Sequence record: OQ349392.1 | Origin: Escherichia phage KIT06 | DNA length: 64,000 nucleotides | Strand: one strand, 5' to 3' | Part shown: in pieces, positions 1-64,000 of the stretch | How positions within the stretch are numbered: position 1 is the first letter of the stretch | Layout of the letters: each line of letters starts with the position of its first letter | Notes under the pieces: generated by a model | Database searches by the model: none | Told to the model about the DNA's origin: nothing | Seen by the model: the letters and a program-made list of their open reading frames with translations, nothing else | Made by a program: the position numbers and the translations under genes

Positions 1-246
1 ACTGATATTGAATCTGGCGTAATATTTTTGTTAGTATTAATTCTTCCATTAGTAGTTCCATTTTTATTGGTACCTGTAAATTGGGTAGGATATTGGTATC
101 AAGGAAGGCATTATCGTAAACGTGTACGTGAATGGAAAGCTCAGTGTAAAAAGATTAAAAAGGAACACCAGCTTAAACTAAATATGTATGAATTTAATGA
201 AATTATGAAATTTGTTAAGGAATCACGATGCAAAAGCCAAAACTAA
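1..246 (+). CDS. hypothetical membrane protein, 5' end outside window
   Basis: Frame 1 open from position 1 to stop at 246; hydrophobic stretch LVLILPLVVPFLLVP; lies in e.x region upstream of nudE. Confidence 0.4.
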   Translation, partial: TDIESGVIFLLVLILPLVVPFLLVPVNWVGYWYQGRHYRKRVREWKAQCKKIKKEHQLKLNMYEFNEIMKFVKESRCKSQN

Positions 247-602
247 ATAAAGTCAAATATTCTTTTTCTGAGTCATTTTTAATTTTTGCTGTGGCGTTGG
301 CTGCAGCTCTTGCTGGTAGTCTTATTGGATTAATGATTGACTGTATTATTTTAAACATCCGCAGTAACGTCAGCGGTATAGTAGATATAATAGAAGTTTG
401 GAGTGAACTTCATTATACTATAGCGATTTCATTATTTTCATTCTTTGGTATTATTTTATATTTTCATTATGATAATTTTAAAATAAATTGGCAAAGAAAA
501 AAGGATTACAAAATACAATTAAAAGAATATAATAACTACATGTCTTATATTGAAAATGAATCAATGAAAGAATTCGTGAATGATTGTAGGAAAATCAAAT
601 GA
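228..602 (+). CDS. hypothetical small membrane protein
   Basis: 124-aa ORF, ATG with AAGGA upstream, two hydrophobic segments, overlaps neighbours as in T4 gene packing. Confidence 0.5.
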   Translation: MQKPKLNKVKYSFSESFLIFAVALAAALAGSLIGLMIDCIILNIRSNVSGIVDIIEVWSELHYTIAISLFSFFGIILYFHYDNFKINWQRKKDYKIQLKEYNNYMSYIENESMKEFVNDCRKIK

Positions 603-1087
603 TTTTAAAAACTCGCTGGTATGATTTAGATGATGGGGACGATGGCATTCCAGTTGATAGAGTTGACTGGAATGGCTGTTCCGAAGATATGAAAAATTTG
701 TTAATTAGGGAGTTTAGAATGGGATATCAGCCAGTTAAGCCATCTACTGCAACAGATGATAAGTTTGTATGTATTCAAAATGGCCGCGCTAAGTTAACGA
801 ACGCTGATTGGTTCACAGATAAAATTATGATTCTGTGGTATATTATTAGTCTTCCTGTGACATCATTCGTATTTTACTTTTTTATAAAAAATCCAATGGA
901 CAGAATAGGAGATTGGATTCTTTTAACCATACTTGTTAATATTTTTACAGCAGCAATATTATCTGGGATATGGTACACGTTCATTGAAATGCCATGGCGG
1001 CTACGCAGACAACAAAAGATTTTTGATGAAAAGAAATATACTCAAAATTTAAATAACTTTATCACTGAATGCAGGAAATTAAAATGA
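599..1087 (+). CDS. hypothetical membrane protein
   Basis: 162-aa ORF, ATGA overlap with upstream gene, hydrophobic segments (ILWYIISLPVTSFVFYFFI, ILLTILVNIFTAAILSGIWY). Confidence 0.5.
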   Translation: MILKTRWYDLDDGDDGIPVDRVDWNGCSEDMKNLLIREFRMGYQPVKPSTATDDKFVCIQNGRAKLTNADWFTDKIMILWYIISLPVTSFVFYFFIKNPMDRIGDWILLTILVNIFTAAILSGIWYTFIEMPWRLRRQQKIFDEKKYTQNLNNFITECRKLK

Positions 1088-1524
1088 AAACATTATCAGC
1101 TGGTATTATCTTTATGACAGAAGATAAAGATTTATTCATGGGACGGGTTACTGGTTCTCGTAAGCCTGGAATGATGGCACATCGCTGGGATATCCCAAAG
1201 GGCCGCGTAGAAAATTCTGATTTAAGCGCACTAGATGCAGCACGAAGAGAATGTTTAGAAGAGACTGGTTTTAACAATTATAATCCAGACCTTCTAGAAG
1301 ACCTAGGTGTATTTAAATATTCTAGTAATAAAGACTTACATCTGTTTTATTATACGATTCCAGTAGAGCATGAGATGTTTAGAAATTGCCATTGCGAGTC
1401 TTATTTTGAAAATAAAGATGGCGTTATGATTCCAGAGATGGATGCTTTTGCTCTTATTCCTCGTACTCAGTGGCAATATGTGATGGGTCCTTCACTTTAC
1501 CGAATAATGAACAACCTCTTTTAA
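1069..1524 (+). CDS. nudE: Nudix hydrolase NudE (e.1)
   Basis: 151 aa; Nudix box GRVENSDLSALDAARRECLEETGF (GX5EX7REUXEEXGU); directly upstream of lysozyme as in T4; alternative start ATG 1084. Confidence 0.8.
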   Translation: MQEIKMKTLSAGIIFMTEDKDLFMGRVTGSRKPGMMAHRWDIPKGRVENSDLSALDAARRECLEETGFNNYNPDLLEDLGVFKYSSNKDLHLFYYTIPVEHEMFRNCHCESYFENKDGVMIPEMDAFALIPRTQWQYVMGPSLYRIMNNLF

Positions 1525-2055
<531 letters not shown>

Positions 2056-2059
2056 AGTT

Positions 2060-2089
2060 GTTTACTTTCTCCTAGAACTGTGATAGTAT
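2060..2089 (+). promoter_or_regulatory. T4 early-type promoter
   Basis: GTTTAC at 2060-2065, -10-like ATAGTAT about 17 nt downstream, upstream of ipII. Confidence 0.45.
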
Positions 2090-2126
2090 ATTCATAGTTA
2101 CTAATTAAAATATTTAAAGGAACCAT

Positions 2127-2444
2127 ATGAAAACGTTTAAAGAATTTATTGCAGAATCTGCCCAAGGACAACGTGTAGAAGGCGGTTATATCTGGATTGA
2201 ACAAGTTGAGCCGCCAAGTCGCACTTCTACAGGTAAATGGAAAATTACTGTTGATGGTCCTGGTGGTAAACGTAGGACTCTTAAAGAAATTAATGGGTAC
2301 TATGAAGAAGCTCTTTCGGATGCAGGAACTTACATGATGCAAATCATGATTAAAAACCCTGAAAACCGTTTTGCAGCTAGAGTTTTCCGACGCATCGGTA
2401 ATAAACTTTATGACGCATACTCTAAAAACTTCCCTAAAGAATAA
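2127..2444 (+). CDS. ipII: head internal protein II (CTS-bearing)
   Basis: 105 aa; N-terminal capsid targeting sequence MKTFKEFIAE; basic; adjacent to e as in T4; symbol assigned by size and position. Confidence 0.6.
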   Translation: MKTFKEFIAESAQGQRVEGGYIWIEQVEPPSRTSTGKWKITVDGPGGKRRTLKEINGYYEEALSDAGTYMMQIMIKNPENRFAARVFRRIGNKLYDAYSKNFPKE

Positions 2445-2470
2445 CATGAATTAAAACAATAGGAACAAAA

Positions 2471-3049
2471 ATGAAAACGTATCAAGAATTTATTGCTGAA
2501 GCTTCTGTAGTAAAGGCCAAAGGCATTAATAAGGACGAGTGGAACTATCGTGGTGGAAACGGCTTTGACCCTAAAACAGCCCCTATTGAACGATACTTAG
2601 CTACAAAAGCTTCCGATTTTAAAGCTTTCGCTTGGGAAGGACTTCGCTGGCGTACCGATTTAAATATTGAAGTTGACGGACTTAAATTTGGTCATATTCA
2701 AGATGTTGTTGCTAGTAACTTGGACGCAGCTTTTGTTAAAGCTGACGGTGACCTTCGTCGCTGGAATTTAAAACTATTCTCTAAACAGAAAGGCCCGGTG
2801 TTTGTGCCTAAAGCTGGTAAATGGGTTATTGATAATAAATTAGCTAAGGCTGTCAACTACGCTGGCCTTGAATTCGCCAAGCATAAATCATCATGGAAAG
2901 GTCTTGATGCAATGGCCTTCCGTAAAGAATTTGCTGATGTTATGGCTAAAGGCGGCTTTAAGGCAGAAATAGATACCTCTAAAGGTACGTTTAAGGACGC
3001 TAATGTTCAGTACGCTTATGCCGTTGCTAATGCAGCCCGTGGTAATTAA
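2471..3049 (+). CDS. ipIII: head internal protein III (CTS-bearing)
   Basis: 192 aa; N-terminal CTS MKTYQEFIAE; basic, Lys/Ala-rich; size matches T4 IPIII. Confidence 0.6.
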   Translation: MKTYQEFIAEASVVKAKGINKDEWNYRGGNGFDPKTAPIERYLATKASDFKAFAWEGLRWRTDLNIEVDGLKFGHIQDVVASNLDAAFVKADGDLRRWNLKLFSKQKGPVFVPKAGKWVIDNKLAKAVNYAGLEFAKHKSSWKGLDAMAFRKEFADVMAKGGFKAEIDTSKGTFKDANVQYAYAVANAARGN

Positions 3050-3226
3050 TAAGGCCGATACTTAGGCCTATTTACATTCAAATAACATGGGAACAACCTG
3101 GACCTCATGATTCTATGAGGGATTCCCGCCAACCTGTAATAAGGTCGAGCCCAAGTGCGGTAATGGGTAAATACAGAAATGGACAATTCATGCGCCATGG
3201 AATGGCCCAAATTTAGAGAGAATAAA

Positions 3227-3766
3227 ATGAGAACATTTTTAACTGGTCCTTATCTATCCCTGATGAATGCTTTTACACACCATTCTGATGCTAGAGTAGA
3301 AGAAATTTGTAAAAACGATTATATCCCACCATTTGAAGACTTACTCAAACAGTATTGTACACTTCGTTTAGATGGTGGCAGACAATCTGGTAAATCAACT
3401 GCAGTAACTAATTTTGCCGCTAATTGGTTATATGATGGTGGAACAGTTATTGTTCTTTCTAATACTTCAGCTTATGCTAAAATTTCTGCGGGCCACATTA
3501 AAAAAGAATTTTCTCGTTATTCTAGCGATGATATTCGATTCCGCTTATTTACCGATTCTGTCCGTAGTTTTATCGGTAATAAAGGAAGCAAGTTCAGAGG
3601 TTTATTGCTTTCGCGAATTTTGTATATAATTGATGATCCTGTTAAAGCTCCTGATATGGATAAAATTTACGATATTCATATTGAAACTGTGCACCACTGT
3701 TGCAATAGTAAATGCTGCATTGGTGGTATTACTCGTCCACAGTTTTTCATAATCGGAATGCAATGA
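3227..3766 (+). CDS. hypothetical P-loop NTPase
   Basis: Walker A GGRQSGKST and Walker B-like ILYIIDD; start 3227 chosen for GAGAG SD (ORF track start 3179). Confidence 0.45.
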   Translation: MRTFLTGPYLSLMNAFTHHSDARVEEICKNDYIPPFEDLLKQYCTLRLDGGRQSGKSTAVTNFAANWLYDGGTVIVLSNTSAYAKISAGHIKKEFSRYSSDDIRFRLFTDSVRSFIGNKGSKFRGLLLSRILYIIDDPVKAPDMDKIYDIHIETVHHCCNSKCCIGGITRPQFFIIGMQ

Positions 3767-4092
3767 TGACAGACACGCAACTTTTCGAATATCTTTATTT
3801 TTCGCCAAAAACTGTTAAAAATAAATTGGTGAATCATTTTGAAATTTTGGCAAATAACAACGTCTTGAGCGAATTTTATCCTAAGCAATACAAACTACAA
3901 AAAGGTGTATTCAAAGGATGCAGAGTTTTGTGCACTGCTCCTAATGTAAGATTAATGAATAAAATTCCATATTTTACCATGGAATTTATTGATGGGCCTT
4001 TTAAAGGACTAATCACGCAGAGTTTAATGGCATATGATTCTGAGCCATTTTTAATTAAAGAGCAATCTTGGATAAATTTATTTTCTAATTGA
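3763..4092 (+). CDS. hypothetical protein
   Basis: ATGA overlap with upstream stop; first in-frame ATG of ORF 3712..4092. Confidence 0.45.
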
Positions 4093-4100
4093 GAGGTTAT

Positions 4101-4463
4101 ATGAAAGCATATCAAATTCTTGAAGGCACGCATAAAGGTACTATTTATTTTGAAGACGGTATTCAAGCACGAATTATTGTCTCTAAAACTTTTAAAGAGG
4201 ACTCTTTTGTAGACCCAGAAATTTTCTATGGTTTGCATGCCCGTGAAATTGAAATTGAAACACAACCTACAGTTAAAATTGAAGGTGGTCAACACCTGAA
4301 CGTTAACGTTCTGCGTCGTGAAACTCTGGAAGATGCAGTTAAGCATCCGGAAAAATATCCGCAGCTGACCATCCGTGTATCCGGTTATGCAGTTCGCTTT
4401 AACTCTCTGACTCCGGAACAGCAGCGCGACGTTATCGCTCGTACCTTTACTGAGAGTCTGTAA
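4101..4463 (+). CDS. autonomous glycyl-radical cofactor (GrcA/YfiD-like; T4 Y06I-like)
   Basis: C-terminal 60 aa [59 protein letters not shown] matches E. coli GrcA glycine-radical motif RVSGYAV; SD GAGAGG before ATG 4101. Confidence 0.8.
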
Positions 4464-4684
4464 TGGCAAAGATAATTATTGAAGGTTCTGAAGATGTGTT
4501 AAATGCTTTCGCCGAATGGTTTAGTAATTCAGGCGAACAGCAATTTAATGAAGCGTGGAACATGGGTGATATTAGTGGAATTTATCCTACGACAGAAATT
4601 TCTGTTCAGGGATATGGCATTCATGAGCCTATTCGTTTAATTGAATATGATTTGGGTACTGGTGAGGAAGTAAAATATGATTGA
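4463..4684 (+). CDS. hypothetical protein
   Basis: 73-aa ORF, ATG overlapping upstream stop (TAATG). Confidence 0.45.
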   Translation: MAKIIIEGSEDVLNAFAEWFSNSGEQQFNEAWNMGDISGIYPTTEISVQGYGIHEPIRLIEYDLGTGEEVKYD

Positions 4685-4943
4685 AGATATTAAGGGTTAT
4701 AAGCCACATACTGAAGAGAAAATCGGTAAAGTGAATGCTATCAAAGATGCTGAAGTTCGTTTAGGACTTATCTTTGATGCTTTATATGATGAATTCTGGG
4801 AAGCACTAGATAATTGTGAAGACTGTGAATTCGCGAAGAATTATGCTGAAAGCCTTGATCAGTTAACTATTGCTAAAACTAAACTCAAAGAAGCCAGTAT
4901 GTGGGCTTGTCGTGCTGTGTTCCAACCAGAGGAAAAATATTAA
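4677..4943 (+). CDS. hypothetical protein
   Basis: 88-aa acidic ORF in vs.x region; short overlap with neighbours. Confidence 0.45.
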
Positions 4944-5221
4944 TGGCTCAATTAAGCGCAGGGTTTGGTTATGAGTATTATACTGCCCCTCGTCGTGTAT
5001 CTGTTGCTCCTAAGAAAATTCAAAGTCTTGATGATTTCCAGGAAGTAATTCGTAACGCTTTCCAGGACTATGCGCGTTATCTTAAAGAAGATTCACAGGA
5101 CTGTCTCGAAGAAGATGAAATTGCTTACTATGAGCAGCGTCTTGAACAGCTTAAAAACTTACATGAGGTTCGTGCAGAAGTTTCAAAGTCTATGAATAAA
5201 TTGATTAGATTTAAAGAATAA
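4943..5221 (+). CDS. hypothetical protein
   Basis: 92 aa from first ATG (ORF track 4901 is a non-ATG start); TAATG overlap. Confidence 0.45.
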
Positions 5222-5223
5222 CT

Positions 5224-5253
5224 GTTTACTTTTCCTCTTGACTGTGGTATAAT
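5224..5253 (+). promoter_or_regulatory. T4 early promoter upstream of regB
   Basis: GTTTAC 5224-5229, 18-nt spacer, TGGTATAAT with TATAAT at 5248-5253; SD GAGGAG then ATG 5281. Confidence 0.6.
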
Positions 5254-5280
5254 TTTTCTATCAGTTAAGAGGAGAATAAC

Positions 5281-5742
5281 ATGACTATCAACACAGAAGT
5301 TTTTATCCGTCGAAATAAGCTCCGTCGTCACTTTGAGTCGGAGTTTCGTCAAATTAACAATGAGATTCGTGAGGCATCAAAAGCAGCAGGGGTCTCATCG
5401 TTTCATCTAAAATATTCTCAGCATCTTCTTGATCGTGCAATTCAACGGGAGATTGATGAGACATATGTTTTTGAATTATTCCATAAAATAAAAGACCATG
5501 TTTTAGAAGTTAATGAATTCCTGAATATGCCTCCACGCCCTGACATTGACGAGGATTTTATTGATGGGATTGAATATCGTCCTGGGCGTTTAGAAATCAC
5601 AGATGGAAATCTTTGGCTTGGATTTACAGTTTGTAAACCTAATGCGAAGTTCAAAGACCCGTCGCTTCAATGCAGGATGGCAATTATCAACAGTCGTCGT
5701 TTACCGGGAAAGGCTTCTAAGGCAGTAATTAAAACTCAATGA
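5281..5742 (+). CDS. regB: RegB site-specific endoribonuclease
   Basis: 153 aa, same length as T4 RegB; sequence recognised (MTINTEVFIRRNKLRR...); own early promoter. Confidence 0.9.
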   Translation: MTINTEVFIRRNKLRRHFESEFRQINNEIREASKAAGVSSFHLKYSQHLLDRAIQREIDETYVFELFHKIKDHVLEVNEFLNMPPRPDIDEDFIDGIEYRPGRLEITDGNLWLGFTVCKPNAKFKDPSLQCRMAIINSRRLPGKASKAVIKTQ

Positions 5743-5749
5743 GGTAAGC

Positions 5750-6295
5750 ATGAGAAAAGCACTACTCGCTGGTCTATTGGCCATTTCTATGATGGCACAT
5801 AGCTCCGAGCATACTTTCAGTAATGTCCAACTCGATAACATGCGTTACGCGTATCAATTCGGGGAACAATTTTCTAAGGATGGAAAATATAAAACACACA
5901 AAAATATCCACAAGAGCGGATTAGGTCATATAATGGCTGCTATTTTATGGCAAGAAAGCTCTGCCGGAGTTAATTTAAAATCTAAACCAAAGCATCATGC
6001 CTACGGAATGTTCCAAAATTATTTGCCGACCATGCGCGCAAGAGTTAAGGAACTTGGTTATAATATGACCGATGCCGAAATAAAAAGAATGTTGAATAAA
6101 CGGTCCAATTCAGCTTCCTGGGCGTACATTGAACTTTCTTATTGGTTAAATATACATAAGGGCGATATAAGAAAAGCAATATCCTCTTATAATTCGGGAT
6201 GGAATGTTAAAGCAGGTTCTAAATATGCTTCTGAAGTCCTAGAAAAGGCTAACTACCTTAAAAATAATAAACTGTTGGAAATAGTAAATGACTAA
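5750..6295 (+). CDS. secreted lytic-transglycosylase-like protein (vs.1 position)
   Basis: Signal peptide MRKALLAGLLAISMMAHS; SLT-like motifs WQESS and SYNSGWN. Confidence 0.55.
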   Translation: MRKALLAGLLAISMMAHSSEHTFSNVQLDNMRYAYQFGEQFSKDGKYKTHKNIHKSGLGHIMAAILWQESSAGVNLKSKPKHHAYGMFQNYLPTMRARVKELGYNMTDAEIKRMLNKRSNSASWAYIELSYWLNIHKGDIRKAISSYNSGWNVKAGSKYASEVLEKANYLKNNKLLEIVND

Positions 6296-6629
6296 AATTT
6301 TGGTTTTATGTGTAGGATTAATTTCATTTTCTGCGTTAGCAGATATATCATATTCTGAAGTTAGAGAGTATGTAAACCGTACTGCCGCGGATTATTGTGG
6401 GAAAAATAAAGCATGCCAAGCTGAATTTGCGCAGAAATTAATATATGCATATAAAGACGGAGAAAGAGATAAATCAAGTAGATACAAGAACGATACTTTA
6501 TTAAAACGATATGCTAAAAAGTGGAATACCTTAGAATGTTCAGTTGCGGAGGAGAAAGATAAAGCCGCTTGTCATTCAATGGTTGACCGTTTAGTAGATT
6601 CTTATAATCGAGGATTGAGTACTAGATGA
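6288..6629 (+). CDS. small secreted protein (vs position)
   Basis: 113 aa, signal peptide MTKILVLCVGLISFSALA, several Cys; position corresponds to T4 vs but identity not verified. Confidence 0.45.
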   Translation: MTKILVLCVGLISFSALADISYSEVREYVNRTAADYCGKNKACQAEFAQKLIYAYKDGERDKSSRYKNDTLLKRYAKKWNTLECSVAEEKDKAACHSMVDRLVDSYNRGLSTR

Positions 6630-7105
6630 TTGTAAAATATATCAAGGGCGATATTGTCGCCCTATTTCTTCAAGGTAATATTATTGCGCACGGGTGCAAT
6701 TGTTTTCATACTATGGGTTCAGGTGTAGCAGGTCAATTAGCAAGGGCCTATCCTAAAATTTTAGAAATAGATAAAACTACTACCGAGTACGGTTCTCGCG
6801 ATAAATTAGGCGATATGTCTATTGTTTTTAAACATAGTCCTACGGGATTTGGTATATGCTATAACCTGTATACGCAATACGAACCGGGTCCTAATCTTGA
6901 TTATGGTGCTTTAGTAAACTGCATGATAGAATTAAATCTACAGGCAGAGACCCTTTTGTTTAAACCAGTAATTTACATTCCACGCATAGGTTGCGGTATT
7001 GCTGGCGGTGATTGGGATAAGGTTTCTAAATTAATCGATATGTTTACTCCTGATATTGATTTAATAGTGGTGGATTATGAAAGTACATTACCCGCATCCG
7101 TTTGA
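6626..7105 (+). CDS. macro-domain protein (ADP-ribose binding/hydrolase-like)
   Basis: 159 aa; KGDIVALFLQGNIIAHGCNCFHTMGSGVAGQL and IPRIGCGIAGGDW match macro-domain glycine-rich loops. Confidence 0.6.
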   Translation: MIVKYIKGDIVALFLQGNIIAHGCNCFHTMGSGVAGQLARAYPKILEIDKTTTEYGSRDKLGDMSIVFKHSPTGFGICYNLYTQYEPGPNLDYGALVNCMIELNLQAETLLFKPVIYIPRIGCGIAGGDWDKVSKLIDMFTPDIDLIVVDYESTLPASV

Positions 7106-7289
7106 TCCTAAAAACAAAGCGGAAATTATTCGTCAATGGGAACGCATTTGCCGTACTAAATGCCCAATTAATAGTTCTCATGATGTAGATAAAGATTATA
7201 TTGGAACATTCGTTGAATATACCTTTATTGATAGGAAAGGTCGTAAACAACATGTAGAAGAATATTGCTTAAAGGTTACATGGTTATGA
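7077..7289 (+). CDS. hypothetical protein
   Basis: 70-aa ORF between macro-domain gene and tk, overlaps neighbours. Confidence 0.4.
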   Translation: MKVHYPHPFDPKNKAEIIRQWERICRTKCPINSSHDVDKDYIGTFVEYTFIDRKGRKQHVEEYCLKVTWL

Positions 7290-7471
7290 GTCTGAGTAAA
7301 GAACAAAAAGATAAATTGTTTGAGCTTATCCATGAACTTCTAGATGAGCATACAGAAGCAAACACCTTTTATGATGAATACGGCCCGCTATCTCCCGAAC
7401 AGCAAGAAGAATTTGCTGACCGGTTTGATAAGAAAGAAAACGAATTAATAGCTTATGTGAATACGCTTTAA
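7280..7471 (+). CDS. hypothetical protein
   Basis: 63 aa from ATG 7280 (ORF track 7265 is TTG); acidic. Confidence 0.4.
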   Translation: MVMSLSKEQKDKLFELIHELLDEHTEANTFYDEYGPLSPEQQEEFADRFDKKENELIAYVNTL

Positions 7472-7480
7472 GAAGGTGAT

Positions 7481-8062
7481 ATGGCGAGTTTAATTTTTAC
7501 TTATGCAGCAATGAATGCTGGAAAATCTGCTTCTCTTTTGACTGCTGCGCATAATTATAAAGAACGCGGAATGGGTGTATTAGTTCTTAAACCTGCTATT
7601 GATACTCGCGATTCTGTCTGTGAAGTCGTTTCTCGCATTGGAATTAAGCAGGAAGCGAATATTATTACGGATGATATGGATATTTTTGAGTTCTATAAAT
7701 GGGCTGAAGCACAAAAAGATATTCATTGCGTATTTGTAGATGAAGCTCAGTTTTTAAAAACTGAACAGGTGCATCAATTAAGCCGAATTGTCGATACATA
7801 CAATGTTCCTGTTATGGCTTATGGTCTAAGGACTGATTTCGCTGGAAAATTATTTGAAGGTTCTAAAGAACTTTTGGCGATTGCAGATAAACTTATTGAA
7901 CTAAAGGCAGTTTGTCATTGCGGTAAAAAAGCGATTATGACGGCTCGATTAATGGAAGATGGAACACCAGTTAAAGAAGGTAATCAAATCTGTATTGGTG
8001 ATGAAATTTATGTTTCTTTGTGCAGAAAACATTGGAATGAATTAACTAAAAAGCTCGGTTAG
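7481..8062 (+). CDS. tk: thymidine kinase
   Basis: 193 aa, same as T4 Tk; P-loop AAMNAGKS, zinc-ribbon CHCGKKA...C; SD AAGGTG. Confidence 0.95.
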   Translation: MASLIFTYAAMNAGKSASLLTAAHNYKERGMGVLVLKPAIDTRDSVCEVVSRIGIKQEANIITDDMDIFEFYKWAEAQKDIHCVFVDEAQFLKTEQVHQLSRIVDTYNVPVMAYGLRTDFAGKLFEGSKELLAIADKLIELKAVCHCGKKAIMTARLMEDGTPVKEGNQICIGDEIYVSLCRKHWNELTKKLG

Positions 8063-8104
8063 TGCAAAAGTTATAAATAGGTTTATCTAACTAAAGGGGT
8101 ATAT

Positions 8105-8317
8105 ATGCTACAATTAACTGAAAAGCAACTTCGCAATCTTACTGTTCTTCAATTAGATGAAATTCGTAGGGAAGTTGGAAATATCATTTCAGCTTTGCGT
8201 CGAGAAGTATCACTCAACCAATCTCCGGCAGACTATACTAGATTGCGAAATTTTGAAAAATACCTTGATAAAGTTAAGGCCGTGCATCGGCACAAAGTAA
8301 ATACAGGACAAAAATGA
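8105..8317 (+). CDS. hypothetical protein (rI.1 position)
   Basis: 70-aa ORF between tk and rI; TATAAATA late-promoter-like motif at 8072-8079 upstream. Confidence 0.5.
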
Positions 8318-8329
8318 TAGGAGGCCTTT

Positions 8330-8623
8330 ATGGCCTTAAAAGCAACGGCACTATTTGCCATGCTAGGATTAGCGTTTGCTTTATCTCCACCGATTGAAGC
8401 GAATGTCGATCCTCATTTTGATAAATTTATGGAATCTGGCATTAGACATGTTTATATGCTTTTTGAAAATAAAAGCGTAGAATCATCTGAACAGTTCTAT
8501 AGTTTTATGCGAACGACCTATAAAAATGACCCGTGCTCTTCCGATTTTGAATGTATAGAGCGAGGCGCGGAGATGGCACAATCATACGCTAGAATTATGA
8601 ACATTAAATTGGAGACTGAATGA
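8330..8623 (+). CDS. rI: lysis inhibition regulator RI
   Basis: 97 aa; signal anchor MALKATALFAMLGLAFALSP and remainder near-identical to T4 RI as recalled. Confidence 0.9.
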   Translation: MALKATALFAMLGLAFALSPPIEANVDPHFDKFMESGIRHVYMLFENKSVESSEQFYSFMRTTYKNDPCSSDFECIERGAEMAQSYARIMNIKLETE

Positions 8624-9006
8624 AATTCAGCGACTTTTCACAAAGTGGAAAACCTTCAAAGGCAGATGAATACTTAGGTTTATTAATGGCTGCACAAGCT
8701 TATTTTCATTCTGCACATTTTGAAACTAAAAGTTATGCTAGACACAAAGCATACGATTTTATTTTCTCTGAGTTGCCAGATTTGATTGATAAATTTGGTG
8801 AGCAATATTTGGGGTATTCTGGTAGAAAATACACACCTTCTATTCCAGATGCCAGTAAACTTCCTACCGACACAATTAAAATGATTGATCGCATATTAGA
8901 CCAATCTAACAGCATTTACAAAGAAATGCCTCCAGCCATTCAAAGCACGATAGATGATATTACTGGAATGTTTTATCAAAGTAAATATCTTCTTTCCCTC
9001 GAATAA
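8620..9006 (+). CDS. hypothetical protein (rI.-1 position)
   Basis: 128-aa ORF, ATGA overlap with rI stop, followed by terminator. Confidence 0.55.
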
Positions 9007-9010
9007 CATT

Positions 9011-9034
9011 AGTCTCCTTCGGGAGACTTTTTTC
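9011..9034 (+). terminator. rho-independent terminator (UUCG tetraloop hairpin)
   Basis: AGTCTCC TTCG GGAGACT followed by TTTTTT. Confidence 0.75.
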
Positions 9035-9043
9035 ATTTTACCG

Positions 9044-9074
9044 GTTTACTTTCCATTTGAGCTGTGATACTATA
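9044..9074 (+). promoter_or_regulatory. T4 early-type promoter with conserved leader
   Basis: GTTTAC 9044-9049; -10 region TGATACTATACAACTATC shares the leader motif repeated at 12950, 14869, 40921. Confidence 0.5.
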
Positions 9075-9101
9075 CAACTATCGGATAAAGAGGAGAACAT
9101 C

Positions 9102-9290
9102 ATGAAAATTGAAGCACTTAATCAAGAAGGAAATATCTACGTCATCATTAATGGTGATTTTTTCGTCGACATGGATGAAGTTACCAGTGAAGAACTTGAA
9201 AAACTTCTTAAGAAACGTTATGATATGTGTGATGAAGCTGCAACTCATATGGCGTGTGCAATATTCTCTCTTTCATATGTGGTGGAATAA
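9102..9290 (+). CDS. hypothetical protein
   Basis: 62 aa from ATG 9102 with SD AGAGGAG (ORF track 9057 is a non-ATG start). Confidence 0.5.
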
Positions 9291-9493
9291 TGATTAGTAT
9301 CGAACAAGCAGATAAAATTAAAGAATTGGTAGCTTTAATTCGCAAAGCAGACGAGGAACTTAGTGACTTTGCTTGGTTTTCGGCAGGCATTGCAAATAAA
9401 GGCGCTGAAGAACTTGAAGCTAAAGTTGATAATGCTGTAGAAGCTTTAGATATGTTTCTTGATGAAATTATCGATCATAATACGAGAGTTTAA
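9290..9493 (+). CDS. hypothetical protein
   Basis: 67 aa from ATG 9290; TAATG overlap with upstream gene. Confidence 0.45.
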   Translation: MISIEQADKIKELVALIRKADEELSDFAWFSAGIANKGAEELEAKVDNAVEALDMFLDEIIDHNTRV

Positions 9494-9495
9494 GT

Positions 9496-9690
9496 ATGCT
9501 AACACGTGAACAGTTTGAAAAAATCATTAAATTAGCACGTGATATTGAAATAGATTCATACCAATTGGCAGTTGAGCATTGTGAAGGATATTCATACGAT
9601 GGTATAGAAGCAGCTAAAAAGGATTTGGATAAATCCAAAGCTAAGTTAGTTCAATATCTTGAAATGATTAGGTGGAATAATGAAAACTGA
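9496..9690 (+). CDS. hypothetical protein
   Basis: 64-aa ORF, ATG start. Confidence 0.45.
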   Translation: MLTREQFEKIIKLARDIEIDSYQLAVEHCEGYSYDGIEAAKKDLDKSKAKLVQYLEMIRWNNEN

Positions 9691-9853
9691 AAAGCAGATG
9701 TTTTTAATGAAGCTAATTGAAGAATATGCTAATGCAGTTTCTGACTATGAGTATTCTTCTCGTGAAAGAGGTACAGCTTTCGCAAAGGAAGAAATGAAAA
9801 TCATGGTTGATGCTCACACAAAGCTTCAGAATTTTATTGAAAACGTCATTTAA
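9680..9853 (+). CDS. hypothetical small protein
   Basis: 57-aa ORF below ORF-track threshold; ATG 9680 with SD AGGTGG; ends at TAA 9851-9853. Confidence 0.35.
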   Translation: MKTEKQMFLMKLIEEYANAVSDYEYSSRERGTAFAKEEMKIMVDAHTKLQNFIENVI

Positions 9854-9855
9854 TG

Positions 9856-9885
9856 GTTTACAAGTTGGCAAGGTTATGGTATAGT
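9856..9885 (+). promoter_or_regulatory. T4 early promoter
   Basis: GTTTAC 9856-9861, TGGTATAGT with -10 at 9880-9885. Confidence 0.6.
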
Positions 9886-10066
9886 AATCTTGTCAACTGC
9901 CAAGGAGAAGAGAATGAAAATTTTGTTTGTTGTGTATGTGATGATTCAATATAATTACCCAATGTTTACTTATAATCTAGTGAACAACATTATTGATATT
10001 ATTCAAAGGAGTATGTAATGACAAATGAACAAGCTTTTAAGTTAAGAGAATTAATTGAAACTTTAA

Positions 10067-10345
10067 TTGGTGAATAATGTGAGCTTTCCGAAATTAGAAG
10101 TAGGTGATTTAGTCTTAACAAAATTGTGGAATGATGCTCAATCAGTAGAAATCTGCCAATATCGTGGAGCAACAGGTAATTTGATGTACACGATTTATAA
10201 TCCAGAAATTTTATTAGAGTGTCATTTGGAACGCTTTATAAAAGACACTGATAGTATGCCTTATAGTGTATCGATTGTGCGTAAATCTGATACAAAGGAA
10301 TACTCTAAAATTTTAGAAAAAATTCATGCCAATAAAAAGGATTAA
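10067..10345 (+). CDS. hypothetical protein (start uncertain, non-ATG)
   Basis: 92-aa ORF with TTG/GTG candidate starts only (GTG 10079 has GGTGA upstream). Confidence 0.35.
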   Translation: MVNNVSFPKLEVGDLVLTKLWNDAQSVEICQYRGATGNLMYTIYNPEILLECHLERFIKDTDSMPYSVSIVRKSDTKEYSKILEKIHANKKD

Positions 10346-10346
10346 T

Positions 10347-10877
10347 ATGAAACGATTAGTACTAGAAGTTAGTTCACTTTTTGGTGAATTGGCTATAGAA
10401 AAAGTAAATAATATGTATCGTTTGACGCAAGAAGACGATATGCTGTATTTTACACCTAGTGAAATTATTCATTTAACCCAAATTGAAAAACCTTATACTG
10501 ATAAAATTGTAAGCATTAATGATGAGCATAAAATTCATTTCTATTCTTTATGCCCAGGATTTAACATTGAAAGCGAGTCAATATGCTTATCAATTAATAA
10601 TTGGGATAATTTTATAACTAAAATTAAATATTTTTATTATTCTAACGAAAGAAAACATGGTTTAAAATGGTTTAAAAATTGCAATGCTATTATTACTAAC
10701 GCTTGTAATCAAAATTATGAAACTGTTTTAAATGTATCAAAGTGTTACGAAGAAGGAGATGTCTTAACTATTCGTCAATCGGTAAATGATGTTAATGTTG
10801 TTGTATTAAACAAAGAAGAAGCTGTTTTATTAAAGACTTATCTTGATTCTGTCATTCCAACTATGATTTCAAAGTGA
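10347..10877 (+). CDS. hypothetical protein, paralog of 10884..11405
   Basis: 176 aa from ATG 10347; C-terminus EEAVLLKTYLDSVIPTM resembles downstream neighbour. Confidence 0.5.
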   Translation: MKRLVLEVSSLFGELAIEKVNNMYRLTQEDDMLYFTPSEIIHLTQIEKPYTDKIVSINDEHKIHFYSLCPGFNIESESICLSINNWDNFITKIKYFYYSNERKHGLKWFKNCNAIITNACNQNYETVLNVSKCYEEGDVLTIRQSVNDVNVVVLNKEEAVLLKTYLDSVIPTMISK

Positions 10878-10883
10878 GGAAAT

Positions 10884-11405
10884 ATGTTTATTTCAAGTGA
10901 AAGCGGTTTAATTCGTGTTGAATTTAAAAATGACATCTTCCTTATTCAAGGAGATGATATTATTAAAATGAGTTATGATGAAATTAAGAAAATTTGTAAT
11001 GCTCTTGAAAATCATGGAAAGGTGAATGCTGTCATTGATATTGGCGATTTATGGGTGACACTTTATGAAGTATCCGAAGGATTTAACATTGAAGATGAAA
11101 ACAACATCTTAGCTATTGATAAAAGAAGTGATTTGTTTGATGTGTTAAAAGTTTATGAACAGTCAAACGGTGGAAGAAAAGCTGCATTGATTTATCAAAA
11201 ACCACATTCATGCGGAACTGCTTCAATCATTTCAGATATTGAAGATGAAACTGATACTTATATGTGTATTTTAAAAGCTGGTGGTGACCGTCATCCGGAT
11301 TTTATTTCTATTCGTCAAAACAATGGAGAAATTTCATTATCAAAATCAGAAGCTGAAGCTATGATTAAGTATTTAACAACTGTTACACCTTCAATGAAAG
11401 GATAA
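10884..11405 (+). CDS. hypothetical protein, paralog of 10347..10877
   Basis: 173 aa; SD GAGGAA; C-terminus SEAEAMIKYLTTVTPSM resembles upstream neighbour. Confidence 0.5.
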   Translation: MFISSESGLIRVEFKNDIFLIQGDDIIKMSYDEIKKICNALENHGKVNAVIDIGDLWVTLYEVSEGFNIEDENNILAIDKRSDLFDVLKVYEQSNGGRKAALIYQKPHSCGTASIISDIEDETDTYMCILKAGGDRHPDFISIRQNNGEISLSKSEAEAMIKYLTTVTPSMKG

Positions 11406-11407
11406 TT

Positions 11408-11869
11408 ATGATTATTAATGAAAGCTCTTGGCACTATAAATTATTCAAAATGTTTAACGACGAATGGAAACGACCTAAGACACTGTGTGCATATTTTTGG
11501 TCTATTGTTATCCCTACATTTTTCGTTTCTTTTTTCGGATGTACTATACTCGCAGGTCTAACTATCATCTGCGCAGAAATCATGCAGAAATGGCTTATTT
11601 TTGGTAGTTTATGGACTCTTATTCCATCAGCATTTATACTTGCTATTTTGCTTGTTTTACTTATTATTGGTTCATTTGTTATTCCTGCACAATTGCATGA
11701 AAAATATAAAGATTATAAATGGAAAAAGGATTATGCTTTACATGTAGAAAATATTGATAGAGCGTATAAAGGTTTACCTCCTATTCAACCAAAGAAATCT
11801 ATTATCGTCGAATTTTTAAAAGCGCGTAAAGCTAAAGTATGTCCTGTTATTGAATATAAGGCTGAATGA
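11408..11869 (+). CDS. hypothetical integral membrane protein
   Basis: 153 aa with 3-4 hydrophobic helices. Confidence 0.5.
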   Translation: MIINESSWHYKLFKMFNDEWKRPKTLCAYFWSIVIPTFFVSFFGCTILAGLTIICAEIMQKWLIFGSLWTLIPSAFILAILLVLLIIGSFVIPAQLHEKYKDYKWKKDYALHVENIDRAYKGLPPIQPKKSIIVEFLKARKAKVCPVIEYKAE

Positions 11870-12879
11870 TGAAAACAGTAATGAAAAGCTATTTTGGTAG
11901 TCATCTTTATGGAACTTCTACTCCAGAATCTGATGTAGATTTTAAAGAAATCTTTGTTCCTCCTGCTCGTGATATTCTTATCGGAAATGTTAAAGAGCAT
12001 ATGAGTAAAAACACTAACAACACATCATCTAAAAACACTAAAGATGATATTGACCATGAACTATACAGTCTTAAGTATTTCTTTAAATTAGCAGCAGATG
12101 GTGAAACTGTAGCATTGGATATGCTCCACACTCCACCTGAACTGGTAGTTAAATCTGATTTGCCTGATGTATGGAAGTTTATTCAAGACAATCGTTCTCG
12201 TTTTTATACAACTAACATGAAATCTTATTTAGGATATGTCCGCAAGCAAGCTTCTAAATATGGTGTCAAGGGTTCTCGTTTGGCCGCATTGCGTGATGTA
12301 TTGAAAGTAGTTAATCAAATCCCTGAGCAATGGGTTGATTACCAAGAAGACGGTTCCATTAAGCAGCGTCGAACTAAAGTTGAAGATATTAAGCATCGTC
12401 TTCCAGAGAACGAATTCTGTGAATGGGTATTCCATAATCATGAGAAAACAGGCCCACAAACGTTCTACACTGTGTTGGGCCGTAAATATCAGACAACGCT
12501 TTCTCTTATCGAGCTTAAGCAGTCACTGAACAAATTAGATGCTGAATATGGCGAGCGCGCTCGTAAGGCTGAAGCTAATGAAGGTATTGACTGGAAAGCT
12601 CTGAGTCATGCTTGTCGTGGTGGACTCCAACTATTGGAAATTTACAAAACTGGTGACTTAGTCTATCCACTTCAAGACGCTCCTTTTATTCTCGACGTGA
12701 AGTTGGGTAAACATCCATTTAAAACTGTTCAAGAGTTTTTGGAAGATGTGGTCGATCAAGTAGAAGCAGCATCCATTGAAGCTTCTAAGAACGGTATGCA
12801 GCAAAAAGTAGATATGAGTTTCTGGGATGACTTCCTTGAGAGGGTTTATCTTGAAAACCACCGAAGTTATTATAAATGA
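11866..12879 (+). CDS. predicted nucleotidyltransferase (pol-beta superfamily fold)
   Basis: 337 aa; N-terminal motif YFGSHLYGTSTPESDVDF fits the GS...DxD nucleotidyltransferase signature; ATGA overlap with upstream gene. Confidence 0.55.
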   Translation: MMKTVMKSYFGSHLYGTSTPESDVDFKEIFVPPARDILIGNVKEHMSKNTNNTSSKNTKDDIDHELYSLKYFFKLAADGETVALDMLHTPPELVVKSDLPDVWKFIQDNRSRFYTTNMKSYLGYVRKQASKYGVKGSRLAALRDVLKVVNQIPEQWVDYQEDGSIKQRRTKVEDIKHRLPENEFCEWVFHNHEKTGPQTFYTVLGRKYQTTLSLIELKQSLNKLDAEYGERARKAEANEGIDWKALSHACRGGLQLLEIYKTGDLVYPLQDAPFILDVKLGKHPFKTVQEFLEDVVDQVEAASIEASKNGMQQKVDMSFWDDFLERVYLENHRSYYK

Positions 12880-12880
12880 T

Positions 12881-12906
12881 AGGGAGCCTTCGGGCTCCCT
12901 TTTTTG
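12881..12906 (+). terminator. rho-independent terminator (UUCG tetraloop)
   Basis: AGGGAGCC TTCG GGCTCCCT followed by TTTTTT. Confidence 0.8.
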
Positions 12907-12927
12907 TTTAAATGACGTCACAAAGTT

Positions 12928-12957
12928 GTTTACAAGCATAAAGCTTTGTGGTACTAT
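12928..12957 (+). promoter_or_regulatory. T4 early promoter with conserved leader cassette
   Basis: GTTTAC 12928-12933, TGGTACTAT -10 at 12952-12957, then leader ACAACTATCAACTGATG...GGAATAAAATG. Confidence 0.6.
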
Positions 12958-12991
12958 ACAACTATCAACTGATGTGGATTTGGGGAATAAA

Positions 12992-13141
12992 ATGAAAACT
13001 ACGTTAATTGAAGTAAAAAAGTTGATTGACACAGAAGAGATTTCAGCTTATTTTGAAAATTTCTTAGAAGATGCAACTGAAGATAACGCGGTTTATCTCG
13101 CTCAGAAAATTATAGAAACATATTTGGAGCAGAATCAATGA
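12992..13141 (+). CDS. hypothetical small protein
   Basis: 49 aa from first ATG (ORF track 12827 is a non-ATG start spanning terminator and promoter). Confidence 0.4.
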   Translation: MKTTLIEVKKLIDTEEISAYFENFLEDATEDNAVYLAQKIIETYLEQNQ

Positions 13142-13401
13142 CAGTTTACGTAGATGTTTTAATGAATCATGGATGGAAACTTCGCGGTCATCCAACTAAA
13201 AATTGTCATATGTTCACTGATGGAGATATTGAAGAGCTTCATGAAATGGCAGAAGCAATAGGAATGAAACGTTCTTGGTTTCAAGATAAACGCATTAAAC
13301 ATTATGACTTACACGCGCGGCGACGCCAAAAAGCCGTAGAACTTGGAGCTGTAGAAGTATCTCGTCGCGAAGCAGTAAAAATTTGGCGAACATTAAAATA
13401 A
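13138..13401 (+). CDS. hypothetical protein (DUF4031-like)
   Basis: 87 aa; recalled resemblance to the DUF4031 family (CHMFTDGDIEELHEMAEAIGMKRSWFQ...HYDL); not verified. Confidence 0.45.
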   Translation: MTVYVDVLMNHGWKLRGHPTKNCHMFTDGDIEELHEMAEAIGMKRSWFQDKRIKHYDLHARRRQKAVELGAVEVSRREAVKIWRTLK

Positions 13402-13404
13402 ATT

Positions 13405-13434
13405 GTTTACAGTAGGGTAGTAGTGTGATACTAT
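13405..13434 (+). promoter_or_regulatory. T4 early promoter embedded in inverted repeat
   Basis: GTTTAC 13405-13410, -10 GATACTAT; flanked by AGGGTA (13413-13418) and TACCCT (13435-13440). Confidence 0.5.
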
Positions 13435-13470
13435 TACCCTATCAAAACAAATGTGAAATTGGAGAATAAA

Positions 13471-14439
13471 ATGAAAACTGTAACTATCAATAAGGGTATC
13501 TACTTCGGTAAAGAAATCTCTGGAACTTTTGAGCTTTTAGGCGAATGGTTCCCAGATAATGCTCCGGTAGATGCACAAGGAGATGGTAAAGTTTTTGTTG
13601 AAATTGACGGTAAACGTCGCGGTGTTTGGGTTTACAAATCAGATATTTCATATGATGGTGTAAAAGTTGAAGAAGTTAAAGAATCATATGAAGATATGAA
13701 AACCCGCATTAATAAAAGATTTAATGTTATGGGAATGATGACGAATGGTATTATTAACGGAAATATTCGTTCATTGATTATCTCTGGCGCAGCAGGTATT
13801 GGTAAAACGTATTCTTTAGATAAAGCTTTAAATAAAGCAAATGATATTGGATACATTGAATATAAAAGCATTAATGGTAAAATCTCTGGTATTGGTCTTT
13901 ATGAACAGCTTTGGAATAATCGTGAAGAGAATTCTGTCCTTTTGATTGATGATGTGGATGTTTTCTCTGATATGGACATTCTTAATCTTCTAAAAGCTGC
14001 TCTGGACACTGGAGAGACCCGTAAAGTCTGCTGGAGCACTGCATCTTCTTACTTAGAAGAAAAAGGCATTGACCGTGAGTTTGAATTTAAAGGAACGATT
14101 GTTTTTATCACAAACGTTGACATTGACCGCGAATTAGACCGTGGTACTAAACTTGCCCCACACTTACAAGCATTAGTGTCCCGCTCAGTTTATTTGGATT
14201 TGGGTGTTCACACTAATGAAGAAATTATGGTCAGGGTTGAAGATGTTATTCTTTCAACTGACATGATGCAAAAGCGCGGTCTTTCTGATGAAGAAACTTA
14301 TAAAGCATTATCATGGATGAAAGTTAATGTTAATCGTTTACGCAATGTTTCACTGCGTACTGCTCTTTATCTTGCTGACTTTATTATGACCGACAAAAAC
14401 GGTTGGGAAGAAATTGCTGAGGTTACTCTTCTGAAATAA
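13471..14439 (+). CDS. AAA+-type ATPase
   Basis: 322 aa from ATG 13471; Walker A ISGAAGIGKTYS, Walker B VLLIDDVD; SD GGAGAA. Confidence 0.6.
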   Translation: MKTVTINKGIYFGKEISGTFELLGEWFPDNAPVDAQGDGKVFVEIDGKRRGVWVYKSDISYDGVKVEEVKESYEDMKTRINKRFNVMGMMTNGIINGNIRSLIISGAAGIGKTYSLDKALNKANDIGYIEYKSINGKISGIGLYEQLWNNREENSVLLIDDVDVFSDMDILNLLKAALDTGETRKVCWSTASSYLEEKGIDREFEFKGTIVFITNVDIDRELDRGTKLAPHLQALVSRSVYLDLGVHTNEEIMVRVEDVILSTDMMQKRGLSDEETYKALSWMKVNVNRLRNVSLRTALYLADFIMTDKNGWEEIAEVTLLK

Positions 14440-14540
14440 TTCATAAGAGGACTTCTATGACAAAAAGGCAGTTCAGAAATAGATTATATGGACTGCCATC
14501 AAAAAGATGACTAGAATTAAACTGGTGAATGGAGGTAGTG

Positions 14541-14843
14541 ATGTTATACTCAAAGGCTCGTGAAATTTACGAAACTAAGATTAAAGAAGCTGTATTTCAA
14601 TTCGCAACGACAATGCGATGGACAAATGATTGGGAATATTCAAAAAATCATAAGAAGCCCTTGGTGACAAGAAAGGCTCATATGTTAGTGTTAATAGACC
14701 GTGAGCAGATTAAAGCCCGAGAAGCCCTCCAGAATCATAAAAAGGCTGCCTTTGAATGGTTTATGGATAACACTGCTCCTGAGACTAAGAAAGCAGTGAG
14801 CGCTTGGTTCAGTGGAAAAAATTGTGAAAGAAGTTTCTTTTAG
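14541..14843 (+). CDS. hypothetical protein
   Basis: 100 aa from ATG 14541 with SD GGAGG. Confidence 0.45.
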   Translation: MLYSKAREIYETKIKEAVFQFATTMRWTNDWEYSKNHKKPLVTRKAHMLVLIDREQIKAREALQNHKKAAFEWFMDNTAPETKKAVSAWFSGKNCERSFF

Positions 14844-14845
14844 TG

Positions 14846-14875
14846 GTTTACAAGACTGTTCCTCTGTGGTACTAT
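14846..14875 (+). promoter_or_regulatory. T4 early promoter with conserved leader cassette
   Basis: GTTTAC 14846-14851, TGGTACTAT -10 at 14870-14875; 9-bp inverted repeat CTGTTCCTC/GAGGAACAG at 14856-14864 and 14892-14900. Confidence 0.6.
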
Positions 14876-14903
14876 ACAACTATCAACTACGGAGGAACAG
14901 AAA

Positions 14904-15431
14904 ATGAACGCTAAAGATATTTTCAACTTGGTAAATTACAATGATGGTAAATTTAAATCTGAAGCACAGAGTAAGTTCTTTAATGACATCTCAATCGGAG
15001 GTGAAATCACTGTTGATGGAGGACAAATTTACAAATCCCGTTGGAATTGGATCGTTATTATTGATGAGATTGGTATTGTAGAAATTTACAAGAATACGAA
15101 TAAAAATCGTACATTACACTGGTCTCGTGATACTAACGAACAGTACAAAAAGGATAAAGCATCTAAATTATCTCGTGTAACTCAAGAAGATATTGAGTTC
15201 ATCAAGAAAGATATTTTAATGTATGATAACTTAATTGCTGAAGAGCAAGCTGTTATTGATAAATTTGATGAGATTAAAGCTTCTCGTGAAATTCCTGATT
15301 TTATGAAAGAATCAGTAAATGAACGATACACTCTCATTTCAGAGCGTATTGAAACTTACAAAAAGCAAAGAGCTGAACGCCAAAATACTCTTCGGAAGTT
15401 TGAAGAACGGTTAAAGACGGTACTCGCATAA
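14904..15431 (+). CDS. hypothetical protein
   Basis: 175-aa ORF with SD GGAGGAA, charged coiled-coil-like C-terminus. Confidence 0.5.
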   Translation: MNAKDIFNLVNYNDGKFKSEAQSKFFNDISIGGEITVDGGQIYKSRWNWIVIIDEIGIVEIYKNTNKNRTLHWSRDTNEQYKKDKASKLSRVTQEDIEFIKKDILMYDNLIAEEQAVIDKFDEIKASREIPDFMKESVNERYTLISERIETYKKQRAERQNTLRKFEERLKTVLA

Positions 15432-15486
15432 CCGCTTTATACCAAGGATGGTATAATGGTTCTAAGCCCTTTTAATTGAGATTATT

Positions 15487-15894
15487 ATGAAACAGTTGAT
15501 AATTAAAAGATTGAATTTATTGATATGTTGTTTATGTGTAGTAGTTGCATACGGTTATTATGCTATTAATGATTATATGCATTATAAAGATTATGATGTT
15601 ACTGTAGTTAATACCATTACAGGAACACAAGGAAAAGGGTCTAGTTTATCGTTTATTGCCGTATATGAACTTAAAGACGGTTATAGATTTAGTGAATATA
15701 TTTCCCCAGAGATGTATTCTTCAATAGAAAAAGGTGATAATATTACTGTAAGTTTACGTCCTTTCGACGTAAAACAGACACTGTTTGATAATATTGTTTG
15801 GTTCTTTGGGATGGTATTAGTTCAATCTGTGTGCGGTGCTTATGTAGTCTGTTCCATCTTATTCTGTATATTTAGTAAAATTGAAATTGAGTGA
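15487..15894 (+). CDS. hypothetical membrane protein
   Basis: 135 aa, N-terminal and C-terminal hydrophobic helices. Confidence 0.5.
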   Translation: MKQLIIKRLNLLICCLCVVVAYGYYAINDYMHYKDYDVTVVNTITGTQGKGSSLSFIAVYELKDGYRFSEYISPEMYSSIEKGDNITVSLRPFDVKQTLFDNIVWFFGMVLVQSVCGAYVVCSILFCIFSKIEIE

Positions 15895-15901
15895 GGAAAA
15901 T

Positions 15902-16792
15902 ATGTCAGTAGTAATTAATAATGTCAATGCAGTAATTAAATCTTTAGTTAATAAAAAAATGATGAATGAATGGACTGTATTTCGTCGTGGAGAGCCAGAT
16001 AAATTTTTTCATAGATTTAACCCAACTTTGGATTTGAATGTTATCGACAAAGATGTTCATGCAGAAATTTTAGATAAGTTTAAAGTTGATATTGGATTTG
16101 GATTAGAAAAACATTTACAGCGAACAACCGGGTCTGGAATGAGTTTATCTAATCGCATTATGAAAGCCCTTAATAAAATTGGAGCGTTGTCTCGTATTAA
16201 TGCGAGTGAAATTCTTCGTAATTATAATAAAGGATATGACCTTTATGGTCGACTAATGCCGAAATTATCATTCGATCAAATGATTGCGGATTTGTGGGAA
16301 AATCAACGACGATTATTAGCATTAGGCGCTCGATTAGCTAAAGGTCTAGATAAACAAATGATTTTTAAGACCAATAATACAGAAGACCTTAAATGCTTTA
16401 AATTTAGTATTCGTGGAGATGATTATTACATCAGAGCTCGCTCTACCGATTATATTAATATGGGACATCATCTCTGTTTAGCTTTTGAAGTTTTAAAAGA
16501 AGCTGGAACACTAGAATATTCATCTGGTGCAAAATGCCCTATTGGTTCAAGTTGTATTTTAATTTATCGCCCGGATGAATCTAGTTCAACTAAATTGCCT
16601 ACAAAACCTGTACCGGTTCGTAGTAACGAAAAACATTCTGAACAAATTGATTATTTTAATAAGCAGATTGAAGAGCTGAATATTTCTATTCAACAATATG
16701 ATGATGAAATTTTCAGACTATCTGGATTGAGTAGTAAAGCTAAATCTGAGCGTGAAAAGTTAATTAAAATTGTTGATTTACTTAAATCTTAA
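15902..16792 (+). CDS. hypothetical protein with C-terminal coiled coil (paralog family member 1)
   Basis: 296 aa from ATG 15902, SD GAGGAAAA; C-terminal heptad-like segment. Confidence 0.5.
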   Translation: MSVVINNVNAVIKSLVNKKMMNEWTVFRRGEPDKFFHRFNPTLDLNVIDKDVHAEILDKFKVDIGFGLEKHLQRTTGSGMSLSNRIMKALNKIGALSRINASEILRNYNKGYDLYGRLMPKLSFDQMIADLWENQRRLLALGARLAKGLDKQMIFKTNNTEDLKCFKFSIRGDDYYIRARSTDYINMGHHLCLAFEVLKEAGTLEYSSGAKCPIGSSCILIYRPDESSSTKLPTKPVPVRSNEKHSEQIDYFNKQIEELNISIQQYDDEIFRLSGLSSKAKSEREKLIKIVDLLKS

Positions 16793-16800
16793 GGAACACC

Positions 16801-17829
16801 ATGAAAACTCGTTCTCAAATTGAAGATATGGTTCGTACTGCCAGTGATACTCGTAATGTTATGACATTTTTGTGTGAAAATAATTTAGACCCTGATAAAG
16901 TTAATCGTGTTATTCATCACTTTAAGTATACGAATAGCAGTGAATGGGTGCGTAATTTTAGTAAAGCGGGTTATATTACACAAATGACTGCTCGTGAGCA
17001 ACTCACCGATTTCTGTAAAACTATTGATTATAAAAATCCTCTATTTGTTCAAGGCGTTGGTCAAAGTAAGGTCGATTTATCATCTGGATTTTTCAATCCA
17101 AATCATTATCGTATTGAATGGAGATTTATTGCTCTGTTCCGTAGACAATTAAAGCAAATTTTATCAACTGCGAGTCGATTAAAAGGTTCTGATATTAATT
17201 TAAAGAATCTGAAATTTGATGGTTATACTCTTCAGATGGAAGTAAGACCATTAAAAGAAAATAATAGAACTGCACGAATTAGCTTTAAACCTAATACAAA
17301 AAATTCTCTTTCAATTTGCGAATGCCTTAAATCGCAGTTGACAGAAGCATTTAAGTATATGGATGTTGTTGCCGCTGTTCAGTCTAAGATTTTACCTCGT
17401 TTTGAGCGATTTAAATTAGACACAACAACATATGAACTTGATATGATCGTTTCATTTAAATACGATTTTTTGAGAAAGGATGAAGTCACGCAAGAGAAAA
17501 AGCAAGAAGTGCAAGATAACTTAAATTTAAATTTATCCAATTACTCATCAAACGACCCTAAATTTTGGATGTATAGCTCAAGCAATATAGATGCATGTAA
17601 ACTTAATAAAGTGAGTTTTCTTCCTACTGAAAATTCAAATTTTAAACCTGTAGAAAAATGGCACGCTGACGCGATTGAGAAGTCTCTTGAGGCAGTAGAT
17701 GATGAACTCGTTAAAGCGACCAATGAAGTGCTAGAAGCTGAAAAGGTGTTAGAACAAGCTCAGTCAAGGGTTCAAAATCTGACAAAGCAACGTTCTAAAC
17801 TGAACAATGCACTAAATGCACTGAACTAG
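16801..17829 (+). CDS. hypothetical protein with C-terminal coiled coil (paralog family member 2)
   Basis: 342 aa; C-terminus EAEKVLEQAQSRVQNLTKQRSKLNNALNALN. Confidence 0.5.
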   Translation: MKTRSQIEDMVRTASDTRNVMTFLCENNLDPDKVNRVIHHFKYTNSSEWVRNFSKAGYITQMTAREQLTDFCKTIDYKNPLFVQGVGQSKVDLSSGFFNPNHYRIEWRFIALFRRQLKQILSTASRLKGSDINLKNLKFDGYTLQMEVRPLKENNRTARISFKPNTKNSLSICECLKSQLTEAFKYMDVVAAVQSKILPRFERFKLDTTTYELDMIVSFKYDFLRKDEVTQEKKQEVQDNLNLNLSNYSSNDPKFWMYSSSNIDACKLNKVSFLPTENSNFKPVEKWHADAIEKSLEAVDDELVKATNEVLEAEKVLEQAQSRVQNLTKQRSKLNNALNALN

Positions 17830-17858
17830 TTTACTTTGCCACAAGGATGTGGTATAAT
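17829..17858 (+). promoter_or_regulatory. T4 early promoter
   Basis: GTTTAC 17829-17834, TGGTATAAT with TATAAT 17853-17858; near-identical copy at 63946-63975. Confidence 0.65.
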
Positions 17859-17886
17859 GTTCTTACTTTCTACTGAGGAGATTAAT

Positions 17887-18888
17887 ATGACTCGTAACGA
17901 ATATATCAAATCATTCAATAGTGTTATTGATGATAAAGCTATACCGATGTTTGGCCAAAATAGCGTTCTTTCTATTATCAATCAATGGCTCAATAGTGTT
18001 GATGCAGGTATTGTTTCTTCTACTAAATTTATTCATGAAATTCGTAAAATTTCTAGTCGTGTAGATAAAGATGTTATCAAGAAAACCTTTAAAGAGTCTC
18101 GTCTTCTTTCATATTTGGTTAATCGGGATATTCTTGGTAATTTTGGGAAAGAAATTAAACGAACCAAAGATGTAGTAGGATATAATTGGTTCGGTGATGT
18201 TAATTCTTATCATCTTAATAATAAAGAAGACCCTGAGAATATTTTTACTCGTCGTTGGATTAGTAATTTCAGACTTTTCAAAGGACAGATTCTAAAATCA
18301 GCTTCTAAATTATGTTATGGCGATTATCGTCAAATTCATCCTTTGGCTTCTGATATGATTATCATAAAAGAATATGAACTTGATAAAAATAAAGTATCTA
18401 TTTTTGTGAATTATGGATTTTTTACACCAGAAACTAACCAAAAGAATATTAATAAATTTTTCTCAATTGCTAGCACTATAACTCGTCAATTAGAAACCGC
18501 ATTACTTTGTATGGAAACGGTAGAAAATATTCATACTTATCCTTTTAAGAATATGTGTGGTTGGGAAGGATATAAAATTATAATTAGCCTTCGTGAAGTG
18601 AAATGCGCTTATTCACCGACTGATAAAGAAATTTACCAACAAAAATGTGATGAAATTGTGAATACTCCTAAAGAAGAAACTACCCTTGAAGAACTAATGG
18701 ATAATCTTGACGATTCGCCTGAACCGATAGAAATTCGTCCAGAAGTTATTGCACTAGAAAAAGCTTATAAAGAAGTTCTAGAAATTTCTAATAAAGCGCA
18801 GAAAGAATATGAGAAGGCTAAAAGGATTTGGGAAGAATCTGTTAATCGTCTGGATCGTCTTGAACAAGCTTTACAGCTAATTAAGTAA
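17887..18888 (+). CDS. hypothetical protein with C-terminal coiled coil (paralog family member 3)
   Basis: 333 aa from ATG 17887, SD GAGGAG; ORF track 17836 start lies inside the promoter. Confidence 0.5.
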   Translation: MTRNEYIKSFNSVIDDKAIPMFGQNSVLSIINQWLNSVDAGIVSSTKFIHEIRKISSRVDKDVIKKTFKESRLLSYLVNRDILGNFGKEIKRTKDVVGYNWFGDVNSYHLNNKEDPENIFTRRWISNFRLFKGQILKSASKLCYGDYRQIHPLASDMIIIKEYELDKNKVSIFVNYGFFTPETNQKNINKFFSIASTITRQLETALLCMETVENIHTYPFKNMCGWEGYKIIISLREVKCAYSPTDKEIYQQKCDEIVNTPKEETTLEELMDNLDDSPEPIEIRPEVIALEKAYKEVLEISNKAQKEYEKAKRIWEESVNRLDRLEQALQLIK

Positions 18889-18940
18889 TTTAAAGCCAAG
18901 GATGGCTCGGAGTATAAATCATTAACCAAATGAGAAGAAC

Positions 18941-19870
18941 ATGAAAACTCGTAAACATTATATTGATTATTTTGATAGTCTTATTACTAAACACCGTAAT
19001 TATCAGATCGGACACAGAGCAGTAATCAATAATATTCTTCGTGATTTCCTTCAATATGTTGGCCAGGAAAATCATATCTGTAAAGATACACAGAACGCTT
19101 ATTCTCATTCGTTGGGCAATTTGCTTCAATGGTTTAAACGTTCTCGTATGTTATCTTCTACTGTAGCTCGCGATAACATTAAAAACTTTATGAAGCCGAG
19201 TTTTATTAAATCTGCGACATCTATAACTGATTTGGTTGAATTTACTATTGTTAACGATGTTAAAAAGACCCATTTGGCTGATTGGCTATCTACCATTCCT
19301 GAAACTAAATTTGCTGATAAATTTGCCTGTCAATTTAATGACCAAGTGAATATGCTTTTTAAGCATGCTCGTAAACTATTTACCGCAGGCGATGACCGTA
19401 CAAATACAGTTCATGTTAAGGACTGGGTTATTGCTGATGAAGTAACACACAAGCCAGGTGGTTCATCAGTATTAATTAATATCCAGGTTCCTTATTATTA
19501 CTCACGTAATCTCGGCACCATGACAGCTAGAGAAATTAATAAGCACAACAAAACTATTCGTTCGTTGTCTTATAAACTCCGCATGATGCTAAAAATTATG
19601 GACGTAGTGGAAATGTATGACGAAACCGAAGATAACGGTTCAATGTTATACAGTTCACGCATTCTAATTAAACTGAAGAACCCTAATACATATAAGACAG
19701 TTGTAAAAGAGCCTAAAGTAGAAAAGATTGATAACTTGAGCGAAGAACGTGAATATCTCAATGCTCGCTTAATTGAAGTTGAATCCCAGATTGCCGAACA
19801 CACCAAATTGTTAAAAGCTCTTAATGCAAAAGCAAATGGTTTACGCAATGCTATTGAGGTATTGAAATGA
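18941..19870 (+). CDS. hypothetical protein with C-terminal coiled coil (paralog family member 4)
   Basis: 309 aa; C-terminus [37 protein letters not shown]. Confidence 0.5.
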   Translation: MKTRKHYIDYFDSLITKHRNYQIGHRAVINNILRDFLQYVGQENHICKDTQNAYSHSLGNLLQWFKRSRMLSSTVARDNIKNFMKPSFIKSATSITDLVEFTIVNDVKKTHLADWLSTIPETKFADKFACQFNDQVNMLFKHARKLFTAGDDRTNTVHVKDWVIADEVTHKPGGSSVLINIQVPYYYSRNLGTMTAREINKHNKTIRSLSYKLRMMLKIMDVVEMYDETEDNGSMLYSSRILIKLKNPNTYKTVVKEPKVEKIDNLSEEREYLNARLIEVESQIAEHTKLLKALNAKANGLRNAIEVLK

Positions 19871-20184
19871 AAAAGCGTCTATTAGAAGATATTGCAGCTT
19901 CAAGTAATTCCAGTCTAATTAAAATTATTATGGCTGGTGAAGAAGACGATCTGGAAATGCGTGGAAAGATTCATGGTTGCGATGATTTAGACTTTAAACC
20001 TCCAGCCTGGGATGCCATTATGGTTATGGTTGAACGCCGCGAAAGGGCTTCTAAGAATGTTCCGAACTGCCCAAAATGTGGTACTGAACAGGTTCAATTA
20101 ATTCATTGGCAGACTAGTAATCTTCGTTATAAATGTCGTCATTGCAAACACCGATTTAACCGAGAAGAAAATGACCAAGCGTAA
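19867..20184 (+). CDS. zinc-ribbon protein
   Basis: 105 aa; CPKCG...18 aa...CRHCKH four-Cys zinc ribbon. Confidence 0.5.
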
Positions 20185-20413
20185 AGAATATATGGAGATT
20201 GCTGAAAAGGCAGTCCGCGAATTAGCAATAGCTTATTATTATGAACATGGTAAATTTCCTGATAGATACAGCGTGCTTAAATCTGCTTTAACTCGTTCAT
20301 ATAAAAATATGCTATCAGAAGTAAGTGATATTATATACAAACATAAAGAACAAACAGGTCAAAGTCTTGATTACGACGAGACTTTTAAACAAGTACTAGG
20401 AATTAAGGAATAA
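20171..20413 (+). CDS. hypothetical protein (nrdC.1 position)
   Basis: 80-aa ORF immediately upstream of nrdC. Confidence 0.45.
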
Positions 20414-20414
20414 T

Positions 20415-20678
20415 ATGTTTAAAGTATATGGTTATGATAGCAGCATCCATAAATGTGTGTATTGCGATAATGCAAAACGTCTTTTGACTGTGAAGAAACA
20501 GCCGTTTGAATTTATCAACATTATGCCGGAAAAAGGTGTTTTTGATGATGAGAAAATCGCTGAGCTTCTAACTAAACTGGGTCGTGATACTCAAATTGGT
20601 TTGACAATGCCACAAGTATTTGCTCCTGATGGAAGTCATATTGGTGGATTTGACCAATTGCGGGAATACTTTAAATGA
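20415..20678 (+). CDS. nrdC: phage thioredoxin/glutaredoxin NrdC
   Basis: 87 aa, same as T4 NrdC; active site CVYC in MFKVYGYDSSIHKCVYCDNAKRLL. Confidence 0.88.
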   Translation: MFKVYGYDSSIHKCVYCDNAKRLLTVKKQPFEFINIMPEKGVFDDEKIAELLTKLGRDTQIGLTMPQVFAPDGSHIGGFDQLREYFK

Positions 20679-20890
20679 TGCTCGAAGGAACTGATTATAT
20701 CCATGACTACCGCGGAAGCTCGGTATATGTAGGTGATGAGGTTGCAGTTTATTACGGGTATGGAACTTTGATGACAGCAAAGGTTATTCAAATTAAAAAT
20801 AATCGTGCTAAACTCGAAGTTTATTATTCTAACGGTGAAAAGTCTATTTCTAAATGGAAATACGGCGATTGCATGGTCAAACTGGGGTAA
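20675..20890 (+). CDS. hypothetical protein
   Basis: 71-aa ORF, ATGA overlap with nrdC. Confidence 0.45.
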   Translation: MMLEGTDYIHDYRGSSVYVGDEVAVYYGYGTLMTAKVIQIKNNRAKLEVYYSNGEKSISKWKYGDCMVKLG

Positions 20891-20892
20891 AT

Positions 20893-21063
20893 ATGATTTA
20901 CGATATTAGTGTATCAAGAACTCCGTCAATGGTTACTATTCCAGCCGAAGAATTAGATCGTCTTCAGAAAATTGAAGAGCTTCTTTGGGAAATTGAATCT
21001 GATTTGCCATCAGGATTAGAATCCTGGATTGATTATGAAGAACTTAATAAATTGCGAAATTAA
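20893..21063 (+). CDS. hypothetical small protein
   Basis: 56 aa from ATG 20893 (ORF track 20854 is a non-ATG start). Confidence 0.4.
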   Translation: MIYDISVSRTPSMVTIPAEELDRLQKIEELLWEIESDLPSGLESWIDYEELNKLRN

Positions 21064-21074
21064 AGTGGTGAAAA

Positions 21075-21395
21075 ATGAATATTGAAAATAAATTAGATGT
21101 TGATGCAGTTCTGAGTGAAATCATCGAAGACCATGATGCATTTTCAGAAAATTATGATTTCGATTTTTCGGATTATCTTAAACCTGTCGAAATAGAAGAT
21201 TGGGTACAAGATGGCAAATGCCAATATCGGAAGTGCGTTTATTTTAGTCCGAAACATAATGTACATGTTTCCGTAAATGAATCTCGCTCAGGTTCTTACC
21301 ATTCTGACTGGTATTATGCAGTTCCAACTGTTGAACTAGTCGAGCCTCGTGAACGCGTAGTAACTCAGACAATACGAGAATGGATTACGCTATAA
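21075..21395 (+). CDS. hypothetical protein
   Basis: 106-aa ORF, SD GGTGA. Confidence 0.45.
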   Translation: MNIENKLDVDAVLSEIIEDHDAFSENYDFDFSDYLKPVEIEDWVQDGKCQYRKCVYFSPKHNVHVSVNESRSGSYHSDWYYAVPTVELVEPRERVVTQTIREWITL

Positions 21396-21518
21396 AACCT
21401 TGGTGGGCGGCTAGATGGGAAACTGTAGAGCCAGAGCCGGAAGAACCGGTTTACACTGATGAAGAAACAGTATATAATGAACCTACGATAAATGACTTAA
21501 TTGATATGGAGATGGGAC

Positions 21519-21965
21519 ATGATTACAGTAGATAAGTGGTTTAGAATTAATCGTGCTGATACAGGGCTGTGTAATTATTGGCCGGAACTTAGTGCAGGTA
21601 CTGTCTTTAAAGTTCGTGAACTTACAAAAGAATGCGAAGATGATATAGAACCTGATACTGGAATTATTGAAATTGAACTTTCTGATGGAAAGATTATTAA
21701 CATCTACGATAAGCCAATTACGTATTGGTGCTTATGGAATACTGAATCAGTAGAAAATGGCGAAATTGAAGAGGTCGTAGAACGAGTTGATCAAGCTATT
21801 CATAAACCTAAAGCCGCTTTTCAAGGTGAACGTATTTCATATGCATTAGCTAAATTAGCTGCGCAAGAAAACAACGATGGCTATGAAGGAAATTTGATGC
21901 AAGCTGCGGCAGAATATATTGAATGGCTTGAAACTCAAATTTCTTTTTCTGACCGAGCATTTTAA
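21519..21965 (+). CDS. hypothetical protein (pin/49.x region)
   Basis: 148 aa from ATG 21519 with SD GGAGATGGGA; position corresponds to T4 pin region but identity not verified. Confidence 0.45.
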   Translation: MITVDKWFRINRADTGLCNYWPELSAGTVFKVRELTKECEDDIEPDTGIIEIELSDGKIINIYDKPITYWCLWNTESVENGEIEEVVERVDQAIHKPKAAFQGERISYALAKLAAQENNDGYEGNLMQAAAEYIEWLETQISFSDRAF

Positions 21966-21983
21966 TACTTGAAAATAATAAAT

Positions 21984-22014
21984 ACCCTTATCTATTCAAG
22001 GTAAGGGTTTTATT
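21984..22014 (+). terminator. hairpin plus U-tract immediately upstream of gene 49
   Basis: ACCCTTA ... TAAGGGT 7-bp stem (21984-21990 / 22002-22008) followed by TTTATT; may also regulate gene 49 translation. Confidence 0.5.
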
Positions 22015-22488
22015 ATGTTATTGACTGGCAAATTATACAAAGAAGAAAAACAAAAATTTTATGATGCACAAAACGGTAAATGCTTAATTTGCCAACGAGA
22101 ACTAAATCCTGATGTTCAAGCTAATCACCTTGACCATGACCATGAATTAAATGGACCAAAAGCAGGAAAGGTACGTGGGTTGCTATGTAATCTCTGTAAT
22201 GCTGCAGAAGGTCAAATGAAGCATAAATTCAATCGTTCTGGCTTAAAGGGACAAGGTGTTGATTATCTTGAATGGCTAGAAAATTTACTTACTTATTTAA
22301 AATCCGATTACACCCAAAATAATATTCACCCTAACTTCGTTGGAGATAAATCAAAGGAATTTTCTCGTTTAGGAAAAGAGGAAATGATGGCTGAGATGCT
22401 TCAAAGAGGATTTGAATATAATGAATCTGACACTAAAACACAATTAATAGCTTCATTTAAGAAGCAGCTTAGAAAGAGTTTAAAATGA
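22015..22488 (+). CDS. 49: endonuclease VII (Holliday junction resolvase, gp49)
   Basis: 157 aa, same as T4 gp49; MLLTGKLYKEEKQKFYDAQNGKCLICQRELNP... with Cys4 zinc site and HDH motif. Confidence 0.92.
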   Translation: MLLTGKLYKEEKQKFYDAQNGKCLICQRELNPDVQANHLDHDHELNGPKAGKVRGLLCNLCNAAEGQMKHKFNRSGLKGQGVDYLEWLENLLTYLKSDYTQNNIHPNFVGDKSKEFSRLGKEEMMAEMLQRGFEYNESDTKTQLIASFKKQLRKSLK

Positions 22489-24302
22489 CAATTGAAAAAG
22501 AAATTGAAGGATTGATTCATAAAACTAATAAAGACCTTTTAAACGAGAATGCTAATAAAGATTCTCGTGTTTTTCCAACTCAACGGGACCTTATGGCTGG
22601 TATTGTGTCTAAACACATTGCCAAAAATATGGTCCCGTCTTTTATTATGAAAGCGCATGAAAGCGGAATTATTCATTTCCATGATATTGATTATTCCCCT
22701 GCTCTTCCATTTACTAATTGCTGTTTAGTAGATTTAAAAGGAATGCTTGAGAACGGATTTAAGCTCGGTAATGCACAGATTGAAACTCCTAAATCAATCG
22801 GTGTTGCTACTGCAATTATGGCACAAATTACTGCACAGGTTGCTTCCCATCAATATGGTGGAACGACTTTTGCGAATGTAGATAAAGTACTTTCTCCTTA
22901 TGTTAAACGCACCTATGCAAAACATATTGAGGACGCAGAAAAATGGCAAATCGCTGATGCGTTGAATTATGCCCAATCTAAAACAGAAAAAGATGTATAC
23001 GATGCATTCCAAGCTTATGAATACGAAGTAAATACTCTCTTTAGTTCAAACGGACAAACGCCTTTTGTAACAATTACATTTGGTACGGGAACTGACTGGA
23101 CTGAACGAATGATTCAGAAAGCAATTCTGAAAAATCGTATTAAAGGCCTTGGTCGCGACGGGATAACTCCTATTTTCCCTAAACTTGTTATGTTCGTTGA
23201 AGAAGGTGTTAATCTTTATAAAGACGATCCGAACTATGATATTAAGCAGCTTGCTCTAGAATGTGCAAGTAAAAGAATGTATCCTGACATCATTTCGGCT
23301 AAGAACAATAAAGCTATCACCGGTTCATCTATTCCTGTTTCTCCAATGGGTTGTCGTAGTTTCTTGGGTGTATGGAAAGATTCGACTGGTAATGAAATTC
23401 TTGATGGACGTAATAATCTTGGTGTTGTAACACTGAATCTTCCTCGCATTGCACTAGATTCTTATATTGGAACACAGTTCAATGAACAGAAATTTGCCGA
23501 ATTGTTCAATGAGAGAATGGATTTATGTTTTGAAGCATTGATGTGTAGAATTAGTTCATTAAAAGGAGTTAAAGCTACTGTTGCTCCTATTCTTTACCAA
23601 GAAGGTGCATTCGGGGTTCGTCTTAAACCTGATGACGATATAATTGAGTTATTTAAAAACGGTAGAAGTTCAGTGTCTTTGGGATACATTGGTATTCACG
23701 AATTGAATATTCTTGTCGGTCGTGATATTGGACAAGAAATTTTAACTAAAATGAATGCTCATCTTAAGCAGTGGACTGAAAGAACTGGTTTTGCTTTTAG
23801 TTTGTATTCGACACCTGCTGAAAACCTGTGCTATCGCTTCTGTAAACTTGATACCGAAAAATATGGAAGTGTAAAAGATGTTACCGATAAAGGCTGGTAC
23901 ACTAACAGTTTCCACGTTTCAGTAGAAGAAAATATCACTCCGTTTGAAAAGATTTCTCGTGAAGCACCATATCATTTCATTGCGACAGGTGGTCACATTT
24001 CTTATGTTGAACTTCCTGATATGAAAAATAACCTAAAAGGTCTTGAGGCTGTATGGGATTATGCTGCGCAACATTTAGATTATTTTGGCGTTAACATGCC
24101 AGTAGATAAATGTTTTACGTGTGGAAGTACCCATGAAATGACTCCTACTGAAAACGGATTTGTTTGTTCTATTTGTGGAGAAACTGATCCTAAAAAGATG
24201 AACACAATAAGAAGAACATGCGGATATCTTGGAACTCCTAGCGTTGTTCCATGGAATTTAGGTAAAATGAAAGAAATGGTAAAACGAGTAAAACATGCAT
24301 AG
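22485..24302 (+). CDS. nrdD: anaerobic ribonucleoside-triphosphate reductase NrdD (intronless)
   Basis: Continuous 605-aa ORF; C-terminal zinc ribbon CFTCGS...CSICGE and glycyl-radical region RRTCGYLG; no intron interruption unlike T4. Confidence 0.95.
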   Translation: MTIEKEIEGLIHKTNKDLLNENANKDSRVFPTQRDLMAGIVSKHIAKNMVPSFIMKAHESGIIHFHDIDYSPALPFTNCCLVDLKGMLENGFKLGNAQIETPKSIGVATAIMAQITAQVASHQYGGTTFANVDKVLSPYVKRTYAKHIEDAEKWQIADALNYAQSKTEKDVYDAFQAYEYEVNTLFSSNGQTPFVTITFGTGTDWTERMIQKAILKNRIKGLGRDGITPIFPKLVMFVEEGVNLYKDDPNYDIKQLALECASKRMYPDIISAKNNKAITGSSIPVSPMGCRSFLGVWKDSTGNEILDGRNNLGVVTLNLPRIALDSYIGTQFNEQKFAELFNERMDLCFEALMCRISSLKGVKATVAPILYQEGAFGVRLKPDDDIIELFKNGRSSVSLGYIGIHELNILVGRDIGQEILTKMNAHLKQWTERTGFAFSLYSTPAENLCYRFCKLDTEKYGSVKDVTDKGWYTNSFHVSVEENITPFEKISREAPYHFIATGGHISYVELPDMKNNLKGLEAVWDYAAQHLDYFGVNMPVDKCFTCGSTHEMTPTENGFVCSICGETDPKKMNTIRRTCGYLGTPSVVPWNLGKMKEMVKRVKHA

Positions 24303-25125
24303 GTATTATATAATTTATAAAATAACAAATATAATTAATTCAAAGGAATATATCGGTGCGCATAGCACCGATAACATAAATGACGGTTATATGGGGTCAG
24401 GAACATTGATTCGTGCCGCTTTATTAAAATATGGTAGAAAAAATTTTAATAAAGAAATTTTACATGTTTTTGATAATGAAAAACAAATGTATGATAAAGA
24501 AGCTGAACTCGTAACCGAAGAGTATTGTCTAAAAGAAAATACATATAATATTAAACCTGGTGGAAAAGGTGGAACTGCCTATGAACAGACACTTGAACAT
24601 CGCCGCAAAAATAGTTTAGCAAATAAAGGTAAAAAGAGAACAGAAGAAACTAAAATAGCTATTTCACGTGCTTTAAAGAAATATAAACGTACGCCAGAGC
24701 ATCAAGCAAATTTAAATAAAGCCGTAAGCATAGCTATGAAGCGAAAAGATGTTAGAAGTAAATTAGCTGGAGAGCGGTCTGAGAAAGATAAATTATCTAT
24801 ATCAAACGGTGTTAAAAAATATTACAATTCTTTGAGTGAAGAAGAACGCGAACTTCATCGCAAGCGAATTATTGAAGGTAAAAAGAATTCTCCCATGTCA
24901 TTGGAATCTAGACAAAAGCTTTCAAAAGCTTTAAAAGGACTTCAAGTTGGTTCAAAAAATCCAATGTATGGAAAAATTTCTCCAACTAGCAAAACCGTTT
25001 CAGTTGACGGTATTAAATATGATTCAATTAAAAAGTGCTCAAATGCCATAAAAGTTTCTAGACATCTTATACTAAAACGCTGTAATTCTACTGATGAAGC
25101 TTGGAAAAATTGGATATTATTATGA
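24295..25125 (+). CDS. GIY-YIG homing endonuclease (Seg/Mob-like), free-standing between nrdD and nrdG
   Basis: 276 aa; GIY-YIG motifs YIIYKITN...EYIGAHS...GSG...NTYNIKPGG; repeated NUMOD3-like DNA-binding repeats (KNSLANKGKKRTEETK, SRQKLSKALKG). Confidence 0.85.
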   Translation: MHRYYIIYKITNIINSKEYIGAHSTDNINDGYMGSGTLIRAALLKYGRKNFNKEILHVFDNEKQMYDKEAELVTEEYCLKENTYNIKPGGKGGTAYEQTLEHRRKNSLANKGKKRTEETKIAISRALKKYKRTPEHQANLNKAVSIAMKRKDVRSKLAGERSEKDKLSISNGVKKYYNSLSEEERELHRKRIIEGKKNSPMSLESRQKLSKALKGLQVGSKNPMYGKISPTSKTVSVDGIKYDSIKKCSNAIKVSRHLILKRCNSTDEAWKNWILL

Positions 25126-25592
25126 ATTATGACAGAATATACCCGTGTTGCTTTGTTAACGGTCCTGGGTGCCGAACTGTTCTTTTCGTTACAGGTTGTT
25201 TGCATAAATGTGAAGGGTGTTATAATAAATCAACATGGAATGCTAGAAATGGCGTTCCATTCACTGGTGAAACACTAGAACAATTAATTAAATGTTTGAA
25301 TAATGATTATATAGAAGGATTAACTATAACTGGAGGAGACCCTCTCTATCCAGATAACCGAGATGTTGTTCATTGCATTGTTCAAACAGTAAAAAATCTT
25401 TATCCGAATAAAAGCATTTGGTTGTGGACAGGATATAAGTTTGAAGATATTAAACAACTAGAAATGCTTAAATATGTTGATGTTATTATTGATGGGAAGT
25501 ATGAGAAAAATCTTCCGACCAAAAAGCTGTGGCGAGGTTCAGATAATCAGCGACTTTGGTCAAATACCGATGGGGTGTGGAAACATGATTAA
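25122..25592 (+). CDS. nrdG: anaerobic ribonucleotide reductase activating protein NrdG
   Basis: 156 aa from ATG 25122; radical-SAM-like cysteine motifs CCFVNGPGC and CLHKCEGC. Confidence 0.9.
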   Translation: MNYDRIYPCCFVNGPGCRTVLFVTGCLHKCEGCYNKSTWNARNGVPFTGETLEQLIKCLNNDYIEGLTITGGDPLYPDNRDVVHCIVQTVKNLYPNKSIWLWTGYKFEDIKQLEMLKYVDVIIDGKYEKNLPTKKLWRGSDNQRLWSNTDGVWKHD

Positions 25593-25706
25593 ACTGAATT
25601 ATATTATTGATACTATAAATGATATGATTTTTCATTTTGGTCCAGAATTTTATTCGCAGTATAGTTTAGTACTTATCAATGCTTGGTTAATCAATTAAGG
25701 GTAAAT

Positions 25707-25922
25707 ATGTATAAATTTCGTAAAGGTTTAGCTGATTTTCTTACAACTGTAACATTCTTTTTGTTTATGGCAGTTGGTGCTATTTTTCTTATTCCTTTTA
25801 TTGCTATATTTTTCGTGATTAGCTTAATTTCTCCAGAAAAAGGACTATCTTCTAGCGAGTTCAATGAGCGTCTGGATAAAATTACTAACAAACTGAATGC
25901 TGTTCTTGATAAAAAGGCTTAA
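25707..25922 (+). CDS. hypothetical small membrane protein
   Basis: 71 aa from ATG 25707; one hydrophobic helix FLFMAVGAIFLIPFIAIFFVISLI. Confidence 0.45.
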   Translation: MYKFRKGLADFLTTVTFFLFMAVGAIFLIPFIAIFFVISLISPEKGLSSSEFNERLDKITNKLNAVLDKKA

Positions 25923-25924
25923 TT

Positions 25925-26236
25925 ATGATTAGTTTTGAGCGGTATGTGGTAGAGAGTTGGAAGGGTTTTGATATGTTCGGTAATGACTATTATTTCTATG
26001 AATGTAGTCTAAATCCTAGTTTTTGGGCTGGACGAGAACGAGAACTTGAAGAAATTAATAACCGCGCTGAATTGTTAGGTGAATTACCTACGGTTTATTT
26101 TACCTTTGATGCATCTGGATTTGTTATCCAGGTTTATTTTCCTGAAGAAAATTCTGGCGATGATTCTGTTAACCCGCCATACTGGGCTTATCAAGGAATT
26201 ATTTCTCGTGGAACAAAACTCGAACTTAAAGAATAA
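25925..26236 (+). CDS. hypothetical protein
   Basis: 103-aa ORF, TAATTATG start context. Confidence 0.5.
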   Translation: MISFERYVVESWKGFDMFGNDYYFYECSLNPSFWAGRERELEEINNRAELLGELPTVYFTFDASGFVIQVYFPEENSGDDSVNPPYWAYQGIISRGTKLELKE

Positions 26237-26531
26237 GATTGAAGTCTATGGAATTCCAGATGAAGTAGGTCGTTGTCCTGGATGTCAATCAGTTACAAAA
26301 CTTCTAAAGGAGCTCAATGCTCCTTTTACTTTCTATAAAGTTCTTACAAATAATGGTAAGATTGAGTATGATCGCCCACTGATTGTATCTCTTGCTAAAC
26401 GTGCTGGATTCACATCTCTTAACATTCGTTATCCAGTCATTTTCATCAATGATTCTAGACAAAAGAACATTAAACACTTCAAAGAAACTCTCATTTCACT
26501 TGGATATGATAGAGATATCATAGAAGATTAA
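26208..26531 (+). CDS. glutaredoxin-like protein (NrdH position), probable GTG start
   Basis: Glutaredoxin-like pattern KIEVYGIPDEVGRCPGCQ...RYPVIFIND; no in-frame ATG near N-terminus; GTG 26208 preceded by AAGGA; overlaps upstream gene by 29 nt. Confidence 0.5.
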   Translation: MEQNSNLKNKIEVYGIPDEVGRCPGCQSVTKLLKELNAPFTFYKVLTNNGKIEYDRPLIVSLAKRAGFTSLNIRYPVIFINDSRQKNIKHFKETLISLGYDRDIIED

Positions 26532-26533
26532 GA

Positions 26534-26556
26534 CGGGCCCTCTGGGCCTTTCTTTC
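26534..26556 (+). terminator. rho-independent terminator
   Basis: GGGCCC TCT GGGCCT hairpin followed by TTCTTTCT. Confidence 0.5.
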
Positions 26557-26629
26557 TCGCATTCTGTATATTACCATTCTAAGCTATCGTTCCCTTCTTA
26601 TCATTCCCTAAAATAATTTTCACAAAGTT

Positions 26630-26659
26630 GTTTACAAGAAGTTCAAACTGTGGTATTAT
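26630..26659 (+). promoter_or_regulatory. T4 early promoter
   Basis: GTTTAC 26630-26635, 18-nt spacer, TGGTATTAT with -10 at 26654-26659. Confidence 0.6.
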
Positions 26660-26689
26660 TAACATATGAATTGCCTTTGAGGATTTGAT

Positions 26690-26866
26690 ATGGTTGATAA
26701 AGAGATTAAAAGGGATCAGTATTATCGTGTTAACGGACATATTGTTATTGTTACAGCAGTAGATGATCTAGATGTTCATTATACTGTACTTAAATGGAAC
26801 AAACACATGATTTGTGACCGTGCTGTATTTAGTTCAGTTGCTAAGGAAATTAAACTCCATGGGTAA
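26690..26866 (+). CDS. hypothetical small protein
   Basis: 58-aa ORF below track threshold; SD GAGGA before ATG 26690; overlaps next gene by ATGGGTAA. Confidence 0.4.
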   Translation: MVDKEIKRDQYYRVNGHIVIVTAVDDLDVHYTVLKWNKHMICDRAVFSSVAKEIKLHG

Positions 26867-27152
26867 AACGTATCGTCGTAAAGATTTAAAAGTACGTGAT
26901 TATGACTATTTCGGAAAGCGTAAAGCTCCTGATGGTGTAAGTCATAAAGATATGGTTGAAAACATTTTTCGCTCTGATAAATGGCGTAGAATGAAAGGCA
27001 TTGATTCAGAAGTTAAAGATGAGCTAAATCGTCAATTACGTAGTGAAGTAAGAAAGTTGAAAAAATCAGTTTACATTGATGACGATTTTGATTATAATAC
27101 TTCTCAACGAGTTGCTAAACGTAAATCAAACGAGTGCTATCGTTACAGCTGA
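26859..27152 (+). CDS. hypothetical basic protein
   Basis: 97 aa from ATG 26859; Lys/Arg-rich. Confidence 0.45.
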   Translation: MGKTYRRKDLKVRDYDYFGKRKAPDGVSHKDMVENIFRSDKWRRMKGIDSEVKDELNRQLRSEVRKLKKSVYIDDDFDYNTSQRVAKRKSNECYRYS

Positions 27153-27159
27153 GGAAAAT

Positions 27160-27291
27160 ATGAATATCAAACGTATGCTTTTTAAACAAGGATTATACAC
27201 TTTAAATGTTGCTCCAAAAGGCGATACGACCAAGTGGTCAGTAAATGACTGGATTAAATTCATTGATGAAAATGGCAATTGGAAAATTTAA
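27160..27291 (+). CDS. hypothetical small protein
   Basis: 43 aa; SD GAGG 4-5 nt before ATG 27160; stop abuts next ATG. Confidence 0.35.
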   Translation: MNIKRMLFKQGLYTLNVAPKGDTTKWSVNDWIKFIDENGNWKI

Positions 27292-27492
27292 ATGAATCCT
27301 GAATCTAAATTATCACAACGAATTGCCGAAGCTCGTCGTCAGTTCTTTGAAAATATGATAGCCCAAGGTATTGATGACGAAGTTTTTCTGAACTGGTTTT
27401 GGAATCACAAATATTCAAGTTGTTCAGGGGCAATATTAATATCAGCCGCAATGATGTATGAAGGCTGGAAGGGTGCCAAACAGTTTAGCTAA
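27292..27492 (+). CDS. hypothetical protein
   Basis: 66-aa ORF, TAAATG start, terminator follows. Confidence 0.45.
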   Translation: MNPESKLSQRIAEARRQFFENMIAQGIDDEVFLNWFWNHKYSSCSGAILISAAMMYEGWKGAKQFS

Positions 27493-27510
27493 GGGCTTCG
27501 GCCCTTTTTG
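27491..27510 (+). terminator. rho-independent terminator (UUCG tetraloop)
   Basis: AGGGC TTCG GCCCT followed by TTTTT. Confidence 0.75.
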
Positions 27511-27544
27511 GATAATAAAATTTTAACGCAATTGAGGATAATGT

Positions 27545-27871
27545 ATGACTATTCAAATTAAAAACGCCATCAATTCTTATGCATATGATAAAGTAGTTTC
27601 TCTGCTAGAAAAAGGCGATATTGTAACTCCTCAAATTTTGGATAAATGGGAAAAAGAGCTTCATCAGATGATGAAACAGAATGATCAGAAAATTGGACGA
27701 AATACTATTCGTGAATTGTTGGTTCAATATATCTTGTCAGAATTTGATGTTAAAGCTTTTGGTGTAGAATCTAAAGCTTATCAAAAGCATGAAATTTCTG
27801 ATAAAACTATTCGTCGTATGAAAAATCAACGCAAGAAAAAATTTGCTGATCTGAAAATTACTAAGGTATAA
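27545..27871 (+). CDS. hypothetical protein
   Basis: 108-aa ORF, SD GAGGATAA. Confidence 0.5.
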   Translation: MTIQIKNAINSYAYDKVVSLLEKGDIVTPQILDKWEKELHQMMKQNDQKIGRNTIRELLVQYILSEFDVKAFGVESKAYQKHEISDKTIRRMKNQRKKKFADLKITKV

Positions 27872-27873
27872 TT

Positions 27874-28089
27874 ATGAATGAATCTCTTATCAATGATTTG
27901 CGTCTTGCCGGATATGAAGTAAATACAAATGGCATTGGTTTAACTCAAATTGAAGGAAATGGATTTATCCTTGAGTATGAATTTAGCCAATGGTGGTTAT
28001 ATGCTAATTACGGCGAATTGATTGAATATGCCGATCAATTTGATTCACTAGATGCAGCTCTTGAAGCGGCTAAGTTGATGAATGCATGA
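27874..28089 (+). CDS. hypothetical protein
   Basis: 71-aa acidic ORF. Confidence 0.45.
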   Translation: MNESLINDLRLAGYEVNTNGIGLTQIEGNGFILEYEFSQWWLYANYGELIEYADQFDSLDAALEAAKLMNA

Positions 28090-28355
28090 AATTTATTAAT
28101 ATTTCTATTACTATTGAAAATTATGGAATTTTCTATGTTGACCAATATATGAAAATTTCATTTTTCCCAAATAAGACTGGTGTTGGATATTGGGAAAGCC
28201 ATGTTTCTGAATTAAATGAAAGCGAATATGTTAGCACACATGAAAAGTTTTTAGACTTTTTATATCATGCTGATTTAACTAGTCATTATATAGATATTCA
28301 TGAATTTAAAAAGATGATGGAGAAAGTATTCCAAGCATACTGTTTACTTAGATAG
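28086..28355 (+). CDS. hypothetical protein
   Basis: 89-aa ORF, ATGA overlap. Confidence 0.45.
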   Translation: MKFINISITIENYGIFYVDQYMKISFFPNKTGVGYWESHVSELNESEYVSTHEKFLDFLYHADLTSHYIDIHEFKKMMEKVFQAYCLLR

Positions 28356-28368
28356 CTGATTTATCCTC

Positions 28369-28398
28369 TATGCTTTAAGATAGATCTTCAAATATTAT
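28369..28398 (+). promoter_or_regulatory. possible MotA-dependent middle promoter upstream of gene 55
   Basis: MotA-box-like TATGCTTTA at 28369-28377, -10-like TATTAT about 15 nt downstream; flanking inverted repeat TAGATCT...AGATCTA. Confidence 0.4.
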
Positions 28399-28435
28399 GA
28401 TATAATAGATCTATGAATTGAGCTAAGAGGTGAAA

Positions 28436-28993
28436 ATGTCAGAAACTAAGCCTAAATATAATTACGTAAACAATAAAGAGCTTTTACAAGCTATTATTGA
28501 TTGGAAAACAGAATTAGCAAATAATAAAGACCCAAATAAAGTAGTTCGTCAGAATGATACTATCGGATTAGCCATTATGCTTATTGCAGAAGGCTTATCT
28601 AAACGTTTCAACTTTTCAGGATACACCCAATCCTGGAAACAAGAAATGATTGCAGATGGTATAGAAGCTTCTATTAAGGGGCTTCATAATTTTGATGAAA
28701 CGAAATATAAAAACCCACATGCATATATAACTCAAGCTTGTTTTAATGCATTCGTCCAACGTATTAAAAAAGAACGTAAGGAAGTTGCAAAGAAATATAG
28801 TTACTTCGTTCACAATGTCTATGACAGTCGTGACGACGATATGGTTGCGTTAGTAGATGAAACTTTTATTCAAGACATCTACGATAAAATGACGCATTAC
28901 GAAGAATCAACCTATAGAACACCGGGGGCTGAAAAGAAAAGTGTTGTAGACGATTCTCCTAGTTTGGATTTTTTATATGAGGCTAACGATTAA
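28436..28993 (+). CDS. 55: late-transcription sigma factor gp55
   Basis: 185 aa from ATG 28436, same length as T4 gp55; [35 protein letters not shown]... recognised. Confidence 0.93.
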
Positions 28994-29195
28994 CCTCTCC
29001 GGATTCTTGGAAGAAATACCTGAAGTTGAAGCTATTCCCTATTTACTTAAAATGTATCTCAGGGAAGTTTTAGCTCTTGACATTGATATTGATCCAGAAA
29101 ATCCGTATGATACCGCTTTTAAATCTAATGGTGTAGAATTAAACTATCGGTATCATTTAACAGATGATGATTTTTATTTTATATTAGAGAAATAA
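28977..29195 (+). CDS. hypothetical protein
   Basis: 72-aa ORF overlapping end of gene 55. Confidence 0.45.
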
Positions 29196-29196
29196 T

Positions 29197-29514
29197 ATGA
29201 CTGATAAACCCGAAATTAATGATGAAGTGGAAAAGCTTATTTCTTCTATTGAAGAAAAGAACCGTCTTGAAGCAGAAAGAAAAGCAAATAAGTTATTGTC
29301 TAAAAACAAACGCGAACTGAACCGTCTTTATAAGCACGCTCAGATTGCAGCTGAAAACAATAATTTTGCTCAATACGAATATGCTATCAAGAAAAGTCGG
29401 GATATTCTAAAACAGCCATATAACGATGAACTTATTAGTATTCTTTGGAAGACTACTAGATCGCAGATTGAGGATATGATTGATGCTTACACACGTAAAA
29501 TTCAAGCGTCTTAA
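29197..29514 (+). CDS. hypothetical protein (coiled-coil)
   Basis: 105-aa ORF, charged helical sequence. Confidence 0.5.
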   Translation: MTDKPEINDEVEKLISSIEEKNRLEAERKANKLLSKNKRELNRLYKHAQIAAENNNFAQYEYAIKKSRDILKQPYNDELISILWKTTRSQIEDMIDAYTRKIQAS

Positions 29515-29686
29515 AATTAACGCAGGATTTACTGAATCTTTGAATGGTCATCTTTGTGTGAAAATTTCTGAAAAAGAATACCATGATAGTTCAATTAAAG
29601 AAGTTAATCCTCCTATTGTAAGAGCAGACCCTAATATGAAAGTGTGGGTTGATTCTTATCAAGTCAAAAAATGGTGGCAACTGTGA
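29483..29686 (+). CDS. hypothetical protein
   Basis: 67 aa from ATG 29483 (track start 29480 is TTG); overlaps upstream gene. Confidence 0.4.
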   Translation: MLTHVKFKRLKINAGFTESLNGHLCVKISEKEYHDSSIKEVNPPIVRADPNMKVWVDSYQVKKWWQL

Positions 29687-29862
29687 AAGATGAACACCAG
29701 ACTTCTGAAATAGATTATAATAAAATTCGTTCCTCTAAAGTAGAAATGATGAGACGCTTTAAAGAGGCTCATGATAAAGCTAAAGCAGAAGGAACTATAA
29801 CGTATAAGCGTATTAAATTTAGAAGCTCTAATGAGCCTCTGTACGGTGTATTATGCGGATAG
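29671..29862 (+). CDS. hypothetical protein
   Basis: 63-aa ORF followed by terminator. Confidence 0.45.
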   Translation: MVATVKDEHQTSEIDYNKIRSSKVEMMRRFKEAHDKAKAEGTITYKRIKFRSSNEPLYGVLCG

Positions 29863-29880
29863 GAGCTTCGGCTCCTATAT
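29860..29880 (+). terminator. rho-independent terminator (UUCG tetraloop), weak U-tract
   Basis: TAGGAGC TTCG GCTCCTA followed by TATATTG. Confidence 0.5.
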
Positions 29881-29928
29881 TGCTTTATAAATTTTTGGTA
29901 AAATAAACCAAAACAATGAGGATATTAA

Positions 29929-31131
29929 ATGAAAGTATGTATTTTTATGGCTCGAGGTCTTGAAGGTTGCGGTGTAACTAAATTTTCTCTTGAGCAGCGT
30001 GATTGGTTTATTAAAAATGGTCATGAAGTAACTTTGGTTTATGCTAAAGATAAATCATTTACTCGTAATTGCGCGCATGATTATAAATCATTTTCAATTC
30101 CGGTTTTATTGGCAAAAGAATACGATAAAACGCTTAAGCTGGTAAATGATTGTGATATTCTAGTTATCAATTCAGTTCCTGCTACTTCAGTCGAAGAAGA
30201 CACAATTAATAACTATAAAAAAATTATTGATAACATTAAACCTTCGGTTCGTGTTGTAGTTTATCAGCATGACCATTCTTCTCTTTCTTTGCGTCGAAAT
30301 TTGGGATTAGAAGAAACTGTTCGTCGAGCTGATGTTATTTTTAGCCATTCTGATAATGGCGATTTTAATAAAGTTTTAATGAAAGAATGGTATCCAGAAA
30401 CTGTTTCACTGTTTGATGATATTGAAGAAGCACCGACTGTATATAACTTTCAGCCTCCTATGGATATTGCGAAGGTTCGATCAACTTACTGGAAAGATGT
30501 TTCTGAAATTAACATGAATATCAACCGTTGGATTGGTCGTACTACTACATGGAAAGGCTTTTATCAGATGTTTGATTTTCACGAAAAACATCTTAAACCT
30601 GCAGGACTAAGTACTATTATGGAAGGTCTGGAACGTTCTCCAGCGTTCATTCCTATTAAAGAAAAAGGAATTCCATACGAGTATTATCGTCTTCATCAAG
30701 TAGACCAAATTAAAATTGCTCCTAATTTGCCGACGCAAATTCTCGACCGTTATGTAAATAGCGAAATGCTTGAACGCATGAGTAAATCCGGATTTGGTTA
30801 TCAGCTGAGTAAATTAGATAAAAAATATCTACAGCGTTCTTTAGAATATACTCATCTCGAGCTTGGTGCGTGTGGAACAATTCCGGTATTTTGGAAATCT
30901 ACTGGCGAAAATTTAAAATTCCGTGTTGATAATACTCCGTTAATTTCACATGATAGTGGTATCGTTTGGTTTGATGAAAATGACATGGAATCAACATTTG
31001 AACGTATTAAAGAACTGTCATCTGATCGAGCTCTTTATGACCGTGAACGTGAAAAAGCTTATGAATTTTTGTATCAGCATCAAGATTCAAGCTTCTGCTT
31101 TAAAGAACAGTTTGACATTATTACAAAATAA
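29929..31131 (+). CDS. a-gt: DNA alpha-glucosyltransferase
   Basis: 400 aa, same as T4 alpha-gt; sequence recognised along whole length. Confidence 0.9.
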   Translation: MKVCIFMARGLEGCGVTKFSLEQRDWFIKNGHEVTLVYAKDKSFTRNCAHDYKSFSIPVLLAKEYDKTLKLVNDCDILVINSVPATSVEEDTINNYKKIIDNIKPSVRVVVYQHDHSSLSLRRNLGLEETVRRADVIFSHSDNGDFNKVLMKEWYPETVSLFDDIEEAPTVYNFQPPMDIAKVRSTYWKDVSEINMNINRWIGRTTTWKGFYQMFDFHEKHLKPAGLSTIMEGLERSPAFIPIKEKGIPYEYYRLHQVDQIKIAPNLPTQILDRYVNSEMLERMSKSGFGYQLSKLDKKYLQRSLEYTHLELGACGTIPVFWKSTGENLKFRVDNTPLISHDSGIVWFDENDMESTFERIKELSSDRALYDREREKAYEFLYQHQDSSFCFKEQFDIITK

Positions 31132-31150
31132 AGGGCTTCGGCCCTTTAGC
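31131..31150 (+). terminator. rho-independent terminator (UUCG tetraloop)
   Basis: AAGGGC TTCG GCCCTT followed by TAGCTTTAT. Confidence 0.65.
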
Positions 31151-31170
31151 TTTATACGGAGTTTGATATA

Positions 31171-31311
31171 ATGATATTTCTTGGATATGTGATACTTTTT
31201 CTTGCATTTTATCTATTTGCTAGAGCATGTTGGATTGGGTTCTTTAGCACTCCAGATGGATTTATTTCAATAATTTTATTTTGCATTTCAATGACGGTTC
31301 TTGATATATGA
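31171..31311 (+). CDS. hypothetical small hydrophobic peptide
   Basis: 46 aa (MIFLGYVILFLAFYLFARACWIGFF...), ATG 31171, stop overlaps gene 47 start (ATGA). Confidence 0.35.
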   Translation: MIFLGYVILFLAFYLFARACWIGFFSTPDGFISIILFCISMTVLDI

Positions 31312-32327
31312 AAATTTTAAATTTAGGTGATTGGCATTTAGGCGTTAAAGCTGATGATGAGTGGATTCAATCAATCCAGTTGGATGGAATTAAGCAAGCG
31401 ATAGAATATTCTAAGAAAAACGGAATTACTACATGGATTCAATACGGCGATATTTTTGATGTGCGAAAAGCAATCACACATAAAACTATGGAGTTCGCCC
31501 GTGAAATAGTTCAAATGCTTGATGATGCTGGTATTACCCTGCATACTGTTGTAGGAAACCATGATATGCACTTTAAAAATACTTTAACTCCAAATGCTTC
31601 TACTGAGCTTTTGGCTAAATATTCTAATGTTAAAGTATATGATAAGCCTACTACAGTAGATTTTGACGGATGTTTGATTGATTTAATTCCTTGGATGTGT
31701 GAAGAAAATACTGGTGAAATTCTTGAACACATCAAAACTTCATCTGCTTCTTTTTGTGTCGGTCACTGGGAACTGAATGGATTTTATTTTTATAAAGGAA
31801 TGAAATCTCACGGTCTTGAACCTGATTTCCTTAAGACTTATAAAGAGGTGTGGTCTGGTCACTTCCATACTATCTCTGAGGCTGCTAACGTCAGATATAT
31901 TGGGACACCATGGACACTAACTGCAGGTGACGAGAATGACCCTCGTGGGTTCTGGATGTTTGATACAGAAACAGAACGAATGGAATTTATTCCAAACAAC
32001 ACTACCTGGCATCGTCGAATTCAATATCCATTTAAGGGAAAAATTGACTATAAAGATTTTACAAATCTATCAGTACGTGTTATAGTAACTGAGGTAGACA
32101 AAAATCTGACGAAGTTCGAATCTGAACTAGAAAAAGTTGTGCATTCATTACGAGTTGTGTCAAAGATTGATAACTCTGTCGAGTCAGATGATAGTGAAGA
32201 AGTTGAAGTTCAATCTCTTCAGACGTTAATGGAAGAATACATTAATGCAATTCCAGACATCACTGATTCTGACCGCGAAGCACTTATTCAATATGCAAAT
32301 CAGTTATATGTAGAGGCAACACAATGA
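31308..32327 (+). CDS. 47: recombination endonuclease subunit gp47 (Mre11-like)
   Basis: 339 aa as in T4; phosphoesterase motifs LGDWHLG, GDIFD, GNHD, GHWE, GHFH. Confidence 0.93.
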   Translation: MKILNLGDWHLGVKADDEWIQSIQLDGIKQAIEYSKKNGITTWIQYGDIFDVRKAITHKTMEFAREIVQMLDDAGITLHTVVGNHDMHFKNTLTPNASTELLAKYSNVKVYDKPTTVDFDGCLIDLIPWMCEENTGEILEHIKTSSASFCVGHWELNGFYFYKGMKSHGLEPDFLKTYKEVWSGHFHTISEAANVRYIGTPWTLTAGDENDPRGFWMFDTETERMEFIPNNTTWHRRIQYPFKGKIDYKDFTNLSVRVIVTEVDKNLTKFESELEKVVHSLRVVSKIDNSVESDDSEEVEVQSLQTLMEEYINAIPDITDSDREALIQYANQLYVEATQ

Positions 32328-32587
32328 CTTTTGATGAATTTAAAAATGTTATGATGAGTCAGCATTTTGAATGCGAAGTAAAAGATGATATTGGGCATAA
32401 AGAAATTATTGAATATTGGTTTGAACCGCTAGAGGTTGAAGATAATTGTATTAAAAAGGTCACGGTCTGCACTGACTGGGCTGTATCTTTTAACTTCAAC
32501 ATTTTAGATAATGACACACCTAAATCATTACAAGATATGGCTGTATCTTGTATTAAGGATGCATACTGTGAAGTTTTCGACATTTGA
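32324..32587 (+). CDS. hypothetical protein
   Basis: 87-aa ORF, ATGA overlap with gene 47. Confidence 0.45.
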   Translation: MTFDEFKNVMMSQHFECEVKDDIGHKEIIEYWFEPLEVEDNCIKKVTVCTDWAVSFNFNILDNDTPKSLQDMAVSCIKDAYCEVFDI

Positions 32588-32774
32588 CATTAATGATGAA
32601 TTCATAGCAAATATTGATTACACCGAAGAAGATTCTAGATATGTTGGAATAATTTATATCACATCAAAAGCAGCACAAGGTGTTGTTTGCATGGCTGAAT
32701 TTGATGAATACTTTTTAGATTATGACGATATGATAGAATGGTCTAAAAGATACATTAAAAGGAATCTTTTGTGA
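32559..32774 (+). CDS. hypothetical protein (start uncertain)
   Basis: ORF 32511..32774; first ATG 32559, possible GTG 32568 with AAGGA upstream. Confidence 0.35.
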   Translation: MHTVKFSTFDINDEFIANIDYTEEDSRYVGIIYITSKAAQGVVCMAEFDEYFLDYDDMIEWSKRYIKRNLL

Positions 32775-34453
32775 AGAATTTTAAACTAAACCGAGTTAGG
32801 TATCAAAATATAATGTCAGTAGGTGGAAATCCTATTGACATTCAACTAGATAAGGTTCAAAAAACTCTTATTACTGGACGAAATGGCGGTGGTAAGTCTA
32901 CTATGTTAGAAGCCATCACATTTGGGCTTTTCGGCAAGCCATTCCGTGATGTAAAGAAAGGTCAATTAATAAACAGCACAAATAAGAAAGAACTTTTAGT
33001 TGAACTGTGGATGGAATATGATGAGAAAAAGTACTATATCAAAAGAGGACAAAAACCAAACGTTTTCGAAATCACCGTTAACGGTACACGTCTTAATGAA
33101 TCTGCCAGCAGTAAAGATTTCCAAGCAGAATTTGAACAGCTTATCGGAATGTCATATGCCAGTTTCAAGCAGATTGTTGTCCTTGGTACAGCAGGGTATA
33201 CCCCTTTCATGGGTTTGTCGACCCCTGCGCGAAGAAAGCTTGTGGAAGACCTGCTTGAGGTAGGAACATTAGCTGAAATGGATAAGCTTAATAAAGCACT
33301 AATACGTGAATTAAATTCACAAAACCAAGTGCTTGATGTTAAAAAAGATAGTATTATCCAACAAATTAAAATATATAATGATAACGTTGAACGCCAGAAA
33401 AAATTAACTGGTGATAATCTTACTCGTCTGCAGAATATGTATGATGATTTAGCAAAAGAAGCTAGAACGTTAAAATCGGAAATAGAAGAAGCTAATGAAA
33501 GATTAGTTAATATTGTTTTGGATGAAGACCCGACTGATGCATTTAATAAAATCGGTCAAGAAGCATTTTTAATTAAATCAAAAATTGACTCGTATAATAA
33601 AGTTATTAATATGTATCACGAAGGTGGATTATGTCCAACCTGTTTGTCACAATTAAGTTCCGGTGATAAAGTTGTTTCTAAAATTAAAGATAAAGTTTCT
33701 GAATGCACGCATTCATTTGAACAGCTTTCAACACATCGTGATAATTTAAAAGTTCTTGTTGATGAATACCGAGATAATATTAAAACCCAACAGACGTTGG
33801 CAAATGATATTCGCAATAAAAAGCAATCTCTAATCACGACTGTAGATAAAGCTAAAAAGGTTAAAGCGGCTATAGAAAAAGCATCATCTGAGTTTATTGA
33901 CCATGCTGATGAAATAGCACTGCTTCAAGAAGAACTTGATAAAATTGTTAAGACAAAAACTAATTTAGTAATGGAAAAATACCACAGAGGAATTTTGACT
34001 GACATGCTCAAAGATTCTGGTATTAAAGGTGCTATTATTAAAAAGTACATTCCATTATTTAATAAGCAAATTAACCATTATCTTAAAATAATGGAAGCGG
34101 ATTATGTGTTTACATTAGATGAAGAATTTAATGAGACAATTAAATCCCGTGGTCGTGAAGATTTTAGTTATGCTTCATTTAGTCAAGGTGAAAAAGCACG
34201 AATTGATATTGCTCTTTTATTTACTTGGCGTGATATTGCTGAAAAAGTTTCAGGTGTTAAAATAAACACACTAATTCTTGATGAAGTTTTTGATTCAGCA
34301 ACTGATGTTGAAGGCGTAAAAGCTATTTCAACTATTTTAGATAGTTTAAAAAATACTAATGTTTTTGTTATTTCGCATAGAGACCATGACCCACAAGCAT
34401 ATGGTCAGCATCTTCAAATGAAGAAAGTTGGTCGATTTACTGTAATGGTTTAA
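32771..34453 (+). CDS. 46: recombination endonuclease subunit gp46 (Rad50/SbcC-like ATPase), GTG start
   Basis: 560 aa as in T4; Walker A GRNGGGKST, zinc hook CPTC, signature SQGE, Walker B LILDEVFD; GTG start with AAGGA. Confidence 0.93.
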   Translation: MKNFKLNRVRYQNIMSVGGNPIDIQLDKVQKTLITGRNGGGKSTMLEAITFGLFGKPFRDVKKGQLINSTNKKELLVELWMEYDEKKYYIKRGQKPNVFEITVNGTRLNESASSKDFQAEFEQLIGMSYASFKQIVVLGTAGYTPFMGLSTPARRKLVEDLLEVGTLAEMDKLNKALIRELNSQNQVLDVKKDSIIQQIKIYNDNVERQKKLTGDNLTRLQNMYDDLAKEARTLKSEIEEANERLVNIVLDEDPTDAFNKIGQEAFLIKSKIDSYNKVINMYHEGGLCPTCLSQLSSGDKVVSKIKDKVSECTHSFEQLSTHRDNLKVLVDEYRDNIKTQQTLANDIRNKKQSLITTVDKAKKVKAAIEKASSEFIDHADEIALLQEELDKIVKTKTNLVMEKYHRGILTDMLKDSGIKGAIIKKYIPLFNKQINHYLKIMEADYVFTLDEEFNETIKSRGREDFSYASFSQGEKARIDIALLFTWRDIAEKVSGVKINTLILDEVFDSATDVEGVKAISTILDSLKNTNVFVISHRDHDPQAYGQHLQMKKVGRFTVMV

Positions 34454-34508
34454 TTTATAAGAGATTATGCTTTAATTTATTAGAGTATAATCTCTATGGA
34501 GGAAAAAC

Positions 34509-34697
34509 ATGGAATATTCAACTGGACAGCATCTATTAACTATTCCTGAAATAAAACGATATATTCTGAGAAATAATTTTTCTAATGAAGAGCATATAGT
34601 TACTGAATCTATGCTTAAGAATGCATTTAAATCAGAATATACGAAAATAATGTCCAACAGAAATGAAGCTTGGACTGTTACTGATTATTATGACTAA
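34509..34697 (+). CDS. hypothetical protein
   Basis: 62-aa ORF, SD GGAGGAAA. Confidence 0.45.
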   Translation: MEYSTGQHLLTIPEIKRYILRNNFSNEEHIVTESMLKNAFKSEYTKIMSNRNEAWTVTDYYD

Positions 34698-34706
34698 AGG
34701 TGTATT

Positions 34707-35096
34707 ATGACTAAAATTACCGTGAATTATACTGTTGATGTAAAAGATATTCAGCCAAAACACGTGCGTTCTGAATCAAATCCACAAAACCAAAATAAAA
34801 TTCGTCGAGCATGGGTTTTGTCTCTTTCTGATAACGCGATGGAAGTTATTCAGAACAAAATTAAATCTGCACCTGCTCGTCATGCGTATTATGAAGCTAT
34901 CGATCGTGAAGTTAGTGATAAATGGATTGAACTGATGCGCAAACATACGGCAGAATCTCTAAATGCTGGTGCTAAATTTATTATGACTTCATGCGGTGAA
35001 CGCCTTGAAGATGATTATTGCGGTAATGCAGATGAACGTCTAATTGTTGCTGCTCAAATTGTTGCGGAAACAATTGCTGCTGATTTTAATCGTTAA
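34707..35096 (+). CDS. rpbA: RNA polymerase binding protein RpbA
   Basis: 129 aa as in T4 RpbA; located immediately upstream of gene 45; sequence recognised from memory. Confidence 0.8.
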
Positions 35097-35151
35097 TTGC
35101 TTTATTAAATTAGTTATAAAATTAAATCTCATTTGAATTGAAGGAAATTAC

Positions 35152-35838
35152 ATGAAACTGTCTAAAGATACTACTGCTCTGCTTAAAAATTTCGCTACTA
35201 TTAACTCTGGTATTATGCTTAAATCCGGTCAATTTATTATGACTCGCGCGGTTAATGGTACCACTTATGCGGAAGCAAATATTTCTGACACTATTGATTT
35301 TGATGTAGCAATTTACGATTTGAACGGTTTTCTCGGTATTCTGTCTCTAGTTAATGACGATGCAGAAATTTCCCAGTCAGAAGATGGAAATATTAAAATT
35401 GCTGATGCCCGTTCAACAATTTTTTGGCCAGCAGCCGATCCGAGTACAGTAGTTGCTCCTAATAAACCAATTCCATTCCCGGTAGCATCTGTTGTTACTG
35501 AAATTAAAGCTGAAGACCTTCAACAGCTGTTGCGTGTATCTCGTGGTCTGCAGATTGATACAATTGCTATCACAGTAAAAGAAGGTAAAATCGTAATTAA
35601 CGGTTTTAATAAAGTAGAAGATTCTGCTTTGACTCGTGTTAAATATTCTTTGACTCTTGGTGATTATGATGGTGAAAATACATTTAATTTCATTATCAAT
35701 ATGGCAAATATGAAAATGCAACCAGGAAATTATAAACTTCTTCTCTGGGCAAAAGGTAAACAAGGCGCTGCTAAATTTGAAGGTGAACACGCGAATTATG
35801 TAGTAGCTCTTGAAGCTGATTCTACCCACGATTTTTAA
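35152..35838 (+). CDS. 45: sliding clamp gp45
   Basis: 228 aa as in T4; MKLSKDTTALLKNFATINSGIMLKSGQFIMTRAVNGTTYAEANISDT... recognised. Confidence 0.95.
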   Translation: MKLSKDTTALLKNFATINSGIMLKSGQFIMTRAVNGTTYAEANISDTIDFDVAIYDLNGFLGILSLVNDDAEISQSEDGNIKIADARSTIFWPAADPSTVVAPNKPIPFPVASVVTEIKAEDLQQLLRVSRGLQIDTIAITVKEGKIVINGFNKVEDSALTRVKYSLTLGDYDGENTFNFIINMANMKMQPGNYKLLLWAKGKQGAAKFEGEHANYVVALEADSTHDF

Positions 35839-35840
35839 TA

Positions 35841-35862
35841 GAGGGCTTCGGCCCTTTATAAT
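35841..35862 (+). terminator. hairpin (UUCG tetraloop) between 45 and 44
   Basis: AGGGC TTCG GCCCT followed by TTATAATTT. Confidence 0.55.
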
Positions 35863-35889
35863 TTACACTAAAACTTGAATGAGGAAATT

Positions 35890-36849
35890 ATGATTACTGT
35901 AAATGAAAAAGAACACATTCTTGAACAGAAATATCGTCCATCTACTATCGATGAATGTATTCTTCCCGCCTTTGATAAAGAAACCTTTAAATCTATTACA
36001 AGTAAAGGTAAGATTCCACATATTATTCTTCATTCTCCTTCTCCAGGAACAGGTAAAACAACTGTAGCAAAAGCATTGTGTCATGATGTAAATGCTGATA
36101 TGATGTTTGTGAATGGATCAGATTGTAAAATTGATTTCGTTCGTGGTCCTTTGACTAATTTTGCCAGTGCAGCTTCATTTGATGGTCGTCAAAAAGTAAT
36201 CGTTATTGATGAATTTGACCGTTCAGGGTTAGCAGAGTCTCAGCGACATCTTCGTTCCTTTATGGAAGCTTATAGTTCAAACTGTAGTATTATTATTACT
36301 GCTAACAATATTGATGGTATTATTAAACCGCTTCAGTCACGCTGCCGAGTTATTACGTTCGGTCAACCGACCGATGAAGATAAAATTGAAATGATGAAGC
36401 AGATGATTCGTCGATTGACTGAAATCTGTAAGCATGAAGGAATTGCTATAGCTGATATGAAAGTTGTAGCAGCTTTGGTTAAAAAGAATTTTCCTGATTT
36501 TCGTAAAACTATTGGCGAGCTCGATAGTTATTCATCTAAAGGTGTTTTGGATGCTGGTATTTTATCACTGGTTACTAACGATCGTGGTGCTATTGATGAT
36601 GTTCTTGAGTCTCTCAAAAATAAAGATGTTAAACAACTCAGAGCTTTAGCACCAAAATATGCGGCTGATTATTCGTGGTTCGTTGGTAAACTTGCCGAAG
36701 AAATTTATACACGCGTAACTCCGCAAAGTATTATTCGTATGTATGAAATTGTTGGTGAAAATAACCAGTATCATGGAATTGCGGCTAATACGGAATTACA
36801 TTTAGCATATCTTTTCATTCAATTGGCATGTGAAATGCAGTGGAAGTGA
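35890..36849 (+). CDS. 44: clamp loader large subunit gp44
   Basis: 319 aa from ATG 35890; Walker [11 protein letters not shown], Walker B VIVIDEFD; matches T4 gp44. Confidence 0.95.
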
Positions 36850-36850
36850 T

Positions 36851-37414
36851 ATGAGCTTATTTGAAGATGATATTCAATTAAACGAGCATCAAGTTGCTTG
36901 GTATTCAAAAGATTGGACAGCTGTCCAATCTGCTGCTGATTCTTTTAAAGAAAAAGCTGAAAATGAATTTTTTGAAATAATTGGAGCTATTAATAATAAA
37001 ACTAAATGCTCTATTGCTCAAAAAGATTATTCAAAATACATGGTTGAGAATGCATTATCACAATTTCCTGAATGTATGCCAGCTGTATATGCTATGAATT
37101 TAATTGGATCAGGTTTAAGCGATGAAGCCCATTTTAATTATCTAATGGCTGCTGTTCCTCGGGGTAAAAGATATGGTAAATGGGCAAAACTGGTAGAAGA
37201 TTCTACCGAAGTATTGATTATTAAGTTACTTGCTAAGCGGTATCAAGTTAATACAAATGATGCAATTAACTATAAATCAATTCTTACTAAAAATGGAAAA
37301 CTCCCTTTAGTATTAAAAGAACTAAAAGGTTTAGTCACGGATGATTTTTTGAAAGAAGTGACTAAGAACGTAAAAGAACAGAAACAACTCAAAAAACTAG
37401 CATTGGAATGGTAA
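36851..37414 (+). CDS. 62: clamp loader small subunit gp62
   Basis: 187 aa from ATG 36851; position between 44 and regA. Confidence 0.9.
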
Positions 37415-37415
37415 A

Positions 37416-37784
37416 ATGATTGAAATTACTCTTAAAAAACCTGAAGATTTTCTGAAAGTTAAAGAAACTCTGACTCGTATGGGAATTGCTAATAATAAAG
37501 ATAAAGTTCTATATCAGTCCTGTCATATTCTTCAGAAAAAAGGACTATACTATATCGTTCATTTTAAAGAAATGCTTCGTATGGATGGTCGCCAGGTTGA
37601 AATGACAGAAGAAGATGAAGTTCGTCGTGATTCGATTGCATGGCTGTTAGAAGATTGGGGACTGATTGAAATCGTTCCTGGTCAAAGAACTTTTATGAAA
37701 GATTTAACCAATAACTTCCGAGTTATTTCTTTTAAACAAAAACATGAATGGAAACTCGTTCCAAAATATACGATTGGTAATTAA
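37416..37784 (+). CDS. regA: translational repressor RegA
   Basis: 122 aa as in T4 RegA; MIEITLKKPEDFLKVKETLTRMGIANNKDKVLYQSCHILQKKGLYYIVHFKEM recognised. Confidence 0.93.
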   Translation: MIEITLKKPEDFLKVKETLTRMGIANNKDKVLYQSCHILQKKGLYYIVHFKEMLRMDGRQVEMTEEDEVRRDSIAWLLEDWGLIEIVPGQRTFMKDLTNNFRVISFKQKHEWKLVPKYTIGN

Positions 37785-37785
37785 T

Positions 37786-38007
37786 ATGACTGCTATAACC
37801 CCACAAGAATACATGGCGTCTCTTAAAGAAAAATATAATCTTTCTGCAACAGAAACACTTTTTGATTTACCAGAAAATCTCCAACTAAAATTTCAGGTAG
37901 AATTTCAAAAATTAGTTCACCCAGAACAAAAACACTTTACCGCAGTGGTTAAGTCAATTAATGCAGATGGATTGACAATTTTTCACCGACAAATGGTATT
38001 AATTTAA
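37786..38007 (+). CDS. hypothetical protein
   Basis: 73 aa from ATG 37786 overlapping regA stop. Confidence 0.45.
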   Translation: MTAITPQEYMASLKEKYNLSATETLFDLPENLQLKFQVEFQKLVHPEQKHFTAVVKSINADGLTIFHRQMVLI

Positions 38008-38009
38008 GC

Positions 38010-38033
38010 AAGGGGCTTCGGCCCCTTATTTGG
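38010..38033 (+). terminator. rho-independent terminator (UUCG tetraloop)
   Basis: AGGGGC TTCG GCCCCT followed by TATTTGG. Confidence 0.6.
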
Positions 38034-38085
38034 AGTATAATATATCAAGAGCCTAATAACTCGGGCTATAAACTAAGGAATATCT

Positions 38086-40782
38086 ATGAAAGAATTTTAT
38101 ATCTCTATCGAAACAGTCGGAAATAATATTGTTGAGCGTTATATTGATGAAAACGGAAAGGAACGTACTCGTGAAGTAGAATATCTTCCGACTATGTTTA
38201 GGCATTGTAAGGAAGAGTCAAAGTACAAAGACATTTACGGTAAAAATTGCGCTCCTCAAAAATTTCCATCAATGAAAGATGCACGAGACTGGATGAAGCG
38301 AATGGAAGACATCGGTCTCGAAGCTCTTGGTATGAACGATTTTAAACTCGCTTATATCAGTGATACATATGGTTCAGAAATTGTTTATGACCGAAAATTT
38401 GTTCGTGTAGCTAACTGTGACATTGAGGTTACTGGTGATAAATTTCCTGACCCAATGAAAGCAGAATATGAAATTGATGCTATCACTCATTATGATTCAA
38501 TTGACGACCGTTTTTACGTCTTTGATTTGTTGAATTCAATGTACGGTTCAGTATCAAAATGGGATGCAAAGTTAGCTGCTAAGCTTGACTGTGAAGGTGG
38601 TGATGAAGTTCCTCAAGAAATTCTTGACCGAGTAATTTATATGCCATTTGATAATGAGCGCGATATGCTCATGGAATATATTAATCTCTGGGAACAGAAA
38701 CGACCTGCTATTTTTACTGGTTGGAATATTGAGGGATTTGACGTTCCGTATATCATGAATCGTGTTAAAATGGTTCTCGGTGAACGTAGTATGAAACGTT
38801 TCTCTCCAATCGGTCGAGTAAAATCTAAACTAATTCAAAATATGTACGGTAGCAAAGAAATTTATTCTATTGATGGCGTATCTATTCTTGATTATTTAGA
38901 TTTGTACAAGAAGTTCGCATTTACTAATTTGCCATCGTTCTCTTTGGAATCAGTTGCTCAACACGAAACCAAAAAAGGTAAATTGCCGTACGATGGTCCT
39001 ATTAATAAACTTCGTGAGACTAATCATCAACGATACATTAGTTATAACATCATTGACGTAGAATCAGTTCAAGCAATTGATAAAATTCGTGGGTTTATCG
39101 ATCTAGTTTTAAGTATGTCTTATTACGCTAAAATGCCTTTTTCTGGTGTAATGAGTCCTATTAAAACTTGGGATGCTATTATTTTTAACTCATTGAAAGG
39201 TGAACATAAGGTTATTCCTCAACAAGGTTCGCACGTTAAACAGAGTTTTCCAGGTGCATTTGTATTTGAACCTAAACCGATTGCTCGTCGATACATTATG
39301 AGTTTTGACTTGACGTCTCTGTATCCTAGCATTATTCGTCAGGTTAACATTAGTCCTGAGACTATTCGTGGACAGTTTAAAGTTCATCCAATTCATGAAT
39401 ATATCGCAGGAACAGCTCCTAAGCCAAGTGATGAATATTCTTGTTCTCCGAATGGATGGATGTATGATAAGCATCAAGAAGGTATCATTCCAAAGGAAAT
39501 CGCTAAAGTATTTTTCCAACGTAAAGATTGGAAAAAGAAAATGTTCGCTGAAGAAATGAATGCCGAAGCTATTAAAAAGATTATTATGAAAGGTGCAGGG
39601 TCTTGTTCAACTAAACCAGAAGTTGAACGATATGTTAAGTTCAATGATGATTTCTTAAACGAATTATCGAATTACACTGAATCTGTTCTTAATAGTCTGA
39701 TCGAAGAATGTGAAAAAGCAGCTACACTTGCTAACACAAATCAGCTGAACCGTAAAATTCTTATTAACAGTCTTTATGGTGCTCTTGGTAATATTCATTT
39801 CCGTTACTATGATTTGCGAAATGCTACTGCTATCACAATTTTTGGTCAAGTTGGTATTCAGTGGATTGCTCGTAAAATTAATGAATACCTAAATAAAGTA
39901 TGTGGAACTGATGGTGAAGATTTCATCGCGGCGGGTGATACTGATTCGGTATATGTTTGTGTAGATAAAGTTATTGAAAAAGTAGGTCTTGACCGCTTTA
40001 AAGAACAAAATGATTTAGTTGAATTCATGAATCAGTTTGGTAAGAAAAAGATGGAACCTATGATTGATGTTGCATATCGTGAGTTATGTGATTATATGAA
40101 TAACCGCGAGCATCTGATGCATATGGACCGTGAAGCTATTTCTTGCCCTCCACTTGGTTCAAAGGGTGTTGGTGGATTTTGGAAAGCGAAAAAACGTTAT
40201 GCTCTGAACGTTTATGATATGGAAGATAAACGATTTGCTGAACCGCATCTAAAAATCATGGGTATGGAAACTCAACAAAGTTCAACACCAAAAGCAGTAC
40301 AAGAAGCTCTCGAAGAAAGTATTCGTCGTATTCTTCAGGAAGGTGAAGAGTCTGTCCAAGAATACTATAAGAACTTTGAGAAAGAATACCGTCAACTTGA
40401 CTATAAAGTTATTGCTGAAGTAAAAACCGCGAACGATATAGCGAAATATGATGATAAAGGTTGGCCAGGGTTTAAATGCCCGTTCCATATTCGTGGTGTA
40501 CTAACTTATCGTCGAGCTGTTAGTGGTTTAGGTGTAGCTCCAATTTTGGATGGAAATAAGGTAATGGTTCTTCCATTACGTGAGGGAAATCCATTTGGTG
40601 ACAAGTGCATTGCTTGGCCGTCGGGTACGGAACTTCCAAAAGAAATTCGTTCTGATGTACTGTCTTGGATTGACTACTCAACTTTGTTCCAAAAATCGTT
40701 TGTTAAACCGCTTGCGGGCATGTGTGAATCGGCAGGTATGGACTATGAGGAAAAAGCTTCGTTAGACTTCTTGTTTGGCTGA
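38086..40782 (+). CDS. 43: DNA polymerase gp43 (family B)
   Basis: 898 aa as in T4; exonuclease and polymerase motifs (DIE, YGDTDS, KxxxNSxYG) recognised. Confidence 0.97.
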   Translation: MKEFYISIETVGNNIVERYIDENGKERTREVEYLPTMFRHCKEESKYKDIYGKNCAPQKFPSMKDARDWMKRMEDIGLEALGMNDFKLAYISDTYGSEIVYDRKFVRVANCDIEVTGDKFPDPMKAEYEIDAITHYDSIDDRFYVFDLLNSMYGSVSKWDAKLAAKLDCEGGDEVPQEILDRVIYMPFDNERDMLMEYINLWEQKRPAIFTGWNIEGFDVPYIMNRVKMVLGERSMKRFSPIGRVKSKLIQNMYGSKEIYSIDGVSILDYLDLYKKFAFTNLPSFSLESVAQHETKKGKLPYDGPINKLRETNHQRYISYNIIDVESVQAIDKIRGFIDLVLSMSYYAKMPFSGVMSPIKTWDAIIFNSLKGEHKVIPQQGSHVKQSFPGAFVFEPKPIARRYIMSFDLTSLYPSIIRQVNISPETIRGQFKVHPIHEYIAGTAPKPSDEYSCSPNGWMYDKHQEGIIPKEIAKVFFQRKDWKKKMFAEEMNAEAIKKIIMKGAGSCSTKPEVERYVKFNDDFLNELSNYTESVLNSLIEECEKAATLANTNQLNRKILINSLYGALGNIHFRYYDLRNATAITIFGQVGIQWIARKINEYLNKVCGTDGEDFIAAGDTDSVYVCVDKVIEKVGLDRFKEQNDLVEFMNQFGKKKMEPMIDVAYRELCDYMNNREHLMHMDREAISCPPLGSKGVGGFWKAKKRYALNVYDMEDKRFAEPHLKIMGMETQQSSTPKAVQEALEESIRRILQEGEESVQEYYKNFEKEYRQLDYKVIAEVKTANDIAKYDDKGWPGFKCPFHIRGVLTYRRAVSGLGVAPILDGNKVMVLPLREGNPFGDKCIAWPSGTELPKEIRSDVLSWIDYSTLFQKSFVKPLAGMCESAGMDYEEKASLDFLFG

Positions 40783-40794
40783 TAGAATAAATCT

Positions 40795-40818
40795 AGGGAC
40801 CTCCGGGTCCCTTTTTCA
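40795..40818 (+). terminator. rho-independent terminator
   Basis: GGGACC TCCG GGTCCC followed by TTTTTC. Confidence 0.8.
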
Positions 40819-40899
40819 TACAAGTAATATAAATCTATACTTAGGAAAAATAGATGATTCTGGGCCCTTTGAATTCATTAAAAATTTTTTCACAAAATG

Positions 40900-40929
40900 G
40901 TTTACATCCCGGTTCCTTTATGGTACTAT
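40900..40929 (+). promoter_or_regulatory. T4 early promoter with conserved leader cassette
   Basis: GTTTAC 40900-40905, TGGTACTAT -10 at 40924-40929, leader ACAACTATCAACTGATG...GGAGAATGAAATG. Confidence 0.6.
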
Positions 40930-40963
40930 ACAACTATCAACTGATGCGGATTTGGAGAATGAA

Positions 40964-41344
40964 ATGAAAATCGCTATTTTGGTTATTGCATTGGGTCTTA
41001 CTGGTTGTGTAGCTCAAGGACCAGTAGTAAATCAGTCTGATGTAGGAAAAATTGTAAACTGTTCAAGCAAATTTTATAATCCTAATGTTAAGTGTTATAA
41101 AGAAGCTCCAAAACAGACAGTAGAACAAATGCAGGCGAATTTTGACGAAGCTATTCGTCCAGATGAATCTGCCCAAGCATATCGTAATTCAGATGTAATT
41201 ACACGCGAAGAAAAAATTGAAAGCTACTGCGCTGAACTTTGGGCAAATTGGGCTAATAATTACCAATGGCGTACTGGTAAAAATGCTCCGATGGAGTATG
41301 TAGTAAATTCTTATAATTCATGTGTAAAAAATTTAACTAAGTGA
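40964..41344 (+). CDS. lipoprotein (imm.1 position)
   Basis: 126 aa from ATG 40964; signal peptide with lipobox LTGC. Confidence 0.55.
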   Translation: MKIAILVIALGLTGCVAQGPVVNQSDVGKIVNCSSKFYNPNVKCYKEAPKQTVEQMQANFDEAIRPDESAQAYRNSDVITREEKIESYCAELWANWANNYQWRTGKNAPMEYVVNSYNSCVKNLTK

Positions 41345-41351
41345 GGAAAAC

Positions 41352-41603
41352 ATGGAAACTTTAGTAGCAGGTTCAATTTTTATGGTTTTAGTTTCAGGCG
41401 TGTTGGCTATTATTATATACATGCTTCCATGGTTCATCGCCTTGATGCGTGGGTCAAAATCTACAGTAGGAATCTTTTTCACATCTTTACTGTTTAACTG
41501 GTCAATTATTGGTTGGTTTATTACATTTATTTGGTCAATTGCCGGTGAAACTAAAAAATCTGCACAGCAAAACCAAGTAATTATCATCAGAGAGAAGGAA
41601 TGA
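41352..41603 (+). CDS. imm: superinfection immunity protein Imm
   Basis: 83 aa as in T4 Imm; two TM helices; located between 43 and 42. Confidence 0.85.
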   Translation: METLVAGSIFMVLVSGVLAIIIYMLPWFIALMRGSKSTVGIFFTSLLFNWSIIGWFITFIWSIAGETKKSAQQNQVIIIREKE

Positions 41604-41749
41604 AAAGCAAAATTATAGCAGTGCTGCTTTTAATCTTGATGATTATAATAAGTATATACTATAGTGTAACGGTTCCTCTTATGATTCCAACGCTTATTAT
41701 AGGGTGGAGTTTATTACTGTTACAAGTTAAATATGAATGTATCAATTGA
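41600..41749 (+). CDS. hypothetical small membrane peptide
   Basis: 49 aa hydrophobic (MKSKIIAVLLLILMIIISIYY...), ATGA overlap with imm stop. Confidence 0.35.
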   Translation: MKSKIIAVLLLILMIIISIYYSVTVPLMIPTLIIGWSLLLLQVKYECIN

Positions 41750-41756
41750 GGTTTAA

Positions 41757-42497
41757 ATGATTAATGACTCTATGACAGTTGAAGAAATTCGTCTTCATTT
41801 GGGAATTGCATTAAAGGAAAAAGATTTTGTAATTGACAAAACCGGGGTTAAAACTATTGAAATTATTGGTGCATCATTTGTAGCAGATGAACCTTTTATT
41901 TTTGGTGCTCTTAATGACGAATACATTCAGCGTGAACTTGAATGGTATAAATCTAAAAGCTTGTTTGTTAAAGATATTCCAGGTGAAACACCGAAGATTT
42001 GGCAACAAGTAGCATCTTCTAAAGGTGAAATTAACTCGAATTATGGTTGGGCTATCTGGTCAGAAGATAACTATGCTCAGTATGATATGTGTTTAGCTGA
42101 ACTTTGTCAAAATCCTGATTCTCGACGTGGTATCATGATTTATACTCGTCCATCCATGCAATTTGACTACAATAAAGATGGTATGTCAGATTTCATGTGT
42201 ACTAATACAGTACAGTACCTGATTCGTGATAAGAAAGTCAATGCAGTCGTTAACATGAGAAGCAATGATTGCTGGGCAGGCTATCGTAATGATTATGCAT
42301 GGCAAAAATACGTATTAGATAAATTAGTATCTGATTTGAATGCAGGCGACCCATCGCGGCAATATAAAGCAGGTTCTATTATATGGAACGTTGGAAGTCT
42401 TCATGTGTACGAAAATCAGTTTTATTTAGTTGACCATTGGTGGAACACTGGTGAAACTCATATTGCTAAAAAGGATTATACTGGAAAATGGAAGTAA
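41757..42497 (+). CDS. 42: dCMP hydroxymethylase gp42
   Basis: 246 aa as in T4; thymidylate-synthase-like fold; sequence recognised. Confidence 0.95.
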   Translation: MINDSMTVEEIRLHLGIALKEKDFVIDKTGVKTIEIIGASFVADEPFIFGALNDEYIQRELEWYKSKSLFVKDIPGETPKIWQQVASSKGEINSNYGWAIWSEDNYAQYDMCLAELCQNPDSRRGIMIYTRPSMQFDYNKDGMSDFMCTNTVQYLIRDKKVNAVVNMRSNDCWAGYRNDYAWQKYVLDKLVSDLNAGDPSRQYKAGSIIWNVGSLHVYENQFYLVDHWWNTGETHIAKKDYTGKWK

Positions 42498-43129
42498 ATG
42501 TGCCACATGTTTATAAGTATAAACATCCTAAAACTAAAAAGTGGTATATAGGAAGTCATGATGGTCACAACCCGAATTATGATGGTTCGGGTGTAGTTTG
42601 GCAACATGCTAAAAAGAAATATGGAATAAAATCCTTTAATAAAGAAATATTATATGAAGGACCAATGTTTAGACAAGTTGAAGAAATTATTTTAACTTGT
42701 TTAGATGCTGCTAATTGTCCGGATTCATATAATTTAAAGAATGAAGCATGGGGAGGAAGTTTTCCAGGCAAATTAAATGGAATGTACGGTAAAAAACTAT
42801 CTCCAGAAGAAAGATATAAGTGCGGAAATGCCTTTCGTGGAATCAAGCGTCCTGATCATTCTAAAAGAATGAAAGGCGAAGGTAATCCAATGTATGGTAA
42901 AAATGAGCAGGCATATGGAATTATAAATCGAGCAAAGGAAAATTCTGGTAAAACTTATGAAGAAATTTTTGGCGCAGAAAAAGCTAAAATAATTAAAGAA
43001 ACGATGTCTAAAAATCGTAAAGGAAAACCTCATAATTTGATAGAAAAAATATGTCCGCATTGCGGACTAAAAGGACGTGGGCCAAATATGACAAGATACC
43101 ATTTTGACAAATGTAAGGCACTTAAATGA
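42488..43129 (+). CDS. GIY-YIG homing endonuclease (Seg-like), free-standing
   Basis: 213 aa; GIY-YIG motifs VYKYKHP...KWYIGSH...GSG...YNLKNEAWGG; NUMOD3-like GEGNPMYGK; C-terminal zinc finger CPHCG...HFDKC. Confidence 0.8.
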   Translation: MEVNVPHVYKYKHPKTKKWYIGSHDGHNPNYDGSGVVWQHAKKKYGIKSFNKEILYEGPMFRQVEEIILTCLDAANCPDSYNLKNEAWGGSFPGKLNGMYGKKLSPEERYKCGNAFRGIKRPDHSKRMKGEGNPMYGKNEQAYGIINRAKENSGKTYEEIFGAEKAKIIKETMSKNRKGKPHNLIEKICPHCGLKGRGPNMTRYHFDKCKALK

Positions 43130-43968
43130 TTCAATTTGTAATTCCAAGTTATCAACGCGTAGGGGCAGTTTCTGCCCTTGATATGTTTCCGACTGATTAT
43201 GAACCTCATATTGTAGTACGTGAACACGAAGAAAAAGCTTATTTTGACGCTTACGGGTCTAGAGCTAAAATTATAACTATTCCTGATGATGTTAATGGAA
43301 TTGCTGGAACTCGTAAAGCAATTACTGATATGTATGCAGGTCAACGAATTTGGATGATCGATGATGATACTACTATTCGTATGAGTTCAATGCGAAAGAA
43401 AGATGATCGTCGCTGCGTAGATAAAATTAATCAGTTAACTCGTGAACAGTTCTATGAATTGATTCAATATGTTGAAGATGCCATGGATTGCGGATATTAT
43501 CATGGCCATGCTCGTTTACCAATTTTTAAAATTACTTCATCTTGGGGTAATTATCGTGAAAATTCATATGGATTCACGAATACATGGTATGACCTTGGAA
43601 AACTTACGACAGAACAAATTGGGTATGGAAAAATTGATTTATGCGAAGATATGTATGCATTTCTCAATTTAATTAATCAAGGTTATCCGCATTTGGCCTT
43701 GTTCAAATATCTGGTTGTGTCTGGAAAAGCACAAGCTCCAGGTGGATGTAGTTCAATTCGTAGTAATTCAAAACATAATAGAGCTCTTGAGCAAATCAAT
43801 AGAGAGTTTCCAGAGCAAGCTCGTTGGAAAACATCGAATATTGAAAAGAGAAAATCGTTGGGTGAAGAAGACGAGCCATTAAAGGTTCTTCGCATGTGTG
43901 TTTCGCGCAAAGAAAAATCAGAAGCGTTTCATAAGTTTAATGCTATTCATCCAATAGCAGTCGATTAA
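43126..43968 (+). CDS. GT-A-fold glycosyltransferase at the beta-gt locus (candidate beta-glucosyl-HMC-alpha-glucosyltransferase)
   Basis: 280 aa; GT2-like N-terminus FVIPSYQR and DXD motif WMIDDDT; not similar to T4 beta-gt (351 aa) by recall. Confidence 0.55.
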   Translation: MIQFVIPSYQRVGAVSALDMFPTDYEPHIVVREHEEKAYFDAYGSRAKIITIPDDVNGIAGTRKAITDMYAGQRIWMIDDDTTIRMSSMRKKDDRRCVDKINQLTREQFYELIQYVEDAMDCGYYHGHARLPIFKITSSWGNYRENSYGFTNTWYDLGKLTTEQIGYGKIDLCEDMYAFLNLINQGYPHLALFKYLVVSGKAQAPGGCSSIRSNSKHNRALEQINREFPEQARWKTSNIEKRKSLGEEDEPLKVLRMCVSRKEKSEAFHKFNAIHPIAVD

Positions 43969-44045
43969 TGCCTAAATTTATTGTGTTATAATTACTTTAT
44001 CTTTAACCAGTGAGGAAAATATAATGATGCCTATGGAAAAAATGA

Positions 44046-45227
44046 ATGTCTATTGCAGATTTAAAATCCCGTTTGATTAAAGCTTCCACTTCTAAAATGA
44101 CTGCTGAACTGACTACATCTAAATTCTTTAATGAAAAGGATGTAATCCGTACAAAAATCCCAATGCTTAATATCGCTATTTCTGGTGCGATTGATGGTGG
44201 TATGCAGTCTGGTTTAACCATTTTTGCAGGTCCTTCTAAACACTTTAAATCAAATATGTCTTTGACTATGGTTGCGGCGTATTTGAACAAATATCCTGAT
44301 GCGGTTTGTTTATTTTATGATAGCGAATTTGGTATTACTCCAGCTTATTTGCGATCCATGGGAGTTGACCCGGAACGAGTAATTCATACACCAATTCAGT
44401 CAGTTGAACAGCTGAAAATTGATATGGTGAATCAGCTTGAAGCTATTGAGCGCGGTGAAAAAGTTATTGTATTCATCGACTCAATCGGTAATATGGCTTC
44501 TAAGAAAGAAACGGAAGATGCCTTGAATGAAAAATCTGTGGCAGATATGACTCGTGCTAAATCACTGAAGTCATTATTCCGTATTGTTACTCCTTATTTT
44601 AGTATTAAAAACATTCCGTGTGTTGCGGTTAACCACACAATTGAAACAATTGAAATGTTTAGTAAAACCGTGATGACAGGTGGTACAGGCGTAATGTATT
44701 CGGCTGATACTGTATTCATTATCGGTAAGCGCCAGATTAAAGATGGTTCTGATCTTCAGGGGTATCAATTTGTTCTAAATGTAGAAAAATCTCGTACCGT
44801 TAAAGAAAAAAGTAAATTCTTTATTGATGTTAAATTTGACGGTGGTATCGATCCTTATTCTGGATTGTTAGATATGGCTCTTGAATTAGGATTTGTAGTA
44901 AAACCTAAAAATGGTTGGTATGCTCGTGAATTTCTTGACGAAGAAACCGGCGAGATGATTCGCGAAGAAAAATCTTGGCGTGCAAAAGATACCAATTGCA
45001 CTACATTCTGGGGTCCTTTATTTAAGCATCAACCATTCCGAGATGCTATTAAACGTGCTTATCAGTTAGGTGCTATTGATAGTAATGAAATTGTTGAAGC
45101 TGAAGTTGATGAATTGATTAACTCAAAGGTTGAAAAATTTAAATCTCCAGAAAGTAAAAGTAAATCAGCCGCTGATTTAGAAACTGACCTAGATCAGTTA
45201 AGTGATATGGAAGAATTTAATGAATAA
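44046..45227 (+). CDS. uvsX: RecA-like recombinase UvsX
   Basis: 393 aa; Walker A GPSKHFKS, near-identical to T4 UvsX along length with small N-terminal indel. Confidence 0.97.
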   Translation: MSIADLKSRLIKASTSKMTAELTTSKFFNEKDVIRTKIPMLNIAISGAIDGGMQSGLTIFAGPSKHFKSNMSLTMVAAYLNKYPDAVCLFYDSEFGITPAYLRSMGVDPERVIHTPIQSVEQLKIDMVNQLEAIERGEKVIVFIDSIGNMASKKETEDALNEKSVADMTRAKSLKSLFRIVTPYFSIKNIPCVAVNHTIETIEMFSKTVMTGGTGVMYSADTVFIIGKRQIKDGSDLQGYQFVLNVEKSRTVKEKSKFFIDVKFDGGIDPYSGLLDMALELGFVVKPKNGWYAREFLDEETGEMIREEKSWRAKDTNCTTFWGPLFKHQPFRDAIKRAYQLGAIDSNEIVEAEVDELINSKVEKFKSPESKSKSAADLETDLDQLSDMEEFNE

Positions 45228-45564
45228 AGATGATTTAGATTTAGATCTAGAAATTATCGATGAATCCCCCTCTTCGGAGGGGGAAGAAGAAAGAAAAGAA
45301 CGTCTTTTTAATGAATCTCTTAAGATAATTAAATCTGCCATGGAAAATGTTATCCAGGAGATTGTCATTAAACTAGAAGACGGTTCTACACACATTGTGT
45401 ATGTGACAAAATTAGATTGGGTTGATGGAAAAGTCGTAATGGACTTTGCTGTTCTTGACCAAGAAAGAGGAGCTGAGTTAGCTCCTCATGTAGAAAAATG
45501 TATTACAATGCAACTACAAGATGCATTTAATAAAAGGTCAAAGAAAAAATTTAAATTCTTTTAA
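45220..45564 (+). CDS. 40: head vertex assembly chaperone gp40
   Basis: 114 aa from ATG 45220 overlapping uvsX stop; position between uvsX and 41. Confidence 0.75.
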   Translation: MNKDDLDLDLEIIDESPSSEGEEERKERLFNESLKIIKSAMENVIQEIVIKLEDGSTHIVYVTKLDWVDGKVVMDFAVLDQERGAELAPHVEKCITMQLQDAFNKRSKKKFKFF

Positions 45565-45573
45565 GGAGTAAGT

Positions 45574-47001
45574 GTGGTAGAAATTATTCTTTCTCATCTC
45601 ATATTTGATCAAGCTTATTTTTCAAAAGTTTGGCCATATATGGATTCAGAATATTTTGAAAGTGGTCCGGCTAAAAATACGTTCAAATTAATTAAATCTC
45701 ATGTTAATGAGTATCATAGCGTTCCATCCATTAATGCGTTAAATGTTGCATTAGAAAATAGTTCATTTACTGAAACAGAATATTCTGGTGTAAAAACACT
45801 TATTTCAAAACTAGCCGATTCTCCGGAAGACCACAGCTGGTTAGTAAAAGAAACAGAAAAATATGTTCAGCAAAGGGCAATGTTTAATGCCACGTCTAAA
45901 ATAATTGAAATTCAAACTAATGCTGAGCTTCCTCCGGAAAAACGAAATAAGAAAATGCCAGATGTAGGTGCTATTCCTGACATCATGCGCCAAGCATTAT
46001 CAATTTCATTTGATAGTTACGTTGGTCATGATTGGATGGATGACTACGAAGCACGTTGGCTATCTTATATGAATAAAGCTCGTAAGGTTCCATTTAAACT
46101 CAAAATTCTAAATAAAATTACTAAAGGCGGAGCTGAGACTGGAACACTGAACGTTTTAATGGCTGGTGTTAACGTTGGTAAGTCATTAGGTCTGTGTTCA
46201 TTGGCAGCAGATTATTTACAGCTTGGACATAATGTTCTTTACATTTCCATGGAAATGGCAGAAGAAGTCTGTGCTAAGCGTATTGACGCTAATATGCTTG
46301 ATGTTTCTCTTGATGACATTGATGATGGGCATATTTCTTACGCTGAGTATAAAGGAAAAATGGAAAAATGGCGTGAGAAATCTACTCTCGGTCGTTTAAT
46401 CGTTAAACAGTATCCTACTGGTGGAGCAGACGCTAATACATTTCGATCGCTTTTAAACGAATTAAAGCTCAAGAAGAATTTTGTTCCAACAATCATTATT
46501 GTTGACTATCTAGGTATTTGTAAATCTTGCCGCATCAGAGTTTACTCAGAAAATAGTTACACAACTGTTAAAGCTATCGCAGAGGAATTGCGTGCTCTGG
46601 CTGTTGAAACCGAAACTGTTCTTTGGACTGCAGCACAGGTTGGTAAGCAAGCTTGGGATTCTTCTGATGTTAACATGAGCGATATTGCAGAATCTGCCGG
46701 TCTTCCAGCAACAGCCGATTTTATGCTTGCGGTCATTGAAACCGAGGAGTTAGCAGCTGCTGAACAACAACTCATTAAGCAAATCAAATCACGATATGGT
46801 GATAAGAATAAATGGAATAAGTTTTTGATGGGTGTTCAAAAAGGAAATCAGAAATGGGTAGAAATTGAACAAGATTCTACTCCAACTGAAGTGAACGAAG
46901 TAGCAGGTTCACAGCAGATTCAGGCTGAGCAGAATCGCTATCAAAGAAACGAATCTACTCGAGCCCAGTTAGATGCTTTGGCAAATGAATTAAAATTTTA
47001 G
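45574..47001 (+). CDS. 41: replicative DNA helicase gp41 (DnaB-like), GTG start
   Basis: 475 aa as in T4; Walker A GVNVGKS; GTG start with SD AAGGAG. Confidence 0.97.
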   Translation: MVEIILSHLIFDQAYFSKVWPYMDSEYFESGPAKNTFKLIKSHVNEYHSVPSINALNVALENSSFTETEYSGVKTLISKLADSPEDHSWLVKETEKYVQQRAMFNATSKIIEIQTNAELPPEKRNKKMPDVGAIPDIMRQALSISFDSYVGHDWMDDYEARWLSYMNKARKVPFKLKILNKITKGGAETGTLNVLMAGVNVGKSLGLCSLAADYLQLGHNVLYISMEMAEEVCAKRIDANMLDVSLDDIDDGHISYAEYKGKMEKWREKSTLGRLIVKQYPTGGADANTFRSLLNELKLKKNFVPTIIIVDYLGICKSCRIRVYSENSYTTVKAIAEELRALAVETETVLWTAAQVGKQAWDSSDVNMSDIAESAGLPATADFMLAVIETEELAAAEQQLIKQIKSRYGDKNKWNKFLMGVQKGNQKWVEIEQDSTPTEVNEVAGSQQIQAEQNRYQRNESTRAQLDALANELKF

Positions 47002-47030
47002 TTTACAAGCTGACAGGACTATGGTATAGT
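47001..47030 (+). promoter_or_regulatory. T4 early promoter
   Basis: GTTTAC 47001-47006, TGGTATAGT with -10 at 47025-47030. Confidence 0.65.
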
Positions 47031-47059
47031 AGTCTTGTTGGTTAAATGAGGAGATTGTT

Positions 47060-47242
47060 ATGGAATTGGTAAAGGTAGTTTTTATGGGGTGGTTTAAGAA
47101 TGAAAGCATGTTTACTAAAGAAATCACAATGATGAAAGACGACGTTCAATGGGCTACTACTCAATATGCTGAAGTTAATAAAGCATTAGTTAAAGCTTTC
47201 ATTGATGACAAGAAAGTATGCGAAGTGGATTGCCGAGGGTAA
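47060..47242 (+). CDS. dmd: Dmd-like antitoxin (61.5 position)
   Basis: 60 aa, same size and position as T4 Dmd; SD GAGGAG; identity from recall, not verified. Confidence 0.55.
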   Translation: MELVKVVFMGWFKNESMFTKEITMMKDDVQWATTQYAEVNKALVKAFIDDKKVCEVDCRG

Positions 47243-47243
47243 T

Positions 47244-47486
47244 ATGCATATCGTTTTATTTAAACCTACTCCGTATAATGTCAGGAAAAATACTCAATTC
47301 AAAGCACTTATTGCAGATACGTGGGAATTGGTGTTAGATATTCCAGCAGAAGAAAGTCCTCCATTTGGTCGAGTGGAATTTATTAAGTTTGCTGTGCGCC
47401 CTACGAAGCGGCAGATTCGCCAATGCAAAAGATACTTTCGTAAAATCGTCAAGTTAAAGAAACAGTTATTGATGCTAGTAAAATAG
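47244..47486 (+). CDS. hypothetical basic protein
   Basis: 80 aa from ATG 47244. Confidence 0.45.
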   Translation: MHIVLFKPTPYNVRKNTQFKALIADTWELVLDIPAEESPPFGRVEFIKFAVRPTKRQIRQCKRYFRKIVKLKKQLLMLVK

Positions 47487-47488
47487 TA

Positions 47489-47518
47489 GTTTACAAGCTG
47501 ATAGAGTTGTGTTATAGT
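47489..47518 (+). promoter_or_regulatory. T4 early promoter embedded in 10-bp inverted repeat
   Basis: GTTTAC 47489-47494, TGTTATAGT -10 at 47513-47518; inverted repeat AGCTGATAGA (47496-47505) / TCTATCAGCT (47522-47531). Confidence 0.6.
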
Positions 47519-47549
47519 AATTCTATCAGCTAATCGCGGAGAAAAGAAA

Positions 47550-47804
47550 ATGATGCTAGTTAATAGAGAATATCAGTTTAAATCAGAAGAAGATTTGGAA
47601 AAATTCGCAAGTGGTTGTGAACTGAATAGACGCACAGCTAAAGTCATAGGATTAAAACCCTTTACAGTTCTAGATTGTGAAGTTTCTAAATTCCGCAGAG
47701 GGTGTTCTATTAGCGGTCATGCTCTGGTTGATGGGAACACATTTTTCTTTGTTTTTAGCGTCAGAGAACTTTTATTGATTAACGAACTTGAGGAAATAAA
47801 ATAG
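47550..47804 (+). CDS. hypothetical protein
   Basis: 84-aa ORF. Confidence 0.45.
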   Translation: MMLVNREYQFKSEEDLEKFASGCELNRRTAKVIGLKPFTVLDCEVSKFRRGCSISGHALVDGNTFFFVFSVRELLLINELEEIK

Positions 47805-47862
47805 TTTACTTTTGTTAGAAATTGAGATACTATTATAAACATAAACTACTGAGGAGATTATC

Positions 47863-48156
47863 ATGAAAAAATTTGTTTTTGCTGCAATTTTTGCTTTGGC
47901 TTCTTGTGCTGCTCAGCCTGCTATGGCGGGTTATGATAAAGATTTGTGCGAATGGTCTATGACTGCAGATCAGACTGAGGTTGAAACTCAGATTGAAGCA
48001 GATATTATGAATATCGTTGAGCGTGATCGCCCTGAAATGAAAGCTGAAGTACAAAAACAGCTTAAGTCTGGTGGTGTAATGCAGTATAATTACGTTCTGT
48101 ATTGTGATAAAAACTTCAATAATAAAAATATCATCGCTGAAGTAGTAGGTGAATAA
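47863..48156 (+). CDS. sp: spackle periplasmic protein (superinfection exclusion)
   Basis: 97 aa; signal peptide MKKFVFAAIFALASCAAQPAMA; near-identical to T4 Sp as recalled. Confidence 0.85.
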   Translation: MKKFVFAAIFALASCAAQPAMAGYDKDLCEWSMTADQTEVETQIEADIMNIVERDRPEMKAEVQKQLKSGGVMQYNYVLYCDKNFNNKNIIAEVVGE

Positions 48157-48782
48157 TGCTCTATCAAATGCACAAGTGTAAAGACACGTACAATTATAAA
48201 GGTGCCCAGTGTTATATCATCAATCGTGAAAACGTGGGTCCAGGTCATTCGCATCAATCACGGTTTGTATTCGTTAAAAATAATGAAATTATAGCAGTTG
48301 CTAATTACATGCTTGTGACTAATGATGTTAATCCGGTGCCTTTTACGTATTATAATCTAATGGATTTGGCGTACGATTATAATTGGTTTAATCATGATAA
48401 TTTGGCTCATATTGAAGGCGTAGGATTTGACATCTCTTATTCTAGTTACTCGTTGTGTCCTATGAGCCGAGCTCATAAAGAGCCTGAATATTTTTCATTT
48501 CGTCGGCGTGTAGACTTTGAACGCAGCACAGAGTATATCGGTGGAATTTTTGTTAAAGATAATCGAATTACTCGCATTATTTATCCTTTGGGCTGTGGTC
48601 AAAAAGATATTGATGTTGATTTAGACTTTACTGAAAACATCATTAATCATATTGCTTCTGTGTATTTTGATATTGATCATAAAATTGTAATATGTGGATA
48701 TGAATTACCATCAGAAAAACAGTCTAAAGTGAATGTTTCTATTGATGACCAAATTTTTAATGCTTTTATGAATAGAGGTTAA
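48156..48782 (+). CDS. hypothetical protein
   Basis: 208-aa ORF, ATGA overlap with sp. Confidence 0.5.
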   Translation: MLYQMHKCKDTYNYKGAQCYIINRENVGPGHSHQSRFVFVKNNEIIAVANYMLVTNDVNPVPFTYYNLMDLAYDYNWFNHDNLAHIEGVGFDISYSSYSLCPMSRAHKEPEYFSFRRRVDFERSTEYIGGIFVKDNRITRIIYPLGCGQKDIDVDLDFTENIINHIASVYFDIDHKIVICGYELPSEKQSKVNVSIDDQIFNAFMNRG

Positions 48783-48783
48783 T

Positions 48784-48948
48784 ATGAAAACGTTTAAAGA
48801 ATTTATCAAAGAAGATATGGTCGCTGGAGATTCAGGTGGTAATCCTGAAAATATCTCTACTGGAACAACGTCAGGCGCTGTAGTAAATAAAGGTCCTGAA
48901 CAGATTCCTAAAAAGAAAAAAGAGGAATCTAAAGAAAAAGAAGAGTAA
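48784..48948 (+). CDS. small CTS-bearing protein (candidate capsid internal peptide)
   Basis: 54 aa; N-terminus MKTFKEFIKE resembles capsid targeting sequence of ipII/ipIII in this window; Lys/Glu-rich tail; tightly packed between neighbours. Confidence 0.45.
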   Translation: MKTFKEFIKEDMVAGDSGGNPENISTGTTSGAVVNKGPEQIPKKKKEESKEKEE

Positions 48949-48950
48949 AA

Positions 48951-49979
48951 ATGTCATCAATACCTTGGATTGATAATGAGTTTGCATACCGTGCGCTAGC
49001 TCATTTACCTAAATTCACACAAGTAAATAATAGTTCAACTTTTAAATTACGGTTTAGATGCCCTGTTTGTGGAGATTCAAAAACCGACCAAAATAAAGCC
49101 CGTGGATGGTATTATGGTGATAATAATGAAGGAAATATTCATTGTTATAACTGTAACTATCATGCACCAATCGGAATATATTTAAAGGAGTTTGAACCTG
49201 ATTTATATCGTGAGTATATCTTTGAAATAAGAAAAGAAAAAGGTAAAAGTCGTCCAGTAGAAAAACCTAAAGAACTTCCTAAACAACCTGAGAAGAAAAT
49301 AATTAAATCTCTTCCGTCATGTATTAGATTAGATAAACTGGCGGAAGACCATCCAATTATAAAATACGTAAAAGCTCGCTGTATTCCAAAGGATAAATGG
49401 AAATATCTTTGGTTTACAACCGAATGGCCTAAATTAGTTAATAGTATAGCACCAGGAACATACAAAAAGGAAATACCTGAGCCCCGTCTTGTTATTCCAA
49501 TTTATAATGCTAATGGAAAAGCTGAGTCTTTTCAAGGACGTGCATTAAAGAAAGATGCTCCCCAAAAATATATCACAATCAAAGCTTATCCTGAGGCAAC
49601 AAAAATCTATGGAGTCGAACGAGTCAAAGATGGTGATGTATATGTTCTAGAAGGACCTATAGATTCACTTTTTATTGAAAACGGTATAGCTATTACGGGT
49701 GGTCAATTAGACCTAGAAATTGTTCCATTTAAAGATAGACGTGTATGGGTTTTAGATAATGAACCTCGTCACCCTGACACTATTAAACGAATGACTAAAT
49801 TAGTTGATGCAGGAGAAAGGGTTATGTTTTGGGACAAATCTCCCTGGAAATCAAAAGATGTTAATGATATGATTAGAAAGGAAGGTGCAACCCCTGAACA
49901 AATTATGGAATATATGAAAAATAATATTGCACAGGGGTTGATGGCTAAAATGCGGCTATCTAAATATGCTAAGATTTAA
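48951..49979 (+). CDS. 61: DNA primase gp61
   Basis: 342 aa as in T4; zinc-binding CPVCGDS...CYNC and TOPRIM-like region. Confidence 0.95.
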   Translation: MSSIPWIDNEFAYRALAHLPKFTQVNNSSTFKLRFRCPVCGDSKTDQNKARGWYYGDNNEGNIHCYNCNYHAPIGIYLKEFEPDLYREYIFEIRKEKGKSRPVEKPKELPKQPEKKIIKSLPSCIRLDKLAEDHPIIKYVKARCIPKDKWKYLWFTTEWPKLVNSIAPGTYKKEIPEPRLVIPIYNANGKAESFQGRALKKDAPQKYITIKAYPEATKIYGVERVKDGDVYVLEGPIDSLFIENGIAITGGQLDLEIVPFKDRRVWVLDNEPRHPDTIKRMTKLVDAGERVMFWDKSPWKSKDVNDMIRKEGATPEQIMEYMKNNIAQGLMAKMRLSKYAKI

Positions 49980-50176
49980 ATTAACCCAACTAAAGCAAAT
50001 GCTAAATCTACGAATGTATCAAGAGTAATTACTGGAATACTAACGCCATGAGCAATAGCAACTGGCGATAAAACAAAATTCCAAAGTAAAATTCCTATCA
50101 TAGCAGAAATAGTAAAAGCTATACGTTTTTTATTACCTTTGATGGCATTAACAAGTGCCATTAATTTTTGTACCAT
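49976..50176 (-). CDS. hypothetical small membrane protein (convergent with gene 61)
   Basis: 66 aa, two hydrophobic segments; minus-strand SD AAGGAGG 5 nt upstream of ATG; fills otherwise ORF-free 270-nt gap between 61 and 56. Confidence 0.45.
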   Translation of the reverse strand: MVQKLMALVNAIKGNKKRIAFTISAMIGILLWNFVLSPVAIAHGVSIPVITLDTFVDLAFALVGLI

Positions 50177-50187
50177 ATGTCCTCCTT

Positions 50188-50213
50188 ATTGCTTTATATA
50201 TTTATTGTATAAT
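50188..50213 (+). promoter_or_regulatory. possible MotA-dependent middle promoter upstream of gene 56
   Basis: MotA-box-like ATTGCTTTA 50188-50196, TATAAT at 50208-50213. Confidence 0.35.
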
Positions 50214-50249
50214 TAATCTACTAACCCATGAATTGAAAGGAAAAATAAC

Positions 50250-50768
50250 ATGCCACATTTTAACGAATGTAGTCATCTGATCGAAGGCGCTGATAAAGCT
50301 CAAAATGAATACTGGGATATTCTCGGTGATGAAAAAGACCCGCTGCAGGTTATGCTTGATATGCAGAAATCTTTGCAGGTTCGTTTAGCTAAAGATAAAC
50401 CTGAATATAACCGTCATCCTGATGATTTGGCTACTGCTGGTGAAGTTGTTGATTGGCTGCGTAATCAGAAAGATTATATTGATGATGAATTCCGCGAACT
50501 TCTGACTTCTCTTGGCGGTATGAGCAATGGCGAAAAAGATGCATCTGCTGTATGGAAACCTTGGAAGTCACAGCACGGTGAACGCCGTGAAACTCTAATT
50601 ACTGATTTGTCTCCACAAGACCAGTTAGAAATTAAATTCGAAATGATTGATATTCTTCATTTCGTTCTGAATATGTTCCAAGGTCTCGGTCTTACGGCTG
50701 AAGAAATCTTTAAACTTTATTATCTGAAAAATGCTGAAAACTTCGCTCGTCAAGATCGAGGTTATTAA
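50250..50768 (+). CDS. 56: dCTP pyrophosphatase gp56
   Basis: 172 aa, MazG-like; MPHFNECSHLIEGADKAQNEYWDILGDEKDP... matches T4 gp56 as recalled. Confidence 0.92.
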   Translation: MPHFNECSHLIEGADKAQNEYWDILGDEKDPLQVMLDMQKSLQVRLAKDKPEYNRHPDDLATAGEVVDWLRNQKDYIDDEFRELLTSLGGMSNGEKDASAVWKPWKSQHGERRETLITDLSPQDQLEIKFEMIDILHFVLNMFQGLGLTAEEIFKLYYLKNAENFARQDRGY

Positions 50769-50977
50769 TGGCTCGTTTAAATAAACGCCAGCTTAAGAAA
50801 GCCCGCAAGAAACGTATTGACCAGCTATTTAAAAATTATGACAAAGAGCTCGTATGTGAGCTCTTATCTAATCAGCTTCGTGTGGTTGATTGGGTTGATT
50901 GGGTTGTAGAAGAAGGTCCTGATGAAATTTTTGTCAGCGAAGAAGCCTTAAAATTAATTATAGAACATTCAAAATGA
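50768..50977 (+). CDS. hypothetical protein
   Basis: 69-aa basic ORF, overlap with gene 56 stop. Confidence 0.45.
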   Translation: MARLNKRQLKKARKKRIDQLFKNYDKELVCELLSNQLRVVDWVDWVVEEGPDEIFVSEEALKLIIEHSK

Positions 50978-51183
50978 AATTTGATTTTTATGCATGGCAA
51001 AAAGCCGGGAGACCGGCTAGTCGAGCATTTGGTTCTGATGGATATAATATTAGAGCCCATTGGAAATTTAATGCTCCAGAAGATTATTCTCCGGTAATTA
51101 TTAACGGCGATGTTGTTATATTAACTAAAATCGGGTATTTTAACGTTCCGCGAGAATTTATTATAAATAATCATGTAATTTAA
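50974..51183 (+). CDS. hypothetical protein
   Basis: 69-aa ORF, ATGA overlap. Confidence 0.45.
   Translation: MKFDFYAWQKAGRPASRAFGSDGYNIRAHWKFNAPEDYSPVIINGDVVILTKIGYFNVPREFIINNHVI
51162..51169 (+). promoter_or_regulatory. T4 late promoter motif upstream of soc
   Basis: TATAAATA about 30 nt upstream of soc ATG; soc is a late gene. Confidence 0.55.
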
Positions 51184-51199
51184 ATAAAAGGAGAATTAC

Positions 51200-51457
51200 A
51201 TGGCTAGTACTCGCGGTTATGTTAATATCAAAACATTTGACCAAGCAGTTGATGGTGGTACAATTCAGGGTAAAGAAATTTCTGTAGCTTTCCCTCTTTA
51301 TTCTGATGTTCACAAAATTTCTGGTGCTCATTATCAGACATTCCCTTCTGAAAAAGCAGCATATTCTACAGTATATGAAGAAAATCAGCGTACTGAATGG
51401 ATCACTGCTAATGAAGGTCTTTGGACTGTTACACCTACACCAGGTGTAGGTGGTTAA
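51200..51457 (+). CDS. soc: small outer capsid protein Soc
   Basis: 85 aa; MASTRGYVNIKTF...GKEISVAFPLYSDVHKISGAHYQTFPSEKAAYSTVYEENQRTEWI near-identical to T4 Soc. Confidence 0.92.
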   Translation: MASTRGYVNIKTFDQAVDGGTIQGKEISVAFPLYSDVHKISGAHYQTFPSEKAAYSTVYEENQRTEWITANEGLWTVTPTPGVGG

Positions 51458-51464
51458 ATAATTT

Positions 51465-51490
51465 AAGGAATCCTTCGGGGTTCCTTTTTC
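51465..51490 (+). terminator. rho-independent terminator (UUCG tetraloop)
   Basis: AAGGAATCC TTCG GGGTTCCTT followed by TTTTC. Confidence 0.8.
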
Positions 51491-51499
51491 GTTTTTGCA

Positions 51500-51529
51500 G
51501 TTTACATATCAAAATGAGTGTGGTATAAT
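51500..51529 (+). promoter_or_regulatory. T4 early promoter
   Basis: GTTTAC 51500-51505, TGGTATAAT with TATAAT 51524-51529. Confidence 0.65.
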
Positions 51530-51555
51530 AGAATTATCTTATAGAGGAGAACACT

Positions 51556-51768
51556 ATGTTAAATCGTTGGATTAAACCAAATGAAGACCTCCAGAAGGTT
51601 CTTGATAAAGCTATCGCTGATAAATGGGGTATGAAAAGCTGGGATTGTGATGTCGTCACGCATTCATTCATGATGCATGCAGATGGTTCAGTCGAGTTCA
51701 ATGCTGAAATGCGATACACTGACTGGGGTGGATTTCAAAGAGTCGAATTTCAAAGAGGCTTTTTGTAA
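51556..51768 (+). CDS. hypothetical protein
   Basis: 70-aa ORF with SD GAGGAGAA. Confidence 0.5.
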   Translation: MLNRWIKPNEDLQKVLDKAIADKWGMKSWDCDVVTHSFMMHADGSVEFNAEMRYTDWGGFQRVEFQRGFL

Positions 51769-52109
51769 TGTTTATCTTTAATTGGTTTAAAAGTTTCTTT
51801 ACGGATTTTTTCTCTACAACTCCCGGAGAAGGTGTAGTTCCTATTTCAAACGACTACCTTCCTTTAACTGTAGTTGAATATGTTTATATGGGAGATGGAA
51901 CAGTAGAAGCAGTTACTATGACTTATGAAGAAGCCCAAGAATATTATAAAAATCCTTGGCGCTGGTCAACACCTACTACATCATCTAATACACAGAATAC
52001 GCAGTCTAGTTCTGATTCATATGATACTAATGTTCCTGTTCATGTATGGACGGGCGATTCATGTGGAAGTTCTTGTGATTCTAGTTGTTCATCTACATCT
52101 TGTGATTGA
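51768..52109 (+). CDS. hypothetical protein with Ser/Cys-rich C-terminal tail
   Basis: 113 aa; tail [16 protein letters not shown]...[18 protein letters not shown]. Confidence 0.5.
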
Positions 52110-52117
52110 GGAAAATT

Positions 52118-52603
52118 ATGGAAGCGATTTTGTTTGAAATGTATATTAGCAGTAATAGTATGTCGTTTGCTAAAGACGTTCCAATTACTGTAGCAGTAAT
52201 GATTGATAAAAGATATGATAATAGCATGTATCTAGTAGAAGATTTTATTTCAATGCCAGTTCCAGAAGATGCTGAAATAAAACTTAAAAAGATTGGTATT
52301 ATTGAAACTGTACGAAATTCTCCATTTATGTCAATTCAAGCATTTACTAAATCTAACTATATTGATGTTGCTGAAGCATATTATAACAATAAACCGTTGC
52401 CATTATATTCATATGATTCAATATATGACTGGAAAGTAGATAAGGGAAATAAATTTATAATTACGGAAGAAAATGCGCTATCATATTTTATTACCTCTTT
52501 ATGGAATAATTTAAATCCAAATTTGCTAAAAATTCATAAATTCGATGATGCTCCTACTGTTGTTTTAGGTAAAATAAATGAAAGTTCTGAAGAAAATGTT
52601 TGA
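52118..52603 (+). CDS. hypothetical protein
   Basis: 161 aa from ATG 52118 with SD GAGGAAAA (track start 52106 is TTG). Confidence 0.5.
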
Positions 52604-52781
52604 ATGGTTCAATAGACCAAACTCAATGTACATTGATGATGGTTGGGTTGAACAAGCAAATAAAGAAATACAGAATGAATCAGAAGAATGGATGAAATCA
52701 ATGATTAGTGCTGAGAAAGAAAAGAAATTAGAACGCTCAGCGCTTAAATTGATGAGAGACATCTATGGGGATAAATCATGA
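52578..52781 (+). CDS. hypothetical protein (start uncertain)
   Basis: 67-aa ORF; alternative ATG 52596 overlaps upstream stop. Confidence 0.4.
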
Positions 52782-52938
52782 ACAGAGATATGACGCTAGA
52801 AGAGGCCAAGGCTAAAGCAAATGAAGCATTGGATTTGCTTCTTAAAATCGGTAGTAAAATGATGAAAGAAAATGAGAAATATATCCAGGAAAACAAAATT
52901 CCTGACGGCCCGTTAGTAGGCAAGAGGAAATCACATGA
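52777..52938 (+). CDS. hypothetical small protein
   Basis: 53-aa ORF with ATGA overlaps at both ends. Confidence 0.35.
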
Positions 52939-53405
52939 TTGAAGTAGCAAAACATTATTCAATAGAATTTATGTCTAAAGAAGGTAAATCGGTAAATACA
53001 CTTGATAAAGAGTGCTCATTAATTATTCCTTTAGCAGAAAATCCGGATATTTTAATTAAAGATATAAAAGAAAGAAAATATCCAGAAAATGTTATTCTAA
53101 TTATAAAGCATACTGAAGATATTTTGCAGAATACTGATTCACCGTTTTCTTCTTCCGAAGCTTTAACTATTAAAGGCTATAAAAGAGCCCATGAATATGG
53201 TCTTTTTGACCTGTTTGAAGACGATAAAGTTAAATTAGCGAGTCAACCTTCTAAAAGTAAAACATTCATTATTGAAGATATTAAAGATATAAATGCATTT
53301 GTTAAGATGGTCTGGGCTCATTTTGATGTTGGACTACGCTGGAGAATGTCCGAAGAAGAAAGAAAAATTATTGAAGCTAATCGTTATTTTGGTTTTTATC
53401 GCTAG
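52935..53405 (+). CDS. hypothetical protein
   Basis: 156-aa ORF. Confidence 0.5.
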
Positions 53406-53413
53406 GAATTAAT

Positions 53414-53596
53414 ATGGATTTATTTGAGATGTTAGAAGATAATCATTCTACGAATATCCAGAATGATTCTAGTGATTATAAGAAAGAGTACCGTATAGTA
53501 TTACAGAATTATGGAATTGAAGCCCCAGATGCTCTTCTAGAAGAACTAGCTTCATACCATCTTGACCCTCCGCCCTGGGCTCCCTGGGCAAAATAA
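53414..53596 (+). CDS. hypothetical protein
   Basis: 60-aa acidic ORF. Confidence 0.4.
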   Translation: MDLFEMLEDNHSTNIQNDSSDYKKEYRIVLQNYGIEAPDALLEELASYHLDPPPWAPWAK

Positions 53597-53607
53597 TTCA
53601 AAAAGTT

Positions 53608-53637
53608 GTTTACTTTCCTTCCTAACAATGATATGAT
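53608..53637 (+). promoter_or_regulatory. T4 early-type promoter
   Basis: GTTTAC 53608-53613, -10-like ATATGAT about 17 nt downstream; upstream of modB. Confidence 0.5.
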
Positions 53638-53663
53638 AGCTTCTGAAGTATATGGAGGCTATC

Positions 53664-54287
53664 ATGATTATTAATCTTGCAGATGTTGAACAGTTATCTA
53701 TAAAAGCTGAAAGCGTTGATTTTCAATATGATATGTATAAAAAGGTCTGTGAAAAATTTACTGACTTTGAACAATCAGTTCTTTGGCAATGTATGGAAGC
53801 CAAAAAGAATGAATCTCTTCATCGGCAGTTGAATAAAATCATTAAAAAGCATTTAACTAAATCACCTTATCAGCTATATCGTGGTATATCAAAATCGACA
53901 AAAGAACTCATTAAAGATTTACAAGTTGGAGAAGTGTTTTCAACGAATAGAGTAGATTCATTTACTACTAGTTTGCACACAGCATGTGGTTTTTCTTATG
54001 TTGAGTATTTCACTGAAATAATATTTCGCTTAAAAACTGATAAAGCTTTTAATTATTCTGACCATATCAGCGATATTATACTTTCTTCTCCTAATACTGA
54101 GTTTAAGTATACATATGAAGATACTGATGGATTAGATTCAGAACGTACTGATAACTTAATGATGATTGTGCGTGAACAAGAATGGATGATTCCAATTGGA
54201 AAGTATAAAATAACTTCTATTTCAAAAGAAAAATTACACGATTCGTTTGGAACATTTAAAGTGTATGATATTGAGGTAGTTGAATGA
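53664..54287 (+). CDS. modB: ADP-ribosyltransferase ModB
   Basis: 207 aa from ATG 53664 with SD GGAGG; R-S-E motifs (LYRG, STS-like FTTS, EQEWMIP); paralog of downstream gene. Confidence 0.75.
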   Translation: MIINLADVEQLSIKAESVDFQYDMYKKVCEKFTDFEQSVLWQCMEAKKNESLHRQLNKIIKKHLTKSPYQLYRGISKSTKELIKDLQVGEVFSTNRVDSFTTSLHTACGFSYVEYFTEIIFRLKTDKAFNYSDHISDIILSSPNTEFKYTYEDTDGLDSERTDNLMMIVREQEWMIPIGKYKITSISKEKLHDSFGTFKVYDIEVVE

Positions 54288-54886
54288 AATATTCAGCAAT
54301 GCAATTAAAAGATTTTAAAATCAAATCAATGGATGCATCGGTGCGTGCTTCTATTCGTGAAGAATTACTTTCTGAAGGATTTAATTTATCCGAAATTGAA
54401 CTTTTAATTCATTGTATTACTAATAAGCCAGACGATCATTCTTGGTTAAATGAAATAATCAAATCTCGTTTGGTTCCAAACGATAAACCTCTTTGGAGAG
54501 GTGTTCCAGTTGAGACTAAGCAGGCGTTAAATCAAGGAATTGATATTATTACATTTGATAAAGTAGTATCAGCTTCATATGATAAAAATATAGCTTTACA
54601 TTTTGCTTCTGGATTAGAATACAATACACAAGTTATTTTTGAATTCAAAGCTCCTATGGTATTTAATTTCCAGGAGTATGCTATAAAAGCTTTACGTTGT
54701 AAAGAATATAGTCCGAGTTTTAAATTTCCAGATAGCCATCGCTATCGTAATATGGAATTAGTTTCAGATGAACAAGAAGTAATGATACCAGCTGGAAGTG
54801 TATTTAGAATTGCGGATAGATATGAATATAAAAAGTATTCAACATACACTATCTATACTCTTGATTTTGAAGGATTTAATCTATAA
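54284..54886 (+). CDS. modA: ADP-ribosyltransferase ModA
   Basis: 200 aa as in T4 ModA; R-S-E motifs (LWRG, SAS, EQEVMIP). Confidence 0.75.
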   Translation: MKYSAMQLKDFKIKSMDASVRASIREELLSEGFNLSEIELLIHCITNKPDDHSWLNEIIKSRLVPNDKPLWRGVPVETKQALNQGIDIITFDKVVSASYDKNIALHFASGLEYNTQVIFEFKAPMVFNFQEYAIKALRCKEYSPSFKFPDSHRYRNMELVSDEQEVMIPAGSVFRIADRYEYKKYSTYTIYTLDFEGFNL

Positions 54887-54942
54887 TGGAAGGACTTAGA
54901 TTCATTATACCATGAAAGTTTTAAAGCATTTTTCATAAAGTT

Positions 54943-54972
54943 GTTTACAAGCTGAAGTAAAAATGTTATAGT
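54943..54972 (+). promoter_or_regulatory. T4 early promoter
   Basis: GTTTAC 54943-54948, TGTTATAGT with -10 at 54967-54972. Confidence 0.6.
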
Positions 54973-55002
54973 ATAAGTAGTTAACCCGTCCGTGAGAAAA
55001 AT

Positions 55003-55749
55003 ATGAAACTGTCTAAAAATCAAATTCGTAAAATTACACGTCGTTTAGAGCATACTCAGGCATCTGCCAAAAGACGTTCTAAAGATTTTAACTTAGACTT
55101 CAATTACATTAAGAACATTTTAGATCAGAAAGTTTGCGCTTACTCGGGAGAACCTTTTGATAATCGTATTGAAGGAGAGAAATTATCGTTAGAACGTTTT
55201 GATAATAACGTTGGATACATTAAAGGGAATGTTATTGCAGTAAAGAAAAAGTATAATACATTTCGTTCTGATTATACTTTAGAAGAGTTGATTGAAAAGC
55301 GTGATTTATTTGCTTTGCGAATTGGTCGTTCATCTGCGAAAAAAGTTCATAAACTAAATTTAGATGAAAAGAAATGGGCTAAAATCAAAAAGACTTATAA
55401 TCAAATTAAAGCTATACAGAAAAAACGTGAAAACCGAATTGAGCACATTTCTCAGCTTTCTAAATCAAAACAAACTTCTGACGTTAAGCTAACGATTATA
55501 GCACTCAAAGCTCGTATTGATGGTTCTCGTATAGCAGAAGGCGCTGAAGTTGTTAAATTGAACGTTCTTCTTAAAGGCTCGGATTGGAAAACTGTGAAAA
55601 AGTTGTCAGAAGCAGAAATGCAATATGATATGTGTGATAAAATTATTCAAGGTGTAGAGCGGTATCAAAACTTGTCTTTTATTGATAAACTTAAACTGAA
55701 AAGAGGATACCCGCTAAATTGTTCAATTTTTAAACTTATCCGAGGATAA
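55003..55749 (+). CDS. hypothetical protein (srd position)
   Basis: 248-aa basic ORF between modA and dda.1; identity as Srd suggested only by position and size. Confidence 0.45.
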   Translation: MKLSKNQIRKITRRLEHTQASAKRRSKDFNLDFNYIKNILDQKVCAYSGEPFDNRIEGEKLSLERFDNNVGYIKGNVIAVKKKYNTFRSDYTLEELIEKRDLFALRIGRSSAKKVHKLNLDEKKWAKIKKTYNQIKAIQKKRENRIEHISQLSKSKQTSDVKLTIIALKARIDGSRIAEGAEVVKLNVLLKGSDWKTVKKLSEAEMQYDMCDKIIQGVERYQNLSFIDKLKLKRGYPLNCSIFKLIRG

Positions 55750-55750
55750 T

Positions 55751-56062
55751 ATGTTTTATGTATATGCGATAGTGTATAGAGATAAAGATGGATTTGCGGT
55801 GCCTGTTCCTCTTGATGAACATCGTCCTGCTGTATTTTTTGAAAGGGAGATTGCTGATAAAGTATTTACTACTCTTAAAGAGCAGTATCGACTAGCTTTA
55901 GGTATGGGAATTCCGAGATTAGTTGAGACTCCACGCAAGTTTTGGTTTAATAAAATAGAAGTTAAACATGTTAAGCCTGATGTAGACACACAAAGATTAT
56001 ATCGGCGAATTTTAGATACTGGGCGTATTGTTAGTATACCAATTGCAGGGAATTTACGATGA
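55751..56062 (+). CDS. hypothetical protein (dda.1 position)
   Basis: 103-aa ORF immediately upstream of dda, SD GAGGATAA. Confidence 0.5.
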   Translation: MFYVYAIVYRDKDGFAVPVPLDEHRPAVFFEREIADKVFTTLKEQYRLALGMGIPRLVETPRKFWFNKIEVKHVKPDVDTQRLYRRILDTGRIVSIPIAGNLR

Positions 56063-57378
56063 CATTTGATGATTTGACAGAAGGCCAGAAAAATGCCTTT
56101 AACATCGTTATGAGGGCTATTAAAGAAAAGAAACATCATGTAACTATTAATGGACCTGCTGGTACTGGTAAGACTACTCTTACTAAGTTCATCATTGAAG
56201 CCTTAATATCTACAGGCGAAACTGGCATTATTTTAGCAGCTCCTACTCATGCAGCTAAAAAGATTCTTTCAAAACTGTCAGGGAAAGAAGCGAGTACTAT
56301 TCACAGTATTCTTAAAATTAACCCAGTAACATACGAAGAAAACGTTCTTTTTGAGCAAAAAGAAGTACCGGATTTGGCTAAATGCAGAGTACTAATCTGC
56401 GACGAAGTGTCAATGTATGATAGAAAGCTATTTAAAATTCTGCTTTCAACTATTCCACCTTGGTGTACTATAATTGGAATAGGCGATAATAAGCAAATTA
56501 GACCTGTTGACCCAGGAGAAAATACTGCTTATATCAGTCCATTCTTTACGCACAAAGACTTTTATCAGTGTGAACTCACTGAAGTTAAACGCAGTAATGC
56601 TCCTATTATTGATGTAGCTACTGATGTTCGTAACGGTAAGTGGATTTATGATAAAATTGTTGACGGACATGGAGTACGTGGATTTACTGGTGATACCGCT
56701 TTACGCGATTTTATGGTAAATTATTTTTCAATCGTCAAATCACTAGATGATTTGTTTGAAAATCGCGTAATGGCATTTACGAATAAATCTGTTGATAAGT
56801 TAAATAGCATTATTCGCAAAAAGATTTTTGAAACCGATAAAGATTTTATCGTTGGTGAAATTATTGTAATGCAGGAACCATTAATTAAAACATATAAAAT
56901 TGATGGAAAGCCTGTGTCAGAAATTATTTTTAATAACGGGCAATTAGTTCGTATTATAGAAGCAGAATATACATCAACATTTGTTAAAGCTCGTGGTGTT
57001 CCTGGAGAATATCTAATTCGTCATTGGGATTTAACAGTAGAAACTTACGGCGATGATGAATATTATCGTGAAAAGATTAAAATAATTTCATCTGATGAAG
57101 AGCTGTATAAGTTTAACTTATTTTTAGGTAAAACTGCAGAAACTTACAAAAATTGGAATAAAGGCGGAAAGGCTCCATGGAGTGATTTTTGGGATGCTAA
57201 ATCACAGTTTAGTAAAGTGAAAGCACTTCCTGCATCAACATTCCACAAAGCTCAGGGCATGTCTGTAGATCGTGCTTTCATCTATACACCTTGTATTCAT
57301 TATGCAGATGCTGAACTAGCTCAGCAGCTTCTTTATGTTGGTGTAACACGTGGTCGTTATGATGTGTTTTATGTATGA
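56059..57378 (+). CDS. dda: DNA helicase Dda (SF1B)
   Basis: 439 aa as in T4 Dda; Walker A GPAGTGKTT, Walker B ICDEVSM. Confidence 0.95.
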   Translation: MTFDDLTEGQKNAFNIVMRAIKEKKHHVTINGPAGTGKTTLTKFIIEALISTGETGIILAAPTHAAKKILSKLSGKEASTIHSILKINPVTYEENVLFEQKEVPDLAKCRVLICDEVSMYDRKLFKILLSTIPPWCTIIGIGDNKQIRPVDPGENTAYISPFFTHKDFYQCELTEVKRSNAPIIDVATDVRNGKWIYDKIVDGHGVRGFTGDTALRDFMVNYFSIVKSLDDLFENRVMAFTNKSVDKLNSIIRKKIFETDKDFIVGEIIVMQEPLIKTYKIDGKPVSEIIFNNGQLVRIIEAEYTSTFVKARGVPGEYLIRHWDLTVETYGDDEYYREKIKIISSDEELYKFNLFLGKTAETYKNWNKGGKAPWSDFWDAKSQFSKVKALPASTFHKAQGMSVDRAFIYTPCIHYADAELAQQLLYVGVTRGRYDVFYV

Positions 57379-57399
57379 TTAAATTTGAGGAAGCTATTC

Positions 57400-57645
57400 G
57401 TGGAAATAACTAAAGACCAGTTTTATCTGCTTCAAGATAAAGTAAGCGAAATTTATGAAATAGCTTATAGTAAAAATCGTAAAAACGTGAAAATTGAATC
57501 AGGCAAGTTAATGCTTCAATTGGAAGAAATTGAACGAGATTTGATTGCGTTAGAATTCTTTTGTGGTGAAGTGAAAACTGTTACAATCAGTGATTACGTT
57601 TTAGGTGAAATTAGCCATCTTTATAAGGCGGTTATTAATGATTGA
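57400..57645 (+). CDS. hypothetical protein (dexA.2 position), probable GTG start
   Basis: ORF track 57385..57645 begins TTG; GTG 57400 has GAGG 9 nt upstream; paralog of next gene. Confidence 0.4.
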   Translation: MEITKDQFYLLQDKVSEIYEIAYSKNRKNVKIESGKLMLQLEEIERDLIALEFFCGEVKTVTISDYVLGEISHLYKAVIND

Positions 57646-57880
57646 ATTAAGTTTGCATCAGTTTAAATCTCTTATGACAAATGTTAAAGCTGTCATTCAA
57701 GAAAATTCAGGACCTGATAATGTTACTATTCGCGAAAAAGCTTTAAAGATAGTATACAGTCTTGAAGAGATACAAAAAGATATTGAATCTATGGCAAAAT
57801 TTATTGATGAGCCCATTAATAAAGTTTATATCCAGGATTATACTGTAGGTCAAATTCGCGATTTAGCGAGGAAAATTTAA
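57638..57880 (+). CDS. hypothetical protein (dexA.1 position)
   Basis: 80 aa from ATG 57638; shares LEEI..D...Y.QDY.VGQI pattern with upstream gene. Confidence 0.45.
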   Translation: MIELSLHQFKSLMTNVKAVIQENSGPDNVTIREKALKIVYSLEEIQKDIESMAKFIDEPINKVYIQDYTVGQIRDLARKI

Positions 57881-58563
57881 TGTTTGATTTTATTATAGAT
57901 TTTGAAACAATGGGAAGCGGTGAAAAAGCAGCTGTTATTGACTTAGCTGTTATTGCCTTTGACCCTAACCCAGAAGTAGTTGAATCCTTTGATGAATTAG
58001 TTTCACGCGGCATTAAAATCAAGTTTGATTTAAAAAGCCAAAAAGGACATCGTCTTTTTACTAAAAGCACTATCGAATGGTGGAAAAATCAATCTCCTGA
58101 AGCTCGAAAAAATATTGCACCATCAGATGAAGATGTAAGCACTATCGATGGTATTGCAAAATTTAATGATTACATCAATGCACATAACATCGATCCTTGG
58201 AAATCTCAAGGCTGGTGCCGTGGAATGTCATTTGATTTTCCAATTTTAGTCGATCTCATTCGCGATATTCAGCGTCTCAACGGCGTTTCTGAGAATGAAC
58301 TTGACACATTTAAGTTAGAACCATGTAAATTCTGGAATCAACGTGATATTCGTACCAGAATTGAAGCACTTCTGCTTGTTCGTGATATGACCACGTGTCC
58401 TCTTCCAAAGGGAACTTTAGATGGATTCGTTGCACATGATTCTATTCATGACTGTGCGAAAGACATCTTGATGATGAAGTATGCTTTGCGATATGCTATG
58501 GGTCTTGAAGACGCTCCGTCAGAGGAAGAGTGCGATCCTCTATCTCTTCCAACAAAACGATAA
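57880..58563 (+). CDS. dexA: exonuclease A (DEDDh 3'-5' exonuclease)
   Basis: 227 aa as in T4 DexA; MFDFIIDFETMG exo motif I. Confidence 0.92.
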   Translation: MFDFIIDFETMGSGEKAAVIDLAVIAFDPNPEVVESFDELVSRGIKIKFDLKSQKGHRLFTKSTIEWWKNQSPEARKNIAPSDEDVSTIDGIAKFNDYINAHNIDPWKSQGWCRGMSFDFPILVDLIRDIQRLNGVSENELDTFKLEPCKFWNQRDIRTRIEALLLVRDMTTCPLPKGTLDGFVAHDSIHDCAKDILMMKYALRYAMGLEDAPSEEECDPLSLPTKR

Positions 58564-58569
58564 AAAGTT

Positions 58570-58599
58570 GTTTACTTCCTCGGTTAGTTGTGGTATTAT
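58570..58599 (+). promoter_or_regulatory. T4 early promoter
   Basis: GTTTAC 58570-58575, TGGTATTAT with -10 at 58594-58599. Confidence 0.6.
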
Positions 58600-58626
58600 A
58601 ACACCATAGCTACTGAGGATAATAAA

Positions 58627-59127
58627 ATGAAAATTTATCGTGTTGAATCATCGTTTAGTATTCTTGATTATGAAGATGCTATAACAATACGTCGAAATCT
58701 TTGTGTTCAAATAACGCCGTACAGGAGTATAATAGATTCATGGAGCGAAGAGTGGTTATTACACGTAGGTTATGACAGACCTAATTTTATGCATCATAGC
58801 GATAATAATAAAAGAATTCCTTTACCACACGAAGATAAACTATTAGTTAAAAACACTAATATAGTAATTAATACTAAGTTCAAGAAAGATTATGTTGGAG
58901 TAGAATATCATATTCCAGGATGGTTTATAGCTCTTTATCATTTTGCTTTCGCTAGTGAATATGATATGATGAGATGGTTCACACGAGAAGAGCGGGAAGA
59001 ATTATCTTCTAAAGGATTTTATCTCGCTGTATACGAAGTTCCTGAAGATGAAGTTATCATTGGCGGGCACCAAGTAATGTTCCGCAAATCGCATGCTGAA
59101 CTCATAGATTTTATTGAAATGAGATAA
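58627..59127 (+). CDS. hypothetical protein (motB position)
   Basis: 166 aa from ATG 58627 with SD GAGGATAA; size/position similar to T4 MotB, not verified. Confidence 0.45.
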   Translation: MKIYRVESSFSILDYEDAITIRRNLCVQITPYRSIIDSWSEEWLLHVGYDRPNFMHHSDNNKRIPLPHEDKLLVKNTNIVINTKFKKDYVGVEYHIPGWFIALYHFAFASEYDMMRWFTREEREELSSKGFYLAVYEVPEDEVIIGGHQVMFRKSHAELIDFIEMR

Positions 59128-59129
59128 TT

Positions 59130-59672
59130 ATGAAATTTAATTATAATCCTGAATACATACCAAATCCGGTAGCTAAACTGATTGATTTTGATGTTGTAAG
59201 CACTTATGTATGCCCTGTTAAACCACTGGAAATTAAGGAACCTACTATGACTACCGCTATTGAAATCGGCAAAACCTACAAACTGGTTGAACCTGAAATT
59301 AAAACCAATGCCTTGATTTCCGGCTATAAAACTTTGACTGATGTTTTTGGCGAAGGCGAATTTACCGTTGAAGACTTTGAAAAAAGTAAATGGTTTACTA
59401 AATCTTATATTGTCCACGGTCGTCGTTTAGACAATAACAAAATAGAGAAAATCCTGGTTTATGAAGCAGAGTTCATCCTGTTCCAAGAAGTTGAAGAACA
59501 AGACCCTACCGACCTTCTAACTCGTGCAGTAGCTATCAAGACTCCATTTATTTCGGTCTGTGGTTGGGTAACAGACCAATGGATTGAAGATGGCGTTGAA
59601 CTTCTGAACGTTGTTCATGCAGGTGATTTTAGCGTAGTACCTCGTAGTGCAGTGGTAGCTATTTTGAATTAA
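59130..59672 (+). CDS. hypothetical protein, paralog of 59749..60240
   Basis: 180 aa; C-terminus VTDQWIEDGVELLNVVHAGDFSVVP shared with downstream gene. Confidence 0.5.
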   Translation: MKFNYNPEYIPNPVAKLIDFDVVSTYVCPVKPLEIKEPTMTTAIEIGKTYKLVEPEIKTNALISGYKTLTDVFGEGEFTVEDFEKSKWFTKSYIVHGRRLDNNKIEKILVYEAEFILFQEVEEQDPTDLLTRAVAIKTPFISVCGWVTDQWIEDGVELLNVVHAGDFSVVPRSAVVAILN

Positions 59673-59674
59673 TA

Positions 59675-59704
59675 GTTTACAAACTCTTGGGACCAGAGTA
59701 TAAT
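59675..59704 (+). promoter_or_regulatory. T4 early promoter with flanking inverted repeat
   Basis: GTTTAC 59675-59680, GAGTATAAT with TATAAT 59699-59704; inverted repeat GGGACCA (59689-59695) / TGGTCCC (59704-59710). Confidence 0.6.
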
Positions 59705-59748
59705 GGTCCCGCGGAGTATAAAATCTTTTTAACAAGTGAGAGATAACT

Positions 59749-60240
59749 ATGATTATTAATATTGGTGAAATTGCTCGTGTATCTGATAAATCCCGTTCTA
59801 AAGCAGCAGGAAAATTGGTCGAAATTGTAAGCATTCAGCTTAAACATGGTGTTAAAGATGAAGATTCTGAAGTAAAAGTGCGTATCATTCCTAAAGATGG
59901 AAAGTCTAAACCTCAGTTTGGCTATGTTCGTGCGAAATTTCTTGAATCTGCGTTTTTGAAAGCTGTTCCTGCTAAAGGAATTGAAACAATTGATACTTCG
60001 CATGTAGGTGTAGACTTTAAGTGGAAACTCGGTCAGGCTATTAAGTTCGTTGCTCCTTGTGAATTCGAATTTACCGAAGGTGAGGAAGGGGTTGTTCACC
60101 GTACCCGCGCTATGTGTGCATACATTACCGATCAATGGGTAGAAGATGGCGTTAAGTTGTACAACGCAGTATTTTTAGGAACATACAAAGTCATTCCCGA
60201 AAGTTGGATTAAACACTATAGCAAAGCCCGCTATGCATAA
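59749..60240 (+). CDS. hypothetical protein, paralog of 59130..59672
   Basis: 163 aa; SD GAGAGA; C-terminus ITDQWVEDGVKLYNAVFLGTYKVIP. Confidence 0.5.
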   Translation: MIINIGEIARVSDKSRSKAAGKLVEIVSIQLKHGVKDEDSEVKVRIIPKDGKSKPQFGYVRAKFLESAFLKAVPAKGIETIDTSHVGVDFKWKLGQAIKFVAPCEFEFTEGEEGVVHRTRAMCAYITDQWVEDGVKLYNAVFLGTYKVIPESWIKHYSKARYA

Positions 60241-60270
60241 AATTTAAATTTTTTTCATAAAACTATATAC

Positions 60271-60313
60271 ATCAGTAGTTGATTATGGTACTATATCAAT
60301 ATCAACTACTGAT
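60271..60313 (+). repeat. 13-bp perfect inverted repeat around a -10-like element (promoter stem-loop)
   Basis: ATCAGTAGTTGAT (60271-60283) and ATCAACTACTGAT (60301-60313) flank TATGGTACTATATCAAT; no GTTTAC -35 upstream. Confidence 0.6.
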
Positions 60314-60337
60314 ACAGAAAACAACTTGGAGAATAAA

Positions 60338-60607
60338 ATGGAAAACTTAATTATCATCGAACAATCTTTCAACGATTATGGTATGGCTTACGGTTATCGT
60401 GCGATAATGGAAGATTCTCGTGGATGTGTTATCGATATTGCTGAATGTAAAGATTTACTGCAGCTTTTGAAGACTGTTCGCAAAAATTGGGATTGTGAAA
60501 ACATTAAAGTTCGTGTTGTAACGGAAGAAAAAACTGTTTTTCATGATGTAAAATTTGCCAAAGGTGCTGCTACTCTTCTGAAACGCATCGCTCCACTGTT
60601 CAATTAA
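60338..60607 (+). CDS. hypothetical protein
   Basis: 89 aa from ATG 60338 with leader GGAGAATAAAATG shared with other cassettes. Confidence 0.5.
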   Translation: MENLIIIEQSFNDYGMAYGYRAIMEDSRGCVIDIAECKDLLQLLKTVRKNWDCENIKVRVVTEEKTVFHDVKFAKGAATLLKRIAPLFN

Positions 60608-60620
60608 TGAGGAAATTGTA

Positions 60621-60836
60621 ATGAAACGTAAAATTGTTCAGAACTGCACTAATGACGAATTTGAAGATGTATTATTCGATCCAGATTTGGTAGTAGTTCA
60701 AAAGGAACACACCATTAAGTTTACTCACTTGACTTCGGTTTATGTTTATGAAAAGGTTGGTGATAAACAGCCAATTTACGGTGTATTTCGTGAAATTACT
60801 GAAGATGGCACAACTTACTGGAAGGAAATTTATTAA
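60621..60836 (+). CDS. hypothetical protein
   Basis: 71-aa ORF, SD GAGGAAA. Confidence 0.5.
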
Positions 60837-61240
60837 TGGCTATTAAATTTGAAGTTAATAAATGGTATCAATTTAAAAATAAACAAGCTCAAGAAAATTT
60901 TATTAAAGACCATACTGATAACGGAATCTATGCACGACGTTTAGGTATGGAACCTTTTAAAATTTTAGATGCTGATTATCTTGGGCGTCCTACTAAAATT
61001 GTGACATCCACAGGTGTACTCAAACGTTGTGCCGGCGCTGATATCCTTGACGAAAACTTTATCTGGCTCTCTACTAACGAAGCTGGGTTCTTTGATGAAG
61101 TGGAAAATCCATACCAAGCTTCTGAAGAGCAAGAACAAATAGAAGATTTCACAGAATTCCCTGTCATGAAAGTTACTATTGAAAATAATGAACAGGCATG
61201 GTCTTTGTATCAGATGTTGAAAGCACACTTTAAGGAATAA
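60836..61240 (+). CDS. hypothetical protein
   Basis: 134-aa ORF, TAATGG overlap. Confidence 0.5.
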
Positions 61241-61242
61241 TT

Positions 61243-61419
61243 ATGCCAATGTATGATTATAAATGCCAATCCGAAGATTGTGGGCATGAATATGAAAAAA
61301 TTAAAAAGATTTCTGAACGAGAAAATGATGTTTGCCCTAAATGTCATCGTTTGTCTACTCGTCGGCCTTCTGCTCCTAAGCATGTGAATGGCGGATTTTA
61401 CGACTTACTTAAAGGGTGA
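61243..61419 (+). CDS. small zinc-ribbon protein (FmdB-like)
   Basis: 58 aa below track threshold; MPMYDYKCQSEDCGHEYE...CPKCH two CxxC pairs; SD AAGGAA. Confidence 0.45.
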   Translation: MPMYDYKCQSEDCGHEYEKIKKISERENDVCPKCHRLSTRRPSAPKHVNGGFYDLLKG

Positions 61420-61421
61420 TT

Positions 61422-61793
61422 ATGTTTAAAATCGGTAAGAAATATCGTGTTCGCGAAGGTGAAGAAAAGAAATATCTACTTTCTTCTATTTATAGGAATG
61501 GTTCTATTAATGCCGTAATATCTACAAGTGAATTTATCGTTGAAGATATGAAAGGTAATAATGTTACAATGATTAGTACAGCATCTGGAAATGATGGAAA
61601 AATTCTTCATAGTTTTCAGGGTAATGTTCTAATTTATGATGAAGAATTTGACTTCTTCGAAGAAGTTACAGAAGATTTTGATTTTGAATGCACTATCACT
61701 ATGAAATCTGGTGACCCTCTTTCTTTTACAGTTAAAGATGAAAGAAGTCGCTTGAGAATTATTAGTCTCCTTCAAGCCATTAAATTTAAGTGA
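61422..61793 (+). CDS. hypothetical protein
   Basis: 123 aa from ATG 61422 (track start 61416 is GTG). Confidence 0.5.
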   Translation: MFKIGKKYRVREGEEKKYLLSSIYRNGSINAVISTSEFIVEDMKGNNVTMISTASGNDGKILHSFQGNVLIYDEEFDFFEEVTEDFDFECTITMKSGDPLSFTVKDERSRLRIISLLQAIKFK

Positions 61794-62059
61794 AAATTAT
61801 GAAATATGTTAATCGTTCTATCGCAGCATTAGTATTAGCAGTATCTTTAGTAGGATGTACTGATGCTGATAATGCAACCAAAGTTTTGTCTTCAAGTGGT
61901 TTTACTAATATTGAAATCACTGGATATAATTGGTTCGGTTGCTCTGAAAATGATTTCCAGCATACTGGATTTCGTGCTATTGGACCTACCGGGCAGAAAG
62001 TAGAAGGAACAGTATGTTCTGGTCTATTCTTCAAGGATTCGACTATCCGTTTTAAATAA
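61790..62059 (+). CDS. lipoprotein
   Basis: 89 aa; signal peptide with lipobox LVGC. Confidence 0.55.
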   Translation: MKIMKYVNRSIAALVLAVSLVGCTDADNATKVLSSSGFTNIEITGYNWFGCSENDFQHTGFRAIGPTGQKVEGTVCSGLFFKDSTIRFK

Positions 62060-62083
62060 AAGGCCTTCGGGCCTTTAGCTTTA
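62060..62083 (+). terminator. rho-independent terminator (UUCG tetraloop)
   Basis: AGGCC TTCG GGCCT followed by TTAGCTTTAT. Confidence 0.65.
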
Positions 62084-62128
62084 TGATTACCGGAGTATAA
62101 TATTCCCGAAACCAAACGAGGATAAGTG

Positions 62129-63946
62129 ATGATTAAGAATGAAATTAAAATTCTGAGCGATATTGAACATATCAAAAAGCGTAGCGGCATGTATATTGGC
62201 TCTTCTGCTAATGAAATGCATGAGCGCTTTCTGTTTGGTAAATGGGAAAGTGTTCAGTATGTACCTGGTCTTGTTAAGCTTATTGATGAAATTATCGATA
62301 ACTCAGTAGATGAAGGTATTCGTACTAAGTTTAAATTCGCAAATAAAATTAATGTTACTATCAAAAACAATCAAGTAACAGTTGAAGATAACGGTCGTGG
62401 TATTCCACAAGCGATGGTTAAAACACCTACTGGTGAAGAAATTCCTGGTCCTGTTGCTGCCTGGACTATTCCAAAAGCAGGTGGTAACTTTGGTGATGAT
62501 AAAGAACGCGTCACTGGCGGTATGAACGGTGTTGGTTCTAGTTTAACTAACATTTTTTCTGTGATGTTTGTCGGTGAAACTGGCGATGGTCAAAATAATA
62601 TTGTAGTTCGTTGTTCAAATGGCATGGAAAATAAATCATGGGAAACTATTCCTGGAAAATGGAAAGGAACACGTGTTACTTTCATTCCTGATTTTATGTC
62701 ATTTGAAACTAATGAGCTATCTCAAGTTTATCTTGACATTACACTAGATCGTCTCCAGACACTTGCAGTAGTTTATCCTGATATTCAATTTACCTTTAAT
62801 GGTAAAAAGGTTCAGGGTAATTTTAAGAAATATGCACGCCAATATGATGAACATGCTATCGTTCAAGAACAAGAAAATTGTTCTATTGCGGTTGGTCGTT
62901 CACCTGATGGTTTTCGTCAATTAACATACGTCAATAACATTCATACTAAGAATGGTGGCCATCATATTGACTGTGTTATGGATGATATTTGTGAAGACCT
63001 TATTCCACAAATCAAACGTAAGTTCAAAATTGATGTAACTAAAGCACGCGTTAAAGAATGTTTGACTATCGTTATGTTTGTTCGTGATATGAAAAACATG
63101 CGATTTGATTCTCAGACTAAAGAGCGTTTGACTTCTCCATTTGGTGAAATTCGTAGTCATATTCAGCTTGATGCTAAAAAGATTTCACGTGCTATTTTAA
63201 ATAATGAAGCAATTTTAATGCCAATTATTGAAGCTGCCTTGGCTCGTAAATTGGCGGCAGAAAAAGCAGCAGAAACTAAAGCAGCTAAAAAGGCTTCTAA
63301 AGCTAAGGTTCATAAACATATTAAAGCGAATCTTTGCGGTAAAGATGCTGACACTACTCTTTTCTTGACTGAGGGTGATTCTGCTATTGGATATCTTATT
63401 GATGTTCGTGATAAAGAACTTCATGGTGGTTATCCATTGCGTGGTAAAGTTCTTAACAGTTGGGGTATGTCATATGCTGATATGCTTAAAAACAAAGAAC
63501 TGTTTGATATTTGCGCAATCACTGGATTAGTTCTTGGTGAAAAAGCCGAAAACTTGAATTATCATAATATTGCTATTATGACCGATGCTGACCATGATGG
63601 TCTAGGAAGCATTTATCCTTCTTTGCTCGGATTTTTTAGTAATTGGCCAGAACTGTTTGAACAAGGAAGAATTCGCTTTGTTAAAACTCCTGTAATCATC
63701 GCTCAGGTCGGTAAAAAACAAGAATGGTTTTATACAGTCGCTGAATATGAGAGTGCTAAAGATGCTCTACCTAAACATAGCATCCGTTATATTAAGGGAC
63801 TTGGCTCTTTGGAAAAATCTGAATATCGTGAGATGATTCAAAATCCAGTATATGATGTTGTTAAACTTCCTGAGAACTGGAAAGAGCTTTTTGAAATGCT
63901 CATGGGAGATAATGCTGACCTTCGCAAAGAATGGATGAGCCAGTAG
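62129..63946 (+). CDS. 39: DNA topoisomerase II large (ATPase) subunit gp39, unsplit form
   Basis: 605 aa from ATG 62129; GyrB-like ATPase motifs (EHIKKRSGMYIGS, DNGRGIP) and TOPRIM region in one ORF; no gene-60 split. Confidence 0.93.
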   Translation: MIKNEIKILSDIEHIKKRSGMYIGSSANEMHERFLFGKWESVQYVPGLVKLIDEIIDNSVDEGIRTKFKFANKINVTIKNNQVTVEDNGRGIPQAMVKTPTGEEIPGPVAAWTIPKAGGNFGDDKERVTGGMNGVGSSLTNIFSVMFVGETGDGQNNIVVRCSNGMENKSWETIPGKWKGTRVTFIPDFMSFETNELSQVYLDITLDRLQTLAVVYPDIQFTFNGKKVQGNFKKYARQYDEHAIVQEQENCSIAVGRSPDGFRQLTYVNNIHTKNGGHHIDCVMDDICEDLIPQIKRKFKIDVTKARVKECLTIVMFVRDMKNMRFDSQTKERLTSPFGEIRSHIQLDAKKISRAILNNEAILMPIIEAALARKLAAEKAAETKAAKKASKAKVHKHIKANLCGKDADTTLFLTEGDSAIGYLIDVRDKELHGGYPLRGKVLNSWGMSYADMLKNKELFDICAITGLVLGEKAENLNYHNIAIMTDADHDGLGSIYPSLLGFFSNWPELFEQGRIRFVKTPVIIAQVGKKQEWFYTVAEYESAKDALPKHSIRYIKGLGSLEKSEYREMIQNPVYDVVKLPENWKELFEMLMGDNADLRKEWMSQ

Positions 63947-63975
63947 TTTACTTTACCACAAGGATGTGGTAAAAT
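63946..63975 (+). promoter_or_regulatory. T4 early promoter (near-duplicate of 17829-17858)
   Basis: GTTTAC 63946-63951, ACAAGGATGTGGTAAAAT; differs from the 17829 promoter at two positions. Confidence 0.6.
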
Positions 63976-64000
63976 TAATTGGGCAAATGAGGATATTGAA

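Follow-up and report, generated by a model that had tools for sequence, protein, structure and literature searches.

A glycyl-radical tract in the T4-like phage gene vs.6 most likely converted from Escherichia coli grcA

The window, by which we mean the whole stretch of 64,000 nucleotides that was analysed, is a segment of a Tequatrovirus (T4-like) genome, and its gene order vs.8-vs.7-vs.6-vs.5-vs.4-vs.3-regB is the same as that of T4 (NC_000866). The open reading frame studied here (Table 1) encodes a protein identical to T4 Vs.6 (NP_049730) at 118 of 120 residues (98.3%), and the DNA of the vs.6 region is 95-98% identical over 1.2 kb to that of many Tequatroviruses. Hundreds of phage records label this ORF GrcA or vs.6 (autonomous glycyl radical cofactor), and GrcA homologues are present in 1,588 phage records. 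The product is a small stand-alone protein (120 aa) ending in a glycyl-radical domain with the RVSGYAV motif; Pfam Gly_radical (PF01228) matches residues 60-101 (E = 2e-18), and the protein matches the E. coli GrcA structure, PDB 6OWR, at E = 5e-42. Its score of 154.6 bits against the NCBIfam GrcA model TIGR04365 is below the equivalog cut-off of 170 because the N-terminal half is divergent; the T5-like protein (121 bits) and the Krischvirus protein (127 bits) score lower than Vs.6. The gene (T4 vs.6/Y06I) and its function in repair of pyruvate formate-lyase (PFL) are already known. Promoter-like sites around vs.6 do not exceed the shuffled expectation, and a terminator scan of the same region finds few terminator-like hairpins and no useful signal. 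An ORF on the opposite strand, 3876-4469(-), is treated as spurious and was taken out of the codon background used below.

Table 1. Coordinates of vs.6, its parts and other genes of the window (residue numbers for GrcA Gly102 and PflB Gly734 are taken from PMC8683613)
Feature	Position	Strand	Description
lysozyme e	1561-2055		
vs.6 (Y06I) CDS	4101..4463	+	phage homologue of GrcA, an autonomous glycyl-radical cofactor; 120 aa and a stop codon
phage-lineage 5' half, codons 1-59/60	4101..4278	+	old diverged GrcA N-region, phage codons
host-derived tract (probable conversion tract)	4279..4453	+	175-nt exact copy of E. coli grcA 3' half; glycyl-radical domain, residues 61-117
Gly95 codon GGT	4383..4385	+	predicted glycyl-radical site in RVSGYAV; equivalent to E. 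coli GrcA Gly102 and PflB Gly734
phage-type 3' end GAG AGT CTG TAA	4452..4463	+	3' junction of tract; Shine-Dalgarno-like GAGAG
tk	7481-8062		
nrdD, anaerobic (class III) ribonucleotide reductase	22485..24302	+	Pfam NRDD (E = 5e-171) and Gly_radical
nrdG, radical-SAM activase of NrdD	25101..25592	+	Pfam Fer4_12, Radical_SAM

The two halves of the gene relate to the host in very different ways. A blastn search matches grcA in all 5,426 complete E. coli genomes, and only by bases 4279-4463 of the gene, where 183 of 185 positions are identical (E = 7e-86); 5' of 4279 there is no blastn alignment to E. coli grcA. The tract itself is identical at 175 of 175 positions in about half of the 5,426 genomes and has one mismatch in most of the others, K-12 derivatives for example having CGC at one Arg codon where the tract has CGT. 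At the protein level, residues 61-120 of the ORF equal residues 68-127 of E. coli GrcA (60/60). The next-best host for the tract in the genome sample is Citrobacter, at 91.8%. An earlier note, made from the letters of the DNA alone, had recognized a GrcA match at about 4270-4460, and placed both junctions correctly to within 10 bases; the low nucleotide identity to host grcA that it thought could undo its reading was not seen. T4 Y06I, which it suggested for comparison, has the same E. coli-identical 3' half.

The GC content of the tract is 0.50, against 0.33 in the N-terminal half and 0.345 in the whole window, and its GC3 is 0.42, against 0.18 in the N-terminal half. Background GC3, taken over 12,277 runs of 57 codons from the window's genes, is 0.24 +/- 0.07, which places the tract at z = 2.7 and in the top 1.1% (a tail of which about half is due to the spurious antisense ORF). 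All five Leu codons of the tract are CTG, a codon that makes up 8% of Leu codons in phage genes (p = 3.6e-6), and the tract uses CCG for Pro (3/3), AAC for Asn (3/3) and ATC for Ile (2/2). Codons in the N-terminal half are typical of the phage, with ATT at nine of nine Ile positions. Host-like codons with raised GC in the 3' half, and phage-like codons in the 5' half, had both been described in the earlier note, and both descriptions hold against the phage-gene background. Synonymous near-identity to the host, host-like codons and phage sequence on both sides, which together mark a recent host-to-phage transfer, are all found at this locus.

Both edges of the tract can be located closely. The 5' junction lies between phage-type ...GTT AAA AT and T GAA GGT GGT, at the start of the conserved EGGQH domain; in a codon-by-codon alignment, phage and E. 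coli sequences are about 56% identical 5' of this point and show no mismatch in the tract interior. At the other end, the last three codons read GAG AGT CTG in the phage and GAA AGC CTG in E. coli, and both mismatches of 4279-4463 fall here. The GAG AGT ending is common to Mosigvirus, Pseudotevenvirus and Slopekvirus, in which the interior does not resemble E. coli. Its GAGAG precedes by 6 nt the start codon of vs.5 (ATG at 4463), which overlaps vs.6, the same GAG is annotated in phage Matisse as the ribosome-binding site of the downstream gene, and GAGAG probably serves as the Shine-Dalgarno element for vs.5.

The sequence 5' of the tract also descends from GrcA, by a much older route. Pfam finds no match to residues 1-60 alone, but a profile-profile comparison (hhalign) of 11 phage with 12 host GrcA N-terminal halves aligns them over 62 columns at 26% identity with a probability of 96.5% (E = 7e-10), and phmmer aligns Vs.6 residues 22-120 to GrcA 28-127; the N-terminal region is both homologous to and collinear with that of GrcA. 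This half is conserved among T4-like, T5-like and jumbo phages, and its dN/dS of about 0.15-0.2 between Tequatrovirus and Mosigvirus indicates purifying selection. The gene is also present in related phage genera, and there its 3' half is old and diverged. As a gene, vs.6 is thus an old phage homologue of full-length grcA, and because its N-terminal half is homologous to GrcA and its relatives have a diverged 3' half, the host-like sequence represents a homologous replacement inside an existing phage gene. A host tract bounded at either end by sequence of phage ancestry is what gene conversion leaves behind, and not a terminal fusion. The earlier note had proposed a recent host segment fused to a phage N-terminus; the recent host segment stands (175/175), while the fusion gives way to the homology of the N-terminal half and to the phage-type last three codons.

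Phages of the T4 type break up host DNA and recombine very actively where there is homology, and the rescue of markers from short homologous DNA has long been a standard tool of T4 genetics. Under such conditions host grcA would recombine with the phage grcA homologue, the pre-existing homologue providing the pairing surface for the exchange, and the glycyl-radical segment would be overwritten by gene conversion. The 5' limit of the patch would be set where phage-host homology collapses, and the 3' limit by the stop codon together with, probably, selection for the vs.5 ribosome-binding site in the last codons. Once present, a perfect 175-bp match may make further exchange with the host easier.

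Synonymous divergence dates the tract and points to its donor. Over the tract, dS is 0.00-0.02 between E. coli and either the window or T4, and 0 between the window and T4; for comparison, E. coli differs from cryptic Escherichia by 0.05, from Citrobacter by 0.38, and from Klebsiella, Enterobacter and Salmonella by 0.7-1.1. Judged by these distances, the donor was E. coli itself. The flanking genes show dS of 0.16-0.40 within Tequatrovirus and 1.1-1.4 between genera. Window and T4 differ at 0 of 44 synonymous sites in the tract versus 47 of 265 in the flanking genes (p = 2e-4). Between the window and Mosigvirus, the corresponding counts are 4 of 44 in the tract versus 63 of 104 in vs.7 plus vs.5 (p about 1e-9), with the N-terminal half at about 10 of 37 (p = 0.04 versus the tract). 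GenBank holds 252 phage records at least 99% identical to the tract, 20 to an equally long 5' half, and 0 to the adjacent vs.5 segment. By these synonymous counts and identity bands, the tract is younger than its flanks. In a set of six Tequatroviruses, a biased sample since it was picked to include tract variants, pS is 0.049 in the tract, only slightly below the 0.062 of the N-terminal half; the lower diversity of the tract is clear in the unbiased BLAST identity bands and not in this biased six-phage sample.

How other phage lineages compare was judged against a set of 162 sampled host alleles. The best host allele reaches 80-87% identity to the tract region of Karamvirus, Pseudotevenvirus and Slopekvirus, and 72-81% to that of Krischvirus, T5-like, Aeromonas and jumbo phages; none of the 162 alleles qualifies as a recent donor for any of these groups, and their longest exact runs shared with hosts are no better than those of host-host pairs. 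These 72-87% versions represent the native, A/T-rich phage form of the domain.

The Jiaodaviruses of Klebsiella behave differently. Their tracts are about 98-99% identical to alleles of the K. pneumoniae complex: the tract interior of phage JD18 matches a metagenomic Klebsiella allele (L112) at 161 of 165 positions and K. pneumoniae strain 176 at 159 of 165, while a Jiaodavirus-like locus from IMG/VR (L216) matches strain 176 at 163-164 of 165. GC3 is 0.61 in the Jiaodavirus tract versus 0.27 in the N-terminal half. The 5' junction is the same as in Tequatrovirus, the 3' end is phage-type (ACT TTC ACA GAG GCA CTA), and the encoded domain has the Klebsiella-type residues LLDAVEH in place of the LEDAVKH of E. 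coli and its phages. A Klebsiella-type tract between the same junctions implies that the same segment was replaced independently from a different host genus. Other IMG/VR loci that looked like host-like phage tracts (L219 and L260-L270) proved to be bacterial grcA or pflB in contigs labelled viral, and were rejected.

Whether each lineage acquired its tract once or keeps renewing it depends on the variation within these tracts. The Jiaodavirus sequences L216, JD18 and KP179 differ from one another at CGC/CGT, ACC/ACT, TCC/TCT and TCT/TCC, which are exactly the sites, and the bases, that distinguish the two alleles of the K. pneumoniae complex; of the five differences between L216 and JD18, three occur at sites among the six that are polymorphic in the host, and involve the same bases (p estimated at roughly 0.01). 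The Jiaodavirus tract is more diverged than the N-terminal half, at 10 of 43 versus 3 of 39 (p = 0.07). Among phages with the E. coli allele, the K-12-type CGC is found in Kha5h, in L191 and in the Mosigvirus tp6, while EC121 has GTA as in a cryptic Escherichia allele, and the stretch identical to E. coli reaches progressively farther at its 3' end in the order RB33, T2, the window, T4. In this group 2 of about 17 phage variants overlap the 5 host variants (roughly p = 0.1, an estimate), which is not significant alone. Since phage and host share polymorphisms in both groups, conversion was most likely recurrent and not a single event. It is probable, on this evidence, that strictly lytic T4-like phages repeatedly overwrite a tract of 165-175 nt with the allele of their current host, so that its diversity mirrors the host and not the flanking genes. 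The alleles concerned under recurrent conversion are those of E. coli in Tequatrovirus and Mosigvirus and of the K. pneumoniae complex in Jiaodavirus.

The same data leave some room for one acquisition per lineage (E. coli once, Klebsiella once) followed by spread from phage to phage and ordinary mutation, with no ongoing conversion from the host. The GAG AGT 3' end common to Tequatrovirus and Mosigvirus fits such a history, and so does the lower divergence of the whole of vs.6 between the two genera (dS 0.3-0.45, N-terminal half included, versus 1.1-1.4 for vs.7 and vs.5), as expected from phage-phage exchange. Mosigviruses moreover share derived, A/T-ward changes (CAT, CCA) like those of amelioration within a lineage, and within Mosigvirus the tract is more divergent than the flanks (8 of 44 versus 21 of 322, p = 0.014); the pattern suggests that host-like sequence is ameliorating there and that the tract has been evolving in that phage lineage for some time. 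A single acquisition does not explain well, however, why Jiaodavirus tracts match different K. pneumoniae-complex alleles and differ at host-polymorphic sites, why the E. coli CGT/CGC polymorphism recurs in unrelated phages, why E. coli identity stops at stepwise shifted points near the 3' end in T4, the window, T2 and RB33, or why window and T4 show no synonymous change in the tract despite flanks at dS 0.16-0.40. We regard it as unlikely, if far from negligible.

As for what the protein does, both T4 Y06I and E. coli YfiD (GrcA) are reported to have a glycyl radical installed by the PFL-activating enzyme (Wagner et al. 2001, cited in PMC8683613 and PMC13450708). According to the same sources, both bind PFL that has been cleaved by oxygen at Gly734 and restore its activity, and YfiD has a disordered N-terminus and a PFL-like C-terminal domain (PMC8683613, PMC13450708). 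The domain of Vs.6 is identical to the C-terminus of PflB (residues 697-759) at 49 of 63 positions (78%), and we infer the PFL-repair function of this phage's Vs.6 from its 98% identity to T4 Y06I. Host PflA would install the radical on Gly95 of Vs.6, which would then dock onto host PFL whose radical domain has been cut off by oxygen and restore its activity; the repaired enzyme could keep up production of acetyl-CoA/ATP and formate in the infected, microaerobic cell. PFL is the cell's formate source, and T4 NrdD is, we assume, a class III reductase of the formate type. Reductases of that type use formate as reductant (Mulliez 1995, cited in PMC11226230), so any benefit of Vs.6 to NrdD would be indirect, and such a link through formate supply is plausible.

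A direct role, with Vs.6 as a spare part for the phage's own NrdD, is another matter. The earlier note had suggested that the protein might protect or repair glycyl-radical enzymes including the NrdD of the window, and the idea draws on the presence of nrdD and nrdG in the same window, on a homologue in the jumbo Yersinia phage fHe-Yen9-04 that lies one gene downstream of nrdD, and on a role in nucleotide metabolism speculated upon in a comparative paper of 2006 (PMC1524935). The suggestion goes unsupported here: BLASTP of Vs.6 against the window's NrdD gives E = 5.9, with no alignment over the radical motif and no detectable similarity to the NrdD glycyl-radical region, while the domain matches host GrcA at every residue and the C-terminus of PflB at 78%. 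The published biochemistry, moreover, is reconstitution of PFL (Wagner 2001, as summarized in PMC8683613), and the indirect formate link, though possible, is a different mechanism. Direct repair of NrdD is accordingly very improbable.

It is less probable again that the nucleotide identity itself is under selection, for instance because the phage transcript mimics the 3' part of host grcA mRNA and so shares or titrates a regulator or an RNase site. Nothing speaks for it directly; grcA mRNA is known to undergo processing by MazF. Diverged sequences serve other phage genera well, the copies in Mosigvirus are drifting toward A/T, and recombination accounts for the junction pattern with no extra assumption.

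Nor is it at all credible that no recent transfer took place and that an ancient phage grcA has come to resemble the host's by extreme purifying selection and convergent codon optimization. The protein sequence of the domain is indeed invariant in Tequatrovirus and Mosigvirus and almost invariant in many phages. But all synonymous sites match, including codons that are not optimal for E. coli (AAG, CAT, GTA, TTT, TAT), and the phage's own codon preference is strongly different. Convergent codon optimization is excluded because the Pseudotevenvirus leB encodes the same 60 residues as E. coli with a dS of 1.4. Transfer in the reverse direction, with the 3' half of E. coli grcA coming from a T4-like phage, is every bit as improbable: identity alone has no direction, but the tract has the codon usage of the host and not the phage, E. 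coli grcA is graded in its distance from relatives (dS 0.05 to Escherichia sp., 0.38 to Citrobacter, 0.7 or more to others) and sits in a conserved ung-grcA context in both E. coli and Klebsiella, and the version found in phage genera that lack the tract is different and A/T-rich.

We therefore consider it very likely that Tequatrovirus vs.6 encodes a PFL-repair cofactor whose glycyl-radical tract was converted from E. coli grcA, with Klebsiella alleles in the Jiaodaviruses, and most likely recurrently. The window adds no new kind of system. Our literature search found no account of the nucleotide identity of vs.6 and grcA or of the mosaic structure, although an earlier mention may exist, and the only part that may be new is the way the tract follows host alleles in two phage genera. 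What the locus offers is an unusually clean example of a lytic phage and its host exchanging less than a whole gene: the two junctions can be seen, the donor is identifiable to species level, and the exchange is repeated in a second phage genus with that genus's own host allele. Persistence of the host version of the domain suggests that fit with host PFL and the PFL activase matters enough, or that the host version is tolerated enough, for it to be kept. If the reading is true, lytic phages would here offer a natural instance of homologous recombination from host to phage that can be tracked. If conversion is recurrent, vs.6 would give a measurable natural rate of chromosomal marker transfer into T4-like phages, the tract could record which host a T4-like phage had recently grown in and so help to assign hosts to such phages, and barcoded host grcA would make a simple experimental system.

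Set beside known systems, the gene is closest to T4 Vs.6/Y06I, which occupies the same place in the denV-regB early region, flanked by vs.7 and vs.5, and has the same host-identical 3' half. It differs by two residues (T54P and R73H in the T4 reference), and E. coli identity ends one codon earlier in the window, which has GAG where T4 has GAA. E. coli GrcA (YfiD; PDB 6OWR, TIGR04365) is likewise a stand-alone protein of about 14 kDa with identical C-terminal 60 residues and a collinear N-terminal half. That half of Vs.6, however, is only about 26% identical to it, is 7 residues shorter and lacks the invariant host motif NSFWLLD, and vs.6 is expressed from the early region of a lytic phage whereas host grcA adjoins ung. 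As a spare part, Vs.6 stands in for one structural element of PflB, the C-terminal domain (PDB 1H16, 697-759), and resembles it at the 49 of 63 positions given above; in PflB the domain is part of a 759-residue enzyme, while Vs.6 has neither the catalytic barrel nor the Cys-Cys site. A broader parallel is cyanophage psbA, a host-derived auxiliary metabolic gene for which exchange with host alleles has been described. Genes of the psbA type share with vs.6 the presence of a host metabolic gene in a lytic phage and the exchange of segments between host and phage. In vs.6, by contrast, the exchanged piece is a sub-genic tract, 165-175 nt long, within a phage homologue that is much older; in two phage genera the tract corresponds to the current host genus's own allele, and its junctions appear to be fixed by loss of homology on one side and by the ribosome-binding site of the next gene on the other.

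Synonymous divergence (dS) between Tequatrovirus and Mosigvirus, taken gene by gene across window 3227-5742 against two Mosigviruses (L086 and L004), varies widely from one early gene to the next. The lowest value belongs to the phage-lineage 5' half of vs.6, the GrcA homologue, and the highest to vs.4, vs.3 and regB (see the table). Divergence this uneven from vs.8 through regB indicates a mosaic generated by phage-phage recombination, separate from the tract of host grcA carried in vs.6. The two Mosigviruses differ from each other at vs.4 with a dS of 0.89, while the adjoining genes differ by 0.02-0.10; judged by this pattern, vs.4 in this pair is a local gene replacement.

Features discussed, with coordinates and Tequatrovirus-Mosigvirus dS
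Feature	Sequence	Coordinates	Strand	dS	Remarks
Antisense ORF	window	3876-4469	-		197 aa; overlaps vs.7 and vs.6
vs.8	window			0.5	
vs.7	window			1.1	
vs.6 N-half	window			0.3-0.45	
vs.5	window	4463-4684		1.4	73-74 aa, as in most relatives
vs.4, vs.3, regB	window			>2 or saturated	
nrdD	window	22485-24302			uninterrupted
ORF between nrdD and nrdG	window	24295-25125	+		276 aa; NUMOD3 motif; weak match to I-TevI DNA-binding domain
nrdG	window	25101-25592			
vs.5	T4 reference (L085)	1863-2039			annotated 58 aa
vs.4	Mosigvirus L086	2077-2322			
vs.4	Mosigvirus L004	1555-1821			
GrcA homologue locus	phage fHe-Yen9-04 (L091)	1-1157			

Two reading frames in the same region call for care. The vs.5 of reference T4, annotated as shorter than the copy in the window and in most relatives, also has a C-terminus unlike that of the window copy, and has probably been frameshifted. 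The long antisense ORF over vs.7 and vs.6 shows unusually high third-position GC in its own frame (up to 0.62) because it mirrors coding on the sense strand; the ORF is almost certainly spurious. It skews codon statistics and naive gene calling.

Across the grcA tract, the E. coli allele has a dS of 1.1 to that of Salmonella enterica strain s1 and of 0.7-0.76 to Klebsiella and Enterobacter alleles; from the relationships among these species the opposite order would be expected. With so short a region, this reversal may be noise.

Some database labels among the comparison loci are doubtful. Several IMG/VR contigs labelled viral (L219, L260-L270) carry ordinary bacterial genes, namely a full-length, Yersinia-like grcA and the C-termini of pflB; these contigs represent either host DNA from regions flanking prophages or misclassified sequence. 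Two PLSDB "plasmids" with the chromosomal ung-grcA-srmB region, a 5.37-Mb K. pneumoniae replicon (L189, CP125156.1) and a 568-kb K. aerogenes replicon (L190, LR134122.1), seem to be chromosomes, or pieces of chromosomes, filed under the wrong label.

Between nrdD and nrdG, the window has an ORF that overlaps both of these genes of the class III ribonucleotide reductase system. From its motif content, this ORF looks like a free-standing gene of the homing endonuclease type, inserted between the genes for the reductase and its activase.

Elsewhere, a GrcA homologue lies within or beside the phage tRNA gene cluster in the T4-like Aeromonas phage 31 (L093) and the T5-like Salmonella phage Spc35 (L094). 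The Yersinia jumbo phage fHe-Yen9-04 (an Eneladusvirus, 354 kb) encodes one a single gene downstream of the large subunit of class III ribonucleotide reductase, and the association of the GrcA homologue with nrdD is thus tighter in that genome than in the T4-like phages.

Follow-up and report, generated by a model that had tools for sequence, protein, structure and literature searches.

The gene tk.4, in the 64,000-nucleotide stretch of Escherichia phage KIT06 DNA analyzed here (“the window”), encodes a single-domain macrodomain protein of the ALC1-like class. The gene is already known: it is the ortholog of T4 tk.4 (adfM), whose T4 member has a published anti-DarTG2 phenotype. We consider it likely that the protein neutralizes DarT2 as an ADP-ribosyl-thymidine DNA glycohydrolase of the lysine-independent, SCO6735-like kind. 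DarTG systems stop a phage by attaching ADP-ribose to its DNA, and host range is decided by the phage enzymes that take this mark off again. A preliminary description of the window had listed, among other options, that the macrodomain might counter a host defense based on ADP-ribosylation; this option proved to be right, as the orthologous tk.4 of T4 is needed against DarTG2 (bioRxiv 10.1101/2025.11.20.689424).

The open reading frame lies within a tight string of same-strand genes (see the table). Its ATGA overlap with vs suggests co-transcription and, putatively, translational coupling in the regB-vs.1-vs-tk.4 string. A promoter scan of the tk.4 region yielded 13 promoter-like sites, compared with 14.8 expected from shuffled sequences, and thus showed no excess; the sole terminator-like hairpins found on the + strand were inside coding sequence. 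A promoter or terminator of its own was therefore dropped for tk.4, and we count the gene with the transcription unit upstream of it. The region from 5700 to 8100 is matched by 756 phage records, mostly of T4-like phages of Escherichia and Shigella, with Shigella phage SH-1 as the best match (99.1%).

The interval between tk.4 and tk holds tk.3 and one 68-aa ORF in the window, tk.3, tk.2 and tk.1 in T4, and four small ORFs in phage HY01; in the window, the last 29 nt of tk.4 also belong to tk.3, vs. 4 nt in T4. Farther upstream, a NUDIX hydrolase gene (1069-1524; Pfam 8e-14), in the position of T4 e.1/nudE, adjoins the phage lysozyme gene (1561-2055). It is speculation on our part that a NUDIX ADP-ribose pyrophosphatase could use up the free ADP-ribose released by a macrodomain.

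Features of the tk.4 region, and of adfA, modB and modA, with positions counted from the first nucleotide of the window
Feature	Position	Strand	Basis or remark
regB	5281..5742		Pfam REGB_T4
vs.1	5750..6295		SLT domain
vs	6288..6629		directly upstream of tk.4
ATGA start/stop overlap of tk.4 with vs	6626..6629	+	coordinates and sequence
tk.4 (adfM) coding sequence, ATG to TGA, 159 aa + TGA	6626..7105	+	single-domain macrodomain, ALC1-like (TARG1/DarG/SCO6735) class
Perfect 8-bp-stem hairpin AGGGCGATATTGTCGCCCT, codons 7-13	6645..6663	+	terminator-like scan; within the 38 nt identical to T4
Loop 1, H22-L38	6689..6739	+	alignments; invariant H22, G23, N25, C26, G33, A35
Gln84 codon CAA, NLYTQY motif	6875..6877	+	aligns with DarG K80, TARG1 K84, SCO6735 Gln85
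Loop 2, G122-W130 (diphosphate-binding glycine loop)	6989..7015	+	alignment
tk.3	7077..7289		DUF7202
tk.2-like ORF, 68 aa	7265..7471		DUF7438
tk	7481..8062		downstream of the tk.2-like ORF; followed by rI.1, rI, rI.-1
adfA (T4 gene 61.2), anti-DarT factor A	48156..48782	+	Pfam PF23813, E=5e-134; 95.7% identical to T4 gp61.2
modB	53652..54287	+	PHROG 832; 96.1% identical to T4 ModB; T4 annotation
modA	54284..54886	+	PHROG 832; 97.0% identical to T4 ModA; T4 annotation

Orthology with T4 tk.4 was evident from both synteny and full-length homology. The T4 RefSeq gene in the same slot between vs and tk.3 (vs-tk.4-tk.3-...-tk) is tk.4 (NP_049723), annotated as “phosphatase; contains A1pp phosphatase motif”. 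Other records name the gene “Macro domain-containing protein” or “RNase III inhibitor”; thus, its macrodomain nature was already in the databases. The two proteins, of 155 aa in T4 and 159 aa here, align over their full lengths (58% identity over 154 aa, E=7e-70; PHROG 335, 1e-71). They have in common the invariant residues H22, N25, C26, D49, N80, Y82, Q84, G122, G124 and W130; loop 2 reads GAGIGKGNW in T4 Tk.4 vs. GCGIAGGDW in the window protein.

The phenotype of the T4 gene comes from a HIDEN-SEQ preprint, in which a T4 transposon library was grown on a DarTG2-expressing host and tk.4 was the single significant hit (bioRxiv 10.1101/2025.11.20.689424). A clean deletion of tk.4 sensitized T4 to DarTG2; the AlphaFold2 model of T4 Tk.4 resembled the DarG macrodomain from Mycobacterium tuberculosis, and the gene was renamed adfM, for anti-DarT factor macrodomain (10.1101/2025.11.20.689424). 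This evidence is genetic, comes from a preprint and concerns the T4 allele only. Our literature searches for a biochemical assay of any T4-type Tk.4 protein found none.

The protein from the window has the macro fold. Pfam PF01661 (Macro) matched it over profile positions 2-117 of 118 (E=1.3e-7), its 32 bits exceeding the gathering threshold of 22, and a phmmer search of the PDB with the tk.4 protein returned BT1257, Poa1p, SCO6735, DarG and TARG1. A profile built from 48 family sequences and searched against the PDB found BT1257 (4e-19), TARG1 (3e-17), SCO6735 (2.5e-15), Poa1p (1.5e-14) and DarG (1e-11 and 1e-9), with coronavirus and alphavirus macrodomains reaching only about 4e-3. The preliminary description had pointed to macro-domain glycine loops in the 159-aa ORF, and both motifs are indeed present: HGCNCFHTMGSGVAGQL at residues 22-38 and GCGIAGGDW at residues 122-130. 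It had also named a non-macro fold in a structure prediction as the outcome that would speak against it. Structure prediction gave the opposite result: an AlphaFold2 model, computed from an input alignment without the T4 row, has the three-layer alpha/beta/alpha macro fold, with a pLDDT of 95.0 and a pTM of 0.89. The proposed comparison with MacroD/YmdB, however, was aimed at the wrong class. The NCBIfam deacetylase model scored the protein at 15.7 bits vs. a cutoff of 291; its class is the ALC1-like one (TARG1/DarG/SCO6735) and not MacroD/YmdB.

Does such a protein keep the residues on which catalysis depends in its class? We compared the family with the macrodomains of M. tuberculosis and Thermus aquaticus DarG, BT1257, SCO6735, ALC1, TARG1, PhiKZ gp104 and E. 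coli DarG2, the last being the protein used in the phage experiments. The answer was divided: N25, Q84 and G124, a site of the SCO6735 type, are kept, and the lysine of DarG and TARG1 is missing. Asn25 (codon 6698-6700) aligns with SCO6735 Asn27 and with the corresponding Asn of PhiKZ AdfM and DarG; it is present in 119 of 121 family rows, the remaining two being gapped there. Gln occupies the catalytic-lysine position in all 121 retrieved family members, the window protein and T4 Tk.4 alike. When the tk.4 family was aligned with hhalign to M. tuberculosis DarG (probability 97.9) and E. coli DarG2 (98.8), Gln84 fell opposite Lys in both, and MAFFT alignments concurred. Lys is found at this position in E. 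coli DarG2 (NFPTKDSW) and PhiKZ AdfM (FPTKDNW); Gln is found there in SCO6735, BT1257 and ALC1. In loop 2, G124 aligns with SCO6735 Gly128, and Ala126 sits at the position of the catalytic Asp125 of TARG1. G122 and G124 are kept in 119 of 121 rows (all those covering the position) and W130 in 120. The residues H22, C26, D49, Y82 and W130 are invariant and specific to the phage family, as is the HGCNC motif.

Gln-type sites were also found in distant phage homologs, namely those of Felixounavirus wV8, Pakpunavirus JG004, Bacillus phage Chewbecca, Streptomyces phage DekoNeimoidia and Sinorhizobium phage phiM19. Some of the distant homologs have features of their own. The Felix O1-like wV8 protein (locus L006, 1495-2280) carries an extra C-terminal segment of ~100 aa, and in the homolog of Cronobacter phage CR3 (locus L008, 1486-2016) the Gln that is otherwise invariant is replaced by Arg (LYGR). 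In Pseudomonas phage JG004 (locus L007, 1-1980), a nicotinamide phosphoribosyltransferase gene is followed by one small ORF and then by the macrodomain homolog, an arrangement that hints at a connection with NAD+ salvage in this lineage of phages.

Since the lysine that serves DarG and TARG1 in catalysis is absent, the case for activity depends on the analogy with SCO6735. On DNA, that enzyme removes ADP-ribose from thymidine at a higher rate than DarG or TARG1 do, and it rescues DarT toxicity (PMC9411070). Its Q85A and Q85E variants are inactive, N27S nearly abolishes activity, and G128 matters (PMC9411070); these are the residues that correspond to Q84, N25 and G124 of the tk.4 protein. The authors proposed a lysine-independent mechanism with a water positioned by the protein backbone, that of Val25 being put forward for this role (PMC9411070); G23 of the tk.4 protein aligns with Val25. 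Later work confirmed the activity of SCO6735 on thymidine-linked ADP-ribose (T-ADPr) and added an activity on uracil-linked ADP-ribose (U-ADPr) in RNA.

We infer the enzymatic activity of T4-type proteins, their SCO6735-like mechanism and the same function for the 58%-identical allele in the window. The free-standing 159-aa macrodomain would be made from the pre-replicative regB-vs.1-vs-tk.4-tk gene string. Host DarT2 would put ADP-ribose on thymidine of single-stranded phage DNA and so block replication; the phage enzyme would take up the ADP-ribose between its glycine loops, residues 31-35 and 122-128, and break the bond of the ribose to the thymine, yielding free ADP-ribose and a restored base and allowing the phage to escape DarTG2. 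Gln84, held by Asn25, would stand in for the catalytic lysine in the arrangement of SCO6735, by a water- and backbone-mediated route. The protein would thus do the antitoxin's job without being a copy of the antitoxin. Among the points that count against a DarT2-directed hydrolase are that the allele is only 58% identical to that of T4, that its loop 2 is changed, that its mobile loop is 5-6 residues shorter than those of SCO6735 and BT1257, and that ALC1, with the Gln in common, is a non-catalytic binder.

The divergence of the allele is local. At the nucleotide level, tk.4 is 69% identical to its T4 counterpart, whereas the flanking regB, vs.1, vs, tk, rI.1, rI and rI.-1 (5281-9006) are 95.6-100% identical to those of T4 at the protein level; the tk.2-like ORF has diverged as well (54%). 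The first 38 nt of tk.4 are identical between the two alleles, which diverge directly past the hairpin listed in the table. This hairpin may be a recombination boundary or junction, an RNA element or a by-product of the coding sequence. A tblastn search of phage genomes divided the T4-like phages into two allele classes, with ~312 records at least 90% identical to the window protein and T4-type sequences at ~56-63%. The island of divergence resembles the result of a mosaic allele replacement, as is common among anti-defense genes; tk.4 is a locally hypervariable allele, as expected of an arms-race gene. Another local island of divergence was seen at the homolog of gene 56 (dCTPase/dUTPase; 50250-50768), which is 74% identical to T4 gp56 next to a gp61 at 98.5%.

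Is DarT2 the only target? With the published cloning primer as a guide, we traced the E. coli darTG2 locus of the T4 experiments and found it in 10 of 5,426 complete E. coli genomes, with megablast and the more sensitive blastn in agreement; the search was made at the DNA level, and more diverged DarT2 alleles are missed in this count. The locus (L012, E. coli RM10809-3 chromosome, 3622-5179) occupies a P2-like prophage hotspot, where a replication endonuclease, a DinI-like gene and a Dam methylase adjoin it. With darTG2 present in ~0.2% of complete E. coli genomes and tk.4 retained almost throughout the T4-like phages, the gene may have other targets besides DarT2, or a main target other than DarT2. 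It is conceivable, if rather unlikely, that T4-type AdfM is more than a DarG mimic, being an ADP-ribosyl-glycohydrolase of distinct, lysine-independent (Gln-type) mechanism that accepts a wider range of substrates. Such substrates could, for example, comprise both thymine-ADPr DNA and uracil-ADPr RNA, as for SCO6735, or the marks of uncharacterized ADP-ribosylating defenses. If true, this would explain why the gene is retained in nearly all T4-like phages and in many unrelated large phages despite the rarity of darTG2. The two allele classes might then reflect adaptation to different toxins of the host, or evasion of a host factor by which the macrodomain is sensed or inhibited.

The T4 annotation raises the alternative of an enzyme acting on small molecules: a Poa1p-like ADP-ribose-1''-phosphate phosphatase, an O-acetyl-ADP-ribose deacetylase, or a degrader of ADP-ribose-derived immune signals or toxins of the Thoeris or RES type. 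We regard this as improbable. T4 is not known to encode a Tpt1/KptA, from which Appr>p or Appr1p would arise. The label “phosphatase” was inherited from a motif rather than from an assay, and the sole phenotype found for tk.4 is DarTG2 sensitivity. Moreover, SCO6735, the nearest relative with this Asn/Gln/Gly site to have been dissected by experiment, acts as an ADP-ribosyl hydrolase on nucleic-acid bases.

The preliminary description had linked the macrodomain to ModA and ModB, which it placed in the same window. Both genes are there; the link itself found no support. According to this idea, the macrodomain would erase or read the phage's own marks, namely those put by Alt, ModA or ModB on RNA polymerase, S1 or EF-Tu, or the RNAylation by ModB. 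Alt, ModA and ModB modify arginine, in part according to the T4 annotation, and activity on this linkage is unreported for the TARG1/DarG/SCO6735 class. An arginine-specific macrodomain, Legionella MavL, is cited in PMC13036486, so reversal of Arg-linked ADP-ribose may be chemically possible; besides, the tested members of the class can also act on ADP-ribose linked to proteins, TARG1 at Glu/Asp and SCO6735 on protein substrates (for SCO6735, PMC9411070). Against the idea, the macrodomain family occurs in 2,859 phage records from many host genera (including phages of Pseudomonas, Vibrio, Acinetobacter, Aeromonas, Bacillus, Streptomyces and Sinorhizobium), whereas Mod-type ADP-ribosyltransferases occur in 1,012, all of them enterobacterial and T4-like, which indicates that the macrodomain is independent of the Mod enzymes. 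In addition, tk.4 lies about 47 kb from modA and modB, and in the T4 screen it scored under DarTG2 only (10.1101/2025.11.20.689424). A role in the phage's own ADP-ribosylation is therefore quite improbable. Upstream of modB are two paralogous T4_MRH-family proteins (PF24070; 52106-52603, 4e-41, and 52935-53405, 2e-38) corresponding to T4 mrh and modA.3. The window also encodes AdfA, which is unrelated to Tk.4 and has been reported to inhibit DarT1 directly (PMC11257639, PMC13309987); the phage thus stacks anti-DarT functions.

Very improbable, in our estimation, is protection by binding, in which a catalytically dead reader of ADP-ribose would shield the modified DNA, or would sequester or inhibit DarT2 as AdfA does DarT1. 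The presence of Gln where DarG and TARG1 have their catalytic lysine speaks for it, as does ALC1, a non-catalytic binder with Gln at the same position in our alignment. AdfA and AdfB, moreover, are direct inhibitors of DarT (PMC13309987). Yet the Gln-type site is fully catalytic in SCO6735, which is faster than DarG on T-ADPr DNA (PMC9411070), and the Asn and Gly required for catalysis are kept throughout the tk.4 family, in contrast to ALC1 (HCVDD, IGHATKG). The 159-aa tk.4 protein also does without the C-terminal DarT-binding domain of DarG (323 aa in E. coli DarG2).

A captured DarG antitoxin was ruled out: the protein has neither the catalytic lysine nor the C-terminal domain, its gene has no adjacent darT, and DarG models gave it ~27 bits vs. 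133 for PhiKZ AdfM. In detail, NCBIfam NF048014 (DarG) scored 27.7 bits vs. a cutoff of 250 and covered profile positions 2-142 of 338 only; the PADLOC DarG model scored 27.5 bits (positions 3-144 of 329) for the window protein and 132.9 bits for PhiKZ AdfM. The neighbors of tk.4 are vs, vs.1, regB, tk.3 and tk, whereas in the E. coli darTG2 locus darT is immediately upstream of darG. A toxin-linked origin was dropped, too, as a search for DarT beside a bacterial homolog (Pelagimonas P0094) found only housekeeping neighbors.

Among characterized macrodomains, Streptomyces coelicolor SCO6735 (PDB 5E3B) and Bacteroides BT1257 (2FG1/2AFC) have the Gln in common with the tk.4 protein. Both are of the same Gln-type ALC1-like subclass, with an identity of only 27%. 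The “mobile loop” that follows the Gln is extended in these two proteins; it reads TQYEPGPNLDY in the window protein vs. GQHGMKTGSKGAPVRY in SCO6735, and the phage loop, rather than being ~5 residues longer than those of DarG and TARG1, is as short as theirs. The basic loop residues of SCO6735, which were proposed to aid processivity on DNA, are missing in the phage protein. SCO6735 is, furthermore, a cellular, DNA-damage-inducible protein and not an anti-defense factor. Human TARG1/OARD1 has a Lys84/Asp125 dyad where the tk.4 protein has Gln84/Ala126. Yeast Poa1p is a small-molecule phosphatase, an activity that for the phage protein is only a database label.

DarG from T. aquaticus, M. tuberculosis and E. 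coli (DarG2; PDB 5M31, 5M3I) has a catalytic Lys80 in the place of Gln84, macrodomains 21-28% identical to the tk.4 protein and, with its C-terminal DarT-binding domain, a length of 323-360 aa. PhiKZ gp104, which also bears the name AdfM, has the same proposed role as the tk.4 protein, that of a stand-alone phage macrodomain reversing DarT2 modification. It removes ADP-ribose from DarT2-modified TNTC DNA in vitro (Cell Rep 2026, PMC13309987). A mutant in its conserved catalytic-site Asn (construct N23A) is less active, and the protein rescues DarT2 toxicity (PMC13309987). PhiKZ AdfM, however, is of a DarG-like sub-lineage: it keeps the Lys, has 21% identity with the window protein and enters the phage nucleus by import. 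To judge from their sequences, the T4-type and PhiKZ-type AdfM look like independent recruitments from different ALC1-like branches, which share a name and probably a substrate but are likely to differ in their chemistry, Gln-type in one and Lys-type in the other.

What the first reader, a model, noticed from the sequence alone, without database searches (positions are those of the whole stretch)
11866..14439. Uncharacterised early cluster: nucleotidyltransferase, DUF4031-like protein and AAA+ ATPase
A 337-aa protein with a pol-beta-type nucleotidyltransferase signature (GSHLYGTSTPESDVDF) is followed by a terminator, then two promoter-driven units: a 49-aa peptide plus an 87-aa DUF4031-like protein, and a 322-aa AAA+ ATPase. 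Nucleotidyltransferase and ATPase combinations are typical of nucleotide-signalling or anti-defence modules. Function here is unknown.
Basis: inference. Interest (0 to 1): 0.5.

Follow-up and report, generated by a model that had tools for sequence, protein, structure and literature searches.

The report
T4 nrdC.11, nrdC.10 and DUF4031 cassette
This stretch holds three separately transcribed early genes of a T4-type phage: a likely RNA-repair enzyme already catalogued as NrdC.11, an ATPase of unknown role (NrdC.10), and a small mobile two-gene insert of unknown function. They do not form a joint signalling module.

Summary
The window is a Tequatrovirus, and the region is T4 nrdC.11 to nrdC.10, which has been catalogued since 2006.

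- **NrdC.11** belongs to the RlaP family (PF10127). A 2025 preprint shows that RlaP enzymes add 1-2 NMPs to RNA 3'-OH ends, and it names T4 NrdC.11 as a member. In distant phages I find NrdC.11-clade genes beside Rnl1-type RNA ligase and polynucleotide kinase genes. One contig carries a compact Pnkp-RlaP-Rnl1 cassette.
- **NrdC.10** is a true AAA+ ATPase with every catalytic motif invariant. It matches no curated family, and its function is unknown.
- **The 49-aa ORF plus DUF4031 pair** is a 477-479 bp insert that T4 lacks. It is bounded by a direct repeat of the early promoter and leader (PeSL-type), and it sits elsewhere in other genera.

NrdC.10 and NrdC.11 are adjacent only in close T-even relatives. 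That is 0 of 60 distant NrdC.10 loci and 0 of 44 distant NrdC.11 loci. No CD-NTase or defence-model match was found.

Verdict: these are known genes, not a module. "Anti-defence" is plausible only for NrdC.11, through tRNA repair. The cassette is the only unexplained part. Interest is low.

The parts
11866..12879 (+). nrdC.11: RlaP-family (PF10127) pol-beta nucleotidyltransferase, 337 aa. Motif G11-S12...D23-x-D25; the third carboxylate is probably D61 or D63.
   Evidence: phrog_388, E 5e-137; 98.5% identical to T4 NrdC.11; invariant residues; PMC12776372
12881..12906 (+). Intrinsic terminator after nrdC.11: 8-bp GC-rich stem, UUCG loop, T6 tract.
   Evidence: -16.2 kcal/mol, z -3.7; conserved in T4
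12928..12957 (+). T4-type early promoter GTTTACA-N17-TACTAT. With the terminator it forms a PeSL-type composite element. In T4 this same promoter and leader drives nrdC.10.
   Evidence: PMC4122927
12992..13141 (+). 49-aa acidic (pI 4.1) ORF, phrog_6888, translationally coupled (ATGA) to DUF4031. Conserved as a pair with DUF4031 in other Tevenvirinae genera.
   Evidence: (41-45% identical in L011, L012, L015)
13138..13401 (+). 87-aa DUF4031 (PF13223) protein, basic (pI 9.7). Invariant residues: D6, H24, Q49, H55-Y56-D57, G70.
   Evidence: (pLDDT 93)
13405..13442 (+). Second early promoter GTTTACA-N17-TACTAT (13405-13434) with an embedded 14-bp hairpin (13412-13442, -17.8 kcal/mol). It drives nrdC.10.
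   Evidence: (I5)
13471..14439 (+). nrdC.10: AAA+ ATPase, 322 aa. N-terminal beta domain at residues 1-62; AAA+ core and lid at residues 73-322. Walker A K112, Walker B D160/D161, sensor-1 N215, Arg finger R238, sensor-2 R296.
   Evidence: (phrog_1250)
12923..13000 (+). Left copy of the direct repeat (promoter, leader, RBS, ATGAAAACT) that bounds the 477-479 bp cassette. The right copy is at 13400-13479.
   Evidence: families D1, D3, D4, spacing 477-479
13400..13479 (+). Right copy of the direct repeat bounding the cassette.

Best explanation
The region holds three independent early transcription units of a T-even phage.

**1. NrdC.11.** This is an RlaP-family nucleotidyltransferase. By homology to the characterised Pseudomonas RlaPs, it most likely uses its G-S...D-x-D...D active site (Mn2+-dependent in the characterised enzymes) to add one or two NMPs to the 3'-OH of broken RNA. 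In infection it would work with the phage's polynucleotide kinase/phosphatase (PseT) and RNA ligase 1. Together they would restore tRNAs from which a host anticodon nuclease has not only cut but also removed a nucleotide (RloC-type). That makes it a counter-defence by RNA repair. Shown here: family membership, motif integrity, and genomic linkage of clade members to RNA ligase and kinase genes. Inferred: the activity and the in vivo role of the phage enzyme.

**2. The 49-aa plus DUF4031 pair.** This is a self-contained accessory cassette, inserted or excised by recombination between repeated early-promoter/leader (PeSL-type) sequences. It is carried by roughly a third of close relatives. DUF4031 is a small basic protein with an invariant Asp/His cluster. 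It is most likely a metal-dependent enzyme or a nucleic-acid-binding protein, with the acidic peptide as its partner. Its function is not established.

**3. NrdC.10.** This is a catalytically competent AAA+ ATPase, conserved across T4-like phages including marine ones. It is most likely an oligomeric remodelling ATPase whose variable N-terminal domain picks the target. The target is unknown.

The three units are neighbours through hyperplastic-region synteny, not through a shared function.
For: **NrdC.11**
- Pfam RlaP at 44.1 bits against a cutoff of 23.
- 98.5% identical to T4 NrdC.11.
- PMC12776372 gives the RlaP activity and names T4 NrdC.11. PMC7824862 makes the same prediction for phage RlaPs.
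- G11, S12, D23 and D25 are invariant in 38 clade members of 26-50% identity.
- Clade members lie next to RNA_lig_T4_1 ligases and AAA_33/HD or AAA_33/HAD_PNKP kinases in at least four lineages. L129 has overlapping Pnkp-RlaP-Rnl1 genes.
- T4 itself encodes rnlA and pseT.

**Independence of the units**
- Terminator plus two promoters.
- T4 lacks the cassette.
- The cassette is elsewhere in JD18 and CGG4-1.
- No NrdC.11 within 10 kb in 60 distant NrdC.10 loci. No NrdC.10 in 44 distant NrdC.11 loci, nor in 8 of 23 close ones.

**Cassette mobility**
- Direct repeat of promoter, leader and the first three codons, spaced 477-479 bp apart.
- The promoters match the PeSL consensus TTTACW-N17-TAYWAT of the PST/T4 pair.

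**NrdC.10**
- Model pLDDT 89.8.
- Walker A, Walker B, sensor 1, Arg finger and sensor 2 are invariant across 46 sequences down to 21% identity.
Against: - No experiment exists on NrdC.11 itself. It lies in a different RlaP sequence cluster (cluster 5) from the enzymes that were assayed (cluster 1a).
- In T-even phages nrdC.11 is not next to rnlA or pseT.
- nrdC.11 to mobD.3 can be deleted from T4 without loss of viability on lab hosts, so any role is conditional.
- The ligase linkage is seen in only about 9-11 of 44 distant loci, several of them closely related.
- NrdC.10's AAA+ clade is unresolved. Structure favours MoxR-like or PS1-hairpin clades, while the sequence profile favours RFC or Cdc6.
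Confidence: 0.6

Rival explanations
1. The NTase, DUF4031 and the AAA+ ATPase act together as one nucleotide-second-messenger or anti-CBASS/Thoeris module.
For: The genes are adjacent and all expressed early. NTase plus ATPase pairs do occur in signalling and defence systems (general knowledge).
Against: - Separate transcription units.
- The cassette is absent from T4 and located elsewhere in other genera.
- No co-occurrence of NrdC.10 and NrdC.11 beyond close T-evens.
- No PADLOC hit for any protein.
- The NTase matches RlaP, not the CD-NTase/SMODS families.
Confidence: 0.04
2. NrdC.10 and NrdC.11 cooperate specifically in T-even phages. For example, the AAA+ ATPase could unfold or release nuclease-bound or damaged tRNA/RNP so that the RlaP, kinase and ligase can act. 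DUF4031 would be an unrelated insert.
Against: - 8 of 23 close loci have nrdC.11 without nrdC.10 within 10 kb.
- All 104 distant loci have one gene without the other.
- 0 of 69 NrdC.10 loci carry an RNA ligase.
- A terminator and a separate promoter lie between the two genes.
Confidence: 0.1
3. NrdC.11 is a pol-beta NTase with a non-RNA substrate. Examples would be a protein- or small-molecule nucleotidylyltransferase such as an MNT/AbiEii-type antitoxin, or an aminoglycoside NTase.
For: The N-terminal motif also gives weak hits to NTP_transf_2 (E 0.07) and MntA (E 0.06). The phage clade has not been assayed.
Against: - Those hits are far below their cutoffs, while RlaP is above its cutoff.
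- Characterised RlaPs label RNA but neither DNA nor protein.
- There is no HEPN or toxin partner gene nearby.
- Clade members are linked to RNA ligase and Pnkp genes.
Confidence: 0.1
4. The 49-aa/DUF4031 pair is a toxin-antitoxin-like or anti-defence cassette. A basic His/Asp enzyme would act on nucleic acid or a nucleotide signal, held in check or guided by the acidic peptide.
For: - Opposite charges (pI 4.1 against 9.7) and conserved ATGA coupling across genera.
- Invariant D6, H24 and H55-Y56-D57.
- Patchy, mobile distribution in phages and prophages: 7365 clusters, 336 phage records.
Against: - No homology to any known toxin, antitoxin or anti-defence family.
- No structural relative.
- The acidic partner is not found beside DUF4031 outside T4-like phages.
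Confidence: 0.15

Closest known systems
T4 NrdC.11 / RlaP family (PF10127, formerly COG3541); characterised members PfRlaP and PaRlaP (PMC12776372)
   Same: - 98.5% identical to T4 NrdC.11.
- Pfam RlaP match above the cutoff.
- Pol-beta G-S...D-x-D motif.
- About 330 aa, with an NTase domain and a C-terminal region.
- Clade members sit beside RNA ligase and polynucleotide kinase genes.
   Different: - It lies in a different sequence cluster (5) from the assayed enzymes (1a).
- In T-even phages the gene is not adjacent to the ligase or kinase genes.
- The partner ligase would be the 5'-phosphate ligase Rnl1 rather than RtcB.
- Its activity has not been tested.
T4 NrdC.10 (phrog_1250), an uncharacterised AAA+ ATPase. 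Structurally nearest are the MoxR-type NorQ/CbbQ and sigma54 activators; by sequence profile nearest is RFC small subunit/Cdc6.
   Same: - 99% identical to T4 NrdC.10.
- AAA+ core with Walker A and B, sensor 1, Arg finger (SRS here, SRC in distant homologues), sensor 2 and a lid domain.
- An insertion before sensor 1, as in the PS1-hairpin clades.
   Different: - No curated family is matched above its cutoff.
- Walker B is DD rather than DE.
- It has its own N-terminal beta domain.
- No VWA partner (as MoxR has) and no clamp or origin context.
DUF4031 (PF13223)
   Same: A clear family member (E 8e-22), standalone and about 90 aa like most of the family.
   Different: In T4-like phages it is coupled to a lineage-specific acidic 49-54 aa ORF. 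The family has no known function or solved structure.
PeSL (promoter-early stem-loop) mobile regulatory cassettes of T4-type phages (PMC2839356, PMC4122927)
   Same: - Stem-loop plus early promoter matching TTTACW-N17-TAYWAT.
- Two tandem copies flank an ORF pair that is present or absent between close relatives, in a hyperplastic region.
   Different: - In the second copy the hairpin lies inside the promoter spacer and has no T-tract.
- The repeat extends through the leader and the first three codons.
- The recombination event is inferred, not observed.
T4 PseT/Rnl1 tRNA repair pathway against the PrrC anticodon nuclease
   Same: The proposed role for NrdC.11 is an added end-healing step in this pathway.
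   Different: PseT and Rnl1 only heal and seal ends. NrdC.11 would replace excised nucleotides, which matters against RloC-type nucleases (PMC2610378). This has not been shown for T4.

Membership tests
RlaP (PF10127) nucleotidyltransferase | Match to the family HMM above the curated cutoff | tested here: met
   44.1 bits against a cutoff of 23, E 2.7e-11. Distant clade members score 56-63 bits.
RlaP (PF10127) nucleotidyltransferase | Pol-beta NTase catalytic motif hG[GS]-x9-13-Dh[DE]h plus a third carboxylate | tested here: met
   G11, S12, D23 and D25 are invariant in 38 sequences. D61 and D63 are also invariant, but the KNTKDD motif was one of the patterns used to collect the loci. The assignment of the third Asp is therefore an inference.
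RlaP (PF10127) nucleotidyltransferase | Genomic association with RNA ligase / RNA-repair genes | tested here: inconclusive
   Not met in the window or in T4, where rnlA and pseT lie about 80 kb away. Met in distant clade members L108-L117, L127 and L129.
RlaP (PF10127) nucleotidyltransferase | N-terminal NTase domain plus C-terminal helical domain forming a cleft | not tested
The Pfam match covers only residues 7-135.
RlaP (PF10127) nucleotidyltransferase | Adds 1-2 NMP to RNA 3'-OH (Mn2+-dependent) | not testable with these tools
   Biochemistry exists only for PfRlaP and PaRlaP (PMC12776372).
AAA+ ATPase | AAA+ fold with Walker A, Walker B, sensor 1, Arg finger, sensor 2 and lid | tested here: met
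MoxR / NorQ / CbbQ AAA+ subfamily | Match to AAA_3 or AAA_5 family models and a VWA-domain partner gene | tested here: not met
   The window protein does not hit AAA_5 or AAA_3. Only 10 of 46 family members hit AAA_5, and weakly. No VWA gene lies nearby. The resemblance is structural only.
Clamp-loader / RFC clade | Family-level sequence match, SRC motif, clamp/polymerase context | tested here: inconclusive
   The profile hits RFC4 at E 6e-5, over the P-loop region only. The motif is SRS here and SRC in distant homologues. The phage has its own gp44/62 elsewhere, and the model shows an extra insertion before sensor 1.
DUF4031 (PF13223) | Match to the family HMM above the curated cutoff | tested here: met
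   77.7 bits against a cutoff of 25.6.
CD-NTase / CBASS-type or other defence-related signalling module | Homology to CD-NTase or other defence-system models, and a conserved operon with an effector or partner | tested here: not met
   No PADLOC hit for any of the four proteins at E <= 0.1. No CD-NTase family appears in Pfam. Gene linkage is not conserved.
PeSL mobile regulatory cassette | Stem-loop plus early promoter, in tandem copies flanking variable ORFs | tested here: met
   Hairpins and promoters. Repeat spacing of 477-479 bp, and the exact presence/absence difference from T4. Consensus taken from PMC4122927.

The most novel reading that the evidence does not exclude
The 49-aa acidic peptide plus DUF4031 pair could be a previously unrecognised mobile two-component accessory module. 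DUF4031 would be a minimal (about 80-residue) His/Asp metalloenzyme with no solved structural relative, controlled or targeted by the acidic partner. It would act on host or phage nucleic acid, or on a defence signal, early in infection. The family is very large (7365 clusters at 50% identity) and wholly uncharacterised.
Probability: 0.12. Interest if true: 0.55.

Novelty: already known. Interest (0 to 1): 0.2.

Why it matters
The finding mainly serves as a correction. Two of the genes are the long-catalogued T4 ORFs nrdC.11 and nrdC.10, which GenBank often mislabels as "thioredoxin". The NTase now has a concrete, testable biochemical assignment: RlaP, an RNA 3'-end nucleotide adder.

If NrdC.11 really replaces nucleotides excised by RloC-type anticodon nucleases, that would fill a known gap in the T4 tRNA-repair story. 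It would explain how a phage can repair damage designed to defeat heal-and-seal repair. This idea has already been published as a prediction.

NrdC.10 and DUF4031 remain true unknowns with very wide distribution in phages, so they are reasonable targets for functional screens. Nothing here points to a specific new mechanism for either.

Tried and rejected
- **PDB sequence searches.** Searches with the three single proteins found nothing useful. A family profile of NrdC.10 reached only generic AAA+ proteins, with RFC4 best at E 6e-5.
- **Other libraries.** PADLOC gave no hits and NCBIfam gave only noise-level hits.
- **DUF4031 family search.** An exhaustive profile search found 7365 clusters, but the longer members carry no second Pfam domain.
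- **DUF4031 neighbourhoods.** Three distant phage or prophage contexts showed no recurring partner.
- **Unavailable library.** The afdb50 fold library was not available.
- **Literature.** 'PF13223' retrieves only a paper where it is evidently a slip for a Complex1_LYR family. 'DUF4031' retrieves only a table entry. 'nrdC.10' and 'nrdC.11' return no functional study.
- **nrdC.4/5/6 paralogy.** I suspected this by eye, but BLASTP does not support it (E 0.2-0.6).
Full report
**What is there**

The window has about 35% GC, and every ORF and promoter of interest is on the + strand. The queried stretch (window 11800-14500, covering the finding) matches 747 phage records, mostly Tequatrovirus, at up to 97.5% identity. 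Comparison with the T4 reference shows that the finding covers T4 nrdC.11 and nrdC.10 in the nrdC-mobD hyperplastic region, read in the direction of early transcription.

The four ORFs are:
- nrdC.11, 11866-12879, 337 aa
- a 49-aa ORF, 12992-13141
- an 87-aa ORF, 13138-13401, overlapping the previous one through ATGA
- nrdC.10, 13471-14439, 322 aa

A strong intrinsic terminator follows nrdC.11: hairpin 12881-12900 plus T6, -16.2 kcal/mol, z -3.7. Two T4-type early promoters, GTTTACA-N17-TACTAT, lie at 12928-12957 and 13405-13434. This promoter pattern occurs 14 times in the window, always on the + strand, against 0.04 expected by chance.

**The nucleotidyltransferase (NrdC.11)**

NrdC.11 matches Pfam RlaP (PF10127) at 44.1 bits against a cutoff of 23, and phrog_388 at E 5e-137. 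Hits to generic NTP_transf_2 and to MntA are at noise level. No defence-system model matches.

A December 2025 preprint (PMC12776372) characterises two Pseudomonas RlaPs. They add one or two NMPs to the 3'-OH of RNA, and do not act on DNA or protein. They prefer Mn2+ and a cleaved-tRNA mimic, and they improve aminoacylation of a repaired tRNA that had lost a nucleotide. The crystal structure shows an NTase domain and a helical domain with three strictly conserved Asp residues. The preprint places T4 NrdC.11 in RlaP cluster 5. It proposes RlaP as the antidote to "smart" ribotoxins such as RloC, which excise a nucleotide after cutting. A 2021 comparative-genomics review of jumbo phages makes the same prediction (PMC7824862). 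The COG3541 NTase assignment of nrdC.11 dates from 2006 (PMC1524935).

I tested two points for the phage clade itself.

*Catalytic residues.* In 38 non-identical clade members from viral contigs (26-50% identical to the window protein), G11, S12, S22, D23 and D25 are invariant, as is R251 in the C-terminal part. The KNTKDDxD motif at residues 56-63 is also invariant and probably supplies the third carboxylate. However, that motif was one of the scan patterns, so its invariance is partly by construction.

*Gene neighbourhoods.* In the distant loci the most frequent recurring neighbours are two proteins of 373 aa. One is an HD plus AAA_33 kinase protein; the other is a RNA_lig_T4_1 ligase 31-37% identical to T4 Rnl1. 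In L129 three genes lie head to tail, with the last two overlapping: a PseT-type kinase/HAD phosphatase (8899-9834), the RlaP (10001-10981) and an Rnl1-type ligase (10971-12020). L127 also has an Rnl1-type ligase within 5 kb. None of the 69 NrdC.10 loci carries an RNA ligase.

T4 itself encodes rnlA and pseT, far from nrdC.11. The linkage appears in only about a quarter of the distant loci, and several of those are related. It therefore supports the RNA-repair role for this clade but does not prove it. nrdC.11 is dispensable on laboratory hosts (PMC9825161), as expected for a conditional counter-defence gene.

**The ATPase (NrdC.10)**

No Pfam, NCBIfam or PADLOC family reaches its cutoff. AAA_14, AAA_22 and nSTAND3 are sub-threshold. 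The AlphaFold model, built on a 49-sequence alignment, has mean pLDDT 89.8. It shows a five-stranded N-terminal beta domain (residues 1-62), a poorly modelled linker, and an AAA+ core with lid (residues 73-322).

A family profile that includes marine and jumbo-phage homologues points a different way. Against PDB sequences it hits RFC4 best (E 6e-5), then Cdc6. Distant homologues carry SRC where the window protein has SRS. The AAA+ clade is therefore unresolved.

What is clear is that the enzyme should be active. G106, G109, G111 and K112 (Walker A), D160 and D161 (Walker B), N215 (sensor 1), R238 (Arg finger) and R296 (sensor 2) are invariant across 46 sequences down to 21% identity. The N-terminal domain is replaced or missing in some homologues, as expected for a target-selection domain. 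The family occurs in 1311 phage records. In 11 marine T4-like contigs a UvsW-like helicase lies one or two genes downstream. I did not establish whether that is more than synteny.

**The DUF4031 cassette**

The 87-aa protein is a clear DUF4031 member. D6, H24, L34, A38, Q49, H55, Y56, D57 and G70 are invariant in 59 sequences down to 40% identity to the window protein. The model is confident, with pLDDT 93.4, but it has no significant relative among solved structures.

The family is very large, at 7365 clusters of 50% identity. It is nearly always a standalone protein of 90-130 residues, and ten longer members carry no second domain. Neighbourhoods in distant phages and prophages show no recurring partner.

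Within T4-like phages, DUF4031 always travels with the small upstream ORF. That ORF is 41-45% identical in Jiaodavirus, Gelderlandvirus and a Citrobacter phage. It is acidic in all of them (pI about 4.1, against 9.7 for DUF4031) and keeps the ATGA overlap.

Alignment with T4 shows that T4 goes straight from the terminator and first promoter into nrdC.10. The window has 477-479 extra bases. The extra segment is bounded by a direct repeat of promoter, leader, RBS and the first three codons, ATGAAAACT (12923-13000 against 13400-13479). This is the signature of PeSL-mediated insertion or excision described for T4-type phages. The promoters fit the published PST/T4 consensus (PMC2839356, PMC4122927).

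In JD18 and CGG4-1 the pair lies about 2 kb downstream of nrdC.10 instead. About 158 phage records carry a DUF4031 at least 90% identical to this one, against about 502 records with NrdC.10 at least 95% identical. Roughly a third of close relatives therefore have the cassette.

**Is it a module?**

No. Beyond the transcriptional separation and the mobility of the cassette, the distribution data argue against it.
- NrdC.11 is found within 10 kb of NrdC.10 only in the nine closest NrdC.10 loci (at least 66% identity). It is found in none of 60 more distant ones.
- Among NrdC.11 loci, 15 of 23 close ones have NrdC.10 downstream. None of the 44 distant ones does.

One caveat applies: tblastn at E 1e-3 could miss very remote homologues.

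**Verdict**

The domain calls and the layout are right. The "cluster" reading and the nucleotide-signalling idea are not supported. NrdC.11 is already assigned to a family with a known reaction, and a published, plausible counter-defence role in tRNA repair. NrdC.10 and DUF4031 are widespread true unknowns for which I can offer only generic mechanisms. The only modest additions here are two: the Pnkp-RlaP-Rnl1 linkage within the NrdC.11 clade, and the definition of the 49-aa/DUF4031 pair as a PeSL-bounded mobile cassette.

Noticed in passing
window 11408-11869 (+): A 153-aa predicted membrane protein (phrog_944) sits immediately upstream of nrdC.11, overlapping its start. T4 has the HNH homing endonuclease mobD at this position instead, so this side of nrdC.11 is also a replacement hotspot.
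   Followed up: partly
window 10326-10877 and 10884-11405 (+): Two adjacent ORFs of 183 and 173 aa are paralogues (27% identity over 174 residues, E 6e-10). This is a tandem duplication of an unknown early protein.
   Followed up: partly
window, 14 sites from 5224 to 59704 (+): GTTTACW-N17-TAYWAT early-promoter matches occur 14 times, all on the + strand, against 0.04 expected. Another lies at 14846-14875, just downstream of nrdC.9.
   Followed up: partly
L129 8899-12020: A metagenomic viral contig carries a compact three-gene RNA-repair cassette: a PseT-type kinase/HAD phosphatase, an NrdC.11-like RlaP and an Rnl1-type ligase. The last two genes overlap.
   Followed up: yes
L127 12673-14112: A 479-aa DUF2828 + DUF7788 protein lies between the RlaP and an Rnl1-type ligase in another viral contig. 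It could be a further RNA-repair-associated component.
   Followed up: no
L028-L069 (11 loci, e.g. L030 11459-12904, L041 10895-12352): In marine T4-like contigs a UvsW-like SF2 helicase lies one or two genes downstream of the NrdC.10 homologue, often followed by a conserved 167-aa ORF. This may be synteny or a functional hint.
   Followed up: partly
GenBank records under: NrdC.10 and NrdC.11 homologues are widely mis-annotated as 'thioredoxin', evidently propagated from the gene names nrdC.x. One NrdC.11 is labelled 'HNH homing endonuclease'.
   Followed up: no
window 14529-14843 (+): nrdC.9, downstream of nrdC.10, is a DUF7203 protein (PF23833, E 2e-15). It is another conserved unknown.
   Followed up: no
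L071-L080 (e.g. L071 9317-10825): A distant branch of the NrdC.10 family has about 500 aa, with a different 270-residue N-terminal region. It sits after large ORFs of 564 and 607 aa that have no Pfam match.
   Followed up: no
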